A DNA stretch of 64,000 bases from Rhizodiscina lignyota (taxonomy: Eukaryota). The stretch is from positions 1,178,001-1,242,000 of the forward strand of contig ML978130.1 of the NCBI GenBank assembly GCA_010015805.1. The letters are read 5' to 3'. The position numbers and the translations under genes are program-made. The notes under the pieces were generated by a model. It saw only the letters and a list, made by a program, of their open reading frames with translations. It was not told the origin of the DNA and searched no databases. Of this stretch, positions 1 to 64,000 are shown one piece after another. The stretch's first letter is position 1, and each line of letters begins with the position of its first letter.

Positions 1-2658
1 CTCTTTATTTTCCTTTGCGAAAAAGGTCACGGTCTTTCCGCCTGCGCCCCATTTCACGTATTCGCCAAGAAAAGCGTTAGCGATAAGGAACCCAACGATC
101 AAAGCGAGGATGATTCCCCAATTTCTCCACAAATCTTTGGGGTTGTATGTGAAGTTCGTCTCGATGTACCTCGTTCCGCTGACTAGCGGATTGCCACTCT
201 CGCTACCAGCGAGTGTGCAGACCTGGTGATTGATGTCGTTGTAGCCAGGACCCGATGGGATGAGTGATTCAGCAGTACATCGGAGGTCGAGGTGTCGAAA
301 TTCGTTCATCATCATTGCAGAGAAACCGAGACCGAGAGCGTTGATGTAGAATATCCAACGGAGCCAAACTTGTTCGGACTGCCATTGAATGAGATAGCCG
401 GAAGTGAGGACGAAAAGCGTAATTATGAGGGCGGCAAGACTGCGACACATTAGGATATAGCTCAAACTCTTCAAATAGAAGACTATAACTCCCAGAGGTC
501 AGGAAGAGGCTTACCGAATCGCAACGTCAAAGTCTGGACACAGACAGCCCACTGTCCGGAAGAACAGCGTCATTGCGAGGTATCCAGATATGATCATCAG
601 ATAAAAGATGAAGAATGCGCCCGCATCCCGTACCAAATGGCACATGAAATATACCATAATCGAGAAAACCATAACTTGCACCGCCGCAAACGCCATGTCC
701 ACAATGATCTGTGCGATCCACAGTGCACTGGGCCGATGGAAGGTATACGCACGATGCTTGTTGACGATCGGCCTACCCACCATCGTGCTGGCCAGCTCAC
801 CGAACGCTTGGAAGGCGTTGAACAATAGCGCGATGAAAAGCACACCACCTCTCGTGAAGGCTCCGGCACTTGTGACGGGCAAGTTGAGCCACACGGTACC
901 AATGATGATAGCAATGATAATTGCAGTCGCCCAAGACACTACAAGTGAGAATTTGTCTTGCCATTTGAGCAAGTATTGGCGCTTCATAAGGGCGTAGACC
1001 TGGAGGTAGAACGGGATGCTGTACACATTCTTGTTTGAGGTATGGCGCTTCGAATCATGCACGGCGGTCTGGAAGTCCTCGTAGACATGGCGCTCGTTGT
1101 CAACTTGTTGCTTGTACGTCTGCACCTCCTCAGCGAGCTGCGTAGCATACTTGGACTCATTGAATGCGGATACAAGAGCGTCCGGAGTGCTCGGGACGTC
1201 GGAGGACGAACGACCGGCTCTGTACTCGCGCTCAAACGGATCAGTGCAGCCTGTCAGATAGTCTGGCGTCGTTTGGCGAGGCTTCTCGAGGAATCCCAGG
1301 CCCTCAAAATATGCTCGAGCTTCCTTCGTCGGACCCAAGAAAACTTGTCGGCCCTCATCGATGACCATAACCTTGTCAAAAAGCTGGTAGATGTTCTCGC
1401 TTGCTTGATACAAGCTCACAAAGGTGCTAATCTGGTAAATGTCCGTCATGATCCTGAGAGATTTCGTGTAGTCAAGTGCGGTAGACGCGTCCAGTCCACG
1501 AGTCGAATTGTCCCAAGAGCATACTGTCGCGCCTGTCACCATCATCTCGGCGATGGACACCCGCTTGCGCTCTCCGCCTGAGATACCACGGACGAAAGGG
1601 TTTCCGACAATCGTGTTACGGGTGTGCTCGATGTTGAACATTTTCAGAAGTAGCTGGATGACTCTTTCTTTGAAATCTTTCCTGGACATACCAGCAGGTC
1701 GCTTGCCCGGAACTTTCGTCTCCAATGCAAAATCGAGGGTCTGACCAACGGTGAGGGTGGGATGATGGATATCATCTTCGCCGTTGTAGACAGCTTCGCC
1801 TCGATATCTCTTCTCGAACGTCTTGCTGTCGTACGGGCCGTATTCAACGTTGCCTTTGATGTTGGTATACCCATATCGCTGGTTACTGATGACCTTCAAG
1901 AATGTTGTGCACCCGCTCCCAGGCCGACCCAGAACCAGCACCATCTCGCCAGGCTTGACGACACCTCTGAAATCTCTCAGGATCTCAACCTCGCGTCCTT
2001 TCTTGCCCAATCCGAGTATACTTTGCACTGTCTCGAAGACATTGAAGAAGCTCACAAATGCCATGGGAAACGTCTTGACGAAGTTCTTGACTCCGCCAAC
2101 TCCACTGACCGTCAGGCCATCCCACAAGACACCAATGCGCTTCGCCTTGATTCCTGCAGCTTCCTCTTCCGCCTTTGTACCGCGCAACGTTGATTCGAGG
2201 TCGAAGGGCTCGAGTGAGGATTCGCTGTCATCTGCTGCCTTCTCGACATCTGCGGCTCCTCCTTTACGCGACTTCTGGCTTTGACGCGAATGGATGCGCG
2301 CCAGACGCTGCGACGACTGCGACACGCGCGACAGCTCCTTACTGAGCTCTGCAAAGTCCGCCTCTGCGCGCGCGACATTGACGCCGCTCCCAATGCCATC
2401 TTTCTCGCTCTTTCCCCCATAATGGATCGGAGTGTATGTAGCGGAATGCTGCGTCGAGGCCCTGCTCAGGCCATGCCCATACTCCTTCTCCTGCGCGCGT
2501 TCTGCATTCTCAAGGTCGAGTTCGTTGTCGGGGGCGGAATCGAAGTTTATGATGTTAGGGTCATCGAGTACGATCTCGCGTTCGTGCGCCGCGGCGCTGG
2601 CTGCTGACGGGTTTCCCTGTATCAGATCTGGCTGTTGGTGCTGTTGTTGGCTGCTCAT
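1..2658 (-). CDS. PDR-family (ABCG) multidrug ABC transporter, 5' part; runs off the left edge
   Basis: Degenerate Walker A GRPGSGCTT, signature ISGGERKRVSIAE, CSWDNSTRGLD, first TM domain; ATG at 2658; intron ~440-514, after which the frame continues (QWQSEQVWLRWIFYINALGLGFSAMMMNEF). Confidence 0.96.
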
Positions 2659-4312
2659 GCTGACAGGCTGTTGCCGGCTGGGCGCACAGCAGGGTCGTTC
2701 CTGCCTCGGAGGCTGTTCGATAACACGGACCGCAGCTGGGAAACTTTGTTCCAACGACAGCAACCACTTCAATTAAGATTCTGGAAGGGAAAATGAGAAA
2801 GAGAGAGATTAAGACTTTTTGTTTTTGAAAAGAACCCAATAGGAAACGAGCTGGGAGTCGAGATGCCGCAGGCCGGATGTCGCTGCCGTCCGCTCTAGCA
2901 TATTTACGTTTTTGCTGCCGAGCGATCCTGGAACCCGACTGCCCTTGGCGAGGCCTCAACGGACTTACAGCAATGGGCTTCCGGACGAAAGAATGAAGAA
3001 CGACTCACGCGGTGGCAGTGGAGACGGTGTCATTGACTCGCTGCCGTCAATTGGCTCCACCAGGCCCACACCGACTGCTCGACAGGGAGCATGGACTTGC
3101 ATCGCATTCGCATTTGCAAGCAGCTCAGCTTGGGAATGGCCGCTTTCGTGTCTGTTTGACGATATTGCGGGGACGCAGACAAGGCACCTGGCGCACCTCG
3201 CTGCATTTCCTGCAGCTGCTTCATCCGGACACCGTCCGCCTGCTCCCTCTCTTCTTGAAACACGGTGAAGCGGCAGGGCGCATATCTTGGATGGAATTAT
3301 TGTGATTCACTCCTCCTGATCTACGGCACGATGCGGGGCTTTTGCAATCTGGCGGTCAAACAACTGTCCGCATGCGTATTCGCATGCGTATTTGACCGAT
3401 CACTTGCACTGGTCGGCTGCTTGTTCATTTGAGTGAGGATAGGGCTGGTCACGCTGGTGCGGTCCGGATCGCGCGAAGCCGAGCTACCGTGTCATTGCTT
3501 TTATGGGTCTCCATGGGAAGCACGTTTTCGGGAGAATCTGCATCTTCACATCCGCAGATCCTTCTGTCGCGAATCTCGTCGGGCTATCAGTCAGTATTAC
3601 ATATTCAAATACCGTCTCAGCCTTTCCGTTCTCCTTGTGTCACAAGCTCCGCGAGCAATATCGGCATGCCGGCACTAATCACCACATCAAGAAGCGTCGC
3701 AGATCGGAGGGCGACCTCGTTGTCTCCACAGCGAAGAAATGCCCAGCAGGCAGCGGCCATGGCAGCAGCACGCGTGGGCACGGGATCTCGTATCCTCTCG
3801 TTTGATATTTGATAGGGACGGCATTTCGCGCCGTTCCGGATTCCATTTAGAGACCGAAAATCCGCGCCTAGGCGACCAGAAAGCGACAATCACGAAATAC
3901 CGTAGAATTCCCACTTCAGCCACAATTTGGTCGTTGTAATGCTCAGGCACTGTATGATTTGGATTGTAACACTCTTCTCACTTGATTGCCCTCTACAACA
4001 AACTTTGTTCATTGGTGAAAATCGGGCCATCCGAAAATTGTCCTTCCAACAATTATTCTCGCCCTACCCACTTTCAGAGTTCTCAGATGCGATGGATACT
4101 CTCGTTATTTTCAACACTATGACAGAACTGCTTCCCACTAACATCGTGTTCCTGTTTGTCTTTGTAGCTTGACTAGTTCTTATTTGCCTTTACCAATGCA
4201 GCAGAATATTAAAAGCAGAGATGGACGTCTGAAGGCTGGATCAATGGCTGCACCTCGTGTTTGGAGCATTTATTTTATCTAACATAATAGTCAGCTCACT
4301 TATTGGCTCACG

Positions 4313-4990
4313 ATGGCCGCGTGGTCTGGCTTTCATATCGCACTCATCATTGAACTGGCATTGCTTCCAATCGAAATGGGCCTTTGGCTTCTTATCTATA
4401 CCTTCATCGAGAAGAAACACTACGACTTCGCACTGCGACATCACCCTGGAGTTACTCCACGGCCTCCTACGCATCCATCAGATGGCAGCGAAGCAGCTAG
4501 CAGTAGCCGCTCTCCAAGCCTAGCTTCTAGTGATCAGCAATCGATCAACACCAATGACGAGCACGAATCCGCGGTTCCTTACATGCCTGCAAATGCCTCA
4601 TCCTCTTCTGGCCCCACCCGGACTCTAGAGGCTCGGGTCAATAATTTGCAGGAAGACTTACATCGAGTGGAGCAGGATTTACTGCTCATGCACAGAGTAA
4701 CTGACCGTGGCTTCGGCATTCTACTACGATACCTTCGGCAATTGGTTTTCGACGCAAGCCGATATGTACTGCTTCCAGAGCCGCCTCTTAAAGATCAAGT
4801 CTTCCATGACATGAGAGACCCTTCAGAGACGTGGGAATATTATACTGCGCCGGTCGTCACCCAAGGCCAGTCTGGGGAAAGTGAAGAGAGTGTTACTGGA
4901 CAGGAGAAATACGATGATGTCGTCGGCCATATTGGGAAAGGTAAAGGCAAGGCACGAGAAAACGACAGTATGGATCATGCCCCAGAATAG
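4313..4990 (+). CDS. hypothetical protein with hydrophobic N-terminal segment and short coiled coil; 5' structure uncertain
   Basis: 225-aa ORF; a branch/acceptor-like signal (CTAAC...TAG at ~4279-4290) suggests an upstream exon; no family recognised. Confidence 0.5.
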   Translation: MAAWSGFHIALIIELALLPIEMGLWLLIYTFIEKKHYDFALRHHPGVTPRPPTHPSDGSEAASSSRSPSLASSDQQSINTNDEHESAVPYMPANASSSSGPTRTLEARVNNLQEDLHRVEQDLLLMHRVTDRGFGILLRYLRQLVFDASRYVLLPEPPLKDQVFHDMRDPSETWEYYTAPVVTQGQSGESEESVTGQEKYDDVVGHIGKGKGKARENDSMDHAPE

Positions 4991-5578
4991 CTCCGCTGCC
5001 TCATTTCATCGTCGCATTATGTCTACCCTCTGCCAGGTTATACACTATGTGTACTTGATGATCACATTTCGTACAATGGTCCAACTATACTTCAAATCAG
5101 TCACATCATGACGAATGTGTGCATTCTTTACCCTGTTTGGGAGTTAAATAATGAATCCGAATTATTTAGCGGCACATCGGACCATGTTACTCATTGCTTC
5201 AGGCACCAACCTTGATCGTTCAGCCTACGCCTTGCAATACACTATCATTGGGAATTCGTGCCACGACGACCAATTATACAGTTCGCCCAGTTTGCCAGTC
5301 GACAACTAGCCGGCCTCATATTTCCAAACAATTCCTCTTCCTCTAACTTCTTTGTTCATTGTGGTGGCACTCGGGTTTCTTGGGACCCAAGAGTCTCTTC
5401 AAGCACGCCCGAATCGCTTGAAGAGCAATCTCAAGACTGTTTGGATAATCGAAGAGCCATTCATGCACCTATGTCATGCTTAGAATTTAAGAAGATACTT
5501 TTTCCCTTCTTTGTTCTATTCTTCATGCATTTGACGTTCCGTTCCGTAGCACAGCAACCCAGTTGAAAGCCTCACAAG

Positions 5579-6378
5579 ATGGTGCCAGAAACGATACTAG
5601 AACATGCGCTCCTTATTGTTCTCATTTGTATTATATTGGCACTTGTCACGTTATTTTCTACTATTATAATGGCATGGCGATGTTTCGAACGTGCGTAGGC
5701 TGAGCTTTTTAGTTGTTTTTTTGCCGCGTCTACGACGGCCTGCAATCCAAAATTAATCCCATCACAGGCTTTATCCAGTCATATATCGCGACGAACGAAA
5801 GTGGAAGAAAAGCAATCGTAGCACAAATCAACCGAAGATTCGATGAGATGCAAGGAGAACAGGAAGAGCGCCAGCAGCAGTTTGAGGTGGAAATTCGCGA
5901 CCGCCATATCAAGCAAACCGATACTGTGAACCAGGCGACCAAGTTATTCTTCCTCGAGACCAATGCAATGCTAAGAGAATTTGACGAGGACCTTCGCTAT
6001 GCGAGACTCCTTGGGCTTGATTTCTCGCCCAGGTGGCCAGTCCTCGGGCCTTCTCATGCGGACACTGTAAGGCCTCCTCCGTATTCTGCTCAAGCACAAG
6101 GGCCTCCTCATAATGAGCCGCCCCAAGGAACTTCCATACAGCAGTATACCGCGACGCGAGGCTCCCAACAGCACAGAGAACATCTCAGCCCTCCTGGACC
6201 TTCACCCGTTGTAGAAATTTTCGAAGCGTCTGGTACGGAGCGTCGATACAGGAGGACCCGCTCTCGACAGCAGCGTGAGGATGAGGTCAGGCAAGCTCGG
6301 GCTCGAGGCGTGGACGAAGACTTTGCACCAAGTAACAATGACCATGATATTAGCAGCAAGCTGCCAAATATTGCCTAG
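5579..6378 (+). CDS. orphan single-pass membrane protein with coiled coil and PPPY motif (2 exons)
   Basis: ATG 5579, hydrophobic LLIVLICIILALVTLFSTIIMAW; intron 5691-5767 (GTGCGT...CAG) joins in frame to the 5713..6378 ORF; RPPPYS motif. Confidence 0.6.
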
Positions 6379-6395
6379 TGGAGAAGTTAAAGTGA

Positions 6396-8212
6396 CTAAA
6401 GAGAGAGCGGAAGTATTAAAGGGGGATCTTCAGTATCCAATGACTCGAGGTATCTTCCTAGACTCAGGCTTAGAAAATATTCTTGTGAAAGGTTATCACG
6501 GAGTGTTGTCATACCAGCAACTCGCCATCTTCCATTGAAATTACTGAGAAGCTTCTTCAACGATGCAAGATTATGTTCGACCTCCGCATCTACCATCTCG
6601 GAGTCGTTCGCATGTTTAAGTAGCTGGTGCTGCACGACAGCTGCTTGGTAGAGGCAGTATGGGACAAATGGCGAGAGAGTCCCGTAATCTACCTTATCCG
6701 CATCGCTGAAGAGACGGCTACAAACTTCCAGGACTTCAATAGATAAAGGTTTCATCTGTGCAAGCGAAAGATATTTTTGGTCATCGCTTTGCTGATTTCG
6801 GGGCTTGGTAGAGCCATAGAGTGTGAAAAGCGCGCTATGCTTTATCAGTGATGCAGGAAATCGACGGAGACGCTGATCAAAGCGACCCTCAATAAAAAGA
6901 CTGCTCACCAGATACATATCCCAAGTGCTGCACAGTATTTCCCATAGTGCAGCTCCTCCTCAACCAGTACTGGTCTGAATGCCAGTAGCGTGCGCTCGAG
7001 CTGCAAGCTCTCCTTTGTCTGGAATTCTCCATCCGAAGTTGGATCGAAAACATGGCGGATGACACGACCCGCAAGATGAGAAACTTGACATTCGCGCGCA
7101 AATTGGCCTACTGTGATGTCTGATGGCGTGGCAAGAACCGGAGTAGCAGGGGATGTTGGTGGGATCACGTTCTGTGCCCATACCGCATCTTCGATAGGGA
7201 GCGCGTCGGAGCTTGCAGGGTCCTCAATACCGAATACGGTGTCTGCATTGCAGAGACTTATGAATCTAGAAATAATTTAGTTCCAGTGAGAGATAATAAC
7301 AGAATCAACAGGAATGCCAGGAAAATGAAATGCCACTCGCGTTTCATGAGCCGCACCTGTCCAAGTTAAATACCGCCCATCGTACTCTATTCCGCTCCTC
7401 GACTTCAATATCAGAGGGCTCAATCTCAAATCGTGCTACATTGCTCTTGAGACTACGTGCCAGCCTTGCACAAGCTCCGATAGAGATAGATGCGGTGGGA
7501 TAGATACCATGTCCCATCTCATAGAATGTAACAATGAGTCTCGATTGTACAACATCCAATGACGAATAATTCGTAGCTTCAAGGAGGCTGATGATACCCT
7601 TCACAGTGACATATAGTGAAGATAGCATACTGCCAATATTTGTTGGTGGAGTTTCCTGGACGAGGTGTATGCACAGACACAGCGTCATAAAGTCCGCTGG
7701 AGCCGTACTAAACAGCGTTGGCAATCGTTCGTAGAATCTCCGAGTCGAGATTATTGGCAATCTAGTGTGGGTTGATTTGAAATAAGCCGCTGATATCTCT
7801 TCCATATTGTTAAGCGTCCCGAGGGTCTTGATGGCCTCATTTCGAACAGCGATGTCCACAGTCGCACGTCGAAGCGACTCATGACGAAAAGGGTCCACAT
7901 CAGAAGAAGGACTAATGAAGGAGAGCCTGTGTTCGTTCTGTTGCGAGAGTAATGAGTTACCGCCAGCTGAGGTGCCTTGAGAGCTGCTTCCGGAGCTGGC
8001 ATCATAAGCTAGCTGTGGCGAATCTTCTCCGTAAGAGCACGCACGGCTCAGTCTGCAATATCGGTGTCAGAGCCTCAATACGATCGCAGAGACAACTGGA
8101 CCTACCGAGCGCATGTTGAGCATTTCGGCCAAACCCTATCGCATTTTCGTTTCGAGACTTTACATGGTGAACACGAGTTCATCGCCCGCTGGACGACGCC
8201 GGTGGTATCCAT
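6396..8212 (-). CDS. Zn2Cys6 (GAL4-type) transcription factor with fungal-specific middle domain
   Basis: N-terminus MDTTGVVQRAMNSCSPCKVSKRKCDRVWPKCSTCAR; middle-domain ORFs at 7344-7898, 6905-7168 and 6396-6917; several introns. Confidence 0.9.
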
Positions 8213-9110
8213 GAACTCTTTCGAACCGAACTGTGGCCACAAGTAACAGCAGTCTGTCCTGAATCTTTCATAGAGACATTTTCTTTATATATTTAGCGCA
8301 CATACCAAATTCCTCCACTTACTTAATTCGCCTTTGGTTGCGATATGTAGTGGCCGCCGCACCGAGGCGTCAGCGGCGTGAGCGGCTCGCCGCCACCTGC
8401 AAGCGAACTCTAGATTTTCCTGCGATGGGGAGCTTTCGTCATAATATGACACAATGAGTACTACTGTTTAGCTTACCTTTACTGTACTCAGTTGAGGAAG
8501 CCTTGAGACTACCCCATAATCTGTTCTGGACCTATCTTTTCAACTTCACTAGCTTGCAAACCACAACGTCAATGGGCCCGCAACCGCTCGCGAACTACGG
8601 TCGTCTATTGGCTACTCCGACGTGCCCGAACTCTTCAAGTGCCGGAAATCAGTATGACGACTCTGCTGGCAGAATTTAGTAGATATTCTGTAATAAGGAT
8701 AGTTTGAGCAGAAAGGTTTAAAATCCGCTCCTTCAATTTCCGAAATTCCGAGCCGTCGGCCTGTGCTCGCTCTGCAGTTGTCGTACATACTACACCCACG
8801 AAGCCCCTTTTCTTAGCCTTTATCGCTGTCTCTAGAGTTCTTGAATGCACTTCTTTCGCATCTTCAGCAGCTGGCCAACTCAATGGTCACTCAATTACAT
8901 CCATCATCAACCTCATCTCTAAGCATACGATTTCTAACACGAAGTAGTGTCCGAGAATGTGCACCGACTCGTTCTAACAAATATCATACTCGACGCCACA
9001 AGCTCAGCTTTTGTTAAACGACTCCAGTTGCATAGTAAACATCGTAAAATTGCGCAGTTGTAATTCCTTTCCATTCCAGAAGCACTAGCATATCCCCACC
9101 AGGTAACTAT

Positions 9111-9905
9111 TTATAATTCACTCTTACTGTGCGCGACCTCCGAAAGAACTCCAGTGGCAATGTCGTATTTCAACCCAACGAGCTGTGTCGTCTTTTTGAT
9201 AAGGGGAGAAGCTCTTAAGATCGCAAGATCTTCTCTGATGCTCTCTTCGATGCTGTGAACAGTATCAGCAATTGGATATTTCGTCAGACAGCGTTTGGAT
9301 TCTAACGTACGTCCCCTTGATTTCGCCAAATTTGGAGGCATCGATGGTTTCTTTCTCCTCCGGGGCAACTTCGATCAATGCCTTTCTGATGTCCGCGTCA
9401 TGAAAATGCGTCATGCCACAGTCTATACACGTCAGTCGTGCATTATGGAGCACAGGGGCTTCGACTCCCTTCGACGACATACCTGTATGATGCATAACAA
9501 CAATTGTGCCTGGAGCTCCAATTGTTTGAAGAACCGCTAGAGTTCTGATGGCATCAAACACCCGACCTCCAGCATTCCGAACCATTGTCGCTTCTATTGT
9601 TCTCGATCGTTAGCTGCAGCTCGATCTCCTCAGCGTATCCCGGCTCAGGATAGAAGAACACGAACTCAATGTTGAATCAATGCCCAGAATCTGGTAGGGG
9701 TTCAATCGCGGATCTGAGCATGATAGAACCACTACTCCGGTACCTGATTCTCTCATTTTGGGAACCAGTTGCATCAAACCGAGCGGAGTCTGATAGCTCT
9801 GAGCAATCTTGCTATTGAACCGTCAGATTTCTTCATATATTTTATCTTCGGGGAAAATAAATACCTATTGCGCGCCAACATTTGGATGACTGGGCCGGTA
9901 GCCAT
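9111..9905 (-). CDS. beta-class carbonic anhydrase (clade D-like)
   Basis: Spliced product contains SCSDPR, RNAGGR and HHTDCG (Cys/His/Cys zinc ligands plus Asp-Arg dyad); four short introns. Confidence 0.92.
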
Positions 9906-10625
9906 TTTCTCTCTGGATGCTGCAATCAATTTATCCGGGCGGGTTCGGTAAATGATGATAAGATCGATCACGTTGATTCTGAAAGGAACAATGGTCGGAA
10001 CTTAGCTATGATTCTATTGCGAAGTTTCAGGCGTGGATTGCTTGCCTTTATGTATGTAGAAGGTGAAGTGATACATGATTATGCCTGCATCCGCGGCACG
10101 GCTTGTACGGTCTGAGGCACCACATACTCGATCTCGGAAGGATTATATCATCTAATTCTGCTTTGTTATTCGTAAACCGTAAAAGCGATGTCATCACTGC
10201 TGTTGAAATAACTTAGCTAAGCAATGCATAAACCGAAGGCTTGGAACGAAGGCAAGTCCAAAAAGGGTGAGTACTCTCGCTGGCTGGGATCGGGCGTCCG
10301 AGCCAGGATCGGGCGCGCCGCGTGCGGGAAGGGACCGCCCAGTAGGAGCGCAGTGTCAAGTTACTTCATATTACTTCTCTACAGTCGATGGAGCCGGTCT
10401 CAACTTGCGGGAGATGACAACTGAAGAATAATCGTATCATAAGCACACAAGAGCTTGGCGAGCATCGTGTACCTGGAATGGAGCGATAGTTCGGTCATAG
10501 GACGAGAAAAATGTATATATCTAGCCATGGTCGAACGTCTCGTCGGCATCATTTTTGGAGCACCTACAATCTCAGATCCTTACTCTGCATTGCAAATTAA
10601 TTTCAAAAGCACAAAGTACTTCATT

Positions 10626-11750
10626 ATGCTCGGCTCTCAAGAATTAGTCCTAGCCATTGGCGGCACTGGCGCCCAAGGAATTCCCGTTGTCAAGGGCACG
10701 TTGACCGTCTGTCTGCTCTCCGAGATGTGCTGATTTCCTTTCAAGCTCTTTCATCCAATTCCAAGTACGCTGTACGCGTAATCACCAGGAATGCTGCTTC
10801 CACCGAGGCCCAGATGCTGTCATCAATTGCCGGCGTGGAGATTTTTGAAGGAGATTCCTACGACGAGGCCACACTCCGCAAAGCCTTCGACGGAGTGGAG
10901 TACGTCTTTGCTAATACAAATGGCTTTGCCATTGGAGAGAAGGCTGAGATCTACTGGGGTATTCGTCTCTATGAACTTGCCCGCGAATTTGGTGTCAAGC
11001 ACTTCCTCTACGCTGGCCTTGAGTATGCATCAAAATTGGGAAACTTCGATCCCAAATACCGCACTGGCCATCTCGATGGTAAAGGAAAGGTTGTTGATTA
11101 CCTGAAAGCTCAGCCTGTGACTCCAATGCCTTGGTCTGTCCTTACTTCCTGTCTTTACATCGAAGGGCTGAGCGAAATCCTTCAACCATTCCCTCACCCG
11201 AAAGAGCCAGGCACAATGATCTTTGCTGTTCCTTTGGGAGAAGGGAAATGTCCTCTTATTTACCTTGAAGACTATGGGGCTTATGCAAGATGGATATTCG
11301 GTCAGCAACTGCCTAAAGACTCACCGTGGATTGAGATTGTGAGCTAATCATTGCACCATCCCCATAGACACGCCAAATCGAAGTACAGGCATTGAACTTC
11401 ATGTTGCTACAGAAGACATTGCATGGAAAGACCTGGCTGCTGCATTCACCGAAGTGACAGGGCAGAAGGCAGTGTACCAGGATATCTCATTGGATGAGTA
11501 TTTCGCACTGGGAATCTTCCCCGAGCCAGACGCAAAGATCGGCTACTCGAGTTCTCCTGATGACTCTACTTTATTCACCTACCGCGAGAACTTTTCAGGC
11601 TTTTGGAACTGCTGGAAGGATAATTTGACAAAAAGGGATTACGACCTACTGGACGAAATCTTACCTACTAGAGTTAAATCAGTGAAGGAATGGATGACCA
11701 AGACCAAGTATGACGGGAAGCCGGCGCAGGTTTTGAAGACCTTTCGTTAG
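10626..11750 (+). CDS. NmrA-like family NAD(P)-binding protein (atypical SDR)
   Basis: IGGTGAQG Rossmann motif, VRVITRN, GHLDGKGKV; introns ~10696-10745 (GC donor) and ~11301-11368. Confidence 0.9.
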
Positions 11751-12870
11751 AACAGGTCCGCAGCTACCCCTTAGCTGTCTAGCCACATCATAGCACTCAG
11801 GGTTAACTTGATCAGGTCTCTTTAGGCCAATGTAGATATATTTGCATAAGATAAACCCATCTTCTAACCTACGGCGGCAGTGGTTTTTGCGAGAAGAGAT
11901 TGTGATTTGTCGGTCATTTGTTGTGAGTTTGTCACAGTGGTGGAAATAAATTAATGTTCTGATTCTGTTGCCGCTCGCCAAGTTTTGCTATCTTCATCAG
12001 TGCCTAAGGATCCGCCGGAGGCACCACTTCCCGACTTCCCGACTCGGAGAATAATCCTCTTTGGTATTGAAATGTGTGGGTCAAGTACTCGGGTAGCTAA
12101 AGTCCATTTTCGATGCCACGGCCAATTCTTCAAAGCTATAACTGAGGCCTGACCCACTACCAGTAGCATTGCACTTGAATATTTTGGTGGGTCTGAGTCG
12201 GATTCTAACAAGTCCCGGATCACCGTTCAAGCCTCTAACTCCGTACTTCCAATATTCTCGATATTGGTGAAGATCCGGACAAGAAGAGGCGGAATGAGCT
12301 CTGAAGCAATACAAGGAGCTCTCCCTTAGCGCTACCAATTTCATCGTCAAATTTACGCCGGAGTGGGAACCAGCAAACAAAATGAGTCGACTAAGATGGG
12401 TTGCAAAGTCAATGCAAAAAAACGATTTTCAGGCATGTTTGGACACAGAGTACGGGGTACTGCTGTACAAAAGTCGCGCAGGAGAAGTGCTGTTAAATTT
12501 GTCACGCTGAGTAGTCGGAATCACAGAGAAAAGTACAGAGACGAATACCTTCAACTTCGTGCAATAAGTGTACCAGTATCCACTCGTCAGGTAATACTGA
12601 TGCTCTTCAATTGGTGACTATACTGTTTGCAAGAGGCAAACGTTACGCAATTCACGAACTCCCAATTTGCTTTCTACTGACGAGCCCAGATATCGGGGCC
12701 CAGATTGTCGGACAATTCTACTCTAACCCAATAGCAGCCCGTACCTCGCAAATGAAATGGCTCAAACTATCCTCATCCAAGCCGTTCTGCACGCTGTATA
12801 AAATCCGTCCTAATGCAACGAAACTACGAACGTCCCCAAATTAACTCATCCAAGTACTAGTACATTCACA

Positions 12871-13296
12871 ATGAATTCGTTGAATCTTCGCCGACCAGCA
12901 AATCCAGCACTCACAAGTGAGTATGGCTCAGATCAGTATGCAGCGACACTGGAAAGATTGACCAGAACACTGGTGAATCTGCAATACTACTACGAACGAT
13001 TGACCGCAAGATTAGAAGTTGTAGAAGAACAACTTAGCGTGCATCGTACCAGCATACAAAATAGTCTTATCCCCTCCGACTTTCCTAGGCGCGCTTCAGC
13101 AACTCAGTCGTCCCAAGCAGCTCAGCAATCCCAGCAGCCCCTTCCACGAGCTCAGCCGCACAGCCCACAACAACAAGCAGGAAGAAATTATGGTTCTCTT
13201 TATACTGAACAGGGAGAGTCTGTGGGACAGCGCGCATATGGCAGTAATTTTGATTACTATCCGGATATCCGCGACCATCTGGGTGACCGTCAGTAA
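12871..13296 (+). CDS. hypothetical protein (coiled coil plus Gln-rich tail)
   Basis: 141-aa ORF, ATG in CACAATG context, TATAAA ~75 bp upstream, heptad-like segment LERLTRTLVNLQYYYERLTARLEVVEEQL. Confidence 0.55.
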   Translation: MNSLNLRRPANPALTSEYGSDQYAATLERLTRTLVNLQYYYERLTARLEVVEEQLSVHRTSIQNSLIPSDFPRRASATQSSQAAQQSQQPLPRAQPHSPQQQAGRNYGSLYTEQGESVGQRAYGSNFDYYPDIRDHLGDRQ

Positions 13297-14691
13297 CGAA
13301 GCCACTCAGAAGACTCAGGAGGTTTCAGCGGCTAAAGGATATGAGTGTATTAATGACACGTAGCTAAATACTAAGGTGCAACGCGAAACGAGATAATTTT
13401 CAAAGCTGATTATCTCGCCATGAGTGATGCTCGTGCTGTGTGCGCAGTACGATCAAGTAAACAACCAAAGTGCCTCATGAGAATTTGCCTATATGAATCT
13501 TCAGTCTCTTTTATCGTTATGCAACTGCTGTTCACATCTGCACCCAGAAAGGGAAAATGGCAGACTGCTAGACCTGGTACCCACTAGTGGTACTTCACAT
13601 ACAACTGTTGTGCTTAATATCGCGATAAAATATCCACCTGTAACCCAAATGAAATTAGCACTTAGATAGGAGTATGAACAATACCTCGAATTTGTAAAGA
13701 TTATGCCTAGATTTGAGCCTAATAGTAGCCCAGTTTTGGGAGTTTAAATGTATCATTAGTATCGGAAGCGCCGAACTTGTATGGGCAGCAACCCAGGGGC
13801 TACCATATTCGTGTATTAGATAGCTCATAATTATCTAATATATCTTTATCAGAGAAGTTTAAACTCTGTTAGCTATGCACTTCACTATGCAGTATAGTGA
13901 ATGAATTTAGAAGAAACCTATGCGACTACAGCCGGTAAAGGAATACAAAATGAGAACTAGCGAGTGCGGCATGGAAGCCAGTGAAGACAGCAACTGCACT
14001 TAGAGGCAAGGATTACGAAGCTGGAAATGATTACTAAGTTGTTGGAGGACATTCAACACTTCTTATCTAGAGATATAGCATCCAGGCAAGAATTACAAGG
14101 TAGTGTAGCAGAGCTTGGGGTGGCAATCCGGGGCACCCGACGCAATCCGGCCACAGAATTCCAATCCAGTTGATATTCTCATGTCATTACCAAATCACTT
14201 AGGTACTCAGAGCAAACATGGTGAGCAATCTCTTTCAAAGTGTCGATGAGCAGAAAATCGAGTTGACCGAAAGGACAGAAATTGAACATAAGAAGATGCA
14301 ACAGTGGCGACCATTGTCGTCTTACGGGACTCTGAGCGGAAGGAATGTAATGAGCCGTGACGCCGACAATCCAATCAGCACACGGGTGGGTCCGGACAAT
14401 AAATCTTTCATATTCAGAGGCAATTGCGAGATGTCGGGGAGAAGCTTGATCTTGGCTGGATCTTCGCGATGCGGATCTTGATCCCCCGGGGACTTCCCCG
14501 CAACCTTATATAAATCTTCATGTCGCAGCCAGATTCAGTCTCGGAATTTAATATCAACTTGTTCTCCTAAAGATACCATATCGGAAAGATTCCCTTGAAA
14601 GTACTGATAGTTACATTCTATCGTGGGCCTCGTCGATACTCTTACATTTCATACAACGCCAAAGCCGAGATTATACTCCGCCATTCGAACT

Positions 14692-15387
14692 ATGCCTAAA
14701 TCAACTGCAATTCTGTACCCGCTTACCTCGAGGCACCCAGACAAATCAGAAGCAGACTTCAACAAATGGTACGATGAAGTCCACGCGCCAAGTCGCGCCA
14801 GCTGTCCAGGAGTGAACCGCGTATCCCGTTACAAAGCGACAGACGGCCAGCAACCGGAATGGCTCGCCATTTACGAACTCTCCGACACATCAGCACTCCA
14901 AACACCGGAGTACAAAAAAGCGCGAGAGAATGACGGAGATGATGAATCAACCATGTTCAAATTGCTCGATCGCAGAGTATACAAAGTATTTAGCGACATA
15001 AAGCGAGAAGATTACGATACTTACACTGGAAACCGCGATATGATTCATGTCTGCACGGAGCCGATTAACCATGTCTCGGAAAATGAGTTCAACGCCTGGT
15101 ACGAGGACGAGCATGTGCCGTATCTGCAGAAATGTCCAGGCTGGCTGAGGTCGGTCCGTTGTATCATCGAAGACTCGCGAGACCCAAGGGATACGTCAAA
15201 CCCGGAGGGCAATACGGCTAGTAGAGCGAAGTATTTGGCATTCCACGAGTGGGAGGATGGAGACAAGGTGTATGCTTCGGATGAACACAAGTACGCGATC
15301 ACAACACCGTGGAGGATGAGAATCATGACGAGCATTGATGAAAAGAGCGAGGAGAGGAGGAGATTCAAGCTCTGGAAGCAGTTCTGA
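14692..15387 (+). CDS. tandem EthD/DABB (dimeric alpha-beta barrel) domain protein
   Basis: Two copies of the motif: DFNKWYDEVHAP...CPG and EFNAWYEDEHVP...CPGW, each followed by (W/Y)LA(I/F)(Y/H)E; intronless. Confidence 0.85.
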   Translation: MPKSTAILYPLTSRHPDKSEADFNKWYDEVHAPSRASCPGVNRVSRYKATDGQQPEWLAIYELSDTSALQTPEYKKARENDGDDESTMFKLLDRRVYKVFSDIKREDYDTYTGNRDMIHVCTEPINHVSENEFNAWYEDEHVPYLQKCPGWLRSVRCIIEDSRDPRDTSNPEGNTASRAKYLAFHEWEDGDKVYASDEHKYAITTPWRMRIMTSIDEKSEERRRFKLWKQF

Positions 15388-15985
15388 GTCTTCTACGAGA
15401 AGGGTGTTACGATAAGATTACGGAGATGCTTCTCAACTTGGTGTGTTTAGAGTGGGTCATGAATGTTCAGAGCCAACGATGAAGAATCAACCTTGGCCAT
15501 AGAACTTTGAAACAAATTTCAAGACTCGCCGTTTTAATTACTTTCTCTCGAGTCTGTGCAACTTGCAGGGGTGCATATTCAGGAGGTTGGTGATGTGGTT
15601 CCCAGCGCGCCATCATATTTCCCTAGACTTCCGAAGCTCCGCAGGACACACGACAAGCCCTATTCCGTAGCAGCATTCGAATCTGAAAATTGTTGCTTAT
15701 TGTGGCATGGTCCGCCCAATTCAGACCTGTCATCATACCCCTGCTCCCCCAGATTCCCCCCGCGCGCCGCAATGACAGCATCAACGCCAAAGTTGGCTTG
15801 ATTCGGGAAGTCCATGCGAAACGAGAAAGTCTCCGCCGCACAGCGTCAAGCGTCAAAGGGGAAGGTCACAGTAGGCAAATCGTCCGCTGCCGAAGCAATG
15901 ACTGCATTCGTGAATCAAATACGCTCGGGACCGTATATATGGCGCGCAATGTCAGCTCTCTTATGGCTTCATTATTCCTGGCAAG

Positions 15986-17515
15986 ATGAAGGACGCTGCC
16001 TTCACTGACGAGTCACAGCTGGCCCAGCTTGGGCACGCGCAGTCCTTTGAACGACAATTTTCGAAATGGTCTATGCTCGGCCTTGCATTCGCTATTCTCA
16101 ACTCATGGACGGCTCTTGCAGCGTCTCTCTCGTTAGCCCTGCCATCAGGTGGTCCAATCGCCGTGATATGGGGATTAGTTACAGCTGGAATCTGTAATTT
16201 GTCTCTTGCTGCGAGTCTTGCCGAATTTTTATCCGCATATCCAACTGCTGGGGGCCAGTACCATTGGGTCGCAATGATCTCACCTCCGTCGCTGAAACGA
16301 GGTCTCTCCTGGGTGACTGGGTGGATCAACTTGACAGGCTGGGTAGCATTAGTTGCGACGAACAGCTCCCTGGCCAGCACTCTGATCATCAATATCATTT
16401 CGCTCGAAGTACCAGACTATGATTTTAAGAGATGGCATCAGTTTCTTCTCTATCTTGGGATCACAGCGCTGACCTTTGTCGTCAACGCATTTATGATACG
16501 CCTGCTGCCACACATCAATATGTTCGCATTGGTTTGGAGTATTGCCGGATTTTTCATCATCTCGATCGTAGTTCTCGCTACGGCCGCTCCTGACTACGCG
16601 ACAGGAGAATACGTCTTTGCAACGTTCATCAACACGACCGGATGGCCAGATGGCATCGCTTGGCTACTTGGGCTTTTGCAAGGAGGTCTTGGGCTGACTG
16701 GCTTCGATGCCGTTGCTCATATGATTGAGGAGATCCCAAATGCTGCGATCGAAGGCCCAAAAATTATGATTTACTGTCAATACATCGGAATCAGCACAGG
16801 ATTTCTCTTCCTTATCGTCTTACTTTTCGTCTCCGGAGGGACTGCGAACGCGCAGACGATAATTGAGTCCTCATCTGGCCCGCTTCTAGAGACCTTTTAC
16901 ATCGCAACCAGTTCGAAGACTGGAGCAGTGTGTCTGCTGATATTTCCACTCATATGCTTCTGTTTTGCTGGAATAGCCGTCATGACGACCTCATCACGGA
17001 TGACATTTGCATTCGCAAGGGATGGAGGCCTTCCATTATCATATTTGTGGTGGAGGGTTCATAATGGGCTGAGCGTCCCGCTCAACGCTCTTTACCTCAA
17101 CGTTTTCGTGGTAGTGATATTCGGCTGCATCTACCTCGGCTCCAGCGTTGCTTTCAATGCTATCATTGCAGCTTCAGTGGTTGCTCTAGGAGTGAGCTAT
17201 GGAATACCGGTTGCATTGAACATGGCCCAATTGAGAAGGAAGCTACCAGAGCGAGTTTTCGCCCTTCCAGAGTGGCTCGGATGGACAGTCAACACTATTG
17301 GACTGGTATACACTATCGTTACAACGGTCTTGTTCTTATTTCCGCCTGCCATTCCCGTGGATGGAACAACAATGAACTATTGCATTGTCGCCTTTGCGAT
17401 TATCATCATCATTTCTACCATACAGTGGATATTTGACGGCCGGAAGAACTACGAGGGGCCTCGGATTACAATTGATGAAGTGCGCAGGGGGTCTATGGTC
17501 CCAGACTCCGTGTGA
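15986..17515 (+). CDS. APC-superfamily amino acid/choline/GABA permease (Uga4/Hnm1-like)
   Basis: 509 aa, ~12 hydrophobic segments, SLAEFLSAYPTAGGQYHW, GFDAVAHMIEE, SSRMTFAFARDGGLP; intronless. Confidence 0.95.
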   Translation: MKDAAFTDESQLAQLGHAQSFERQFSKWSMLGLAFAILNSWTALAASLSLALPSGGPIAVIWGLVTAGICNLSLAASLAEFLSAYPTAGGQYHWVAMISPPSLKRGLSWVTGWINLTGWVALVATNSSLASTLIINIISLEVPDYDFKRWHQFLLYLGITALTFVVNAFMIRLLPHINMFALVWSIAGFFIISIVVLATAAPDYATGEYVFATFINTTGWPDGIAWLLGLLQGGLGLTGFDAVAHMIEEIPNAAIEGPKIMIYCQYIGISTGFLFLIVLLFVSGGTANAQTIIESSSGPLLETFYIATSSKTGAVCLLIFPLICFCFAGIAVMTTSSRMTFAFARDGGLPLSYLWWRVHNGLSVPLNALYLNVFVVVIFGCIYLGSSVAFNAIIAASVVALGVSYGIPVALNMAQLRRKLPERVFALPEWLGWTVNTIGLVYTIVTTVLFLFPPAIPVDGTTMNYCIVAFAIIIIISTIQWIFDGRKNYEGPRITIDEVRRGSMVPDSV

Positions 17516-18128
17516 ACAAGAAAAAGCAAGTGCTCACAAAAATTGTTGAGGCAGTTCTGCGTGATTGTTGTTGTGCTATGTGCGAGTCATAGATCCCAAG
17601 CGAGCCTCAGCCTTCGCCGTTATTGTACATACTTCAAATGCATGGCCGTTGGCGCCCTCAGCTAGAAGCAACATCTTTACTTAAACTTCATTCACAGATC
17701 GGAAATTGTCAACGTCGTGGCATGATGTGGATGTTGACATGTGAAAATCACGTTTGCTCCGCCCACCTATGGCATCCACCCGAGATGAACTTCAATGGCA
17801 TAATCAGACATTGCAAAGCGACAACCCCTTTAGGAAATGAATCAGCCTCGGATTCAAACATATCTGAATGGCTGTTCCTGCAGCGTGCCTCATCGACAGG
17901 GGGAATACCGCAAGCTTCATTGGAACAATAAAATATACAGCCTCAGCTGGAAAACCTCAACGATCTCTAGCTGCACCAAGACTGCTCATGAGCTGGAGGG
18001 AATGAAAAGTTCGATACATAAAGGCAAGCCCCAAGCAAAGATGGCTTCATTCGCTCATTGAGCATTATTCTTGCGCACCAACCTGCGTTTCATCTCAGGC
18101 CAGCATTTCGTAAATATCATATATCAAG

Positions 18129-18705
18129 ATGCATTTCTTCACCGCCATCACGGCCTCTCTCACTCTCGCCTCTGGGGTTCTTGCAGCTGCTGGGCCACCA
18201 TACGGTCCATACAACCCAGGATTCTACGACTCACCTGCCGAAAGAGCAACTTCGAAAGGCCGCCTTGAAATCATCAACAACTGCAACTACCCGGTCTACG
18301 TGAACTTCGTCCGACCAGGCACCACCAGCACCAGCAGAACATTTCCGAGCAAGTCCAAGTACTCCGAAACCTACAAGGGAACTGAGAATAAGATCTACAG
18401 TAAGTATTCCTACATCCTTACACAGGATTACGCAATGCTAACAGCCGTTGCGTCTATTAGTCCGAAGACACCAGAGCACCGCTCAAAACCAGCCGATGGC
18501 GGTCTTCAGGTACTCCGACTACAACGGAGAGCTCAGATACAGATTCTTGACGGAAAATGGCTCTCTTTCCTTCGGAAGCCCGTCGCCGTACTTCAAGTTG
18601 GTGGGTCAGGGCACCTGTCCCAGCACCAGTCATTATACCACTGGAGACACGGTCTATAGGTGCAATGACAAGTACAGTGTCACTCTGACGCTCTGCAAGT
18701 CCTGA
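18129..18705 (+). CDS. small secreted Cys-containing protein, Bys1/thaumatin-like candidate
   Basis: Signal peptide MHFFTAITASLTLASGVLA; IINNCNYPVYV and terminal VTLTLC; intron 18400-18460 joins the two ORFs in frame. Confidence 0.75.
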
Positions 18706-19770
18706 GTGCGGGAAGAAAGGAGATCGGAGCGAGCGTAAAGTGTATGTAGCTGGGAAGTATGAGTCACTGTCAGGTGCATGAAGGTGAATTAATTTGGATA
18801 TTGATAGCTGAGATCGAACCATTAATGTATGAACATAAAGAAGAGCGCGTAAATCTACAACACGGTTTAGTTTTGACCAACTGCACTTGATCACTTGCCC
18901 TGCGTCTTCCGAATGCCTATCGCGAGCGCTTTAGTCTTGCTCCAGATAAGGCAGAGTCGTTCTAGAAGTGCCCGAGAAGAGAGCAGATGTGCGTCATTTT
19001 CTGCCCGATGCGCTGAAAGCCGGCGTCATCGAACCAGATAACCAGAGTTATGCGAAGACAACTCGTACAGAACGGCATAGTATCATATGCAACGTATTCA
19101 TCGCCTGACGCAATTCCGCGTTGCAGTTCGCTGAGGGATCGCGCCGGCATTGATACGCAGCGCAATCACGGCCTACCGGGTGCATACGATCCGTGTCACT
19201 CGTGTTGTCTCAGAGGTTCGTGGAGAAATGCTGTATGTATAGAAATTGGCGAAGGGGACATTTGAACTGGAGTTGAAGGAGAGTGGCTGGGCTGTCAGCT
19301 AGGCCATTTGAAGCATGGATCGACCATGGTGGTGCGGAGGGTGCCTTTCCACGGACCCAAAGCTGCTTTTAAGGGGCTTCTTTTTTGAGAGGTTCACCAA
19401 GCTCACTTAAAACTGAGTCGCTGTGATCTCAGTAGTGTCCGTAAGACATTTTACTTCAACTAGCACAAAATCAACAAGACATGTGGCTGACCGATAAATC
19501 GGTTCCTTGGGTGGACGTGGTGGGAGATCTCATTCCGACTATCCGCACCTCTGTGCGGGGTGGTCAACCTGGGGTTCAGGAGCAAGCTTTAACTGTGTCG
19601 TGAATCTTCTCAAAGCCAATTGCAACTCTAATACCAAATTGTTTCAAGTTGTGTCGTCTTCTGATTTCTTCATTCCATATTTCAAGCCTGTCCATTCGGC
19701 TGCTCTCAGCGTAAATCACTTTGTCACCGAAGAACTCAAGTAACAAATTCAATATTAAAACATTACCATC

Positions 19771-20613
19771 ATGGGATATCCCGATCTTCAAGGAAAAGTG
19801 GCCCTTGTCACTGGTATTGGGCAAATGGGTGATACAGGAATCGGCCAGCAGGATCCCAATATCTGGGGCAACGGTGCTGCCATCGCCAAAAAATTATACG
19901 ATTATGGAGCGAAGGTGTTCGGGTGCGATTTGGTTCTTTCATCCGCAGAAGAGACACAAGGGCTCATCAAATCCGCATCGCCATCATCTAACACACCTGG
20001 ATCCATCGATGTCATCCAAGCAGACGTGACATCTGCATCCTCCGTAAAGGCCATGATCAACGCTTGCATCCAAAAGCATGGTAGAATCGACATTCTGGTG
20101 AACAATGTTGGCAGACCAGCGCCAGGCGGAGCAGGTGATATGGATGAGGCAACATGGGATGCTCAAATCAACGTAAATCTCAAGTCGGTCTTCCTTTGCA
20201 GCAAGTTTGCACTTCCGCATTTAGAGTCTGTTGGCGGAGTCGTTGTAAACCTCGGTTCCGTTGCTGGCGTCGGTTGGACGGGCAAGGCTCAGATTGGCTA
20301 TGCGACTACAAAAGGTGCCGTGATCCAGTATACGCGAGTTGCAGCGGTTGAGTATGCTAAGAGAGGCGTACGGTTCAACTGCGTAAGCCCAGGACTGGTG
20401 CACACACCGTTGGTGACCTTCATCGCGCAAAAGTATCCTCCGTACGATTATGATGCAACGATCAAAAAGAGGAACAACCAGGTGCCAATGGGAAAGATGG
20501 GACGCGCATGGGACGTCGCTGAAGGTGTGTGCTGGTTGAGTTCGGAAAAGAGTGGGTTTGTGACCGGTCATAATTTACTTGTTGATGGTGGGCAGGTGGC
20601 ATCGCTGTTGTAA
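19771..20613 (+). CDS. classical short-chain dehydrogenase/reductase
   Basis: KVALVTG, LVNNVG, catalytic YATTK, NCVSPG, VTGHNLLVDGG; intronless. Confidence 0.95.
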   Translation: MGYPDLQGKVALVTGIGQMGDTGIGQQDPNIWGNGAAIAKKLYDYGAKVFGCDLVLSSAEETQGLIKSASPSSNTPGSIDVIQADVTSASSVKAMINACIQKHGRIDILVNNVGRPAPGGAGDMDEATWDAQINVNLKSVFLCSKFALPHLESVGGVVVNLGSVAGVGWTGKAQIGYATTKGAVIQYTRVAAVEYAKRGVRFNCVSPGLVHTPLVTFIAQKYPPYDYDATIKKRNNQVPMGKMGRAWDVAEGVCWLSSEKSGFVTGHNLLVDGGQVASLL

Positions 20614-20816
20614 TTATTCAGTATCGAAGATGATCTCGGTTACTAACTGCTGTTGGTTCATTGATATCGCGAGATTTCAAATACCACTTGCTAATAGCCA
20701 TCAGAGAGAAAATTGGTTTCGCCGAGAAATAGGAATGCACCCAGTCCATCCCCCTGATGGCTATGTTGGCGACATCTGGAAATACCGCAATGTCACAACT
20801 CTGGCAGCTTGAAACC

Positions 20817-23800
20817 TCAGCGCCTTGTGTGTATCTTTTCGTGCCTTTTCCGATCATTCGCCCGCGTAAAAGCCTTCCCACAATCTGAACACACGTGTGG
20901 CCGTTCACCTGCATGACTGAGCTGATGGTTTCTTAAATGGAAGCCTCGTGAGAAGTTCTTGTTGCAAAGATCACAGCGCCAGCGCGATTCGATTGTTTTC
21001 TTCTTCACAGGAAACAACTCCATTTGGTCCTCAGGTTGTGGATGGAATGTCCGCCTATGCTTTTCCAGCTCTTTGTTTGATGCGAAGCCAAATTCTGCTA
21101 TGGTACAGTCAGGCACTTCGCAGCTGAATGGCCGATCATGGCGTTTGAGGTGGTGATCGCGCGTTTTGGCATCTTTGAACCCTTCATGGAAGTAGTAGCA
21201 GGTTAGTTTACGACATTTAAAGGTTCTGTCGCCGTAGAAGTATTGCAATGTCTGCCTGTCTGGACTAGATTTCTCAAGCAACGTGCGATTCCTCGTAAAA
21301 GTTTCGTTCAATGCAGAGAGACTGATGTCATTCCTTGCCGTTGGTCCCTTATTTTCATGTGATGATATATGAGTCCATATGCCAAGCAAGTAGTCGTAGA
21401 GAGGTGACTCCTGGAATCCCTCACAAGCGGCGAGGGACGCAGGTGGAAACGAGTTTTGATCGGTTTCAATGGAAAAACAAATCATGAAGTCCTCCAGGGA
21501 ATCGATGAGCTCGTTCATGGCAGTTTGAGCATCAGTATCTGTTCCAAGGACTTCATCTTTCGCGTCCACGATAGCTTTGACGTGTTGGGACCATTTTGCG
21601 ACTGCATAGTCCTGGAAGCCAAAGTCCCCATTCAGCGCATAATTGAGAAGTTGTGGCTCAGTGACGTCCTTCTTGAAGCATGGAAATGTGAGGTAGCGAA
21701 AGCAAAGCGCAGCAAGGCCGCATTCAACTATCGCCACTCTGATGATATCGCTTTTTGCAAAATGGCTACTAGTGGTCAGTACTAGGCCAAAAATACTAGC
21801 TAGACTTGGCTTTCTTACATCCTGGCTGTTATATGAACAAGCTCCACTCTGTCTCCAGGAAGAATGGAAACCAGCGAGCCGCACAACTCGTGGATATGAC
21901 TGCGAAGTTTGCGCGATTCAAAGTCTATAGTGTCGCGATCGGGCTCAATCGAGATTGCTGCCTGTATTTCAAGGCATTTCAAAGGTCTTTTGGCGCATAC
22001 CATCCAACCTAAGAGTTTGCGGACTATCTGCCATTGGTTCGGGTGGAGGGTGCGCCGCACGCGCTCGATGATGCGATTATAGCTGTCAGCATAAATATTA
22101 GCTCACTTCTGCGAAGTGATATGAAAAATAATACGAGCTTCAACGGGAATTGAGTGGCCCACTTACGCTTGCTCCAGGCCTCGGGGAAAGTGATGTTCAG
22201 ATATTTCTTCGTAGAGCTGGTCTCGCGTCTCTTGAGCGTTCAGGTTCTCCATCACCAAGACTGCGAACAAGAACATGCCTATGACGTAAAATAAGCTGAT
22301 GATGAGTCCTCGTGTTGCTTTTGCTTGCCTCTAGATCCGATGCAGGTCATGTCGCATATTCCTGATGTCTGCTTCTGGGATAGCTCAAATTTATGCTGTA
22401 ACAGGGAGCATTTGTCAAGAACAAATACTCTGATGTCATCTTTGATGTCTCTGGCTTCGAGGGAGGTGACTCCAGGGGGCGATACTAAAGTTGAGAAAGC
22501 TCTTTCGATGTCTTTGAAGTCTTGGCTGATGATAAGCACACGTAGTCGTCCGGGTTCCTGTTCGTCACAACGAGCTATTAAAGAGGTGATTTCAGACAAA
22601 AAAAGCTTTCTTTGGCCTGGTTCACATTCGTCGAGCCCATCAACGACCATAAAAATCTTGGGCAACGTTTCGCAGAATAGTTTAATGAGTTGAGATGCCA
22701 ATGATGTCGATGATAGGACAACCTCGCCGCTTAACATCCGTTTGTCGGAGCAAAATGGGACAAGAACGCGACACTGGCTAAGCAGTTGACTCAGAAGTCC
22801 TTTCAAGATAGACAGACAAGTATTTCGAGATGGGTCGTTCGCTTTACAGTAGTAGTAAGCTGTTGGATTCTTTGCATCTTTTAAACACTCGTCGATGACC
22901 ACAGATGCAAGTATAGTCTTCCCTGTTGATGTTTTAGTACCACTGAAACATGCGTGATGTTGTCTAAGTGACAAATCGCGTAGTTAAAGGTCGTAAGGTC
23001 GTGTATGACGTACCAGCACCAGGAATACCTTTGAGCCACAATAAAGATGATACAGGAATATCTGATTCTCTCCAATTCTCGATTTTTGGATGCCTGAGGA
23101 TCCAGTTCCCGCTTGCTTTGCTGGCTTTCCTTATTGAACGATGTGCCTCATGGTCTTCTACGTTGGACGACGCTCCCGCAAACCAGTCGATAACGACAAC
23201 ATACGACTGATTTGCCTCAGCCTCTTCCCGCTTCTTCAATGATTGACGGTCTCGATGGTATTGGTCTATGTGACGATAGATTGCTTCGCGGTCCTGCTGG
23301 TATTGTCCGAAGTGAATTACTGCAGCTCGGTCGATGAGGAGACGCTTATGTCGACGCAGGCCTTCCAGAATACTATGAAATCGTGTTTTGAAATCTTTCC
23401 ATACAGATCGAAATATTTGACGCCAGACTGCACGGAGAATAAATTAGCGTCTCACTGTCAGATGCGGGTCGAATGCCTTTGTGGGAATATCACACCTTTT
23501 CCGAAGAAGAATCGGATTGCTCTCCTATGGAATTCGAGGATGTCGGTGTATACTAATCCGAGTACGGTGCGCATTTCCTCGTTTTGGTCGAAGAGCTTTT
23601 TGTATTCCATGAGTAGCGGTATGCTCTCACCGATCTGCTCATATGCATCTAAAAGGACGTCGAATGAATCGGTCCAGGTGCTCGCTACCTTTTTCGCGCA
23701 TATCAACGTTAGCTCAAGTCATACACTATTTGATAACCAAGCAATAAGAAGAAGCGTCAAGTGTCGCTGGGTCACTCTACAGCAAGACCAAATGACATGT

Positions 23801-24144
23801 GAGGAGCTTTTCCATGAACATCGTCGTCGGACATAGAAAGTGTAAATACCTGCCTGGAGCATGAATTTCATTGGTCCCCAGATGAAAGCGATAAACTCAT
23901 TCGCATTTAGAAACACTTCAACAATACTACCGAATTGTTCCATAGCCTCCAGGAATGACTTTATTCTAGTCATGTTCATATTCGTCCTTGTGACTTCCTG
24001 TGTCTTTTGTATTTGGATGGCGGTCGTCTGTACATCTTCGAGTGTCGTAAATTCAAAATCTTTAAGTTCTTTTGGAGTGAGTCGCGTTTTAAATTTGGTC
24101 AAAGCCGTATCAAAGCTGTCCTTCAACTTCAAGTCGGCCATCAT
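20817..24144 (-). CDS. NACHT-type NTPase (fungal NLR-like) with helical N-terminus and four C-terminal C2H2 zinc fingers
   Basis: Walker A GIPGAG|KT split by an intron, Walker B IFMVVDGLDEC, winged-helix-like WMVCAKRPL...LVHITA; fingers CRKLTC..HLKRH, CEVPDC..HRRTFH, CDLC..HQLSH, CSDC..HEKIH with an AGERP linker; multi-exon. Confidence 0.9.
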
Positions 24145-24883
24145 AAAATGAGCCCGTCAGTGTTCCACAACATGATGTGGAGAAGAAAGAGATGCAGCCT
24201 GATGGTAAGAGCCATTGAATTGCTAACGTCATCAGGCAAACGATACTCGAGATTGCGCATGTCCCAGCGCAGGGAACAAGACAAGGAATCGCGCATGAGT
24301 GTCAGCCTCGACACCCTGAGAAGGGACAGAAACGGCAGGCCAAGACCAATGGGGAATAGCGTAGCGCCACGCGTGCGAGCAGCAAGAAATGAAACAACTC
24401 CTTTATCCGCGACAGGACGACTAGCTTCCAATCGCTTTCCATTCGACATCGTATTTCGTCAATCAGTACGAGGAATTTGCGCCTATGCCGCTTCATCCCC
24501 ATGCTCGTGGCTGGCTGCGCGCTCCATGAGTGCAGCTGAGGAGGAGGCAGTGCATGAGGCAAACACTATGCATCCTCAACGCAACCCATTCAAAAGGCGA
24601 GGTTGAGTCCCGCAAGAGACGCTTTCCAAAACCACGAGGGAACTACTTTAATTTTGTTGGCTATCTTCGAAATTCTAGAACTCTAGTATCCGTTTACTTC
24701 CTGAGTCCGGTTTCCATGCCATTCGTAAGGCTTTCTCAGCCTCCCAAGTGCAAGGCTGAAAGCTGCAGACCGCAGTTTTGTTCCTAATCTTGTCGGAAAT
24801 ATCCCATTCACTTGGTTGTATTATGACTCTCTTCTCGCGTGCAGTGTTAATCTTCTCTTCGAGGAGATGATTTTATTGAATAC

Positions 24884-27800
24884 ATGACTTCTATCAAGCG
24901 GTTGTTGAATGATGACGAACAGGTTCCCGATCGTTACGGGCAAATCAACAAAGGGGTCAATTGCATTGGTTTGGACAGCACAGATGAGTTCAGGTAAAAT
25001 CTGCATGGGCGCTGGAAGGCTCTTTGTTAACCAAAACTATTAGTGAGCTTATGGTCTCGATTAACCAATCTTGGCCCGATGTCTGGACCAGCCTGATTGG
25101 ACATGATGCAACCCAAGTATTACAAGATCAGTCAAGCAAAATCCCAGAATGCATTCAGATGCCCTCCATTGCAGAAAATGATATTGAATCGTGGGCTGAT
25201 GGGACATTCTCGTCATCAAGCGAGATGCCCCCAGGAGATCCGGGTATCGCCAATATTCCGATGGACGAAGAGTCACAGAAGCAAGTGCCGGATATCTGCT
25301 ACGGCATGGTAGGTCACTAAATCGTCACTTTAATATTCGCAGTACGCTAATCAGTCGCTGAAGATTTACCGTTCCTCCGTCAAACTTGTGGGCAGTGGGA
25401 CGCACATAGACGAGAGGTTGAAGGCTGCGATGCGAGACCGACGTGATACCCATCAGCTTCTAAACTTGGCAGTTGGTAAAGGGGATCCCACCCAGTTGAC
25501 GTTTACTTTCCCGGATGGCACTGAGTTCGGGATCTTGAACAGCCGTGACACCAGAGGGATACAAGATCTCATGGCCAAATCTCCCAAACCTTCCTTACAC
25601 TTTGAGAGTTTCGATGGATTCACGGAGATCATTCCTCTTCGTGAAGCTCTAGGTAGAGCACTCAATTCTAAGGACGCCATTGCTCGTATAGATATCAACA
25701 TATATGGACCACTTTCTCAGTTCTCTTCAGTTGGAAAGATCCTCTCAGGCCACAAGGTTTTTCTTCAACGCCCTGATCATCAACGGCGAGGAACAGCATA
25801 CAACAATCCGCATATAGTCACATTCCCTGGTATACACATATCTAGTTCTAACGATGTGCCACAGAAACTGGAGAATCTCCAGGCTTCTGTCCCTGATACC
25901 GAGCGCTTTCAGAAAACGATTGCAAATGTCTACGCGTCTCTTAAAAGAAGAACAAACCTTCATCAAGTTGAAGGAAGTCATCTCTTGAAGACGCTATTAC
26001 TTCCGTGGGTACTTTCAACTTATTCTACTCGTATTATTTTATATTGCAAGCGTTGTCTTTCTATTTCGTTCAATGTCCCGCACGCTTAGACCAGCATTTG
26101 ACAATGATCAATAGTCATCAGATGGAAGCACTAGATTTCATGATTCAGCGCGAAGCAGGTCCAATTCCTCCAGAATATCGTCTTTGGAGACCGATGACGG
26201 AAACAATGGAAGGCTGGTACTACATTACTCGCAGCTCCAGATTGAAAAGGTTCTGATATTCTCAGGTTCCGCCACGCAATAACTCATCAGAGAGTCCGCA
26301 CAGAGTGGTCTGAAACTGGAGGTGGTATCCTTGCCGATGAGATGGGAATGGGGAAATCGTTGTCTATCCTCGCACTTGCCGTGAAGACCACAAGAGACGC
26401 ACAGTCCTGGGCGACACTCAGCGACTTGGAGAGTCAGCCCACTCTTAAAGAGCAAAAACGACGTTCATCAGCAACACTGATAATTGTACCATCGGCTTGT
26501 GAGTATCTCACATCTGCAATGTCTTTGCTGGTGGCTAAGCATTATTAGTATTGATTAATAGCTGGGTGAAAGAAGTCAAGAAGTAGGTACTTTGTAAAAT
26601 TCAAGATTCGTGCAACTGCAATATAACACAGCAATATACAGGCACCTCTGCGAAAATGTACGTTTCATTACGTACCACGGCCAAAGGAGAGATCAGGTTT
26701 CACTACACTTTCAGGATGCGGACATAGTTATCACGACATATCATACGCTCGTCGTGGACTTCAAGAATAAGCGTAGTCCTATACATCATACAGAATGGTA
26801 CAGGCTCGTTCTAGATGAAGGTGAGGAAATAATCGCATATTCACAGTCATGTCAAGTCTGACCTGCTCCGCAGCACATATCATTCGACGGCAGTCCACAA
26901 CATTCAATCGAGCCGTATCTGAAGTTTCAGCCCACTCACGCTGGTGTCTAACTGGGACGCCCATACAGAACCGCCTCGATGACATCGGCGCTCTCTTCTC
27001 CTTTATCCGAGTACACCCGTTTGACAGTATTGCAAACTTCCGAAGACATATCTCTATTCCATACGAGGAAAATGGAGAGCGCCGTGATATTGCCCTTCAA
27101 TCGTTCGCCCTGCTACTGGACTCCACCTGCCTCCGAAGAACAAGAGACCTGCTCCAACTGCCCAATCGCCACGATCGACTTCATGTGATCAATTTCACTG
27201 ATCAAGAACGTGATCAGTACAACCAGACAAAGAAGATCATGAACCGCACCTTACGACAACGTGTCGGAGACAGCTTTGTAAAGTCTCGGTTTGGTATGTT
27301 CCAGATACAGCTTCAGCTACGCATCTTCTGCAATCATGGCACCTTTCAACAGAGTTTCGCTTGGGCGAGGCGAAGCTTGCGGGATGAACAGGAGGCTGCC
27401 ATGTGCTTGTTTGGGAACCTGGGAGAGGTACGATGCTCCGCATGCCATCAGGTGGTGCCTATCATGGACTCGAATACCATCTACCGAGCGGATCAGAGGT
27501 CATGTGCGCACACGTTATGCTCTGAATGTGCAGAAGAATCTAGAACCGATCACCCCAGCGAATCTGTAAATGTGATTCAATGTCCGCTCTGCATTGCCAG
27601 CGGATGCCCAGGCTCTCTTGTGCCAGGTGTACAGGGCGAGATCAATGGGAACCATTATTTTCGAACCAATGGCATCTCGTCCAAGATGAAGGCTGTGACT
27701 TCCGATGTTAAAAGAGGTCTGTGGGAGTCTAAAACGTAAGTGCAATCCCATAGTATTTACAGCTGCTCAAGCATACTTATTTCCGTTCGTGCAGGATTGT

Positions 27801-28355
27801 TTTCACAAGCTGGACGCACACTTTAGATTTGGTAGAGAAACATTTCGAGAAGGAATCTATCCCATTCGAACGAATTGATGGGGAGTCCCCTTTACCCCGC
27901 CGACAGAAGATTTTGGATGATTTTGGACGACTGAACACAACGCCGGTATTAATAATGACTACGGGAGTTGGTGCCTTCGGGTAAGATGGGTGTCTCGAGA
28001 CTCCGCTATTATCCGCATCATTTCGAAGCTGACTGTATATAGTCTCAACTTGACATCAGCAAATCGCATATTTCTGGTCGAGCCACAATGGAATCCGAGC
28101 GTGGAAAATCAAGCAATTGCAAGAGCGCAGCGCCTAGGACAGGATCGATCTGTCATTGTCACTCGGTACATGGTCGAAGATACGATTGAACAGGTCAGTG
28201 GAGAAAAAGGTCGTGTATGAGATCGCCCCTTACCATATATACAGGAAATGCTCTCACAGCAAGAGCGTAAGCTCCGGATTGCGGAGCTCGGAAATGCTAC
28301 ACAGAGCAGCGAAGGTCAAATCAGTATTAGTTATGGTGGCGACTGGTCGGCATAA
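24884..28355 (+). CDS. SNF2-family ATPase of Rad5/Rad16 type with inserted C3HC4 RING finger
   Basis: GGILADEMGMGKS, IVITTYHTL, LVLDE|AH, WCLTGTPIQN, RING CSAC...CAHTLCSEC...CPLC, IVFTSW, GLNLTSANRIFLVEPQWNPSVENQAIARAQRLGQ. ATG 24884 (MTSIKRLLN) inferred; about 10 introns including a micro-exon at ~26549-26582. Confidence 0.92.
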
Positions 28356-29031
28356 TAACATAAAAAGACTATATGACAGTTATTAGCTCCCGCCCTCGAT
28401 ATAATTGGCACCTAGATCTTGTCGGAGCACATATGATGTCTTTACGCCATTCTGGCTGCTACGAACTCTATTTGTTTCGAAGTTTTTCGCATACTGCAAT
28501 GCCTTGATCGAACTGTCTTTTATATTGTTTGCACCTTGTCTGCTGAATGGTCAATGTCTTCAACTATCTCATGTCGTAGCAAACAACAATGGCGCTTTGT
28601 TCATCTACTAAAACACAATGTCCAACCAATCAAATTTCTCGATTGCTCTTTGTTAACTTCAAACTATGTATTCCAATCTTCACGCATCATTACTAACTTG
28701 AGAAGTTATATAAGTGATGCTGCGATGGGGGAAGTCTCCTTTTCTTCGGTAACGTGCGCCAGAGCCTCGTTTCGGACCTTGCAGTCTTCGGAGATTGCAA
28801 AGCTCTCCTTGACACCTGTTCGAAACGAAGCTCTACTGGACTCTAAACTGGAAAGATATAGCAGTACTGGAATACTGTATCTCTTTCCTTCTACGTCTGG
28901 CACGTTCACCATTACTACCTAGACGTCGGTTGTCGATGGGCCTATTGGCAGATATTCACTGATCAACGATTTCTTTGGACAAGCTCGTAGCTTCTGGAAC
29001 GGATTGGACAAGTTTGCTCAACAGTACCACG

Positions 29032-31470
29032 ATGCCTCCTTCCACATTGCTCTCTCTCCGGGTGGAGGCCCTTTCAGGTGGCCCCCTTTTCTCGCACTAT
29101 CCGAATGTATCTACAGCCACCTTTAAGCCTGCACGCCTTCTACCGACGAGCTGTCTCGCCGTTGCTTTTCCGCATTGGCCATCCCGCACGATGGGTGAGT
29201 TTGCACGTTTTGCCTCTTCGATACGAGGTGAAGGCCCAGCTCACAACAGCAACGGGAGCGAGAAACTCCCTCTCGGTAAGCAAGACAACATCTGGTGGAG
29301 TGATACGAGAGCTAATAATGAGAAATTCAAGTTGGACAACATCGTTGAGAAGATAGAAGAGCCCACGGCGCTCTCGTACTCAGAATGGGACACGCCACTC
29401 AAGTCCAGCGATATGATGCCGAAGAACATTAACCAAGTAGTCTGTGGCCCAGCTCCAGTGGCTTTGAAGACGCAGATTGGATTTGCTGACTATCACGGCC
29501 AATCCTCCCCTTCCTCGGTGTATGATGCGGCGTCTGCTTTCGCTACGACCTTCACAGCTGGAGTTCAGGGAACGGGAATGGAAAGGGCGATTCTGGCAAA
29601 TGTGGCCTCGGAGTACGAGGAGCTCGTTTCTAATGCCTGGGCTCAAGAGCCACTACCCGCTCCGAAGTCTCTTCCCCAAGTAACGAGAATCTCTGCTCGT
29701 CTACAGAGAATAGCACCTCCAGCACTTGCCCTTAGCAATCTCCAGGCACAGTTAGCTGTTCCCCTGCGTAAGAGCAGGTATCAGCCAGTGAAGAGAATTC
29801 CTCCTCGCTTGTGCGATAGACCTCCACCTCCCCCACCGCGCAAGAGGAGGTCCGGTTCAGCCGTGAGGGTTTCTGCTCGTAATAAAAAGCGAGCACCAAC
29901 ACCTTTCCCCCTCCGCAAGAAGAACGGTAAAGCGCCAGCGCAATCCTTTTCTCGCCGACCGATCGCTCCCATTAGAAACGTAAGCTCGCTTACTAAGTTA
30001 GTTGACGACGAGTTAACTCGCGTTGCAGAGGAAGAGCGTCAATGGCAGAAGGCGAAGAACGCGTGGGTGACCAAGACAAAGGCAAGGATCGATGCCTTGA
30101 GGGTGGTCCCAGACGGATTTGAGGACGACAGCGATGAGGAATCAAGAGCGGAGACGTGTTATAAGTCCTTCTTAACCATCTCTTCCGCCGATATGGTTCC
30201 CGCCGAGCTAGCTCAAGCGGAAGATGAGAGCGATGACAAGCCCATAGCGAAGAGGTGTTACAAGTCGTTCTCAACCATATCTTCTGGCGATCTGATTCTC
30301 GCTCAGCTAGCTCCAGCGTCACCGGAATCATATATCTGGTATACTTGCCCATCAGACAATGTTGAACTGTCCGGCTTGTCGAGCTATTCATGCCCGAGAT
30401 CAATGCCTAATCCATTCGATTCCTCTATGGCACCAGCGAGCGGCTCGCCATCGGTTTATTCATGTGTATCTTCGATTTCGGGTTCCTCATCATCCCGCTT
30501 AGGTGACGATGATGGAGTGGTTGCTGAGCACATGACAATGGCCCAGATACTGCCCACTTCATCCACACTGCTTCCGCCCGTGCACTACGCATCGGATACT
30601 GTCAAGCTGGTTCACCCTAAACCAGTCTATCCCGTCAAACTCAGCAATCTCGAAGCGGGTATCCTCGACGATGCAGTCCCGAATGTCGCACTCTGTGTTG
30701 CCTCCCCAGAGAAGAACGAGCTTTTCGCAATTGGCGAAAATGATGACGAGGAACAAGGTAAGTCTCCAACGTCAGTGAAGCCTGTGGCGCCTCTGGCATC
30801 AATGAGGGCCCAGACGACAGGTGCCGTTAACCGGAGTGAGATCTTGCGACTGATCCTTTCAGGATCCGGTGCATTCGCTTCTGAGAGTATTCGTCCACTT
30901 TCCGTCTTCACTGCCAAAATTATCATTCCTAACGCCGCTGCGAGTGGCTGGTCCGGTGATATTATGCTCCCGGTAAGCAACGCTCCTCATCGCTCGTCTT
31001 CGCGCAAGGCAGCTTCCGCTGTTGAAAAGAAAGGTAAGTCGCCGGCTGTCGATGAGCGGCAGCCTGCCCCTCAGAACCCTCTTGCTATCCCTCCCCGCCC
31101 ACCTGTCGCTGAGACTACGCCTCTCCTTGCACGAGGTGAGATTGGAAGCGCCTCCGAGGACTTGGAGATATCCGAGTATCTTGGTCTGCATCCGACCCTC
31201 TGTGCTGGCATCGCACCACAGTTGCTTGCTGGCATCCAGAATCAAATGGAACAGTTGCATGAGTGTCTTTGCTCGCCCATAGATTTCGGCTACGAAGGCG
31301 ACGAGGATGACTGGACACCTCCGTATATACCTGACCAGTCTAAATCATCGCCCTTGGTGTCTACTTCCGAGCAGGAGCCATGGATACACAGGTTGGTCAA
31401 TGGTTTGCGTGAGAATGTGGGTAACCTCTTTCCAACAAAGGAGGTTCGACGTGTTAGGTCGGGTGCATGA
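29032..31470 (+). CDS. large Ser/Pro-rich, probably disordered hypothetical protein
   Basis: Uninterrupted ~810-aa ORF with basic patches (PRKRR, RNKKR) and an internal 33-aa duplication; start uncertain (29032 or 29191). Confidence 0.7.
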   Translation: MPPSTLLSLRVEALSGGPLFSHYPNVSTATFKPARLLPTSCLAVAFPHWPSRTMGEFARFASSIRGEGPAHNSNGSEKLPLGKQDNIWWSDTRANNEKFKLDNIVEKIEEPTALSYSEWDTPLKSSDMMPKNINQVVCGPAPVALKTQIGFADYHGQSSPSSVYDAASAFATTFTAGVQGTGMERAILANVASEYEELVSNAWAQEPLPAPKSLPQVTRISARLQRIAPPALALSNLQAQLAVPLRKSRYQPVKRIPPRLCDRPPPPPPRKRRSGSAVRVSARNKKRAPTPFPLRKKNGKAPAQSFSRRPIAPIRNVSSLTKLVDDELTRVAEEERQWQKAKNAWVTKTKARIDALRVVPDGFEDDSDEESRAETCYKSFLTISSADMVPAELAQAEDESDDKPIAKRCYKSFSTISSGDLILAQLAPASPESYIWYTCPSDNVELSGLSSYSCPRSMPNPFDSSMAPASGSPSVYSCVSSISGSSSSRLGDDDGVVAEHMTMAQILPTSSTLLPPVHYASDTVKLVHPKPVYPVKLSNLEAGILDDAVPNVALCVASPEKNELFAIGENDDEEQGKSPTSVKPVAPLASMRAQTTGAVNRSEILRLILSGSGAFASESIRPLSVFTAKIIIPNAAASGWSGDIMLPVSNAPHRSSSRKAASAVEKKGKSPAVDERQPAPQNPLAIPPRPPVAETTPLLARGEIGSASEDLEISEYLGLHPTLCAGIAPQLLAGIQNQMEQLHECLCSPIDFGYEGDEDDWTPPYIPDQSKSSPLVSTSEQEPWIHRLVNGLRENVGNLFPTKEVRRVRSGA
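30121..30318 (+). repeat. diverged 99-bp in-frame tandem duplication
   Basis: EDDSDEESRAETCYKSFLTISSADMVPAELAQA versus EDESDDKPIAKRCYKSFSTISSGDLILAQLAPA; also visible at the nucleotide level. Confidence 0.85.
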
Positions 31471-32044
31471 TTTCTTTTGTTATTTTCGTGTCGCTTTGTT
31501 GTTGTGTCTTCAATGGCTTCCATCTCTCTTGGCGTCAAGGCGTTCATGTCTGGTATTGGGAAATATATATAATGAAAACAGCCACTTAATATGATATTGA
31601 TGTCATGTTCAGATTTTTAATGCGCTCGTGAATTATCCCGTAAGAGTCCTTGTCCTCCATATAGATCCTCGTTGGCTCTTGGATGCGCTGCTGTAATATA
31701 GTGTGAGTCGAAGGGAGACATAATGAGAACGACTTTAGTAATCATACGGGGTACTGAATAGTGTCACGAAGTGAGATGGTAAATTTATTGCCGCGCCGCA
31801 GAAGTGGAGCTGTAATACGGAGTAAGAACCTTCAGGACACCGTAATCACGCTACTGTAATCTCCCCGAGCCCCTATCTGCGTTGTCTTATCAGGAAACAG
31901 AACCCCTACGTGCCTCAACGCGTGCCCATTATGTATCGTAGTACATACATCGTGCATGTTGATCAACTGTTTTTGTGATATTAGGTCTCCTTTCGCTTGA
32001 GCTTGAATTCAGCGCCAAAGTCGGTGCAGTTCCAGACGAACAAA

Positions 32045-33043
32045 ATGGGCGTTCGCTACATTTATACAAGAGAGCAATTAGAGCAGTACTTCAGTCGCAT
32101 TTCTATTCCTGAAAGCAAGCGTGTTTACAGTGTTTCATCTCTTTCAGATCCGGATAAACTCAATTTTCTCGATATTCTTCAAAAGCATCAGCTCGTCAAG
32201 GTACCTTGGGAAAACCTTACGCAACACTACTCATGGCACCGTGTCATCAACATCCGACCGACTTACCTCTTCAAGAAGATTGTCACTAAACCCGGAGTGG
32301 GAGGCTATTGTATGGAAGCCAATTACTTCTTCCACCTCATCTTGTACAATCTCGGCTTCGATGTGTACATGGCAGGCTCGCGAATCTATCACGCAGACAC
32401 GGGGCGGTACGGAGGTTGGACGCATGTAGTCAACATCGTTACTCTTGGCGACAAGAAATACTTACTTGATGGTGGCATGGGTCCGAACGGCCCTCACTGT
32501 CCCGTGCCCTTGGAACCGGGAGTGACTCTTACGCAGGTCGATCCGGGACGGATGCGGCTCGATTACGAGCCCATAGGACAAAATCTGGACCGTTCGCAGA
32601 AAATCTGGGTGTTCAAGCACAGCTACGATCACACCATGGAGCTGGAGCCAGTGTATTGCTTTACGGACCTGGAGTTCTTACCAGAGGACGTTGAGAGCAT
32701 GAATTTCGAACCGATGCTGGACAAACAGACCTTCTTCACTCACAAAGTTGTCTGCGTTCGCTTCACGACTGACAAAGAAACGGATACAGAGCTTGGACCA
32801 GGGTCTCCAAATGAAGTGGCCTTGGAGGGTGAAATAGATGGGTCATTGGCACTCAATCACGATGTATTGAAGTGGCGGAGGCGGGGCAATAAGGTTCTCG
32901 AGATACCATTGAAGACTGAAGAAGAGCGCTTGGCAGCTCTGAAGAGGTACTTTGGCATCTCTTTTGAGCCTGAGGATATTGAGTCGATCCATGGCACTGC
33001 GGCTCAGCTTGGCCCTGTAGCCAAACAGGGTGGGCCTGCATGA
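32045..33043 (+). CDS. arylamine N-acetyltransferase family protein
   Basis: VPWENL, GGYCMEAN (Cys), THVVNIV (His), YLLDGG (Asp) catalytic triad; intronless. Confidence 0.93.
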   Translation: MGVRYIYTREQLEQYFSRISIPESKRVYSVSSLSDPDKLNFLDILQKHQLVKVPWENLTQHYSWHRVINIRPTYLFKKIVTKPGVGGYCMEANYFFHLILYNLGFDVYMAGSRIYHADTGRYGGWTHVVNIVTLGDKKYLLDGGMGPNGPHCPVPLEPGVTLTQVDPGRMRLDYEPIGQNLDRSQKIWVFKHSYDHTMELEPVYCFTDLEFLPEDVESMNFEPMLDKQTFFTHKVVCVRFTTDKETDTELGPGSPNEVALEGEIDGSLALNHDVLKWRRRGNKVLEIPLKTEEERLAALKRYFGISFEPEDIESIHGTAAQLGPVAKQGGPA

Positions 33044-34280
33044 AGAAGTCCGCATGCAATGGTGTCTCAACTTCTGGGACCGATGGCGACATAGACTAGC
33101 CGTTTCTTGATTCGACTTCTAGACTTCTTGGGCGGCCTTGGAGGATGTCGCATTGTACACGAGAGTTGGCCATTGTGGGGACGCATTGGCAGATGACCGA
33201 AAATTCGCTTCCCCCGGTTTTCATTTTCTCTACTAGAGCTCTACGGGGCAGAGAATATTCTATTGATGATCAGGAAGAGTAATATTAGCCGCAGAGCCTT
33301 CTTGATCGTCACCCTCTTGCAATTTCATCTTCGGATTCCAGAGGTCATCTTTAGTCCCTTTCGCCATATCGGTCGACCGACATACGGAGAACGACGCTAC
33401 CGCTGCAAAGAGGGCAGCGTGGTAGTCACTTGGGCCCTGCAGTCTTTCCAACTTCCTTCACCTTCATTCCATGATTCCATTCCGCGGATCCCACAAGTTC
33501 ACCACAGTCAGCAGTGAGGACAACGGTGCGTCCGGCCCCTGCAACCACGAGCGTTAGCGGGCATTACCCGGAGATAATTGCGGCTAGCGAGTCAAGATTT
33601 ACCCCGTGCCCGCTTCCCCAGACTGAGGTGGACCCACTTCTTCCCCCAGCCTTTTCCATCACGCGAAACCATTTCACGGCAAAGCGCTCACTCCTCTCTT
33701 GACCGATCGGCATTATCGTTCGACGCCCAACCGGTACCAGCCTCCCACCCGTCTCACCGATTGGCCAACCATGGCCGTGGCTCGTCGCCATCCGCGGCTG
33801 CCTCATGTCCGCTGCCGAATTCTCGTTGCTCATTGGGCTTTCGTGACGCTTTCACTCCACTCTGGTCTAGATTATCTTCCCCAGGTGACGAGTCAGTAAC
33901 TCCATGTTAGCTTGAGCGTTCACGCACGTTGTCCCGCTTGCATGCTCGCGGAGCTGTTCCACTGATTGGGCCAAAAAGAACGCGACGCGTTGTTGTCTGC
34001 CCTATCCATCGACCTCGTCCAATGTTTCATATGCCGGGCGGAGTTCTAACCGGGATCTCACTCGTTCAATCTGAAAAATACCCTTAGTCCTCTCGGTTCT
34101 CCACGATTCAGTTTGTTCTCGTTCCCCGCTCTCAGTAAGCGGTTTGGTAGGTCCCATAAGTACGGGTCTGTTCGTACTCTTGTCACTGCACCTCGCTTCT
34201 TCAGTGACTCTCCAACCTAGCACATCTAGAGCAGGTATTTCGTTTGATCTACACTTTGTTATCAACTCTAATCGGACGTC

Positions 34281-36223
34281 ATGTTCAAAAAGAAGCGAGA
34301 TACAGAGGCCCAAGAGGTTGGGGCCCACGCGGCAGAGGGAAACAATTACAATTTCATGGTCGTCTTCTTCGCGGCCCTTGGATCCTTCACATATGGCTAC
34401 AACTCATCTATTATCGGATCTGTCTTCGGACTGCCGGCATTCTTCGATTACTTCGACATCTCACTCACTGGTCCCAACGCACAGAAAGGAAACGATTATA
34501 TCGGAGGTAGGACTTGCTCTCTTCGACGGCAAGGTTCTTCGCTGACTCTTCTTTCTTAGCTGCGAATGGCTTATTTGCCGGCGGTGGGGTCATTGGAGCG
34601 CTCTTGATCGCGCCATCCTTGAATAGACTGGGTCGAAAACTTACAATCCAAATCATCTGCGCTGTCTGTGTCGTCTCTGCTGCGATTCAAGGTGGCTCAG
34701 TGCACATCGCTATGTTCTTGGTTGGTAAGTAACCCTACTAGTCAAATTCATTGAAAAGGTGCACTAATTTGCTGCTTCAGGTCGCTTCCTCAACGGCTTT
34801 GGAGTTGGCATGATGCAAGTATCAGTTCCAATCTACCAATCAGAGTTATCTCCGGCGAAGCAGCGAGGCCGTCTTGTTGGTGCGCATGGTGTGCTCATTG
34901 TCTGCGGTTATGTAAGGATTGATGCTGAGCCCCCTGATTATGTTAAATTTGCTAATTCGACTTGAAAGGGTATGGCTGCTTGGACTGGCTTGGGCTGCTT
35001 CTTTGCAGTAGACCAGGTTCAGTGGCGCCTTTGCTTGAGCCTGCAAATTGTGGCACCACTAGCTCTTCTAATCGGATCTCCCTGGCTCCCAGAATCTCCG
35101 CGATGGCTTTTGTCACATAACAGGGAGCAAGAAGGTCTCGAGGTTCTTGAACGGCTGCACGTCCGTCCCGGTGACCCGACCGCTATTGCCGCCAAGGAAG
35201 AATACTACCAGATTCGAAAGCAGATTGAACTCGAAAACCAAACCGGCGTTACGTCGCTGTGGGGCATGCTGCAGAGAAGGTCTTACCGCAAACGCATTCT
35301 TTGTGGACTCTTGGTGCAGTAAGTAGCTCTACTCTTCAAAAGGGTCGGCAAGCGTGCTAAAGAAGAATCTTCCAGATGTGCAGCGCAATCGACGGGTGTC
35401 CTTGTCATCAACAACTATCAAGTGCTTCTCTACAATAATTTGGGACTCTTTGGATGGCTTCCGCTGCTCCTTTACGCCATTTATACCAGCTGGGCTGCCT
35501 TCATGAACTGGGTCAACTCAATGCTACTCGATAGACTGGGGCGCAAGCCAATTATCATTTTCGGTCTCTCTGGATGTATCGCTATGATGTGCATCGAAAC
35601 CGCAATGGTCGCAGAGTACGCAGGAACAGGGAACCGAGCAGGTACGTGGCGAAGCCTAAACATAAAGCGATTTACCGCTGACAACATACAGGTAATGCGA
35701 TGGGTGTCCTCTTCCTCTTCCTGTTTGTCACATTCTACGGCGGAAGCCAGGATGCTAGTAGCTACGTCTACTGTGCAGAAATTTTCCCAACTGGAGTGAG
35801 AGCGCAAGGATTAGGAACCTCCATCGCCGGATTGTTCGCATCGGTGAGTAGCCTTGTCAGGCTAAGAAATCCTCCGCTAACCATTCGGTTGTGTTGTAGA
35901 CCCTGCTGTACACCGAAGCCGCTCCGGTTGCATTCGCAGATGTCGGTTGGAAGTACTACCTCGTCTTTATCCTCGTACCCGCTGCTTGCGTCCCGCTCCA
36001 GTACATTTTCCTTCCCGAAACAAACGGCCTAGCGCTCGAGGAAATTGCTGCGAAATTCGGCGATGAAGTTGCTGTCGACTTGTCGCATTTGAGCGAGGAG
36101 AGGCGGAGAGCACTCGATGAGAGTCTCATGGCTGTTGGGGTGGATCTTGTTGGAACTCCACCCAGTGATGTTGAGGGCAAGATTCATACGTCAGTGGAAG
36201 AAAAATCTGAGGTCATCATCTGA
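34281..36223 (+). CDS. MFS sugar-porter family transporter
   Basis: GSFTYGYNSSIIG, NRLGRK, YQSELSPAKQRG, WLPESPRWL, DRLGRK, AEIFPTGVRA, LPETNGLALEE; six introns. Confidence 0.95.
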
Positions 36224-36494
36224 GATTCATTATCACGCCCGGTGGACCCTTTTGATTCAGTCTGATACCACTTGTGTAAGCTGGTTGTACACGGCCAATA
36301 TTAATATGTCCAAGGAAATACAAGGCCAACAGCGCTGAACTTCCAGTCTCGACTTGCATGCTTCATGATTCAGTTTCTTTTTGAGTGATGAATTTCTCGC
36401 CACAGCACTGTGCCATGATCAGTTCTTGTACAGTTTAATACTCTTCAACGAGAATCACGAACCGCCACTCCATTAATGACCATCAACAAAGCCT

Positions 36495-37889
36495 TCATAA
36501 GCCGAATGGATACGTCTCGTTAGCACTTAGTTCTTCCTTTGGCTGCGCAATCTCGAATGCTTTGACGGCTTCCGTTCGATCGAACCACACCAGTGCATCG
36601 AATTGCCGCGGCAGAATGGCCTTGCTGTAATGACTATATCTCTCGGTATCGGGCCGATATATGACTCCAATAAACCGCTCGAGTCGCGGCTGCATTAGCG
36701 CCTCTCGGACTTCGTCGTTCTCCGGTCTGTTACGGAGGTCCAACAGAAAACTCGGAATACCGGTGTCGTGCATGATGTGCTCGTAGCTGTCTTCACGCGA
36801 CGGGTTCACTTGCTTGATGCGCATCGGTTCATCCCAATTATCAGCCGCTGCTACGGTGCTGTCATTGCCGCCATGAGTGCTGCAGCCGATAATGGTGACG
36901 TCTTCCGGCGAATCCTTGAAGTGCTGCTTGCATAATTGGCCGATGTTGTGCTCGCCTCGCGACTGTCCCATGCTCGTGTATCTCGCATCACCAACATGCG
37001 AATTGTGCGCCCATATAACAGCTTTTGCTCCAGGTTTGACCTTTAGCAGCAACCGCAAGGTTTCGAACATATGGCCATCGCGCAAGTTCCAAGAATCCTC
37101 GTCGGCGTAGTACATAGCACGGTAGTACTGCTCCGAATCCTTGACCGTACGAGCATTCATCTCAGCATCGAGAAAGTCGTCTCCGTCATGCATTGCGAGA
37201 GTCAAGCGTTTAGCAAGCAACTGGCGGAGCATTTCGACGACGCCTTTCTCGCATGGTGCGTAACCCTTGTTGAGCGCAACGCGGCCATATCGCGCTGGGT
37301 TCTCAACCCAAGGCTCCAAGCAACCATACCGTTTGCGAGCGATCGCAGCTGTCTCCGGGTCGCGTTCTTCCAAGTACTCTATCACGGCCTTGATGCTTGC
37401 TCCCATGCTGTAAAGGTCCAGGCCGTACACGCCGGCTCGCTTGTTCGGGGGCAGATGCGCATTGTGCTCTCGCAACCAGTCTACGAATTCTTGCATCTCC
37501 TTGTTTCTCCACATCCATCGTGGGAAATGCTTGAAGATTGGTTCACGAGCGACACTCTTTGGCGCAGGATTGCTTCGGACAAAGCGATCGACGGCACGTA
37601 CGTCGGGCCAGTCTCCTTCGATGCCCACGACGTTGAAGCCATGGTGGGAGATTAGACGCTGGGTGATGGCTGCACGAGCTCGATAGAACTCTGATGTACC
37701 GTGACTGGACCATATATCAGCCTCAGCCTCAGCATTTGTTATCTGCCGATTATCTTACCTAGCGTCTCCTATCAGAACCACCCTTGATTTGGCAAACTTG
37801 TCGAAGCAGGGTCCGAATGCAGCATCATCAATGCCCGGGAGCTTCTGCGCTGCGCTTTTGACGGTTTCTGCAACTGTACGAGTCATCAT
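36495..37889 (-). CDS. erythromycin esterase (Ere) family hydrolase
   Basis: VLIGDA|SHGTSEFY, IEGDWPD, GVYGLDLYS, SWNLRDGHM, IWAHNSHVG, ERFIGVIYRP, QFDALVW; one intron at ~37705-37758. Confidence 0.9.
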
Positions 37890-38378
37890 GAACCGGATTG
37901 AGTTGAAAGAAGGTCATGATTGTCTCGAATTGATCGTATGAGACTTGAAAACTTCATCCTGGTACCGGGTTGTCAAAGTGACGTAACTGGCGGTCAATTG
38001 CCCAATTCGTGCAATTCATGAACAAAGCGAAACAACAACTTCCATGCTATTGACGCACTATCTAGAATGAAAATAGCCGGAGCTATTTTCATTCTAGATG
38101 GAGAGAGCACAAAGTCGTCTAGATGAGAAAAAAAAGATTGACGAGGGACTTGGCAAAAACAGCGCACCTTCAACACGTGAACAAAGCAATAATTAGCGTT
38201 TCGAACATTTACAGCAATAAGTATTCATAAAAAAAAAGATTTCTAATTTAAAGAGATTTATCATCATATTGCAAGTATCATCGATGTTTTTGTTGATTCC
38301 GTACCCTATCTTAATTATCAAGGAAACCCTAACCCTGCTGCTGATAGAGCTCTTCTCTTCATTCAACCCCCGATATTT

Positions 38379-39170
38379 CTACTTCCAACATACAATCTCT
38401 CCGTGTAGGATTCCAAACCATCCATCCTCATTATCCACCCAATCTTTCCATCCCTTCGCCGCCTCTTCTAGCTCTTCCTTCGTCGCGTAGCCCCCTTCCA
38501 CCGCAATAGTCGCAGATCCACTGCTCGTCACCCGCGATCCATGTGTTCCCCCCCAATATCTCCGCTCTTCCGGGGTGCTGAAACACCACGTCCCAGTGCT
38601 CTTTTGGATTCGAGCCCTGTCGAATCCCGCCTGTGCGGCCCAAGCATGAATTGCCCTGCCTGGATGCGGATTGCCTCCTTTCGCAGATGCAATATCCACG
38701 GCCAGTTTGTACCACTTGGCCACACCCTCGTTCTCCGGATACCAAATTAGATCAGCAGATTCGCGGGCTGCGACAATGGATTTTGTGACCCGCCGCATCT
38801 CACGGAGAGCCTGGACGGGGTCCGCCACATGCTGCAGCACCTGGTGCACGTGGACAATGTCGAAAGAGTTGTCGGGGAAATTAAGGGCATGTATGTCGCC
38901 CACACGGAAATCGATGTTGGTGACTCCTTCACGAGCGGCGAGAGCGCGAGCTTGATCAAGAGGATCTGACACATATTCAATGCCCGTGACGTGACCCTGG
39001 GGTACTCGGCGAGCAAAGTCGACGCTGATTGAGCCTGGACCGCATCCAATATCTAGGATTTTCATATCAGGTTTAATATGTGGGAGTAGGTATGAGCAAG
39101 AATTAGTCGCAGTACGCCAGCCATGCGTTTGGACGACAGCGGCGGAGTGGTCAGTTGTGTAGACTGCCAT
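38379..39170 (-). CDS. class I SAM-dependent methyltransferase (UbiE-like)
   Basis: ILDIGCGPG motif I, FPDNSFDIVHVHQVLQH; intronless from ATG 39170. Confidence 0.93.
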   Translation of the reverse strand: MAVYTTDHSAAVVQTHGWRTATNSCSYLLPHIKPDMKILDIGCGPGSISVDFARRVPQGHVTGIEYVSDPLDQARALAAREGVTNIDFRVGDIHALNFPDNSFDIVHVHQVLQHVADPVQALREMRRVTKSIVAARESADLIWYPENEGVAKWYKLAVDIASAKGGNPHPGRAIHAWAAQAGFDRARIQKSTGTWCFSTPEERRYWGGTHGSRVTSSGSATIAVEGGYATKEELEEAAKGWKDWVDNEDGWFGILHGEIVCWK

Positions 39171-39976
39171 TGTGAAGCCAATGGCTGATGACTTCAAAAG
39201 GCGGCGAGCCCCTGAGGTATGTTAGTGAGACGATGAACATGGTCTCGGCGAGGCAAAGGTCCCGAATCCAGACTTCACGATACTTACCAGTCTGTTGAGA
39301 AAGTGGAAGGGCTTTCCTATGTAATATGATGCCGGACAGTGATCCACTTTCAGACTATTGAACGTTGAACGTTTTGTGTGGAGTCTCACACCAACAAATC
39401 GGAGAATTTTGTAATGTACTAAGACGAAACTGCTATCTCTTTATTTCAATGAAAATTGGAGGGAAGACATAAGGATTCTAAAAGTACCGGCCGTTCGGAT
39501 GCTTTGATGGCTCAACTCCGCGATCGCGCGGTCCTTTGTGCCGCGCAAGCCCATGATTGGCTGATCTGCGGAGTTCAGACCTCAAGTCCGTAGTTAAAAC
39601 GGCAGCAGCTATGTAAAGAACCAAATGTACCCAAAACAGCTTGATGGCGACCAATATTTCTACTCTAAGTATATATTTTGATTAGTTCTCTCATACATCT
39701 AACAAAGGAACTGCAGACCAGATGAGTATATTCAGAGCAATCATAAAAACACAATTATCATTAAGTGCTGCTGCCCCACCGGCAGTACAGGCTATCTATA
39801 TCCGCTCCAAAAATTCAAATATCAATTCTTTTGGTGCACTCCGACGCTTTACTTTTGCAAGAAGATGCATACAATGATGAAAAGATCAAAAAGAAGAACA
39901 TGGACTCCTGAGATATATGCCGCTCAAACAAATGCAATCATGAAAAGGGGATAACGATAAATGAGGAGGCGATCGA

Positions 39977-41610
39977 TCATAGCAGGACCATTAGCATGCC
40001 CGAAACTCCTGATGCAAGAGTCAGGCCAGTGGCCATGAGACCAATGAATGAAGCAGATGGTGGTTGGATGACGCTTGCTGCACCGGTGAATGACGGGAGT
40101 AGTGGCATAGTCGGACCAACAGAGGTGGAAAAGGTGCCAGTGCCAACCAAGCTGCCATTCACATTGATCGGAGATGTTATAGCTTTTGAGGGCGTGGGCT
40201 CCCTGTAATTGCCGGTAGCAGTGGAAGTGACGCCGGGAATGTCGCTGCCAGTGATCTCTTCGATGTCTGGCTCGCCGGTCGCATTGAACACTGTCTGCGC
40301 GATCGCGAGTATCTTGTTATCAAAGTCGTAGACGAAGTAAGCAGAGCGCATGAAAGAGTCGCCAAGGATGTAGTCCGATGAACCATCTGCCACCGGGCCT
40401 ACGTTCCATTGGCAGATTGGAGTGTCGTTTTTGATGTTTGTCCCAGCCAGATCACCCGGTGCAAACGGTCTGAGGAGCTGCGAAATCGGGACTTTGATGA
40501 CAGGTCCATCGGCATTACCGAAACCAAACGTCAGAGCGGCGCCTTCGTCATCAAATTTCTGAGCGGAATCGCAGGGTAGATATCCCCCAGCGAGCGAATC
40601 GTCAGTCAGCACGCCGGCTGCCTCGGCTGTTGCCAGATAGAGGTCTTTGGGAAGGCTGAGAGAAGTAGACCCAGAGTCGGGAACGACTGCAGTTTTAAGA
40701 CCTTTTGCGAGAATAGTAGCATTGTTTTTGTTAATAATGCCCACATTGTCAAGAGTGACGACCGTGTCTTGTGTTATTTCACCGAAGTCCGGGTCCGGCT
40801 GGATCGGAAGAGCAACGAGTTCGCCCTCGTATTTCGACTGATCAAAAAATTGTTAGAAAAAGGACATTACTACGTCTTAATGCTCATACCTTGTCAACCG
40901 CTCCCCACAGGATGGAGCCTGTGCTTGACTCTGTGACTGTTTAACGTTCATTTTCTGGCATGGATATTGTGGCACTTACCAACACCATTCAACCACAGAC
41001 TGTATGATTCTGTCGCGATAAGGCCCTGCTTCTTCATTTGCTGTGCAATGCTCAGATGAGTACCGTTGAACGTCTCGCTCCTGGCCTTCGGGCCAACGCC
41101 AATGATACCCTCGAAAGGTACGCTCTGCAAGCCCTTGGGAATTTGCGAGACCTTGGAGAGGCCCATTACCATTCCTTCAATAGTTTGCTGGCCAAGGCCT
41201 AAGCTATCGGTAAAATAGTCGCCAGTAATATTAGTGGTATCTGCATATGGAATGCCGAATTTGCCTTTCGCGACTGTTCTATACGTATCCGAAGCGGAAG
41301 GATCGAAGGTACCCTCGGTGCATTCGGTATTGTTACGAGTGCATTCGGTGGATTCTTTGTACGGAAACCAGAGTTCGTTACTCCCAGTGTCCACTTGGAG
41401 CATAACTGATTGAGGTGGGGAGCCGATGGTGACAGGGATGAGATATAGCAAGGCATCTTGCGCATTTTCGATCGGCGACTCGAGATAACCACGAGGCTTG
41501 AGGCGGGATCTCGCTGTTGAGGATCTTTCGACTTTGAAGTCGAGCTGTACAGCTGCAGCTGTGAAATCGAGGAGCTCCCAAAGGACGACGAACTGGATTG
41601 GGGAGCGCAT
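39977..41610 (-). CDS. secreted, probably GPI-anchored aspartic protease (A1, yapsin-like)
   Basis: Signal peptide, VDTGS and PDSGS catalytic motifs, ILGDSFMRSAYFVYD, Ser/Thr-rich linker, hydrophobic C-terminus; two introns between ~40838 and 40979. Confidence 0.92.
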
Positions 41611-42014
41611 GTTGAGCTTGAGATTGAACGCCAAAAAACTAGTATGCAACAAAATGATATAATATGAATGCTAGAATGCGATGAGCAGATTAGATGTTAA
41701 ATGGAATGAAGGTTACAAAGATCACGCTGGTGTGTGAAGAAGACGAACTGGCCATACTGTAGACTTTGACACAGATATATAATGGATACAAAGATGAAGT
41801 ATCGTCAGCGCACTAACAGTTGACTTCTCGTCTGGGCTGTGTTGACGAACTGCAAAATGGAATTTTGCGGGCACAGTCTCACTGGCTTGCGAGAGGTTGA
41901 AACAGGATCGTGGAGCAGGGGGAGATGGTCTATGAGGCTCGCGGCACGCTGCAGGCACAGCATGTTGTCAGGTCCAGTTTGCATGCATGACCAAAAATTA
42001 CTCGCGCTACTTTG

Positions 42015-42206
42015 TACCGTACTTTCCGGCTGTACTGGAACTGCGCTAAGGGGATACGCTAGCCATCTCAGGTAGGAAAGTGGATATCTTCATATGGCAA
42101 CTTATAGAAGAGTAAGTCCATGGATGTCTGTGCACATCTATCGTATTGGTCACATCAAAAGCCGTGCACACTTAGCGCAGTTCCAGTACAGCCGGAAAGT
42201 ACGGTA
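42015..42206. mobile_element. MITE, Tc1/mariner-type non-autonomous element (188 bp plus TA target-site duplication)
   Basis: 42015-42050 TACCGTACTTTCCGGCTGTACTGGAACTGCGCTAAG is the exact reverse complement of 42171-42206: 34-bp TIRs flanked by TA on both sides, 120-bp interior. Confidence 0.88.
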
Positions 42207-42717
42207 AGGCCTTGGACTTTTATCCACTCTCAGCTTCGTTCTCCACGCGTCGAACCAGCTTGCGAGAATCGTCGGCGCCATCTGAGCTTGATCCTGAGGC
42301 GAAATGCTAAGTTAAGGAAAAAGACACGCTTGCGGCAACTTTTAGGGTTACGGCCCGTGAACAGTCTCACTCGCAGCTGGCATGCGAGAATCGTGCCAGT
42401 GCAACAAAACGCCAGCGCAGGTGATTGTTGCAAGAGAAGGTCTGTATTTAGAAGCGCGGCGCGGGCTCGGCTAAATTCACGCCGACAACAACTGAGGAAA
42501 CGTTTGAACGCCGAACTGAACTGTTTGCCTTCCACTAACTACGCACTCCATACGTCTAGTGCAAGCCATCGCTATGCCTTCTCAACAGCTGTGCTAGCGA
42601 CGGCGACAATGAAGCTGGGTCAGCCTCATCCTCCACCAGCTTTTGTTGACGACGCCTCCATTGTGTGCTCCGTTCACCGACTCAATCCGCAGCTGTCTCT
42701 GCAGGAGCTGAAGAACC

Positions 42718-43490
42718 ATGGCTAACAGCACCGAGACATTGGCTGTGCAGCGTGCCCTTTTGATGCCAGAGGTTCTCTCTGCCATATTCAAGTGGATCCA
42801 TGAAGATAACGCCAGCTTCTGGTATGCCAAAGACGGACACCGAGACACTCATTATCGGTACGGTCGAGAAGGTGTTCTGGTACGATGTGGTCTCGTCAAC
42901 AGGCTCTGGTTCAAAGAGGCTATGCGCTGTCTGTGGATGGAGCCCAATGTTGGTTTCTTTAGGCAATGCAATCTGCCTGCACTCTTCGCAAAAATCAACC
43001 CTTCACGCCGTCAGTTTTACGCCGACTTCATCAAAAAGGCCGTCCTTGTCACCATCAGCGACAGTCGTGACCCAGATAGTCCTCTCTGTGCCGTCATTTT
43101 TCCGAAGCTTGAAGCGTTGAAATTGGTCCTGGATGGTTATTGTGACGGGTTTTACGTGCCAAAGGTCAATTGTCCTAAGCTGACGAACCTTGAGATTGAT
43201 CCACCATATGAGTCGGAGCCAGAAGAATCTTTCGGTATCACAAGAGATGAGATGGACATAATTTTGGATCAGATTCCTGTGAGTCCCATTCACCTTTCCA
43301 ATCGTCATGAATCATTTGCACTGATCACGATAATTAGAATGTATTCCCCTCTCTTGAATACATCAGCTTCTTGAACTGCGTCAAGATCAACTCTGGGGCT
43401 CTCAAACATTTAGCTGAACGTCTTCCTCATTTTAAAGACCTCGATGAGTCTGAAGTGCGAACAAGCACGGAAGATGACTCCGACGGTTGA
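42718..43490 (+). CDS. F-box-like protein with short LRR-like C-terminus
   Basis: ALLMPEVLSAIF...LVRCGLVNRLW resembles an F-box; FPKLEALKL, CPKLTNLEI, FPSLEYISF repeats; intron ~43279-43338. Confidence 0.7.
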
Positions 43491-44008
43491 AGAAACTGGC
43501 CTCGTCCAGTAGTCTGCCGATTCCCTATACCGAGCCCATCCTCCTGCCATCGGTTGACCCATGAACGCCGACTATACAGCGCCAACACCACAGACGCGCT
43601 GCTGTTCGCAATCCGACTGCTATTTATGCCGTGCCACATTATCCTACTTGACGCCGGTCAAAAGCGTTATAAGAGTGCACTTCCCAGGGGCTCGCATCTC
43701 TAATTGTACGTCACAATTATTTCAAAGCCATGACCAAATACCCATCAGTCTCTCCTCGTTTATTTTAGTTACCGATGATCAGTATATCACTCTTGCAACT
43801 TCACTTCGGAGAAGTATTAAGGAGGAGGAGTAATATGAATATACAATGCCCATTCATTGTGTCTCTCATGATAGCTAAGATTTCCACATTTCAGTTTCCT
43901 TAACGCCGTCGTTATGATACATAAGCTCGCTTGAATTCTCCCCGCTTCTCAAATGGTTACTAGGCGGTCCTTTTTGCTGTCATCTATAATCACGCAAACG
44001 CTTCCATT

Positions 44009-44617
44009 CTAGCAGCCACCTCCAGCCAGTTGCTGCACAACCTCCATCACCGAATCCTCGTTTGTTTTCGTCAATGTCATTGCCACCATTCCCGAGAGCA
44101 GTACGAGATCGATGAAGAAATCATCGCAAGGAACCAGTATCTCCAACTGCTTCTCTCCAGTCCCGGAGGATTTCGCAGACTTGAGTCTCGCCAATTTGTT
44201 GCCAGAGTGATCATGCAGCGCCAGTGACTCGCTACCTGACATTTGGGAGGCTGCCCATTTCAACTTTCCCATCGGATGGCACTCAAAGTTGAAGCTACTC
44301 GACATGCTGCTCATCTTCATCTTTATGGGCTGGCCTCGCAGTGTCATCTGGATGGAAGATGAAAATGAATGGAATCGAGCATCGCCGAATACTCTGCTGG
44401 GGTCGGGGGTGCCGCGGAAGATCTCAACGTTCTTTTTCTTTTTTGACGATATGACGGAGCACAGAGGCGGCGCTTCTGGAGGATAGCCTGGTGGCTGTAT
44501 GAGTGTGAGGTCTGGAATGTTTGGTGATGGGCGGAGAGTAAGGACGTATGAAGCATGAGCAGAATGGTCTTCTTTCGAAGATAGTTTAGAGAAAAGTCGA
44601 GAAACGGAGTCCGTCAT
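44009..44617 (-). CDS. hypothetical fungal protein, beta-rich
   Basis: 202-aa ORF with a LKW...L.D..G..LA...LEI...DLVLLSG pattern that I associate with uncharacterised fungal proteins; no family confirmed. Confidence 0.7.
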   Translation of the reverse strand: MTDSVSRLFSKLSSKEDHSAHASYVLTLRPSPNIPDLTLIQPPGYPPEAPPLCSVISSKKKKNVEIFRGTPDPSRVFGDARFHSFSSSIQMTLRGQPIKMKMSSMSSSFNFECHPMGKLKWAASQMSGSESLALHDHSGNKLARLKSAKSSGTGEKQLEILVPCDDFFIDLVLLSGMVAMTLTKTNEDSVMEVVQQLAGGGC

Positions 44618-45339
44618 GTCTAATAGATGATTTCAGATTTCAGGTGGGTGTCGTTAATGCGAAGTGTGGAGGTCGAATGTGTCTGAAGGTTCCACGTATT
44701 TTTCGTTCTTGATATACATTCACGACCTGATTGCGCCTCTTATCAACAAAAGATCCAATGATGCAATTTTACTCCTTCCAGATCCTGTACAACATTTACG
44801 CGCAGTTCTTGCCTTGTCTTGTATAGCGGCTCGTGCTGCGCCATGCAACTCTTGGGTTGGTGGTTTTCCAAGCCAAAGCAAGAGGCCGCAAGCTAAACCG
44901 TATTAGGCTCTATGGAGCGCTCGGTTAACACTGCCGGAGCCGCTACACCAAACCTGGCACGCTGGTCAAGGATCAAAGGCTCCCAGATCGCCAGCCGAAC
45001 AGGTACACGTGGGTGCCTGAGCCAACCTGGCTTAGGTGCGCTCGCCCCAGGCCTGGGTGCCTCTGCAGGGCTCCCGGCGACTCCAAGGGTGCCAGATCCT
45101 TCTTCTCCACAGGATCGCTGCCCGTCCAATCGGGGCCTTTCAACAACTCGTTTTCTTCACTACGGTTCGAGCACCTCTCAAGTTAGAAAGGATAGCGGCA
45201 CTTGGCGCTTCCTACGTCATGTTACATAGGCACCAGCGCCTTTTTTTCCTCAAACAGTTCCTCACCTCATCGTCTTGAACGTATCGCATCTCCTCAGAGC
45301 GCCCACCTCTTCCCTTTCGGGAAAAACGCTGCGCACGAT

Positions 45340-46948
45340 ATGGCGGGAGTCCCTTCTGGCCGTGGTTGTGAAGCATGTCGGAAACAGAAGAAGAAGGTTT
45401 GACTCAGTGTACTGCACCAAAGCGGAAGATTACTCTATCGCTAAGATCCGTGTGTAAGGAAGTGTGACGAATTGAAACCCGCATGCTCCAGGTGCAAGCG
45501 CTTGCGGATCGACTGTAAAGGGTCGGGACAGCAGCGATTCAAGTTCAAAGACCAAACCCTGGCCTTCAGATCGAACAAAGACCAAGCGAGCCAGTCGCCT
45601 AGCAGCAGTGGCACAGAAATGACACGAAGTCCCAGCAACGAGACGACCGTTCTGGTCAGCGCCTTCATCTCCACACTTGAAGTGAAACACCCCGGATATG
45701 ACTTATCCTGTTATGGATGGTTTCTGCAAGACATTCCAAAGCGCCTTGGTACCAATGATGCGCTTGATGCAGCTGTGGGCGCCATTTCAGCTGCTTATTC
45801 GTCGATATACACACGTCAGCGGTCTGTGGAGACCTTTTCGAGATACGGGCATGCCCTGCGGACGCTGCGAGTCTGCTTGAATGATCATAAAAAGAGCCAC
45901 TCGGTAGATACATTATGTGCCATATATCTCATAATGGTTTGCCAGGTTAGCACTGTAGTCCATTTCTCGCATCCGCATTGCATTGTGACTAATATCACAT
46001 CCAGGGCTTTATTGGACGACGAGATGATCAGGAGACTCGTCACGGAGAGGGAATGGCACTCATATTAAATACCATAGGGTCGCGAGAAACCCAGGGTAGC
46101 TTTGAGGGTTCAATGCTCTTCACATTATGCTTGCCTGCGGTATGAAAACCCATATACCACAACAACCAGAACATTCAACTTACGGACAGTGCCAGCTTAT
46201 CGAGAGCACCTACAATCCCAAGGTCCAATTAGGTCCATGGATCGAGAAGCTGCTGGTGAAGACATATGGACCACCCACGCCGGATCCTCGCGATGAATTC
46301 TCTCCTCACAAGCTTGCGGTTCATAGCATTGCCGACATGCCACGTTTCATCCGAGATCCAGAACTACACTATGTCGATATGCAGTACACCTACCAACTAA
46401 TACAAGCCGAATACCCTAAGCTACAACAGCGTGTAGCCAAGTTGGAGGACGAGGTATCTTCTACCAAGACCCCAACACTTCCTTTTATGAAGCTGCAACA
46501 CGCCCACCAAGCGACGTATGGTATCATAATGACTGCGGCTCTAATCCTTAATGGCATGCTTCGCGCATTTGAACCGTACAACTACGCCCTGGTCGAAGAT
46601 TCTATTCTCTTCACCAACGAAGTCCTGGCCCTCGCAGAGAAAGCGGCCCGATACAGACCCCTTGGAGCAGGCTACATACCTCTATGCCTGATGGCTGCAT
46701 GGGCAACACTGGATGACACATCCAAGAGGGCCGAAGTTGAGATGATGCTGGCAGTATATCAAACGGATTTCAGGCAGGTCAATTGGATGGAAAGTGGCCT
46801 TTTCTGGCAGAACAAGTTTGAACAGCTCCGCCTCAAAGTGTCAGGGCAGACTCTCGATGATGCTCTCATGTGTCTCATGGCATCTAATGCTGGCGTCGGC
46901 GAGCAGATAGATGCAATGGAAACGGGCGGGTTGTGTTCAATCGTGTAA
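45340..46948 (+). CDS. Zn2Cys6 transcription factor
   Basis: MAGVPSGRGCEACRKQKKK|CDELKPACSRCKRLRIDC, then IPKRLGTNDALDAAV middle region; introns present. Confidence 0.92.
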
Positions 46949-47149
46949 CATGAAGATATCAGTGCTGCGCTCACTGATCAGCGGGTCTCGTGAAGAGTTG
47001 TATCGAGAAAAGATGTTCAATTTTTAAGATAAGTTAATCTGCAATACCCTTACTAAAATTACGCTCACAGTGAATCGAATACAAATGAAATGTGTTCACC
47101 AAATAACAGTTAGCCGTCTGCGTCGAACCACCGCTAAATCTGCTGCGAC

Positions 47150-48578
47150 TCAGTCCGACACCTTACTGTTGCCCGTCTTCCCATCGAATACATCTGCCAG
47201 CCAGTCCAACGTCACCATGGATAGCTGGGGTTCTGCACCAATAGCACAGTGCTCACCAGCGCCAATGTTTGTCTTAGACAGGTGGTAGTACGCCTTGTCG
47301 CCCAACCATCGCGCCATCTGCTCGGGCATTCCATAGCCAGCGACAGTGTCATCTTGGCCCGATCCCACAAAGACGGGACAACGGATCTGCTGCAGTTTCT
47401 TCTCGTCCAGAAAAATGGTGCCTGCTTTCGCATACCAATCATACGCGTCCGCCGTATCAAAAGACCAAATACCCTGATCTACAGCCCAGCGGAAGGCGGT
47501 TTCAATGCTCGGTGTGTTGTACACCTCCTGGATTGCAGCATTGAATGCTGTACGGTTGCCCGACTTGAACAGATCTATTAGGTCCGAGGGAAACTCGGTG
47601 TCCAGAAGGTGCTGCAGGTTCAAGAAGCCGTCAATCGCCAGCACCGCTGCGATCCTGTGCTCCTCCGTGGCCGCTAGTGGGGCAAGGAGTCCGCCGTAAG
47701 ATAGGCCCTCAAGTGCAACGCGATCCATGTCCACGTCGTTGCGAGTCTCCAGGTAGTCTACTACAGGCGTCACCACCTCCCACCACTCCGGGATGAATCC
47801 AATGTTCTGCTTCTGTCGCACAGTGGACTGCCCCGGCCCTTCGTATGAGATGAAGTTCCACCCACATGCCAGCACTTCTACGCCGACCGAATGGTAGAGA
47901 TCCTCCTGAGTGCCATCATAACCGGTACCGGTGATGACTGTTGGCAAACGATCTGGAGCACATCCGTCTGATTTCTGCTGTGCCGGGAAGAAGTACGCCG
48001 GGACGGTGAACCCATGCTTTGTGTCAAGAGTTATGACTTCGCCAGGTTGCGGGAGCAACTTGATCGCAGTGTGGAAGTCTGCGAGCTGCGCATCCAGCAT
48101 AAACTCTAACCGTGGGTCCGACGCATTGTGGTGCAGGAAGAAGCTTGCCAAGCGGTAGTACGTTGAGGCGTGGAAGTGTTGCTCGCGCGCCGACACTGGA
48201 AAACGCTTTGAATCGACCGAGGTTGCCATATCGTGTAGCTGGTCCTCAAGGAACTTAAACTCCCTGTACCAACTTTCGAAGTCGCCAGCTTTGATCTCGG
48301 CTGCAGCCCGCAAGACTTCGCCGGTCGCAGCGCCGCCGCCATTGGATGCAGCCAGAGCCCTCTCGAGGATGAATGAGAATTCAGAGTCGGAGCTGACCTG
48401 GTACATGGATGTCGTACTATTTGTGAGAGTTACGTTGGGGACATTGCCATGAAGCCACTGGGCGGTCTGTCGAAATGCTTGTGTCAGTCATTGGGTTGGT
48501 TACCAGCAAAGTACGGGATGAGATGCCTACAGCGCTAGTGAGCAAACAGCCTAGGACGAAAGAGTTGCTAAAATGCAT
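47150..48578 (-). CDS. secreted alpha/beta hydrolase (FrsA / 2,6-dihydroxypseudooxynicotine hydrolase-like)
   Basis: Signal peptide exon MHFSNSFVLGCLLTSA joined by a 64-nt GTAGGC...CAG intron in frame to the 418-aa ORF; TGYDGT, EGPGQ, nucleophile GLSYGG, GQDD, GEHC. Confidence 0.88.
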
Positions 48579-49312
48579 TATGAAAGTTGGAATGAGTGAC
48601 TGATACTTTGAGTTGTGTAGCGTGCTTGAGATGCGATTCAGAATCAATCCAAACAATGCCTTATATATATTCCTGTGTCTCCCGCAGCTGACTCGAGCTG
48701 ACCATATACTCCCCGATTTAAGTAAGGCTATGTCGATTGAACTGCATTCCAGCTGCCAATATTCAGTAAGTTCAACGTGAGCAGTTCTATAAATGAAGAT
48801 GACGGCCATTTGGTTCAGCTAACGTCGAGCTGCTTACTGAATTCGGCATTTGAGCTTCCAGTGAACAACTCTAATCGTCGAGTTACCACATTTAGATGAG
48901 AGACGAAAAGAGAAATATCGCTAATTGAATACTAGGAATATGCAGCTTGCTGCTTGCATCCACCACAAATAGCGGGCTCATAGTTAAGATCAACAACAAT
49001 GAAGTCAAAATCGCACCTCATAGTACATATCTAAGCTGTCAAGCACAATTCCAAATTACTCAGGTTCAGGATGTACGCCATAAATTCCCTCTGTCCATAA
49101 GAACTTATTATTTGGCAAGTCTACCGAGTTGACCGGTTCTCCCAGAAGAACCGAATGATATGCTTGATTAGACAAACTACAAATACGAAACGTGGGCATT
49201 TATATTTCGATTTGTACTGCAATTGGCTTAAATCCTACGAGAATTGCCCCAAAATAAGTTGTCACTCTAGGTCCGCCTACAGACCTTTGAAAAGGAAACC
49301 ACTTACTTGCCA

Positions 49313-50483
49313 TCACGAGAAATGAGAAAGATGAAGCCTATGCACACGCGAAATGTTAGTTCAAAGTATCACAATCAGATAACAGCTGCCAAATGCAGAA
49401 CCACGACTACTCACCAGTCCTCTATCGAAACTCCCTCTTCGAGCATCATGGCGGCTTCTTTCGCATGCTCCAACTCGTGCCGTTCACCGACTGCCTTCGG
49501 GCGGTTGATGATGAACATTTTGGCAGGCACGGGACACAGCTCAGAGGTACCAATGCTGGCGAGCGGCCAAACAAGAAAGCGTGCCCACAAAGGAGACGGT
49601 TTCTCGAGGAGCTCGATCGAGTATGGCACGCTGGCTAGGATATCGCCGATAATCTCCTCGGCTTTGAGCGCAGCTTTCGTAGGAAACTGGTTCCACTCAT
49701 CGTACAAAGTGTCGTCGGTCGCAGGCTGGTCAAGGATGACGCCGCGCAAGTCATGTTGGAAAGCGCAGAATATCCATTCATTAAAGAAGAGATGGAGCAT
49801 GCGCATAACATTCCAATACCGTGCGGCATTCTGTGAATAGTGCTGGTGTATGAAATTCTTGTACGTGTAAGCCTTGACAAGGCTCTCCGTTGAGGTTATA
49901 ATCTTGTACGGCAGCCTCGTCTTCATGTGATCCAACAAGTTGACAGTTTCACTGTCGAGATAAAGTGCTTCGCGGACAACTTCAGTCGCCAGCATGCCTC
50001 TCATATTTGCCCGGAGCGCCGCGATGCGGTCAAGCAATTTCCCTAACCTGAAGCTGGGCTGTTGGCGTCCATGACGGTCGCAGCGCGCTATTGAAAGCGA
50101 GAGAACTCAGGTGAAACCGAAGTGAATCGTTGAGCACAGCTCGTGCGAATGTTCAAGCTGGCTTGACGGAAGAGTTGCTGCCCAAGCTCGCTATCAAGCT
50201 GCTTGTCACCTCTTAGAGTTAATAGAGTCGCTGACCCTTGTACATGAGCAGTCCAGCTTCGTGGCGTCTTGCGGCCACGAAATGCCAAAGCCTCGAATGA
50301 AGAGAGAAGCAGGACGCATAAGAGTGTACTGTCAAGGACAGCGAGATCCAGCTTGCTCAGAGTCTGAGTAAGACTTGTCTCCAATAGTGGCGTCAACACG
50401 CATCAAATACGAAGGGAACTTACTTTTCTTCTCTTCAACCGGCATGATTCACATGAGTCTGATGGCTTTCCGCAATACACCAT
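49313..50483 (-). pseudogene. degraded Zn2Cys6 transcription factor
   Basis: MVYCGKPSDSCESCRLKRRK gives only 2 of 6 Cys and the sequence then jumps to the middle domain (DSTLLCVLLLS...WTAHVQG); in-frame TAG at 50088-50090 and a frameshift before the 49411..50037 ORF. Confidence 0.8.
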
Positions 50484-51028
50484 CGGAGTAGATTTGAAGA
50501 GTTGCGGCGATGATGCCTTTTTTCTCACTCCACTTTCTCCGGCATCTAGTCCACTGTACTTCAAGAGCCATGAAGGGTAATACAGACGCAAAAGAGGGTC
50601 GAACAGCAGACTTAAAAGAGACATTGATCTCGACAAAGCTCTGCGGTAGTGGAGTTGATGTGTGACTGCGGCTGAAGTGGCCACCGGTCTTACTAGCGTC
50701 GTCGAGCTGCAAACCCTTTTAGGAAATATAGTGAATTTGTGCGCATTTTGGACAGAAATCTTATAGGCGAATTGGATATTCTTTCAGCTCTCAGCTCTAT
50801 GCAGCTCAAATTTCTGTATCTAAAAGAGGCAGTGAAACAATGCCACCCAAATCGTGAAATGGTTACGCTGTTATTCGCCGACTCGTGGAGTCATGGCGGC
50901 CATGGCGCAGCAGAGCTGATCGAGAATCTGCTGAAGCACAGTACAATTTCAATTAACGCCCTTGATTATACATTCTATCACCCAATCGTGCCACAACGCT
51001 CCCTTCTCACCGTCTATTACAGTCCCAC

Positions 51029-52839
51029 CTACACCCAAAGTCCCTCCTGCATCCACTCGCACCTGCGACCCACAGTCGAGTCTCGCTCAGTCACAACGCC
51101 GTCTTTCGTGAAAACGTTGTGACTTGCATTATTCCCCTGCTGCGGGAAACTTGGCAGCCCTTTGCCATTCGGATTTCCCGTCTTCACAAAGTTCGCAATA
51201 TATCCTCGCATGATCTTCGCCAGCGGCTCGATCACTGGAGCGCTGTAGCTCCCTGGGAAAATGTAACCCAGGTCGTACGCATGATATGCCGGAGTAATCG
51301 CGAACTCCCAATTGTATGTCTTATTCCCAAACGCCCTTGCCAACCAGTTGGTGTTGCACGTGAATACGTAGTCTCCGAGGAATGGAATCGTACGCAGTGG
51401 TCCCACTCCGGGGAACATCTTTGTGATATATTCAATCACAGGGTCTAGCATGCCAGGCTGCAACAGTTTAAGGAGAGTTCGAAAATCAGCGTCGTTCTGA
51501 ACCCACGGCGCATTGTACTCGCCGCCCTCGTGCGTCACATGGCTAACGAGCACATCCAGGTTATGATCGAAATGACCCGCCAGAAGCGAGTTCCCGGGGA
51601 GAGCGGGCACAAATGAACCGTCAACTACTGGCCCATAAACGAAGCCAAAGGTTGCAGACCGGACGTGATCCATATTGGCGGTGATGAGGTCAGAGGAGGG
51701 CAGCTTGCGAGCTTCGTCAATGGTGCTGACATTGAGACGAGCGAGGAATGTCTGTGTTGTATTCTCGGTCACATAATGAGAGTCGATAGGGAAGTAGCCA
51801 GCGGAATTGGAGAATGCCCGCGCAAAGGGTACAGGCTTTTGGCCGCCATAAGCTGTGATCTGATGGACCGTACTACCGCCGCCGGCAGAAACTACAGAGT
51901 TGGATGTTAGATCATTGATGATATAATAAGTAGATTATATACTTACGGCCACCTATGGTCACTTGCTTTGGATCACCACCGAATCGATGGATGTTTTCTT
52001 GGACCCACTCGAGAGCAAGTCTTTGGTCGTGAAGACCGGCATTAGCTGTGCCATTTGCAGCATCGAGAGAGGGACCAGCAAGCCATCCAAAAGCGCCGAG
52101 GCGGTAATTGATAGCAACGAAGATCATGCCATCCGAGTAATCGCTCTGACTCGCCTTGATGAGCGCTGACGGGTCTCCAGAATCATTGGGGTCGTTTTTG
52201 TATCCGAACACATAACCACCACCGTGAATCCTTCAGAAGGTCAGCAAAACAAGTTTTAATATCGCTGAAATGCGTCCTACCAGACAAATACAGGCGCTCC
52301 GCTCCCGGATGAGTTTCGTTGGTCGAACACGGCTCGCGGAACAACGACGTCTAGGAATAGGCAGTCCTCACTGATGCCAGTATGATTCAACAGAATTTCC
52401 GCGCCCAGATCATTGACTGGTTTACATTCCTCCGTAGCATAAGTATAGTTGTATTCAGACGTATTTCCGTACTCGAAATCCCTTCCAAATAAATAGCCGG
52501 CACAACCCCAGTCTTCTTGAGCCGGAGGGCATATGCGGTCTCCCGTGCTTTTTTGAACGGTTGTATTGCGGCCGGTGGGTGGAACAGGAGCGGAAAATCG
52601 TAGGTCGCCTATAGGGGGTTGGGCATATCGTATGTTGTTGAAGGCGTATAGCTGCGTCGTCGCCTTTATTATTTCAGATCAGTATTGGACCAGCAGTTTA
52701 GTGATTGGAGGAGCCAAACATTGTACGTGGTCGCCTCATGAATTTCGTAGCCTAAATCAACCTGTGGCAAACGACCTGCTTCTACAATCGTAAGGTAATA
52801 GAGGAGCGTGCCGAAGAGAAGATAACAAGCTGACTTCAT
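51029..52839 (-). CDS. secreted type-B carboxylesterase/lipase
   Basis: Signal peptide, [61 protein letters not shown] nucleophile, HAYDL. Confidence 0.94.
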
Positions 52840-53581
52840 GTTCGTAAGAGATGAACAATGTTTGAAGAATGATGAATGGTGTCGCGTAGAGTAACTGGAA
52901 CCAGAAGAATGATAGAATAGCAACGGATTGTTTGGATCGGAGTTTTTGGGTATGAGAAGGCCACTTTATACTTGGAGAAAACGAAGAATTGATGTCATCG
53001 AAGAACATTTCTGTGGCCGGACAAAAAGCAGGTGTTGCCTCTTGTTTGGACACATTTGATGCTGCTCAGGATCTGCTATTGACTAGCTTGCGATGGCTTC
53101 ATCGGCCGCTCAGACAAGGCTCAGCCGTAGATGTATTCGAAGCCTATTGCTATGTTGATCCTCCTTCGACAACGGCCTGTCGAAGATCGTTGAACCCATT
53201 ACTCTCGTGCCGGAGCTCAATACGAAAGAGAAGAACCTGTATTGTCGCACTAATTAGCTGTGTGAAGACGCCGCTGACTGTTTATACAGCTCAAATGAGG
53301 CTAACTTCTTGTAGCGCTACCAGCCGCTCGTACCTGCAAGGAACGGATCAAGTGTTGTTGATCCCGCTGCATACTGCGCCTTAGTAGATTGTGCTTCCCT
53401 TGGCATATACCTGTTCTGAGGTTCTTTGGTCGGAGCAATGAACTAGACTGGGAGACAGCGAGAATAATCCATTTCGTATGATACACACTACAGCTTTTTG
53501 GCATCCCTTGAGATATCTTCGGACCGCAGCTGCAGGGTACGTCAACCGAGGCAGCGCTTTGAAGACGTCAATCCACTCCTC

Positions 53582-54092
53582 TTACGCAGCATCGCGGCAG
53601 GAAATGACGTGGGTCGCACATATTACCAACCTGTTTGTGAAAGAGGACTTTCCCAGTGAACATGCGAAGAAAGCGGTTGGGAAAAGACTCACGATGTTGG
53701 CATGGGATAGAGTTTCAGTGTCTCGGATGTGGCCCACAGCGAATATGTCGGCTTTCCAGTTTTCTCTGCCTCGGCCCTTACGATAGGATAGGTAGCCGTA
53801 AGCAGTTGTCTCCACTCTCATACATCGTGAAAGCACACTCAGCTCTCTTTGAGAAATCTCTCGGTGCGATACCTTCATGTGCTCAAGTTCTTTCAACTCC
53901 TTCTGATGCAATGAGTCGGATAAGCGTTGCGCCCTTCACAGGGGGTCTGCGTGGAGCGAAGTGTCTCACCGTCTCACGAGTATCTAGTAGCACCCCTGAT
54001 GAAACGGATTGAGAGACACATTCTCTCAACGCCGCTGACCACAGAAAGATCTCAGGTGGACCGCCCACCACTATTTTCGGGTATTTGTACAC
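53582..54092 (-). pseudogene. possible highly degraded protein-kinase-like remnant
   Basis: Fragment with SHREI and KADIFAVG, reminiscent of kinase HRDI and DIFSLG motifs; broken by stops and frameshifts. Confidence 0.25.
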
Positions 54093-54329
54093 ATGTGTGA
54101 TCGATTCCTCTGGAATGTTGGCTTATCACACTCCGCATTGCAATACAATAAGGCATCGAGCGGATCTCAATCCTTGTCTCATTTGCCTTGCGCCCTTTGC
54201 GCCCTTCCTGCCTCGGCCTTGGAGATGCTGCCAATGAGCGGGACATATAAGATGGATCACTGCTTCCAATGTGTTCCCAAACCTTTCCACTAACTCGGAT
54301 TTCCCAAATTGCTCACCTATTGGTCCACC

Positions 54330-55310
54330 ATGAGCTCTTACCCTGAGCGTTCCTCTGTTCTCAGCCAGTTTACTGGCAATGTCGGGACTTCGTCTGCAGC
54401 AGTTATCGCAACCTTCCTTGAACAAGATGACGTCGATTGGTTGCTATTTCCTGAGGACGACACAGACAGCGTTAACCTAGCCCAAGAAAATACTTTCGAC
54501 GATTTCCTCGACCCGGCATTCGTTCTGGACACCTATCTGTGTAGCAAATCGCCAACTGTTTCTTCTCCTGACGTCTTTGCGGACCTGCTCACCGACTTTG
54601 GCACTGAAGGCGACTTTGATGGCTCGTCCAGCGCCTGCAAGCCTAAGTATTTAAATCTCCTTGATTTATTCATTTTCTTTTCTATTTCCGTAATTCTAAC
54701 CGAAATCACGGGTTTCAAATTTTCCAAAGTTTCGATCAATTTCTTATATGAACTCATCTTCGCGCTGTGTAAGGCACTATCAAGTGACATTCTTTATGTT
54801 CGTAGTAGAATTCGTGTAGACAGTTTGTCAATCTCTTACTAAGATCTCATTCAGTGCTTCCCATTTTCGTGGAATGTAACTCATTTGATCTTCAATCTTC
54901 GCTACAAATCGTTGTTTTCTTGCTCTGAGCCTAACGTGTGTACTCGCAGGCACCGCTGTGGTCCGCCCTGGAGAGAGCAAATCAGTAACAATCAGGAGAC
55001 TCCGTTTCTGGCAACGTGTCTTGAGAGGAAGAAGGACTTCCATGCGCCGATAAGGCGATTCGTTTGCACGTGGTCTCGGGATTGCAACAAGACTTTCACT
55101 CGTCGAAGCGATCTTCACAGGCATTGCAATGCGTTACATCGTCGTCTCGAGGAGTATTGGTGCCCGGTCAAGGGTTGTGAGAGGAGTCAATATTATTGCG
55201 GTGATGGTTCGCTGATTGGGCTACAGAGCAGACCATTTCCACGAAAGGATAAAAGAGATGATCATGTGCGAAAGGCTCATAACACTATAGAATGGAATTC
55301 TGTGTTTTGA
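54330..55310 (+). CDS. C2H2 zinc-finger protein with acidic N-terminus
   Basis: CTWSRDCNKTFTRRSDLHRHCNALH and CPVKGC...FPRKDKRDDHVRKAH; a phase-compatible intron 54647-54949 (GTATTT...CTAAC...CAG) joins the acidic ORF. Confidence 0.75.
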
Positions 55311-55743
55311 AATAGAGGAGAATATAAATAGACATAACTCACCAATTTCAGTCGGGGGAGAGTTGCTTATCTACTTGTGGAATTGATGCTAAATTCTCAT
55401 TCTAAGAAGCGACAATTGATTACGGGAAAATAAATTATCAAAATTCCAGGGTTTGCGCACGTCCTATGAAGTCGATGGTGTTCTTCACACCTGATCATCT
55501 GGCCATCTTGATCATATACCGAGCTGGAGAAGGCCGGCTACGCAGTAATGAAAAACTGCCCAGGCCCTGCTATGAACTCTCGCATCATTATGTAGGCAGA
55601 GAAACGTAACAAAGCCTCTACTATACAGTACACTAACAGATCGCGAAGCACGCGTAAGCCTGCCTCGCTCCGTGCCAAGTTCCACCCTCAGTGAATCAAT
55701 TTCTTCTTCCGCAACCATGACATCATGATTGATTTTTCCTTGT

Positions 55744-56394
55744 TCATTCTGGTGGCCGCTTTCTTTTTCTCTCATTGCTTGTATGCGTCTCCCGGAGCAT
55801 ATCCCGTTGAGTTTTCAAGACTCGCTGGGCGGATGAAGTCTCCGCTGACAACGGGTTGCCTCTTGACTTGTCCAAAATTTCAGCTGAAACAGACAAGACT
55901 CTATTGATTGTTTGCAAATCCGCCATTTGCGTTGCATTCAGCCCACACTGTCCACCCACAAGGTTTCGTTCGGCTCCAATTATTCGTGCCATAGCCTTTA
56001 CGAGTGGGAGATGGTAGATTTCATGCTTTGTAAACCACACTGAATGGCCTTCCTCCGCCCTGTTGGTGTTATAGAGGCGATTAAGTGCTTCTGCACGTCG
56101 ACGCGCGATTCGCAGAGGTCTCGTCGAAGTCGGGGTTGGGTCACAGTTCAAGTCCCAGTCAAGTTTCGGCAGCGGGTATTTGCCTGCGTTGTAGTGGCTC
56201 CACGCTTCGTGTTCCTGCTCAGCCATTTCGGCAGCAGCAATATTCGTAGGTTGTCTCTCCCGTGTCAAGGACGCGACATAGTTTGTCACAGCAGCGATGC
56301 TTTTTCCAAAACGGACAGCCTCTGCTAGTGCACTCAACTTCCGTGCGACTTCCGTAGGGGAGTCATCGGCCTGAGGAATTTGCAAGTACTCCAT
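55744..56394 (-). CDS. hypothetical protein
   Basis: 216-aa ORF, helical-looking, basic C-terminus ERKRKRPPE (possible NLS); 5' end uncertain. Confidence 0.6.
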   Translation of the reverse strand: MEYLQIPQADDSPTEVARKLSALAEAVRFGKSIAAVTNYVASLTRERQPTNIAAAEMAEQEHEAWSHYNAGKYPLPKLDWDLNCDPTPTSTRPLRIARRRAEALNRLYNTNRAEEGHSVWFTKHEIYHLPLVKAMARIIGAERNLVGGQCGLNATQMADLQTINRVLSVSAEILDKSRGNPLSAETSSAQRVLKTQRDMLRETHTSNERKRKRPPE

Positions 56395-56741
56395 ATCACG
56401 GTGGAGTTCAAGGTCTGCTTCGCAGGCGGTTGCTGGGTGCGTCCCACAAGCTTAAGATAGCTATCCAAATATCTGCCCTTTGGCCATTTAAAGTTGAAGA
56501 TTGATTGATACTAACCTAATGAGGTAGTCCCGTCCCGGCCGCCCCACTTTATATTTGAGGCTAGTGTCGTCGTGGCGTAGGTGGCTGATCGAGCCTTTCT
56601 GGGCAGCTTCCCCGTTGCATTGTTTGTTCTCATTCCTCTCGCATCATTTTATTTATCAAAGGCAAAAACACCATAATTCTTTTTATACGAATTGCCTTTG
56701 GTACCACCTAAAGCGCCAAAATCATCGTACCAACCAAGAAA

Positions 56742-57875
56742 ATGGCCCAAACTGAGAAAAGCGGGAGAGGAGAAACCAGTGAAGGACCCTCTGAGCAAGA
56801 ACGTCGAGAAGAGGCCTCAAAGACCGCAAAGGCGGCGCTCGCAGCTCAACAGAAGGCGAAAGAACTCACTCAAGCGGCTGCTGGAGCAGGAGACTCCGAA
56901 GAGCGCCAGAAGCTGCTCAATGAAGCAATCCAGAAGGAAGTCGAGGCTGGATCGCTGGGAAAGACGGCCAATTACTTAATGTCGGGCAGTTTCCAGGGCC
57001 TCATTGCTGGGAGTGGCATCGGATCCAGCATAGGTATTGGGCTGGGAACACTAACTGGAACTATTGTTGGAGGAGTAACTGCACTGGCTACGGGTGGATT
57101 GGGTGCTGGCATAGGCGCCGGCTGGGGTGCGCTGAGGGGTCCAATTATTAAGCTTGGTGATGTGGCTGGTGAAGGAGTGAAGAAGCTCACTGGGACGATC
57201 CCCGGCTGGGACGCGACGGATGAGCAGAAGGAGACGTTGGAGAAGATGATCGGGGAAGTTCATGACCAGGACAGACCGTCAGAAGAGGACTTGACAGCCT
57301 TGGCCCGTAACAGCACTTCAACTTCTACGCCAAAGACAGCTGCCACTCGTAAGGCAGATCAAAATGATAACGGAAGCAATCAAAAACGCTCTTGGACGAA
57401 AGTTGCCAAGTCTACTCTGCCATCCAGCGACTCAAAACGAAGATCGGAGGTTCCTGGTAAGAATAGGTCAGGAGCACAAAGCCCGATGGAAAAGCAGACG
57501 AAAGAACCCGATGTATCGGCCCCTCAGCAGCAGCACAAGAAACCTATGGACCCCGAGGCAGACAAGTCGTCAAGCAGCTCACGCAGCTCACGCCGACAAA
57601 GCTCAAGGCTTCGACCGAACAGCACCATGCCTCCCAAAAGTCAAGACCAAGATACATCTGCACCGAAGAGTGCCGAAGGAGCTCGTTCCACTTCAATTTC
57701 GCAACGGTCCGTGGACATGAACAGTAGTAGGAGCGTAGACCGAGATACTGTTTCAACACATCCGCCAAATAGGCCAAAGCCGCGGAAACTGGAAAGGAGG
57801 GGACAAGACATACCCTCTCCACCACTGACAAAGCCACCGAAGCGAAAGCCTCGCAAGCTAGAGGTCCGACAATAG
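56742..57875 (+). CDS. hypothetical protein with glycine-zipper-like segment and disordered basic tail
   Basis: 377-aa ORF; GLIAGSGIGSSIGIGLGTLTGTIVGGVTALATGGLGAGIGAGWG; C-terminal KPRKLE twice. Confidence 0.8.
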   Translation: MAQTEKSGRGETSEGPSEQERREEASKTAKAALAAQQKAKELTQAAAGAGDSEERQKLLNEAIQKEVEAGSLGKTANYLMSGSFQGLIAGSGIGSSIGIGLGTLTGTIVGGVTALATGGLGAGIGAGWGALRGPIIKLGDVAGEGVKKLTGTIPGWDATDEQKETLEKMIGEVHDQDRPSEEDLTALARNSTSTSTPKTAATRKADQNDNGSNQKRSWTKVAKSTLPSSDSKRRSEVPGKNRSGAQSPMEKQTKEPDVSAPQQQHKKPMDPEADKSSSSSRSSRRQSSRLRPNSTMPPKSQDQDTSAPKSAEGARSTSISQRSVDMNSSRSVDRDTVSTHPPNRPKPRKLERRGQDIPSPPLTKPPKRKPRKLEVRQ

Positions 57876-58036
57876 CGCTAGGAAGCCTTATGTCAACGTG
57901 GAGACTGGATGAAAATGATCAGCTTCATGAGCTCAAGTTGATCTCGAATATGGCCGAAACTTCGACACCACAATATTGTTGAAACATATGTGGCGATAAG
58001 CATATTGCTTTCGGACATGCGTCAAACCTTCACAAG

Positions 58037-58063
58037 CTCCGACCTCCGACCTCCGACCTCCGA
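58037..58063 (+). promoter_or_regulatory. (CTCCGAC)x~4 tandem CCG repeat upstream of SDR; putative Zn2Cys6 site
   Basis: CTCCGACCTCCGACCTCCGACCTCCGA, ~320 bp upstream of the SDR ATG; TATATAAA at ~58270. Confidence 0.6.
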
Positions 58064-58381
58064 TCGCCACGCTCCCTGCGTTGAGAGCCTTTCTTTTCTC
58101 CAGCGACTCGGATGTTAGTCATTCTCCGGCGGACAACTCTATGTATTTCTCGGAAATCATTATAAACGCTTTCAAATGAAGAGGCATTGATAATATGGAG
58201 CTTGTCAATCATTCGGAGGAGTCAACTCTGTCGATTTAAACTGCCTGTCACTATGACACTCAGAATGGCTATATAAAGGGCCATGCAGTCGGCAATCCGT
58301 AGACATCTCCAGCAGCAATACTGAATTCACAGGCGCAATATCCGATTTTTCATAATTTGAACCACGACATAAATATCAAAC

Positions 58382-59479
58382 ATGAGCACAGACAGAAGCG
58401 ATCCATCGCTAGGCTACACACTGCCTTTCCAGCTCACAAAGAAAATCCATCGCAAGGTGCCAGATATCCTCTTGCCAGAGAGAGAAGAGAACTTGCAGCG
58501 TGGTAAGATCATCGTGATCACAGGCGGGGGAACTGGTATCGGAGCAGTAAGACGGCCATCGTTACACAGAGTGGGGGGCACCACGCTGATAATTATTCTA
58601 ACAAGGCTGCCGCGCGTGTCTGGGTGCGCGCACAAGCTGCAGGCGTTGTCATCGCTAGCCGACGGAAAGAGAAACTCGATGAGACGCTTCGCACCCTGGA
58701 AGAGCTAAACAACGGAGTTACGAAGGTTCTGGCTGTTCCGACAGATTTGGTTGACGAAAGCCAAGTTGCGAACTTGTTCCAGCAGGTCAACAAGGCGTTT
58801 GGCCGGCCAGCGGACGTGGTCATTGCCAATGCTGGACTGGCGTTGGATACTTTGAAGCCGGTGGCTGAAGAGTCTGTTTCCACATGGTGGAGAGTACATG
58901 TCAGTTGATGTGCAGCCCGCAAATGATGCAGATAATATTGACGCAATTGCAGGAGACCAATGTCTTGGGCGTCCACAACACCGTGGTAGCGTGGATAAGG
59001 TCGCAGCCAGATCCGAAGAATCCAGTAGGCACAATGATCAACGTCAATTCTGGACTGGCCGGAAAGATTGTTCCGGGAAACTCAGCTTATTCGATTTCCA
59101 AGCTTGCGTCGCACAGGTATATGGAATTCGTCGCAGCTGGTAAGTTTTACTGGGACTTTCACTTGTGTCTCCATTCATACTGATATTCCTTTCTACAGAA
59201 TATCCAGGGATCCGATCCTTTACGCTCTTGCCCGGAGTTGTAATGTCCGATATGAGCCAAGATTCTCCATTTGTCCAGTATGCCAAAGATGAAGCCGAGC
59301 AAACCGGAGCCCTGGCTCTATTTCTGGCGTCCAGTCGTGCGAACTATCTCAAGGGATCCTTAACGAGCGTGAACTGGGACCTGGATGAAATGGAAGCACA
59401 CAAAGCAGATATCGAGCAGGGGCTGTTGACGGTCAAATGGGTTCCCATTCTGCCAACAAGCGGGGGCTCCGGATTTTGA
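58382..59479 (+). CDS. short-chain dehydrogenase/reductase
   Basis: VITGGGTGIG, VIANAG, catalytic YSISK, three introns. Confidence 0.93.
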
Positions 59480-59564
59480 CAACATTGAAAGAGTTCTACC
59501 GATGTTCCGCCTCGAATAATGAAGTTGTCATAAATGTAATATCTCGTTGATGAGGTCGTATTCG

Positions 59565-61613
59565 TCAGCTCTGGGATAGCCATTCGTCGTCCTTGATTTG
59601 TCCGTATAGGTGTCGGCATACATTGACTTGTGATGTGAGTCCAGGATCATTTGTTTCGCTAACTGCAAGTTCCAAAGATTCCAAGATGTTTTTGTAGAGA
59701 CGCATATTGGCAGCGATGTCGAGGGTGTCAACTATCGCGTTGCTGTCTCCATTTCTTCGTATGTTATACGCCAACACCGTGCAGAGTGCTGCAATTAGCG
59801 CGTGCATCGTGATCCTTCAGAAATCAGGAGGTCAGTCAAGTGTTCCTCTCTCAGTGACATCAGTGAAGCCTACCATGTGATAGATACATTGCCCTGTGGG
59901 ACCAAACCAGCCAATGTAAGCAAGCGCTGCGCGTCAACGTATATCCCAAAGCATATCCGGCCTGCAGCACTTCTTAATTCATTGGGCAAGAACACATCCA
60001 GGCGACGAGTGAAAGCTCCCAATACACTCGCCGCATGAATTTGATACAGAGTCTCAAAGTAGGAAGCCTCGAGAATGATTAAATGAACCGCATCTGACTG
60101 GTACATGGAATGTAACATGCTTGTTGCATCTGTCTCGGCTAAGGGGTTAGTCTGCCTCCAAATCTCGAGCTTTGAAATTATGCTCTTGAATACAATGGCT
60201 GTGAGGTCAGCCGAGCGATGACGTGCTTTGACTGAGAACAATTCCTCAGATGCCTCGGCCTGGATTAGTGCCAAGCTTGCGTGCAGTGCAAAGACATTGA
60301 GTTTCCATTCCGCCGTATCGTCCACAGAGGAATTTGAAGTCCACCAGTCCGATGAGCTTGCCCTTGGCGGCGGGACGCTAATATCTGCCAATTTTGGTGC
60401 ATTCGGTCGAGTGGTACGGAGGCCCATGGCCGTATCCATGAAGAATGCAATCCAGAAAACGTACAGCCCTTGCCTATGCTCTGATGATGCCTTATCGAGA
60501 TCTGCTTCTGCTTCGTTATACCCAAGAACCTGAGCCATATGCATTGCCGTTGAAACAAACAGCGCAGCTCTCCGTGATCTGTGAGATGATTGCAGAAGCA
60601 CGGAGACTCCAAGCAAGGCCTGTACTAATGGCAGGGATGGTTGCTCCAAGAGGAGATCTGGCAGAACTGCGAGACATCTGTTCAAATACCAGTCGGCATT
60701 GGCGGTATCGTCAAGAGCGGCAAAAAGACCCATCGCGCGCAGACGATGAGCAATGCCGAGAGTAGTGTAAGTCAAAACCCACGACAGAGGAGTCTTGTCC
60801 GCTGCACCCGAGTAGCAGTTGCGAACGTCGGTGTATATTGCTTCCGGATGAAAAAGAGGAATCTTGCTGTTGAAATCCGCCAGATACTCGTTCAAGAGAG
60901 CGGAGCCCTCATCCGGAGGGGGAAGATAGCAAGCTCCCTTAGCACAATTTTTCAAGCGCATAGAACCTGGATGAGATGGTCCCCGGTCCCTTTTAAGGGA
61001 TGCTGCTTCGCGACTTGGAAGTTGTCTTGAGTAGATATACGAAGATCTTTGGCCAAAAATTGGGTCATTCAAAATCATAGAGCTGCCATCGTCCGCCCCG
61101 ATACGAAACATCGATGTGTCACGGTATGCAGTTTCGTCGATTGTGGAGATTTGATCGTATGTTCGCTTCTGTGCAGTTGGAGGCGGAGCCGAAGACCCAA
61201 AATCATCATTCTGGGACTGTGGATGCCGATACGAATCGGCTGCGGCTGGTGGGGGGCTTTTAAGTTCATGCATAAAATCCTCTAGCCGTTTGAGCCGATC
61301 TTCAAAATGTCCAGATGGTGGAGCAGCGATGGGCAAAGCGTTGCGACGAAGCCCAGATGACATCGGTAGTGAAGTAACTGCAATCCCCTCGCTACTCGGT
61401 TTGGAGGTTCGATTGACAGGCGAGGGCAAGGCAGGCATCGCGCAAGGCTTGTTTCCCTTTCGACATTGTGCACAGCTTGCAAACTCTTCGAGCCATTGAC
61501 ACTTCAACTTATGTGCGCGACAGCGATCGCAAGCCTATACGCATGTATCAGCGCAGTCGGCTCGAGCCTTGTCTTTCACCATAGGATGCACGTACGCGAC
61601 GACTGACTGGCAT
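59565..61613 (-). CDS. Zn2Cys6 transcription factor with fungal-specific domain
   Basis: Exon 1 MPVSRR, intron (GTACGT...GCTGAT...TAG), then ACDRCRAHKLKCQWLEEFASCAQCRKGNKPC; middle domain FNSKIPLFH...VFWIAFFMD; last exon ends at 59565. Confidence 0.93.
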
Positions 61614-61850
61614 GTCGCAATCCAAAATCCACTTCCGGAGAACCTTTCACTTTCCACTGCACCGGAGATGCGGTCGGAATTCGAAAATTCGAACTTTCCT
61701 CATGTATTCTCTTATACAACTGCATCCAACGCCGATGACAAATCAACCCATGATGTTCATGTTGTTCTCCATTGCTAGCCTGATTGTAGGGGTGAAAATA
61801 GAGCGATGAGTGTATGAATAATCAACAAAGAGATGCAGTGGCAAAATCAC

Positions 61851-61878
61851 TCGGAGGTCGGAGGTCAGGGAGGTCGGA
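61851..61878 (-). promoter_or_regulatory. CTCCGAC-type repeat upstream of the Zn2Cys6 gene
   Basis: Minus-strand reading TCCGACCTCCCTGACCTCCGACCTCCGA, ~240 bp upstream of the TF ATG. Confidence 0.6.
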
Positions 61879-62746
61879 TATCCTTGATGATCTGCAATTT
61901 GCGAGTCGATCTTAAGAGACACTAGGAGGTACGGAGTATGTAGGATCTAAATGACGAGACATATCTTAGATCATGGGTAACTTGACGCAAAAGGTCAAGT
62001 GGAACAACATCAGAAACTTCGACGCTCAACTGGACCTGTTGAGACGTAATGCAAAGGGCACCAGGGAGTGAGTAAACTGTACCGTATCCCCTAAAAGCAC
62101 ACGCTAAAGACTAGTCCATATTGGCACTAGCTCAGGCCAAAGTATCTGTTTCGGTTTCACCGGCCCAAAGCCTTCGAGGCATCAGTCTTCCTCACCAACT
62201 TTCGCCTCCCCTGGAGCACAGCTACCCATCTGTCACACTTTCTGGTGCGCTTCAGTGCGTCCATCATCCTCTCCTGCGGAGAGCCGATGTCGCGCTTGAA
62301 GCGTGCGCGTGGCTATGGAAGCCTCGACGGGGATCAATCATCACAGCATCAAAATATTGCGCCCGAAACGAAGGAAAAGGCACGTTCCTTGAGATCTCCA
62401 GTTAATTGGACTCTCTCACCATGAAGAACGATTTATATGTTCCGTCCTAAGCAGCGCATTTCGTGATGGTTCATCTTGCGGGCGCAAGCTCCACCTCAAT
62501 GCGCCCTCGATGGCGTCCGAACTGAGACTCGGGCATCTCACCCTTACGCACCAAGCACTCTCTTTAGTCTCAAACAAAGGAGAAGGGAAGCACGATTTCA
62601 CATTTCTGGACCTTAATTTTGCAAAGCTAACATTCCTTTATAATTGCCCGTACCTCATGCGCGAAACATCTTGGACCAAAGATGTACTGAGAATACTTAG
62701 GCTAATATTAATGTCACCAGCTTTCAAGCCCTAGTAGCGCAAACGA

Positions 62747-63283
62747 TCATTGCACTGTACATCCCCTTCGATCCTTTCCAGATCCTTCTCCTTCTTTCTC
62801 CGTTCCATTTGAGTTAATACTGCTGTTCTTTTCGCCGTGATCAAATTTCTTGATCCCGTAGATCAGCTTCGCGTCCTTGTTTTGTCGCAACAGAGCCCGA
62901 CATGCCTGCCACCCATCCTCGTCGTCGATCCGAATCGATTCTGATCTGTGGAAGTAGCAGACGACCATATTGACCGTCGGGTTGCCTTGGAGATGCAGCT
63001 TCTCTGAGTGCTTAAGTGCACGCTTAATCAATAGCTGTTCCAACTCCGCAAAGGTCATTCGTGCTGTTATCACGATCGCGTCTCGTTTCATCTGGTACTT
63101 CTTGGTCTTTGGCAATTTCCATTTGCCGTCTGGCTCGTAGACTACGAATGAGACTACGCATGGTTCACCATCTTCGTCGGTGATGTTGTGATTGTTCGAA
63201 TGAGTTGTATTGTGCTTTGTGGAGATCTTCGTTGATTCTTTGTCGGCGCCTTCGTAGGCTGGTGGTGCATCTGGTTCAACCAT
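62747..63283 (-). CDS. hypothetical protein
   Basis: 178-aa ORF; APPAY motif near the N-terminus; ends in CTVQ, a possible CaaX prenylation motif. Confidence 0.65.
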   Translation of the reverse strand: MVEPDAPPAYEGADKESTKISTKHNTTHSNNHNITDEDGEPCVVSFVVYEPDGKWKLPKTKKYQMKRDAIVITARMTFAELEQLLIKRALKHSEKLHLQGNPTVNMVVCYFHRSESIRIDDEDGWQACRALLRQNKDAKLIYGIKKFDHGEKNSSINSNGTEKEGEGSGKDRRGCTVQ

Positions 63284-64000
63284 TATATCCCAAAGAATTT
63301 TAGACCACGTATGTCGTGTATTCTAGACAAGGAAAGACTGGTTAATTAAGTTGATAGAAACAAGCCTTACGCTATGGTAAAGCTATTTGGGCCAATATCG
63401 AAATTAGAAAAATCCGATAGATGAAGGGCTCTGAATTACATACTGGAAACCTGCATAGAATGTGACGACATTTCTTGCACCCTTTGACCGGTGAATACCT
63501 TTCATGACGAATCATCATCAATGCTCCTCCTGCTGCTGCTTACAAGGGTACCATTCCTGACATTAATAGTTAATTTAGATTTGTTCAGAAATGGGCGTTA
63601 TTTGGCCTTCAACCACATGTTTTCTGTGCCGTAGAATGTTCGTGAGCCTGTCCGAAAGTCTGTTGAGCATAAATAAAGCGAAATCCCCCTTGAGATGCCG
63701 GAATTAGGAAATATCGTTATGATGATCGGGATCGCCATGTGATGACGGGATCTTGTCCATATTCTCCGCCCAGTCAGTGCTGGACATGGGTCTCGCACAG
63801 CCACACAGCCACGATCCTTCTCGATTTTCTCCGTACGTGCTTGAGCTCTCCACCCGAACTCAAGCGCGATAGGAGTTGGTTAAATTTTTGTCTTTGCACC
63901 ACACTCCTCCAAACTTAATGCAAATGTCGTTCCGTCCGTTCTCCAACAATAAACTTGGACGCAAGCTACTCTCTCGCCTGTCCGGAAGCCTATGAGGAAG

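Follow-up and report, generated by a model that had tools for sequence, protein, structure and literature searches.

A head-to-head pair of a NACHT-zinc-finger gene and a Rad5/HLTF-like SNF2-RING gene, linked across three classes of Pezizomycotina

In a 64,000-nt stretch of DNA from Rhizodiscina lignyota (Dothideomycetes; GCA_010015805.1, contig ML978130.1, positions 1,178,001-1,242,000 of the forward strand), hereafter the window, whose positions serve as coordinates throughout, we observed a NACHT-zinc-finger gene on the minus strand and a Rad5/HLTF-like SNF2-RING gene on the plus strand that lie head-to-head between 20817 and 28355. The genes flanking them are not conserved, and only the pair persists across three classes of Pezizomycotina. 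Because gene order in filamentous fungi decays fast, a pair that stays head-to-head over three classes is a strong, and cheap, pointer to a functional link. We consider it likely that the two products work in the same pathway, and we lean towards the view that the two genes together make up a module that acts on nuclear DNA and is conserved, inherited as a pair and probably co-regulated.

The locus and its two gene products

The coordinates of both genes and of their parts are collected in Table 1. An earlier note on this DNA had placed the start codon of the NACHT gene at 24144 on the minus strand and that of the SNF2 gene at 24884 on the plus strand, with a shared region of approximately 740 bp between them. 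Both placements were borne out, and the shared region measures 739 bp. The NACHT gene forms a single open frame after splicing and ends at a stop at 20817, and the start of the SNF2 gene is backed, together with its 5' exon, by an N-terminal peptide (M.SLKRLLN) that is kept in most of 29 homologues. At the 3' end of the SNF2 gene, splicing of the last intron (51 nt) restores the conserved C-terminal tail of the family, which backs the stop at 28355. Intron 1 of this gene is uncertain, giving a product of 926-957 aa, and the internal junctions agree with the public model P0121. In the NACHT gene, the intron 4 junction (...SRGMFLF...) is identical in the public model P0001. Both public models are shorter than the homology-supported ones (P0001, 869 aa, for the NACHT gene; P0121, 709 aa and designated 'partial', for the SNF2 gene). 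The accessory-gene surroundings described in the same note were also found, the annotated neighbours including a PDR ABC transporter, NmrA, EthD, a permease, an SDR, an N-acetyltransferase, an erythromycin-esterase-like protein and a methyltransferase. The SDR adjoins the NACHT gene in the window, as one does in the metagenome loci L043/L044; SDRs are very common. An atlas look-up of an 812-aa neighbouring ORF returned no score of at least 0.9.

Table 1. Features of the gene pair in the window (window positions)
Feature	Position	Strand	Detail or evidence
NACHT-zinc-finger (NLR-like STAND ATPase) gene	20817-24144	-	7 exons, 939 aa, spliced frame open
NACHT gene exons 1-4	24144-23850, 23684-23496, 23427-23014, 22922-22329	-	
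NACHT gene exons 5-7	22278-22167, 22082-21819, 21768-20817	-	
DUF7708, N-terminal helical domain	23496-24144	-	exons 1-2; Pfam PF24809, 17.7 + 22 bits
NACHT-type P-loop NTPase	22329-23120	-	Pfam NPHP3_N, 26.3 + 74.3 bits
Intron 4 of NACHT gene, 50 nt, GC-AG	22279-22328	-	boundaries GCAAGC...CATAG
Winged helix after NTPase	21819-22082	-	Pfam GPIID_WHD, 39.6 bits
All-helical region, ~170 aa, winged helix to zinc fingers	21228-21768	-	AF2 model
Four C2H2 zinc fingers	20829-21215	-	Pfam zf-C2H2, AF2 model, Foldseek
C2H2 fingers one by one	21215-21138, ~21122-21042, 20975-20913, 20891-20829	-	
Shared intergenic region	24145-24883	none	739 bp between divergent start codons
Rad5/HLTF-like HIRAN-SNF2-RING gene	24884-28355	+	~11 exons
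SNF2 gene exons 1-4	24884-~24968 (?), ~25019 (?)-25308, 25364-26004, 26115-26216	+	
SNF2 gene exons 5-8	26266-26498, 26549-26582, 26642-26820, 26874-27735	+	
SNF2 gene exons 9-11	27795-27980, 28043-28193, 28245-28355	+	
HIRAN-like domain	25364-25810	+	AF2 model me2292da6281e, pLDDT 80.5; Foldseek
SNF2 ATPase N-lobe region	26115-27430	+	Pfam SNF2-rel_dom, three exon pieces, 95 bits
C3HC4 RING between ATPase lobes	27434-27592	+	pattern match
Helicase_C lobe	27795-28193	+	Pfam, two exon pieces

The product of the NACHT gene, which is 53.5%, 49.3% and 42.4% identical to P0003, P0008 and P0038, respectively, over approximately 925 aligned positions, is a STAND/NACHT ATPase with an N-terminal DUF7708 and four C-terminal C2H2 fingers of DNA-binding type; between these lie, in order, the NACHT-type P-loop domain, the winged helix and the helical region. 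The Walker A motif (GIPGAGKT) is interrupted by intron 3 (around 23026/22920) and the Walker B motif (DGLDEC) is located at approximately 22641. A P-loop NTPase with both Walker motifs and a winged helix behind it are features of NLR/STAND proteins, while the C-terminal superstructure-forming repeats of NLRs (LRR, WD40, ANK, TPR) are absent and the helical region and C2H2 fingers are found instead. As read from its sequence, the protein is thus of a non-canonical NLR architecture. The two PF24809 pieces score below the cut-off because an intron cuts the domain in two, and the same family is precomputed on homologues of the protein. DUF7708, a term that was not found in the literature searched, is also N-terminal in many other fungal NLRs, e.g. 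the ankyrin form P0112, and so does not have to be specialised for docking. The helical region has no Pfam match; in the AF2 model that contains it (md315896c1df9, pLDDT 88.7), the helices span residues 11-178 and four beta-beta-alpha units lie beyond them. Foldseek matched the finger array to the DNA-bound arrays of CTCF, WT1 and Zif268, and the recognition helix of finger 4 (R.ND..R) is unchanged in 25 of 25 species, an invariance that suggests a conserved DNA target. When the NACHT family profile was compared with PDB sequences, the best 60 of 262 matches were all zinc-finger proteins, so that this comparison does not illuminate DUF7708 or the helical region.

The product of the second gene is a probable Rad5/HLTF paralogue with a HIRAN-like fold, an SNF2 motor and a RING. 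Motif I of the motor (GGILADEMGMGKS) begins at 26345, and the DEAH box is broken by an intron at 26820/26874. The Cys/His columns of the RING are invariant in alignments of 30 and 25 homologues and PF14634 is precomputed on two homologues; Pfam RING models gave no match to the window exon at E<=0.01. For the N-terminal fold, the top 10 Foldseek matches were all HLTF HIRAN domains (E 1.6e-4 to 7.1e-4, TM on target 0.63-0.72), and with no match of Pfam HIRAN to the protein we assign the putative domain by predicted fold only. The earlier reading of the two proteins as NACHT-zinc-finger and SNF2/RING was right and is sharpened by this fold, which joins the SNF2 and RING parts to make the full Rad5/HLTF architecture. 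The closest solved relative by sequence is Rad5 of K. lactis (1e-58, 202 bits), the next one following at 4.7e-36. We believe that the gene is probably a paralogue rather than the core Rad5 of this genome, because it reaches only 202 bits with K. lactis Rad5, the taxa among its best 120 matches are patchy and the names RAD5B and rad5c occur. We also tried Pfam HIRAN as a divider between core Rad5 and the paired subfamily and rejected it, as it matched 0 of 9 ORFs from unpaired loci (eight long ORFs and one exon of L052). Taken together, the domain logic of the two proteins fits work on DNA, with a HIRAN-like fold, relatedness to Rad5 and a finger array like that of DNA-bound CTCF, WT1 and Zif268.

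Conservation of the pair and explanations for it

Both families are present on one contig in 30 named species besides the window, belonging to the Dothideomycetes, Leotiomycetes and Sordariomycetes, where a same-contig call means that a NACHT-zinc-finger match and an SNF2 match fall on contigs of identical size; three of these contigs are short, at 38 kb, 41 kb and 11.8 kb. In 14 species the accessions or locus tags follow directly on one another, and in 2 more they differ by two, an observation that gives gene order, not orientation. All ten pairs checked by GenBank accession were consecutive or, in one case, two apart, and consecutive locus tags were seen in Leptodophora, Ascochyta rabiei and Monosporascus sp. 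The same protein clusters revealed C. eremochloae and F. decemcellulare as further linked species, and among the best 120 matches listed there was no same-contig match for Fusarium oxysporum or the Eurotiomycetes.

Metagenome contigs reached via the SNF2 gene also give the orientation. In 26 of the 38 informative ones, i.e. those in which the SNF2 start is preceded by at least 1250 nt, the NACHT-zinc-finger gene lies upstream on the opposite strand, in a sample that is anchored on the SNF2 gene, covers NACHT-zinc-finger genes only beside an SNF2 gene and is partly redundant (the tested exon does not differ between L043 and L044, nor between L059 and L060). The zinc-finger exon was found at every paired metagenome locus long enough to reach it (19 loci). 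Conserved divergent synteny, as expected of the two-component module that the earlier note had put forward, is borne out by the linkage in the named species and the orientation in the metagenomes, and it speaks for a unit and against chance neighbours. In one locus (L029) the two genes are convergent and still linked, and in two others (L030 and L039) the linkage is kept with 3-4 kb inserted between them. There are exceptions: two loci inside the SNF2 subfamily clade (L052 and L049) lack a NACHT gene although they reach more than 9 kb upstream, and L020 and L038, in which the upstream stretch is short, may or may not be paired. In the SNF2 subfamily tree, none of the deep clades is without paired loci. 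The distance matrices of the two families from 25 species correlate with r=0.96 (Mantel test, 0 of 2000 permutations as high), as expected of any two vertically inherited genes.

The region between the genes is 333-1207 nt long in six well-bounded cases, and such a short stretch between divergent genes would be in keeping with a regulator and its target. The NACHT-zinc-finger protein would then be a signal-gated STAND transcription factor that controls the Rad5-like gene via the shared intergenic region, with no complex between the products. It does combine a STAND ATPase and a DNA-binding array in one polypeptide, the invariant recognition helix of finger 4 implies a conserved DNA target, and fungal pathway regulators often adjoin their targets. 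A known example of the combination is MalT, a bacterial STAND transcription factor whose effector domain is an HTH and whose ligand is a sugar; what it has in common with the present protein is the fusion of a STAND ATPase to a DNA-binding domain. However, using a crude method, we found no motif common to five of the six well-bounded regions (the window and five others), the linkage outlives a shared promoter in the convergent locus and in the two with insertions, and the conserved N-terminal peptide and the family-specific N-terminal region of the SNF2 protein are left unexplained, so that we regard control without a complex as unlikely. A k-mer enrichment between the first matched segments of 26 regions, also crude, was rejected as a source of promoter motifs, since the words it returned are apparently SNF2 5' coding sequence.

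Linkage could also persist without any shared function, as an old bidirectional-promoter pair held together through entangled cis-regulation or retained by chance, with the products in unrelated processes; conserved microsynteny from regulatory constraint is described for animals (PMC3514665). The observations argue otherwise: the pair stays where all other neighbours have been lost across three classes, it is still linked after rearrangement, the genes co-occur across species, with both families missing for several heavily sequenced genera among the top matches listed, and a role on DNA is predicted for each product. We find this explanation improbable.

The differing flanks in every genome and the patchy taxonomic distribution might suggest instead that the pair is cargo of a transposable or other horizontally moving element. 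This seems very improbable to us, given that no direct or inverted repeats of at least 20 nt bracket the pair (searched in 14000-36000) and that neither a transposase-like gene nor any other third gene is common to the loci: the other ORFs of the 64-kb window matched none of 80 loci at E<=1e-8, and no flank ORF family occurred in more than 3 of 19 regions (18 loci and the window). There is, moreover, mostly one match per species among the matches listed, and divergence follows taxonomy, with identities of 68-79% among the Helotiales rows and of 35-50% from one class to another. The same pattern, together with the invariant finger-4 helix, is some evidence against a classical diversifying non-self sensor.

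A candidate mechanism

If the pair is a module acting on nuclear DNA, as we favour, the zinc fingers would tether the NACHT protein to a conserved DNA sequence or structure, and the NACHT domain, by switching or oligomerising in a nucleotide-dependent manner, would recruit or activate the Rad5-like partner. The HIRAN domain of this partner could then grip a DNA 3' end, while its SNF2 motor would remodel DNA, at a fork or a nucleosome, and its RING would ubiquitinate a target in chromatin or in the replisome. In this way the Rad5-like enzyme would serve an NLR-like switch as its effector arm, comparable to the SNF2-RING enzyme Rad16 with its adaptor Rad7, and the process served may be a specialised damage tolerance or the control of repeats or foreign DNA. 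That the two products form a direct complex is plausible, though we would not quite expect it. We predicted a complex of three chains for the orthologues from Cadophora sp., namely residues 1-270 and 612-937 of the NACHT protein and, as partner, residues 1-335 of the SNF2 protein. The score was 0.67-0.68 and dropped to 0.00-0.01 when the partner was replaced; with chain 2 replaced it was 0.67, which missed the mark for specificity.

A more ambitious version of this module would be a nuclear NLR pathway in which the zinc fingers sense a nucleic-acid feature and switch on the HIRAN-SNF2-RING enzyme encoded next door, for surveillance of the genome against mobile, foreign or aberrant DNA. Surveillance against foreign or mobile DNA is also what the earlier note had suggested. 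Such a pathway would be older than the divergence of Dothideomycetes, Leotiomycetes and Sordariomycetes, and many lineages would have lost it as a unit. We offer it as a long shot, and a role in defence is, on the whole, doubtful.

Relation to known systems

The SNF2 protein resembles Rad5 of yeast and HLTF of humans in its domain order (HIRAN-like domain, SNF2 ATPase with a C3HC4 RING between the lobes, Helicase_C), but it has a conserved N-terminal peptide and C-terminal tail of its own, and its gene is patchily distributed and tied to a NACHT neighbour. An NLR-like gene that adjoins a partner gene, with conserved linkage, is also seen in pairs of the NWD2/HET-S type, where a short amyloid motif is common to the N-terminus of the NLR and the partner. 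The adjacency is present here and the shared N-terminal motif is absent: BLASTP of P0012 against P0127 found no common segment, the best E value being 0.45 and away from the N-termini. The partner, furthermore, is a predicted nuclear DNA enzyme and not a pore-forming or cell-death protein. Another related system is Rad7-Rad16, in which the SNF2-RING enzyme Rad16 acts on DNA with a dedicated non-catalytic adaptor, Rad7. Here, too, an SNF2-RING enzyme would work with a dedicated partner protein, although Rad7 is an LRR protein and not a STAND ATPase with zinc fingers, and we know of no conserved head-to-head arrangement of the RAD7 and RAD16 genes. The Rad7-Rad16 complex of global-genome NER is mentioned in PMC11205155.

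Among NLRs, a survey of the Sordariales described 34 with C2H2 fingers, mostly C-terminal, and discussed the fingers as possible integrated decoys or binding domains (PMC12258605). These are non-canonical NLRs of the same kind as the protein described here, while the main text of that survey contains no SNF2, helicase or HIRAN. Nor was a description of the NACHT-zinc-finger/SNF2 pairing found in the literature searched, which included portions of PMC3218866, PMC8227032, PMC4835503 and PMC13449251 and the main text of PMC12258605. C2H2-bearing fungal NLRs are already known, and their pairing with a Rad5-like gene is apparently undescribed.

Most fungal NLR-like proteins are without a known function or partner, and the pair offers a concrete candidate effector for one of them. 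It also adds to the Rad5/HLTF family a side branch that is widespread in fungi and linked to a STAND switch, and that may show how a fork-remodelling E3 can be steered to particular DNA in a new manner. If the nuclear NLR pathway outlined above is real, this would be the first eukaryotic NLR-type receptor with a DNA translocase and ubiquitin ligase as its effector. On a practical level, the carriers among the matches listed include tractable fungi (Colletotrichum, Fusarium, Alternaria and Trichoderma relatives), so that knockouts, ChIP and co-purification are feasible.

The two genes and their products

Both genes were found where the earlier note had placed them: a NACHT-zinc-finger gene (the NACHT gene) on the minus strand and an SNF2/RING gene (the SNF2 gene) on the plus strand, with 739 bp between their start codons. 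At 100% identity they match two database proteins of R. lignyota, P0001 ('C2H2 domain-containing protein') and P0121 ('hypothetical protein, partial'), and a 1,336,433-bp contig of this Dothideomycete of the order Aulographales carries both. The two public models look faulty: P0001 (869 aa) omits two segments kept in orthologues, and P0121 (709 aa) is missing its last exon and also the exons at the 5' end, among them the beginning of the HIRAN-like exon.

Our model of the NACHT protein aligns over ~925 positions with orthologues of ~940 aa (53.5%, 49.3% and 42.4% identity). Its exons match the Pfam families GPIID_WHD, zf-C2H2 and NPHP3_N, the last being a P-loop of the NACHT type (74 bits), with a match to DUF7708 that is weak because an intron splits the domain. 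The Walker motifs, A (GIPGAGKT) and B (DGLDEC), are intact. An AlphaFold2 model of the last exon (316 aa, pLDDT 88.7) shows ~170 helical residues followed by four beta-beta-alpha fingers, and these predicted fingers match the DNA-bound arrays of CTCF, WT1 and Zif268. Much longer relatives with other N-terminal domains exist (P0251, P0260, P0050, P0080): those of Colletotrichum simmondsii and C. scovillei (~1600 aa) carry HET (PF06985) and those of Aspergillus varians and Exophiala sideris PNP_UDP (PF01048), which may reflect domain swaps or fused gene models.

The start of the SNF2 gene is backed by the N-terminal peptide M.SLKRLLN, kept in most of 29 homologues, and its end by a 51-nt last intron that restores the conserved family tail; the product has 926-957 aa, depending on where intron 1 is placed. 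Pfam finds SNF2-rel_dom and Helicase_C domains in this gene, and the Cys/His columns of its RING pattern are invariant among homologues. The Pfam HIRAN model did not match the HIRAN-like domain of this protein. When the N-terminal exon (213 aa) was modelled with AlphaFold2 from 29 homologues (pLDDT 80.5), the best ten Foldseek matches were all to the HIRAN domain of HLTF (E 1.6e-4 to 7.1e-4, TM on target 0.63-0.72), with K. lactis Rad5 lower in the same list. In a sequence comparison of the orthologue P0186 with solved structures, Rad5 scored best (1e-58, 202 bits), far ahead of generic SNF2 enzymes (4.7e-36). The fold match and this relative indicate that the predicted architecture is that of Rad5/HLTF in its entirety. 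The best 120 matches (41-58% identity) represent a restricted range of taxa; RAD5B and rad5c are examples of the names they bear. Given these taxa and names, the modest similarity to Rad5 and the missing Pfam HIRAN match, the gene is unlikely to be the core Rad5.

Coordinates of the features in the window and in metagenome loci (L-numbers)
Feature	Sequence	Position	Strand	Remarks
NACHT gene	window	20817-24144	minus	ATG 24144 to stop 20817; 6 introns of 50-165 nt; single open frame, 939 aa
NACHT gene intron 4	window	22279-22328	minus	GC-AG, 50 nt, GCAAGC...CATAG; same junction in public protein model
SNF2 gene	window	24884-28355	plus	ATG 24884; internal junctions as in P0121
Extreme N-terminal SNF2 peptide	window	24884-24910		LxxLL-like word, then variable linker (alignment of SNF2 homologues)
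C3HC4 pattern	window	27434-27592	plus	pattern match; Cys/His columns invariant among homologues
Short-chain dehydrogenase	window	19759-20610	plus	adjoins NACHT gene 3' end
Short-chain dehydrogenase	L043	1716-2480		adjoins NACHT gene 3' end
Short-chain dehydrogenase	L044	3957-4739		adjoins NACHT gene 3' end
Intronless ORF	window	29032-31470	plus	812 aa; directly downstream of SNF2 gene
Erythromycin esterase ORF	window	36498-37754	minus	full-length Pfam match, 445 bits
NACHT-SNF2 locus	L029	9706-17005		NACHT-zinc-finger gene downstream, convergent (tail-to-tail)
NACHT-SNF2 locus	L030	1096-5408		rearranged; 3-4 kb inserted between both genes
NACHT-SNF2 locus	L039	1093-4407		rearranged; 3-4 kb inserted between both genes
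Second NACHT-like gene	L037	1623-3288	minus	more distant; paired locus, gene lies past its NACHT-zinc-finger gene

Linkage in named species and metagenome loci

The earlier note had proposed a head-to-head pair, with conserved divergent synteny as the main test, and such synteny was indeed found. Among the matches listed (up to 120 per family, where a species without a match does not signify absence), both partners share a contig in at least 30 species besides the window, as judged by equal contig sizes for the two matches; three of these contigs are small (38 kb, 41 kb and 11.8 kb). The paired species are Dothideomycetes (Pleosporales, Venturiales), Leotiomycetes (Xylogone, and Cadophora, Leptodophora and Rhexocercosporidium of the Helotiales) and Sordariomycetes (Colletotrichum, Fusarium, Monosporascus). 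GenBank accessions, compared for ten pairs, were consecutive in nine (Cadophora sp., Rhexocercosporidium, Lindgomyces, Venturia effusa, V. nashicola (two assemblies), Xylogone, Fusarium albosuccineum, Colletotrichum chlorophyti and Boeremia) and two apart in C. sublineola; they were also consecutive in the cluster members C. eremochloae and F. decemcellulare (two assemblies). Locus tags follow directly on one another in Leptodophora, Ascochyta rabiei and Monosporascus sp. 5C6A; those of Didymosphaeria are two apart.

Scanning metagenome contigs with a 20-protein SNF2 alignment yielded 80 loci, all anchored on the SNF2 gene. In 38 of them, by tblastn, the contig extends 1250 nt or more upstream of where SNF2 is projected to start. 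A NACHT homologue lies upstream on the opposite strand in 26 of these 38, with the first matched segments of both genes mostly 0.5-1.8 kb apart, and the zinc-finger exon is present in 19 loci, wherever the contig extends far enough. Some loci are near-copies of each other (L043/L044, L059/L060) and do not represent independent cases. The other 12 loci of the 38 include the convergent L029, two with just 1.3 kb (L020) and 2.3 kb (L038) of upstream sequence, two in an outgroup clade of a tree built on the large SNF2 exon (L068, L076) and five too distant for this tree (L050, L055, L061, L064, L079). The remaining two, L049 and L052, fall inside the SNF2 subfamily clade and lack a NACHT gene over at least 9 kb. 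Every deep clade of the 62-row subfamily contains paired loci, which makes the pairing appear ancestral.

Across 25 species, the pairwise distances in one family correlate with those in the other (r=0.96; none of 2000 Mantel permutations reached this value), which fits co-inheritance, yet is also expected from shared species history. No other ORF of at least 80 aa in the whole 64-kb window matched the 80 loci at E<=1e-8, no family of flanking ORFs occurred in more than three of 19 regions (18 loci and the window), and no repeats bracketing the pair were found. Where flanking families do recur, the contigs are nearly identical or the family is a common SDR.

Possible roles of the pair

From the domains of the two proteins, and from a linkage that is conserved and for the most part divergent, we infer that both take part in a single process on nuclear DNA. 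In our preferred model, the NACHT protein would be an ATP switch of NLR-like type, anchored on DNA, and would recruit or activate the Rad5-like translocase/E3. The main rival is that it would be a MalT-like STAND transcription factor controlling the neighbouring SNF2 gene. A purely promoter-based link is somewhat disfavoured, as the genes stay linked in loci with a disrupted shared promoter (L029, L030, L039) and the SNF2 protein possesses its own conserved N-terminal peptide. This peptide may serve in docking or as a nuclear signal.

Over 25 species, finger 4 keeps an invariant recognition helix (R.ND..R), which points to a conserved DNA target; that of finger 3 is variable. Because of this invariant helix, a housekeeping-like or repeat-directed role fits better than a diversifying non-self receptor. 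The genome-defence role suggested in the earlier note thus appears rather improbable.

Pairs of the NWD2/HET-S type share a short motif between partners, whereas none common to the NACHT and SNF2 partners was found (best E 0.45). C2H2 fingers on fungal NLRs are already in print, with 34 such NLRs in Sordariales (PMC12258605), and the main text of that paper contains no occurrence of SNF2, helicase or HIRAN. No description of a NACHT-SNF2 pairing was found in the open-access literature searched. NLRs linked in the genome to a partner gene are a known kind, to which the pair belongs; its type of partner is, as far as searched, unprecedented.

Neighbouring genes

The short-chain dehydrogenase beside the NACHT gene is probably there by chance, because the family is very large. 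The 812-aa ORF had no Pfam match (E<=1e-5), no Atlas score >=0.9 and no match in the 80 loci. The neighbours of the erythromycin esterase ORF are transporters, a methyltransferase and an arylamine N-acetyltransferase.
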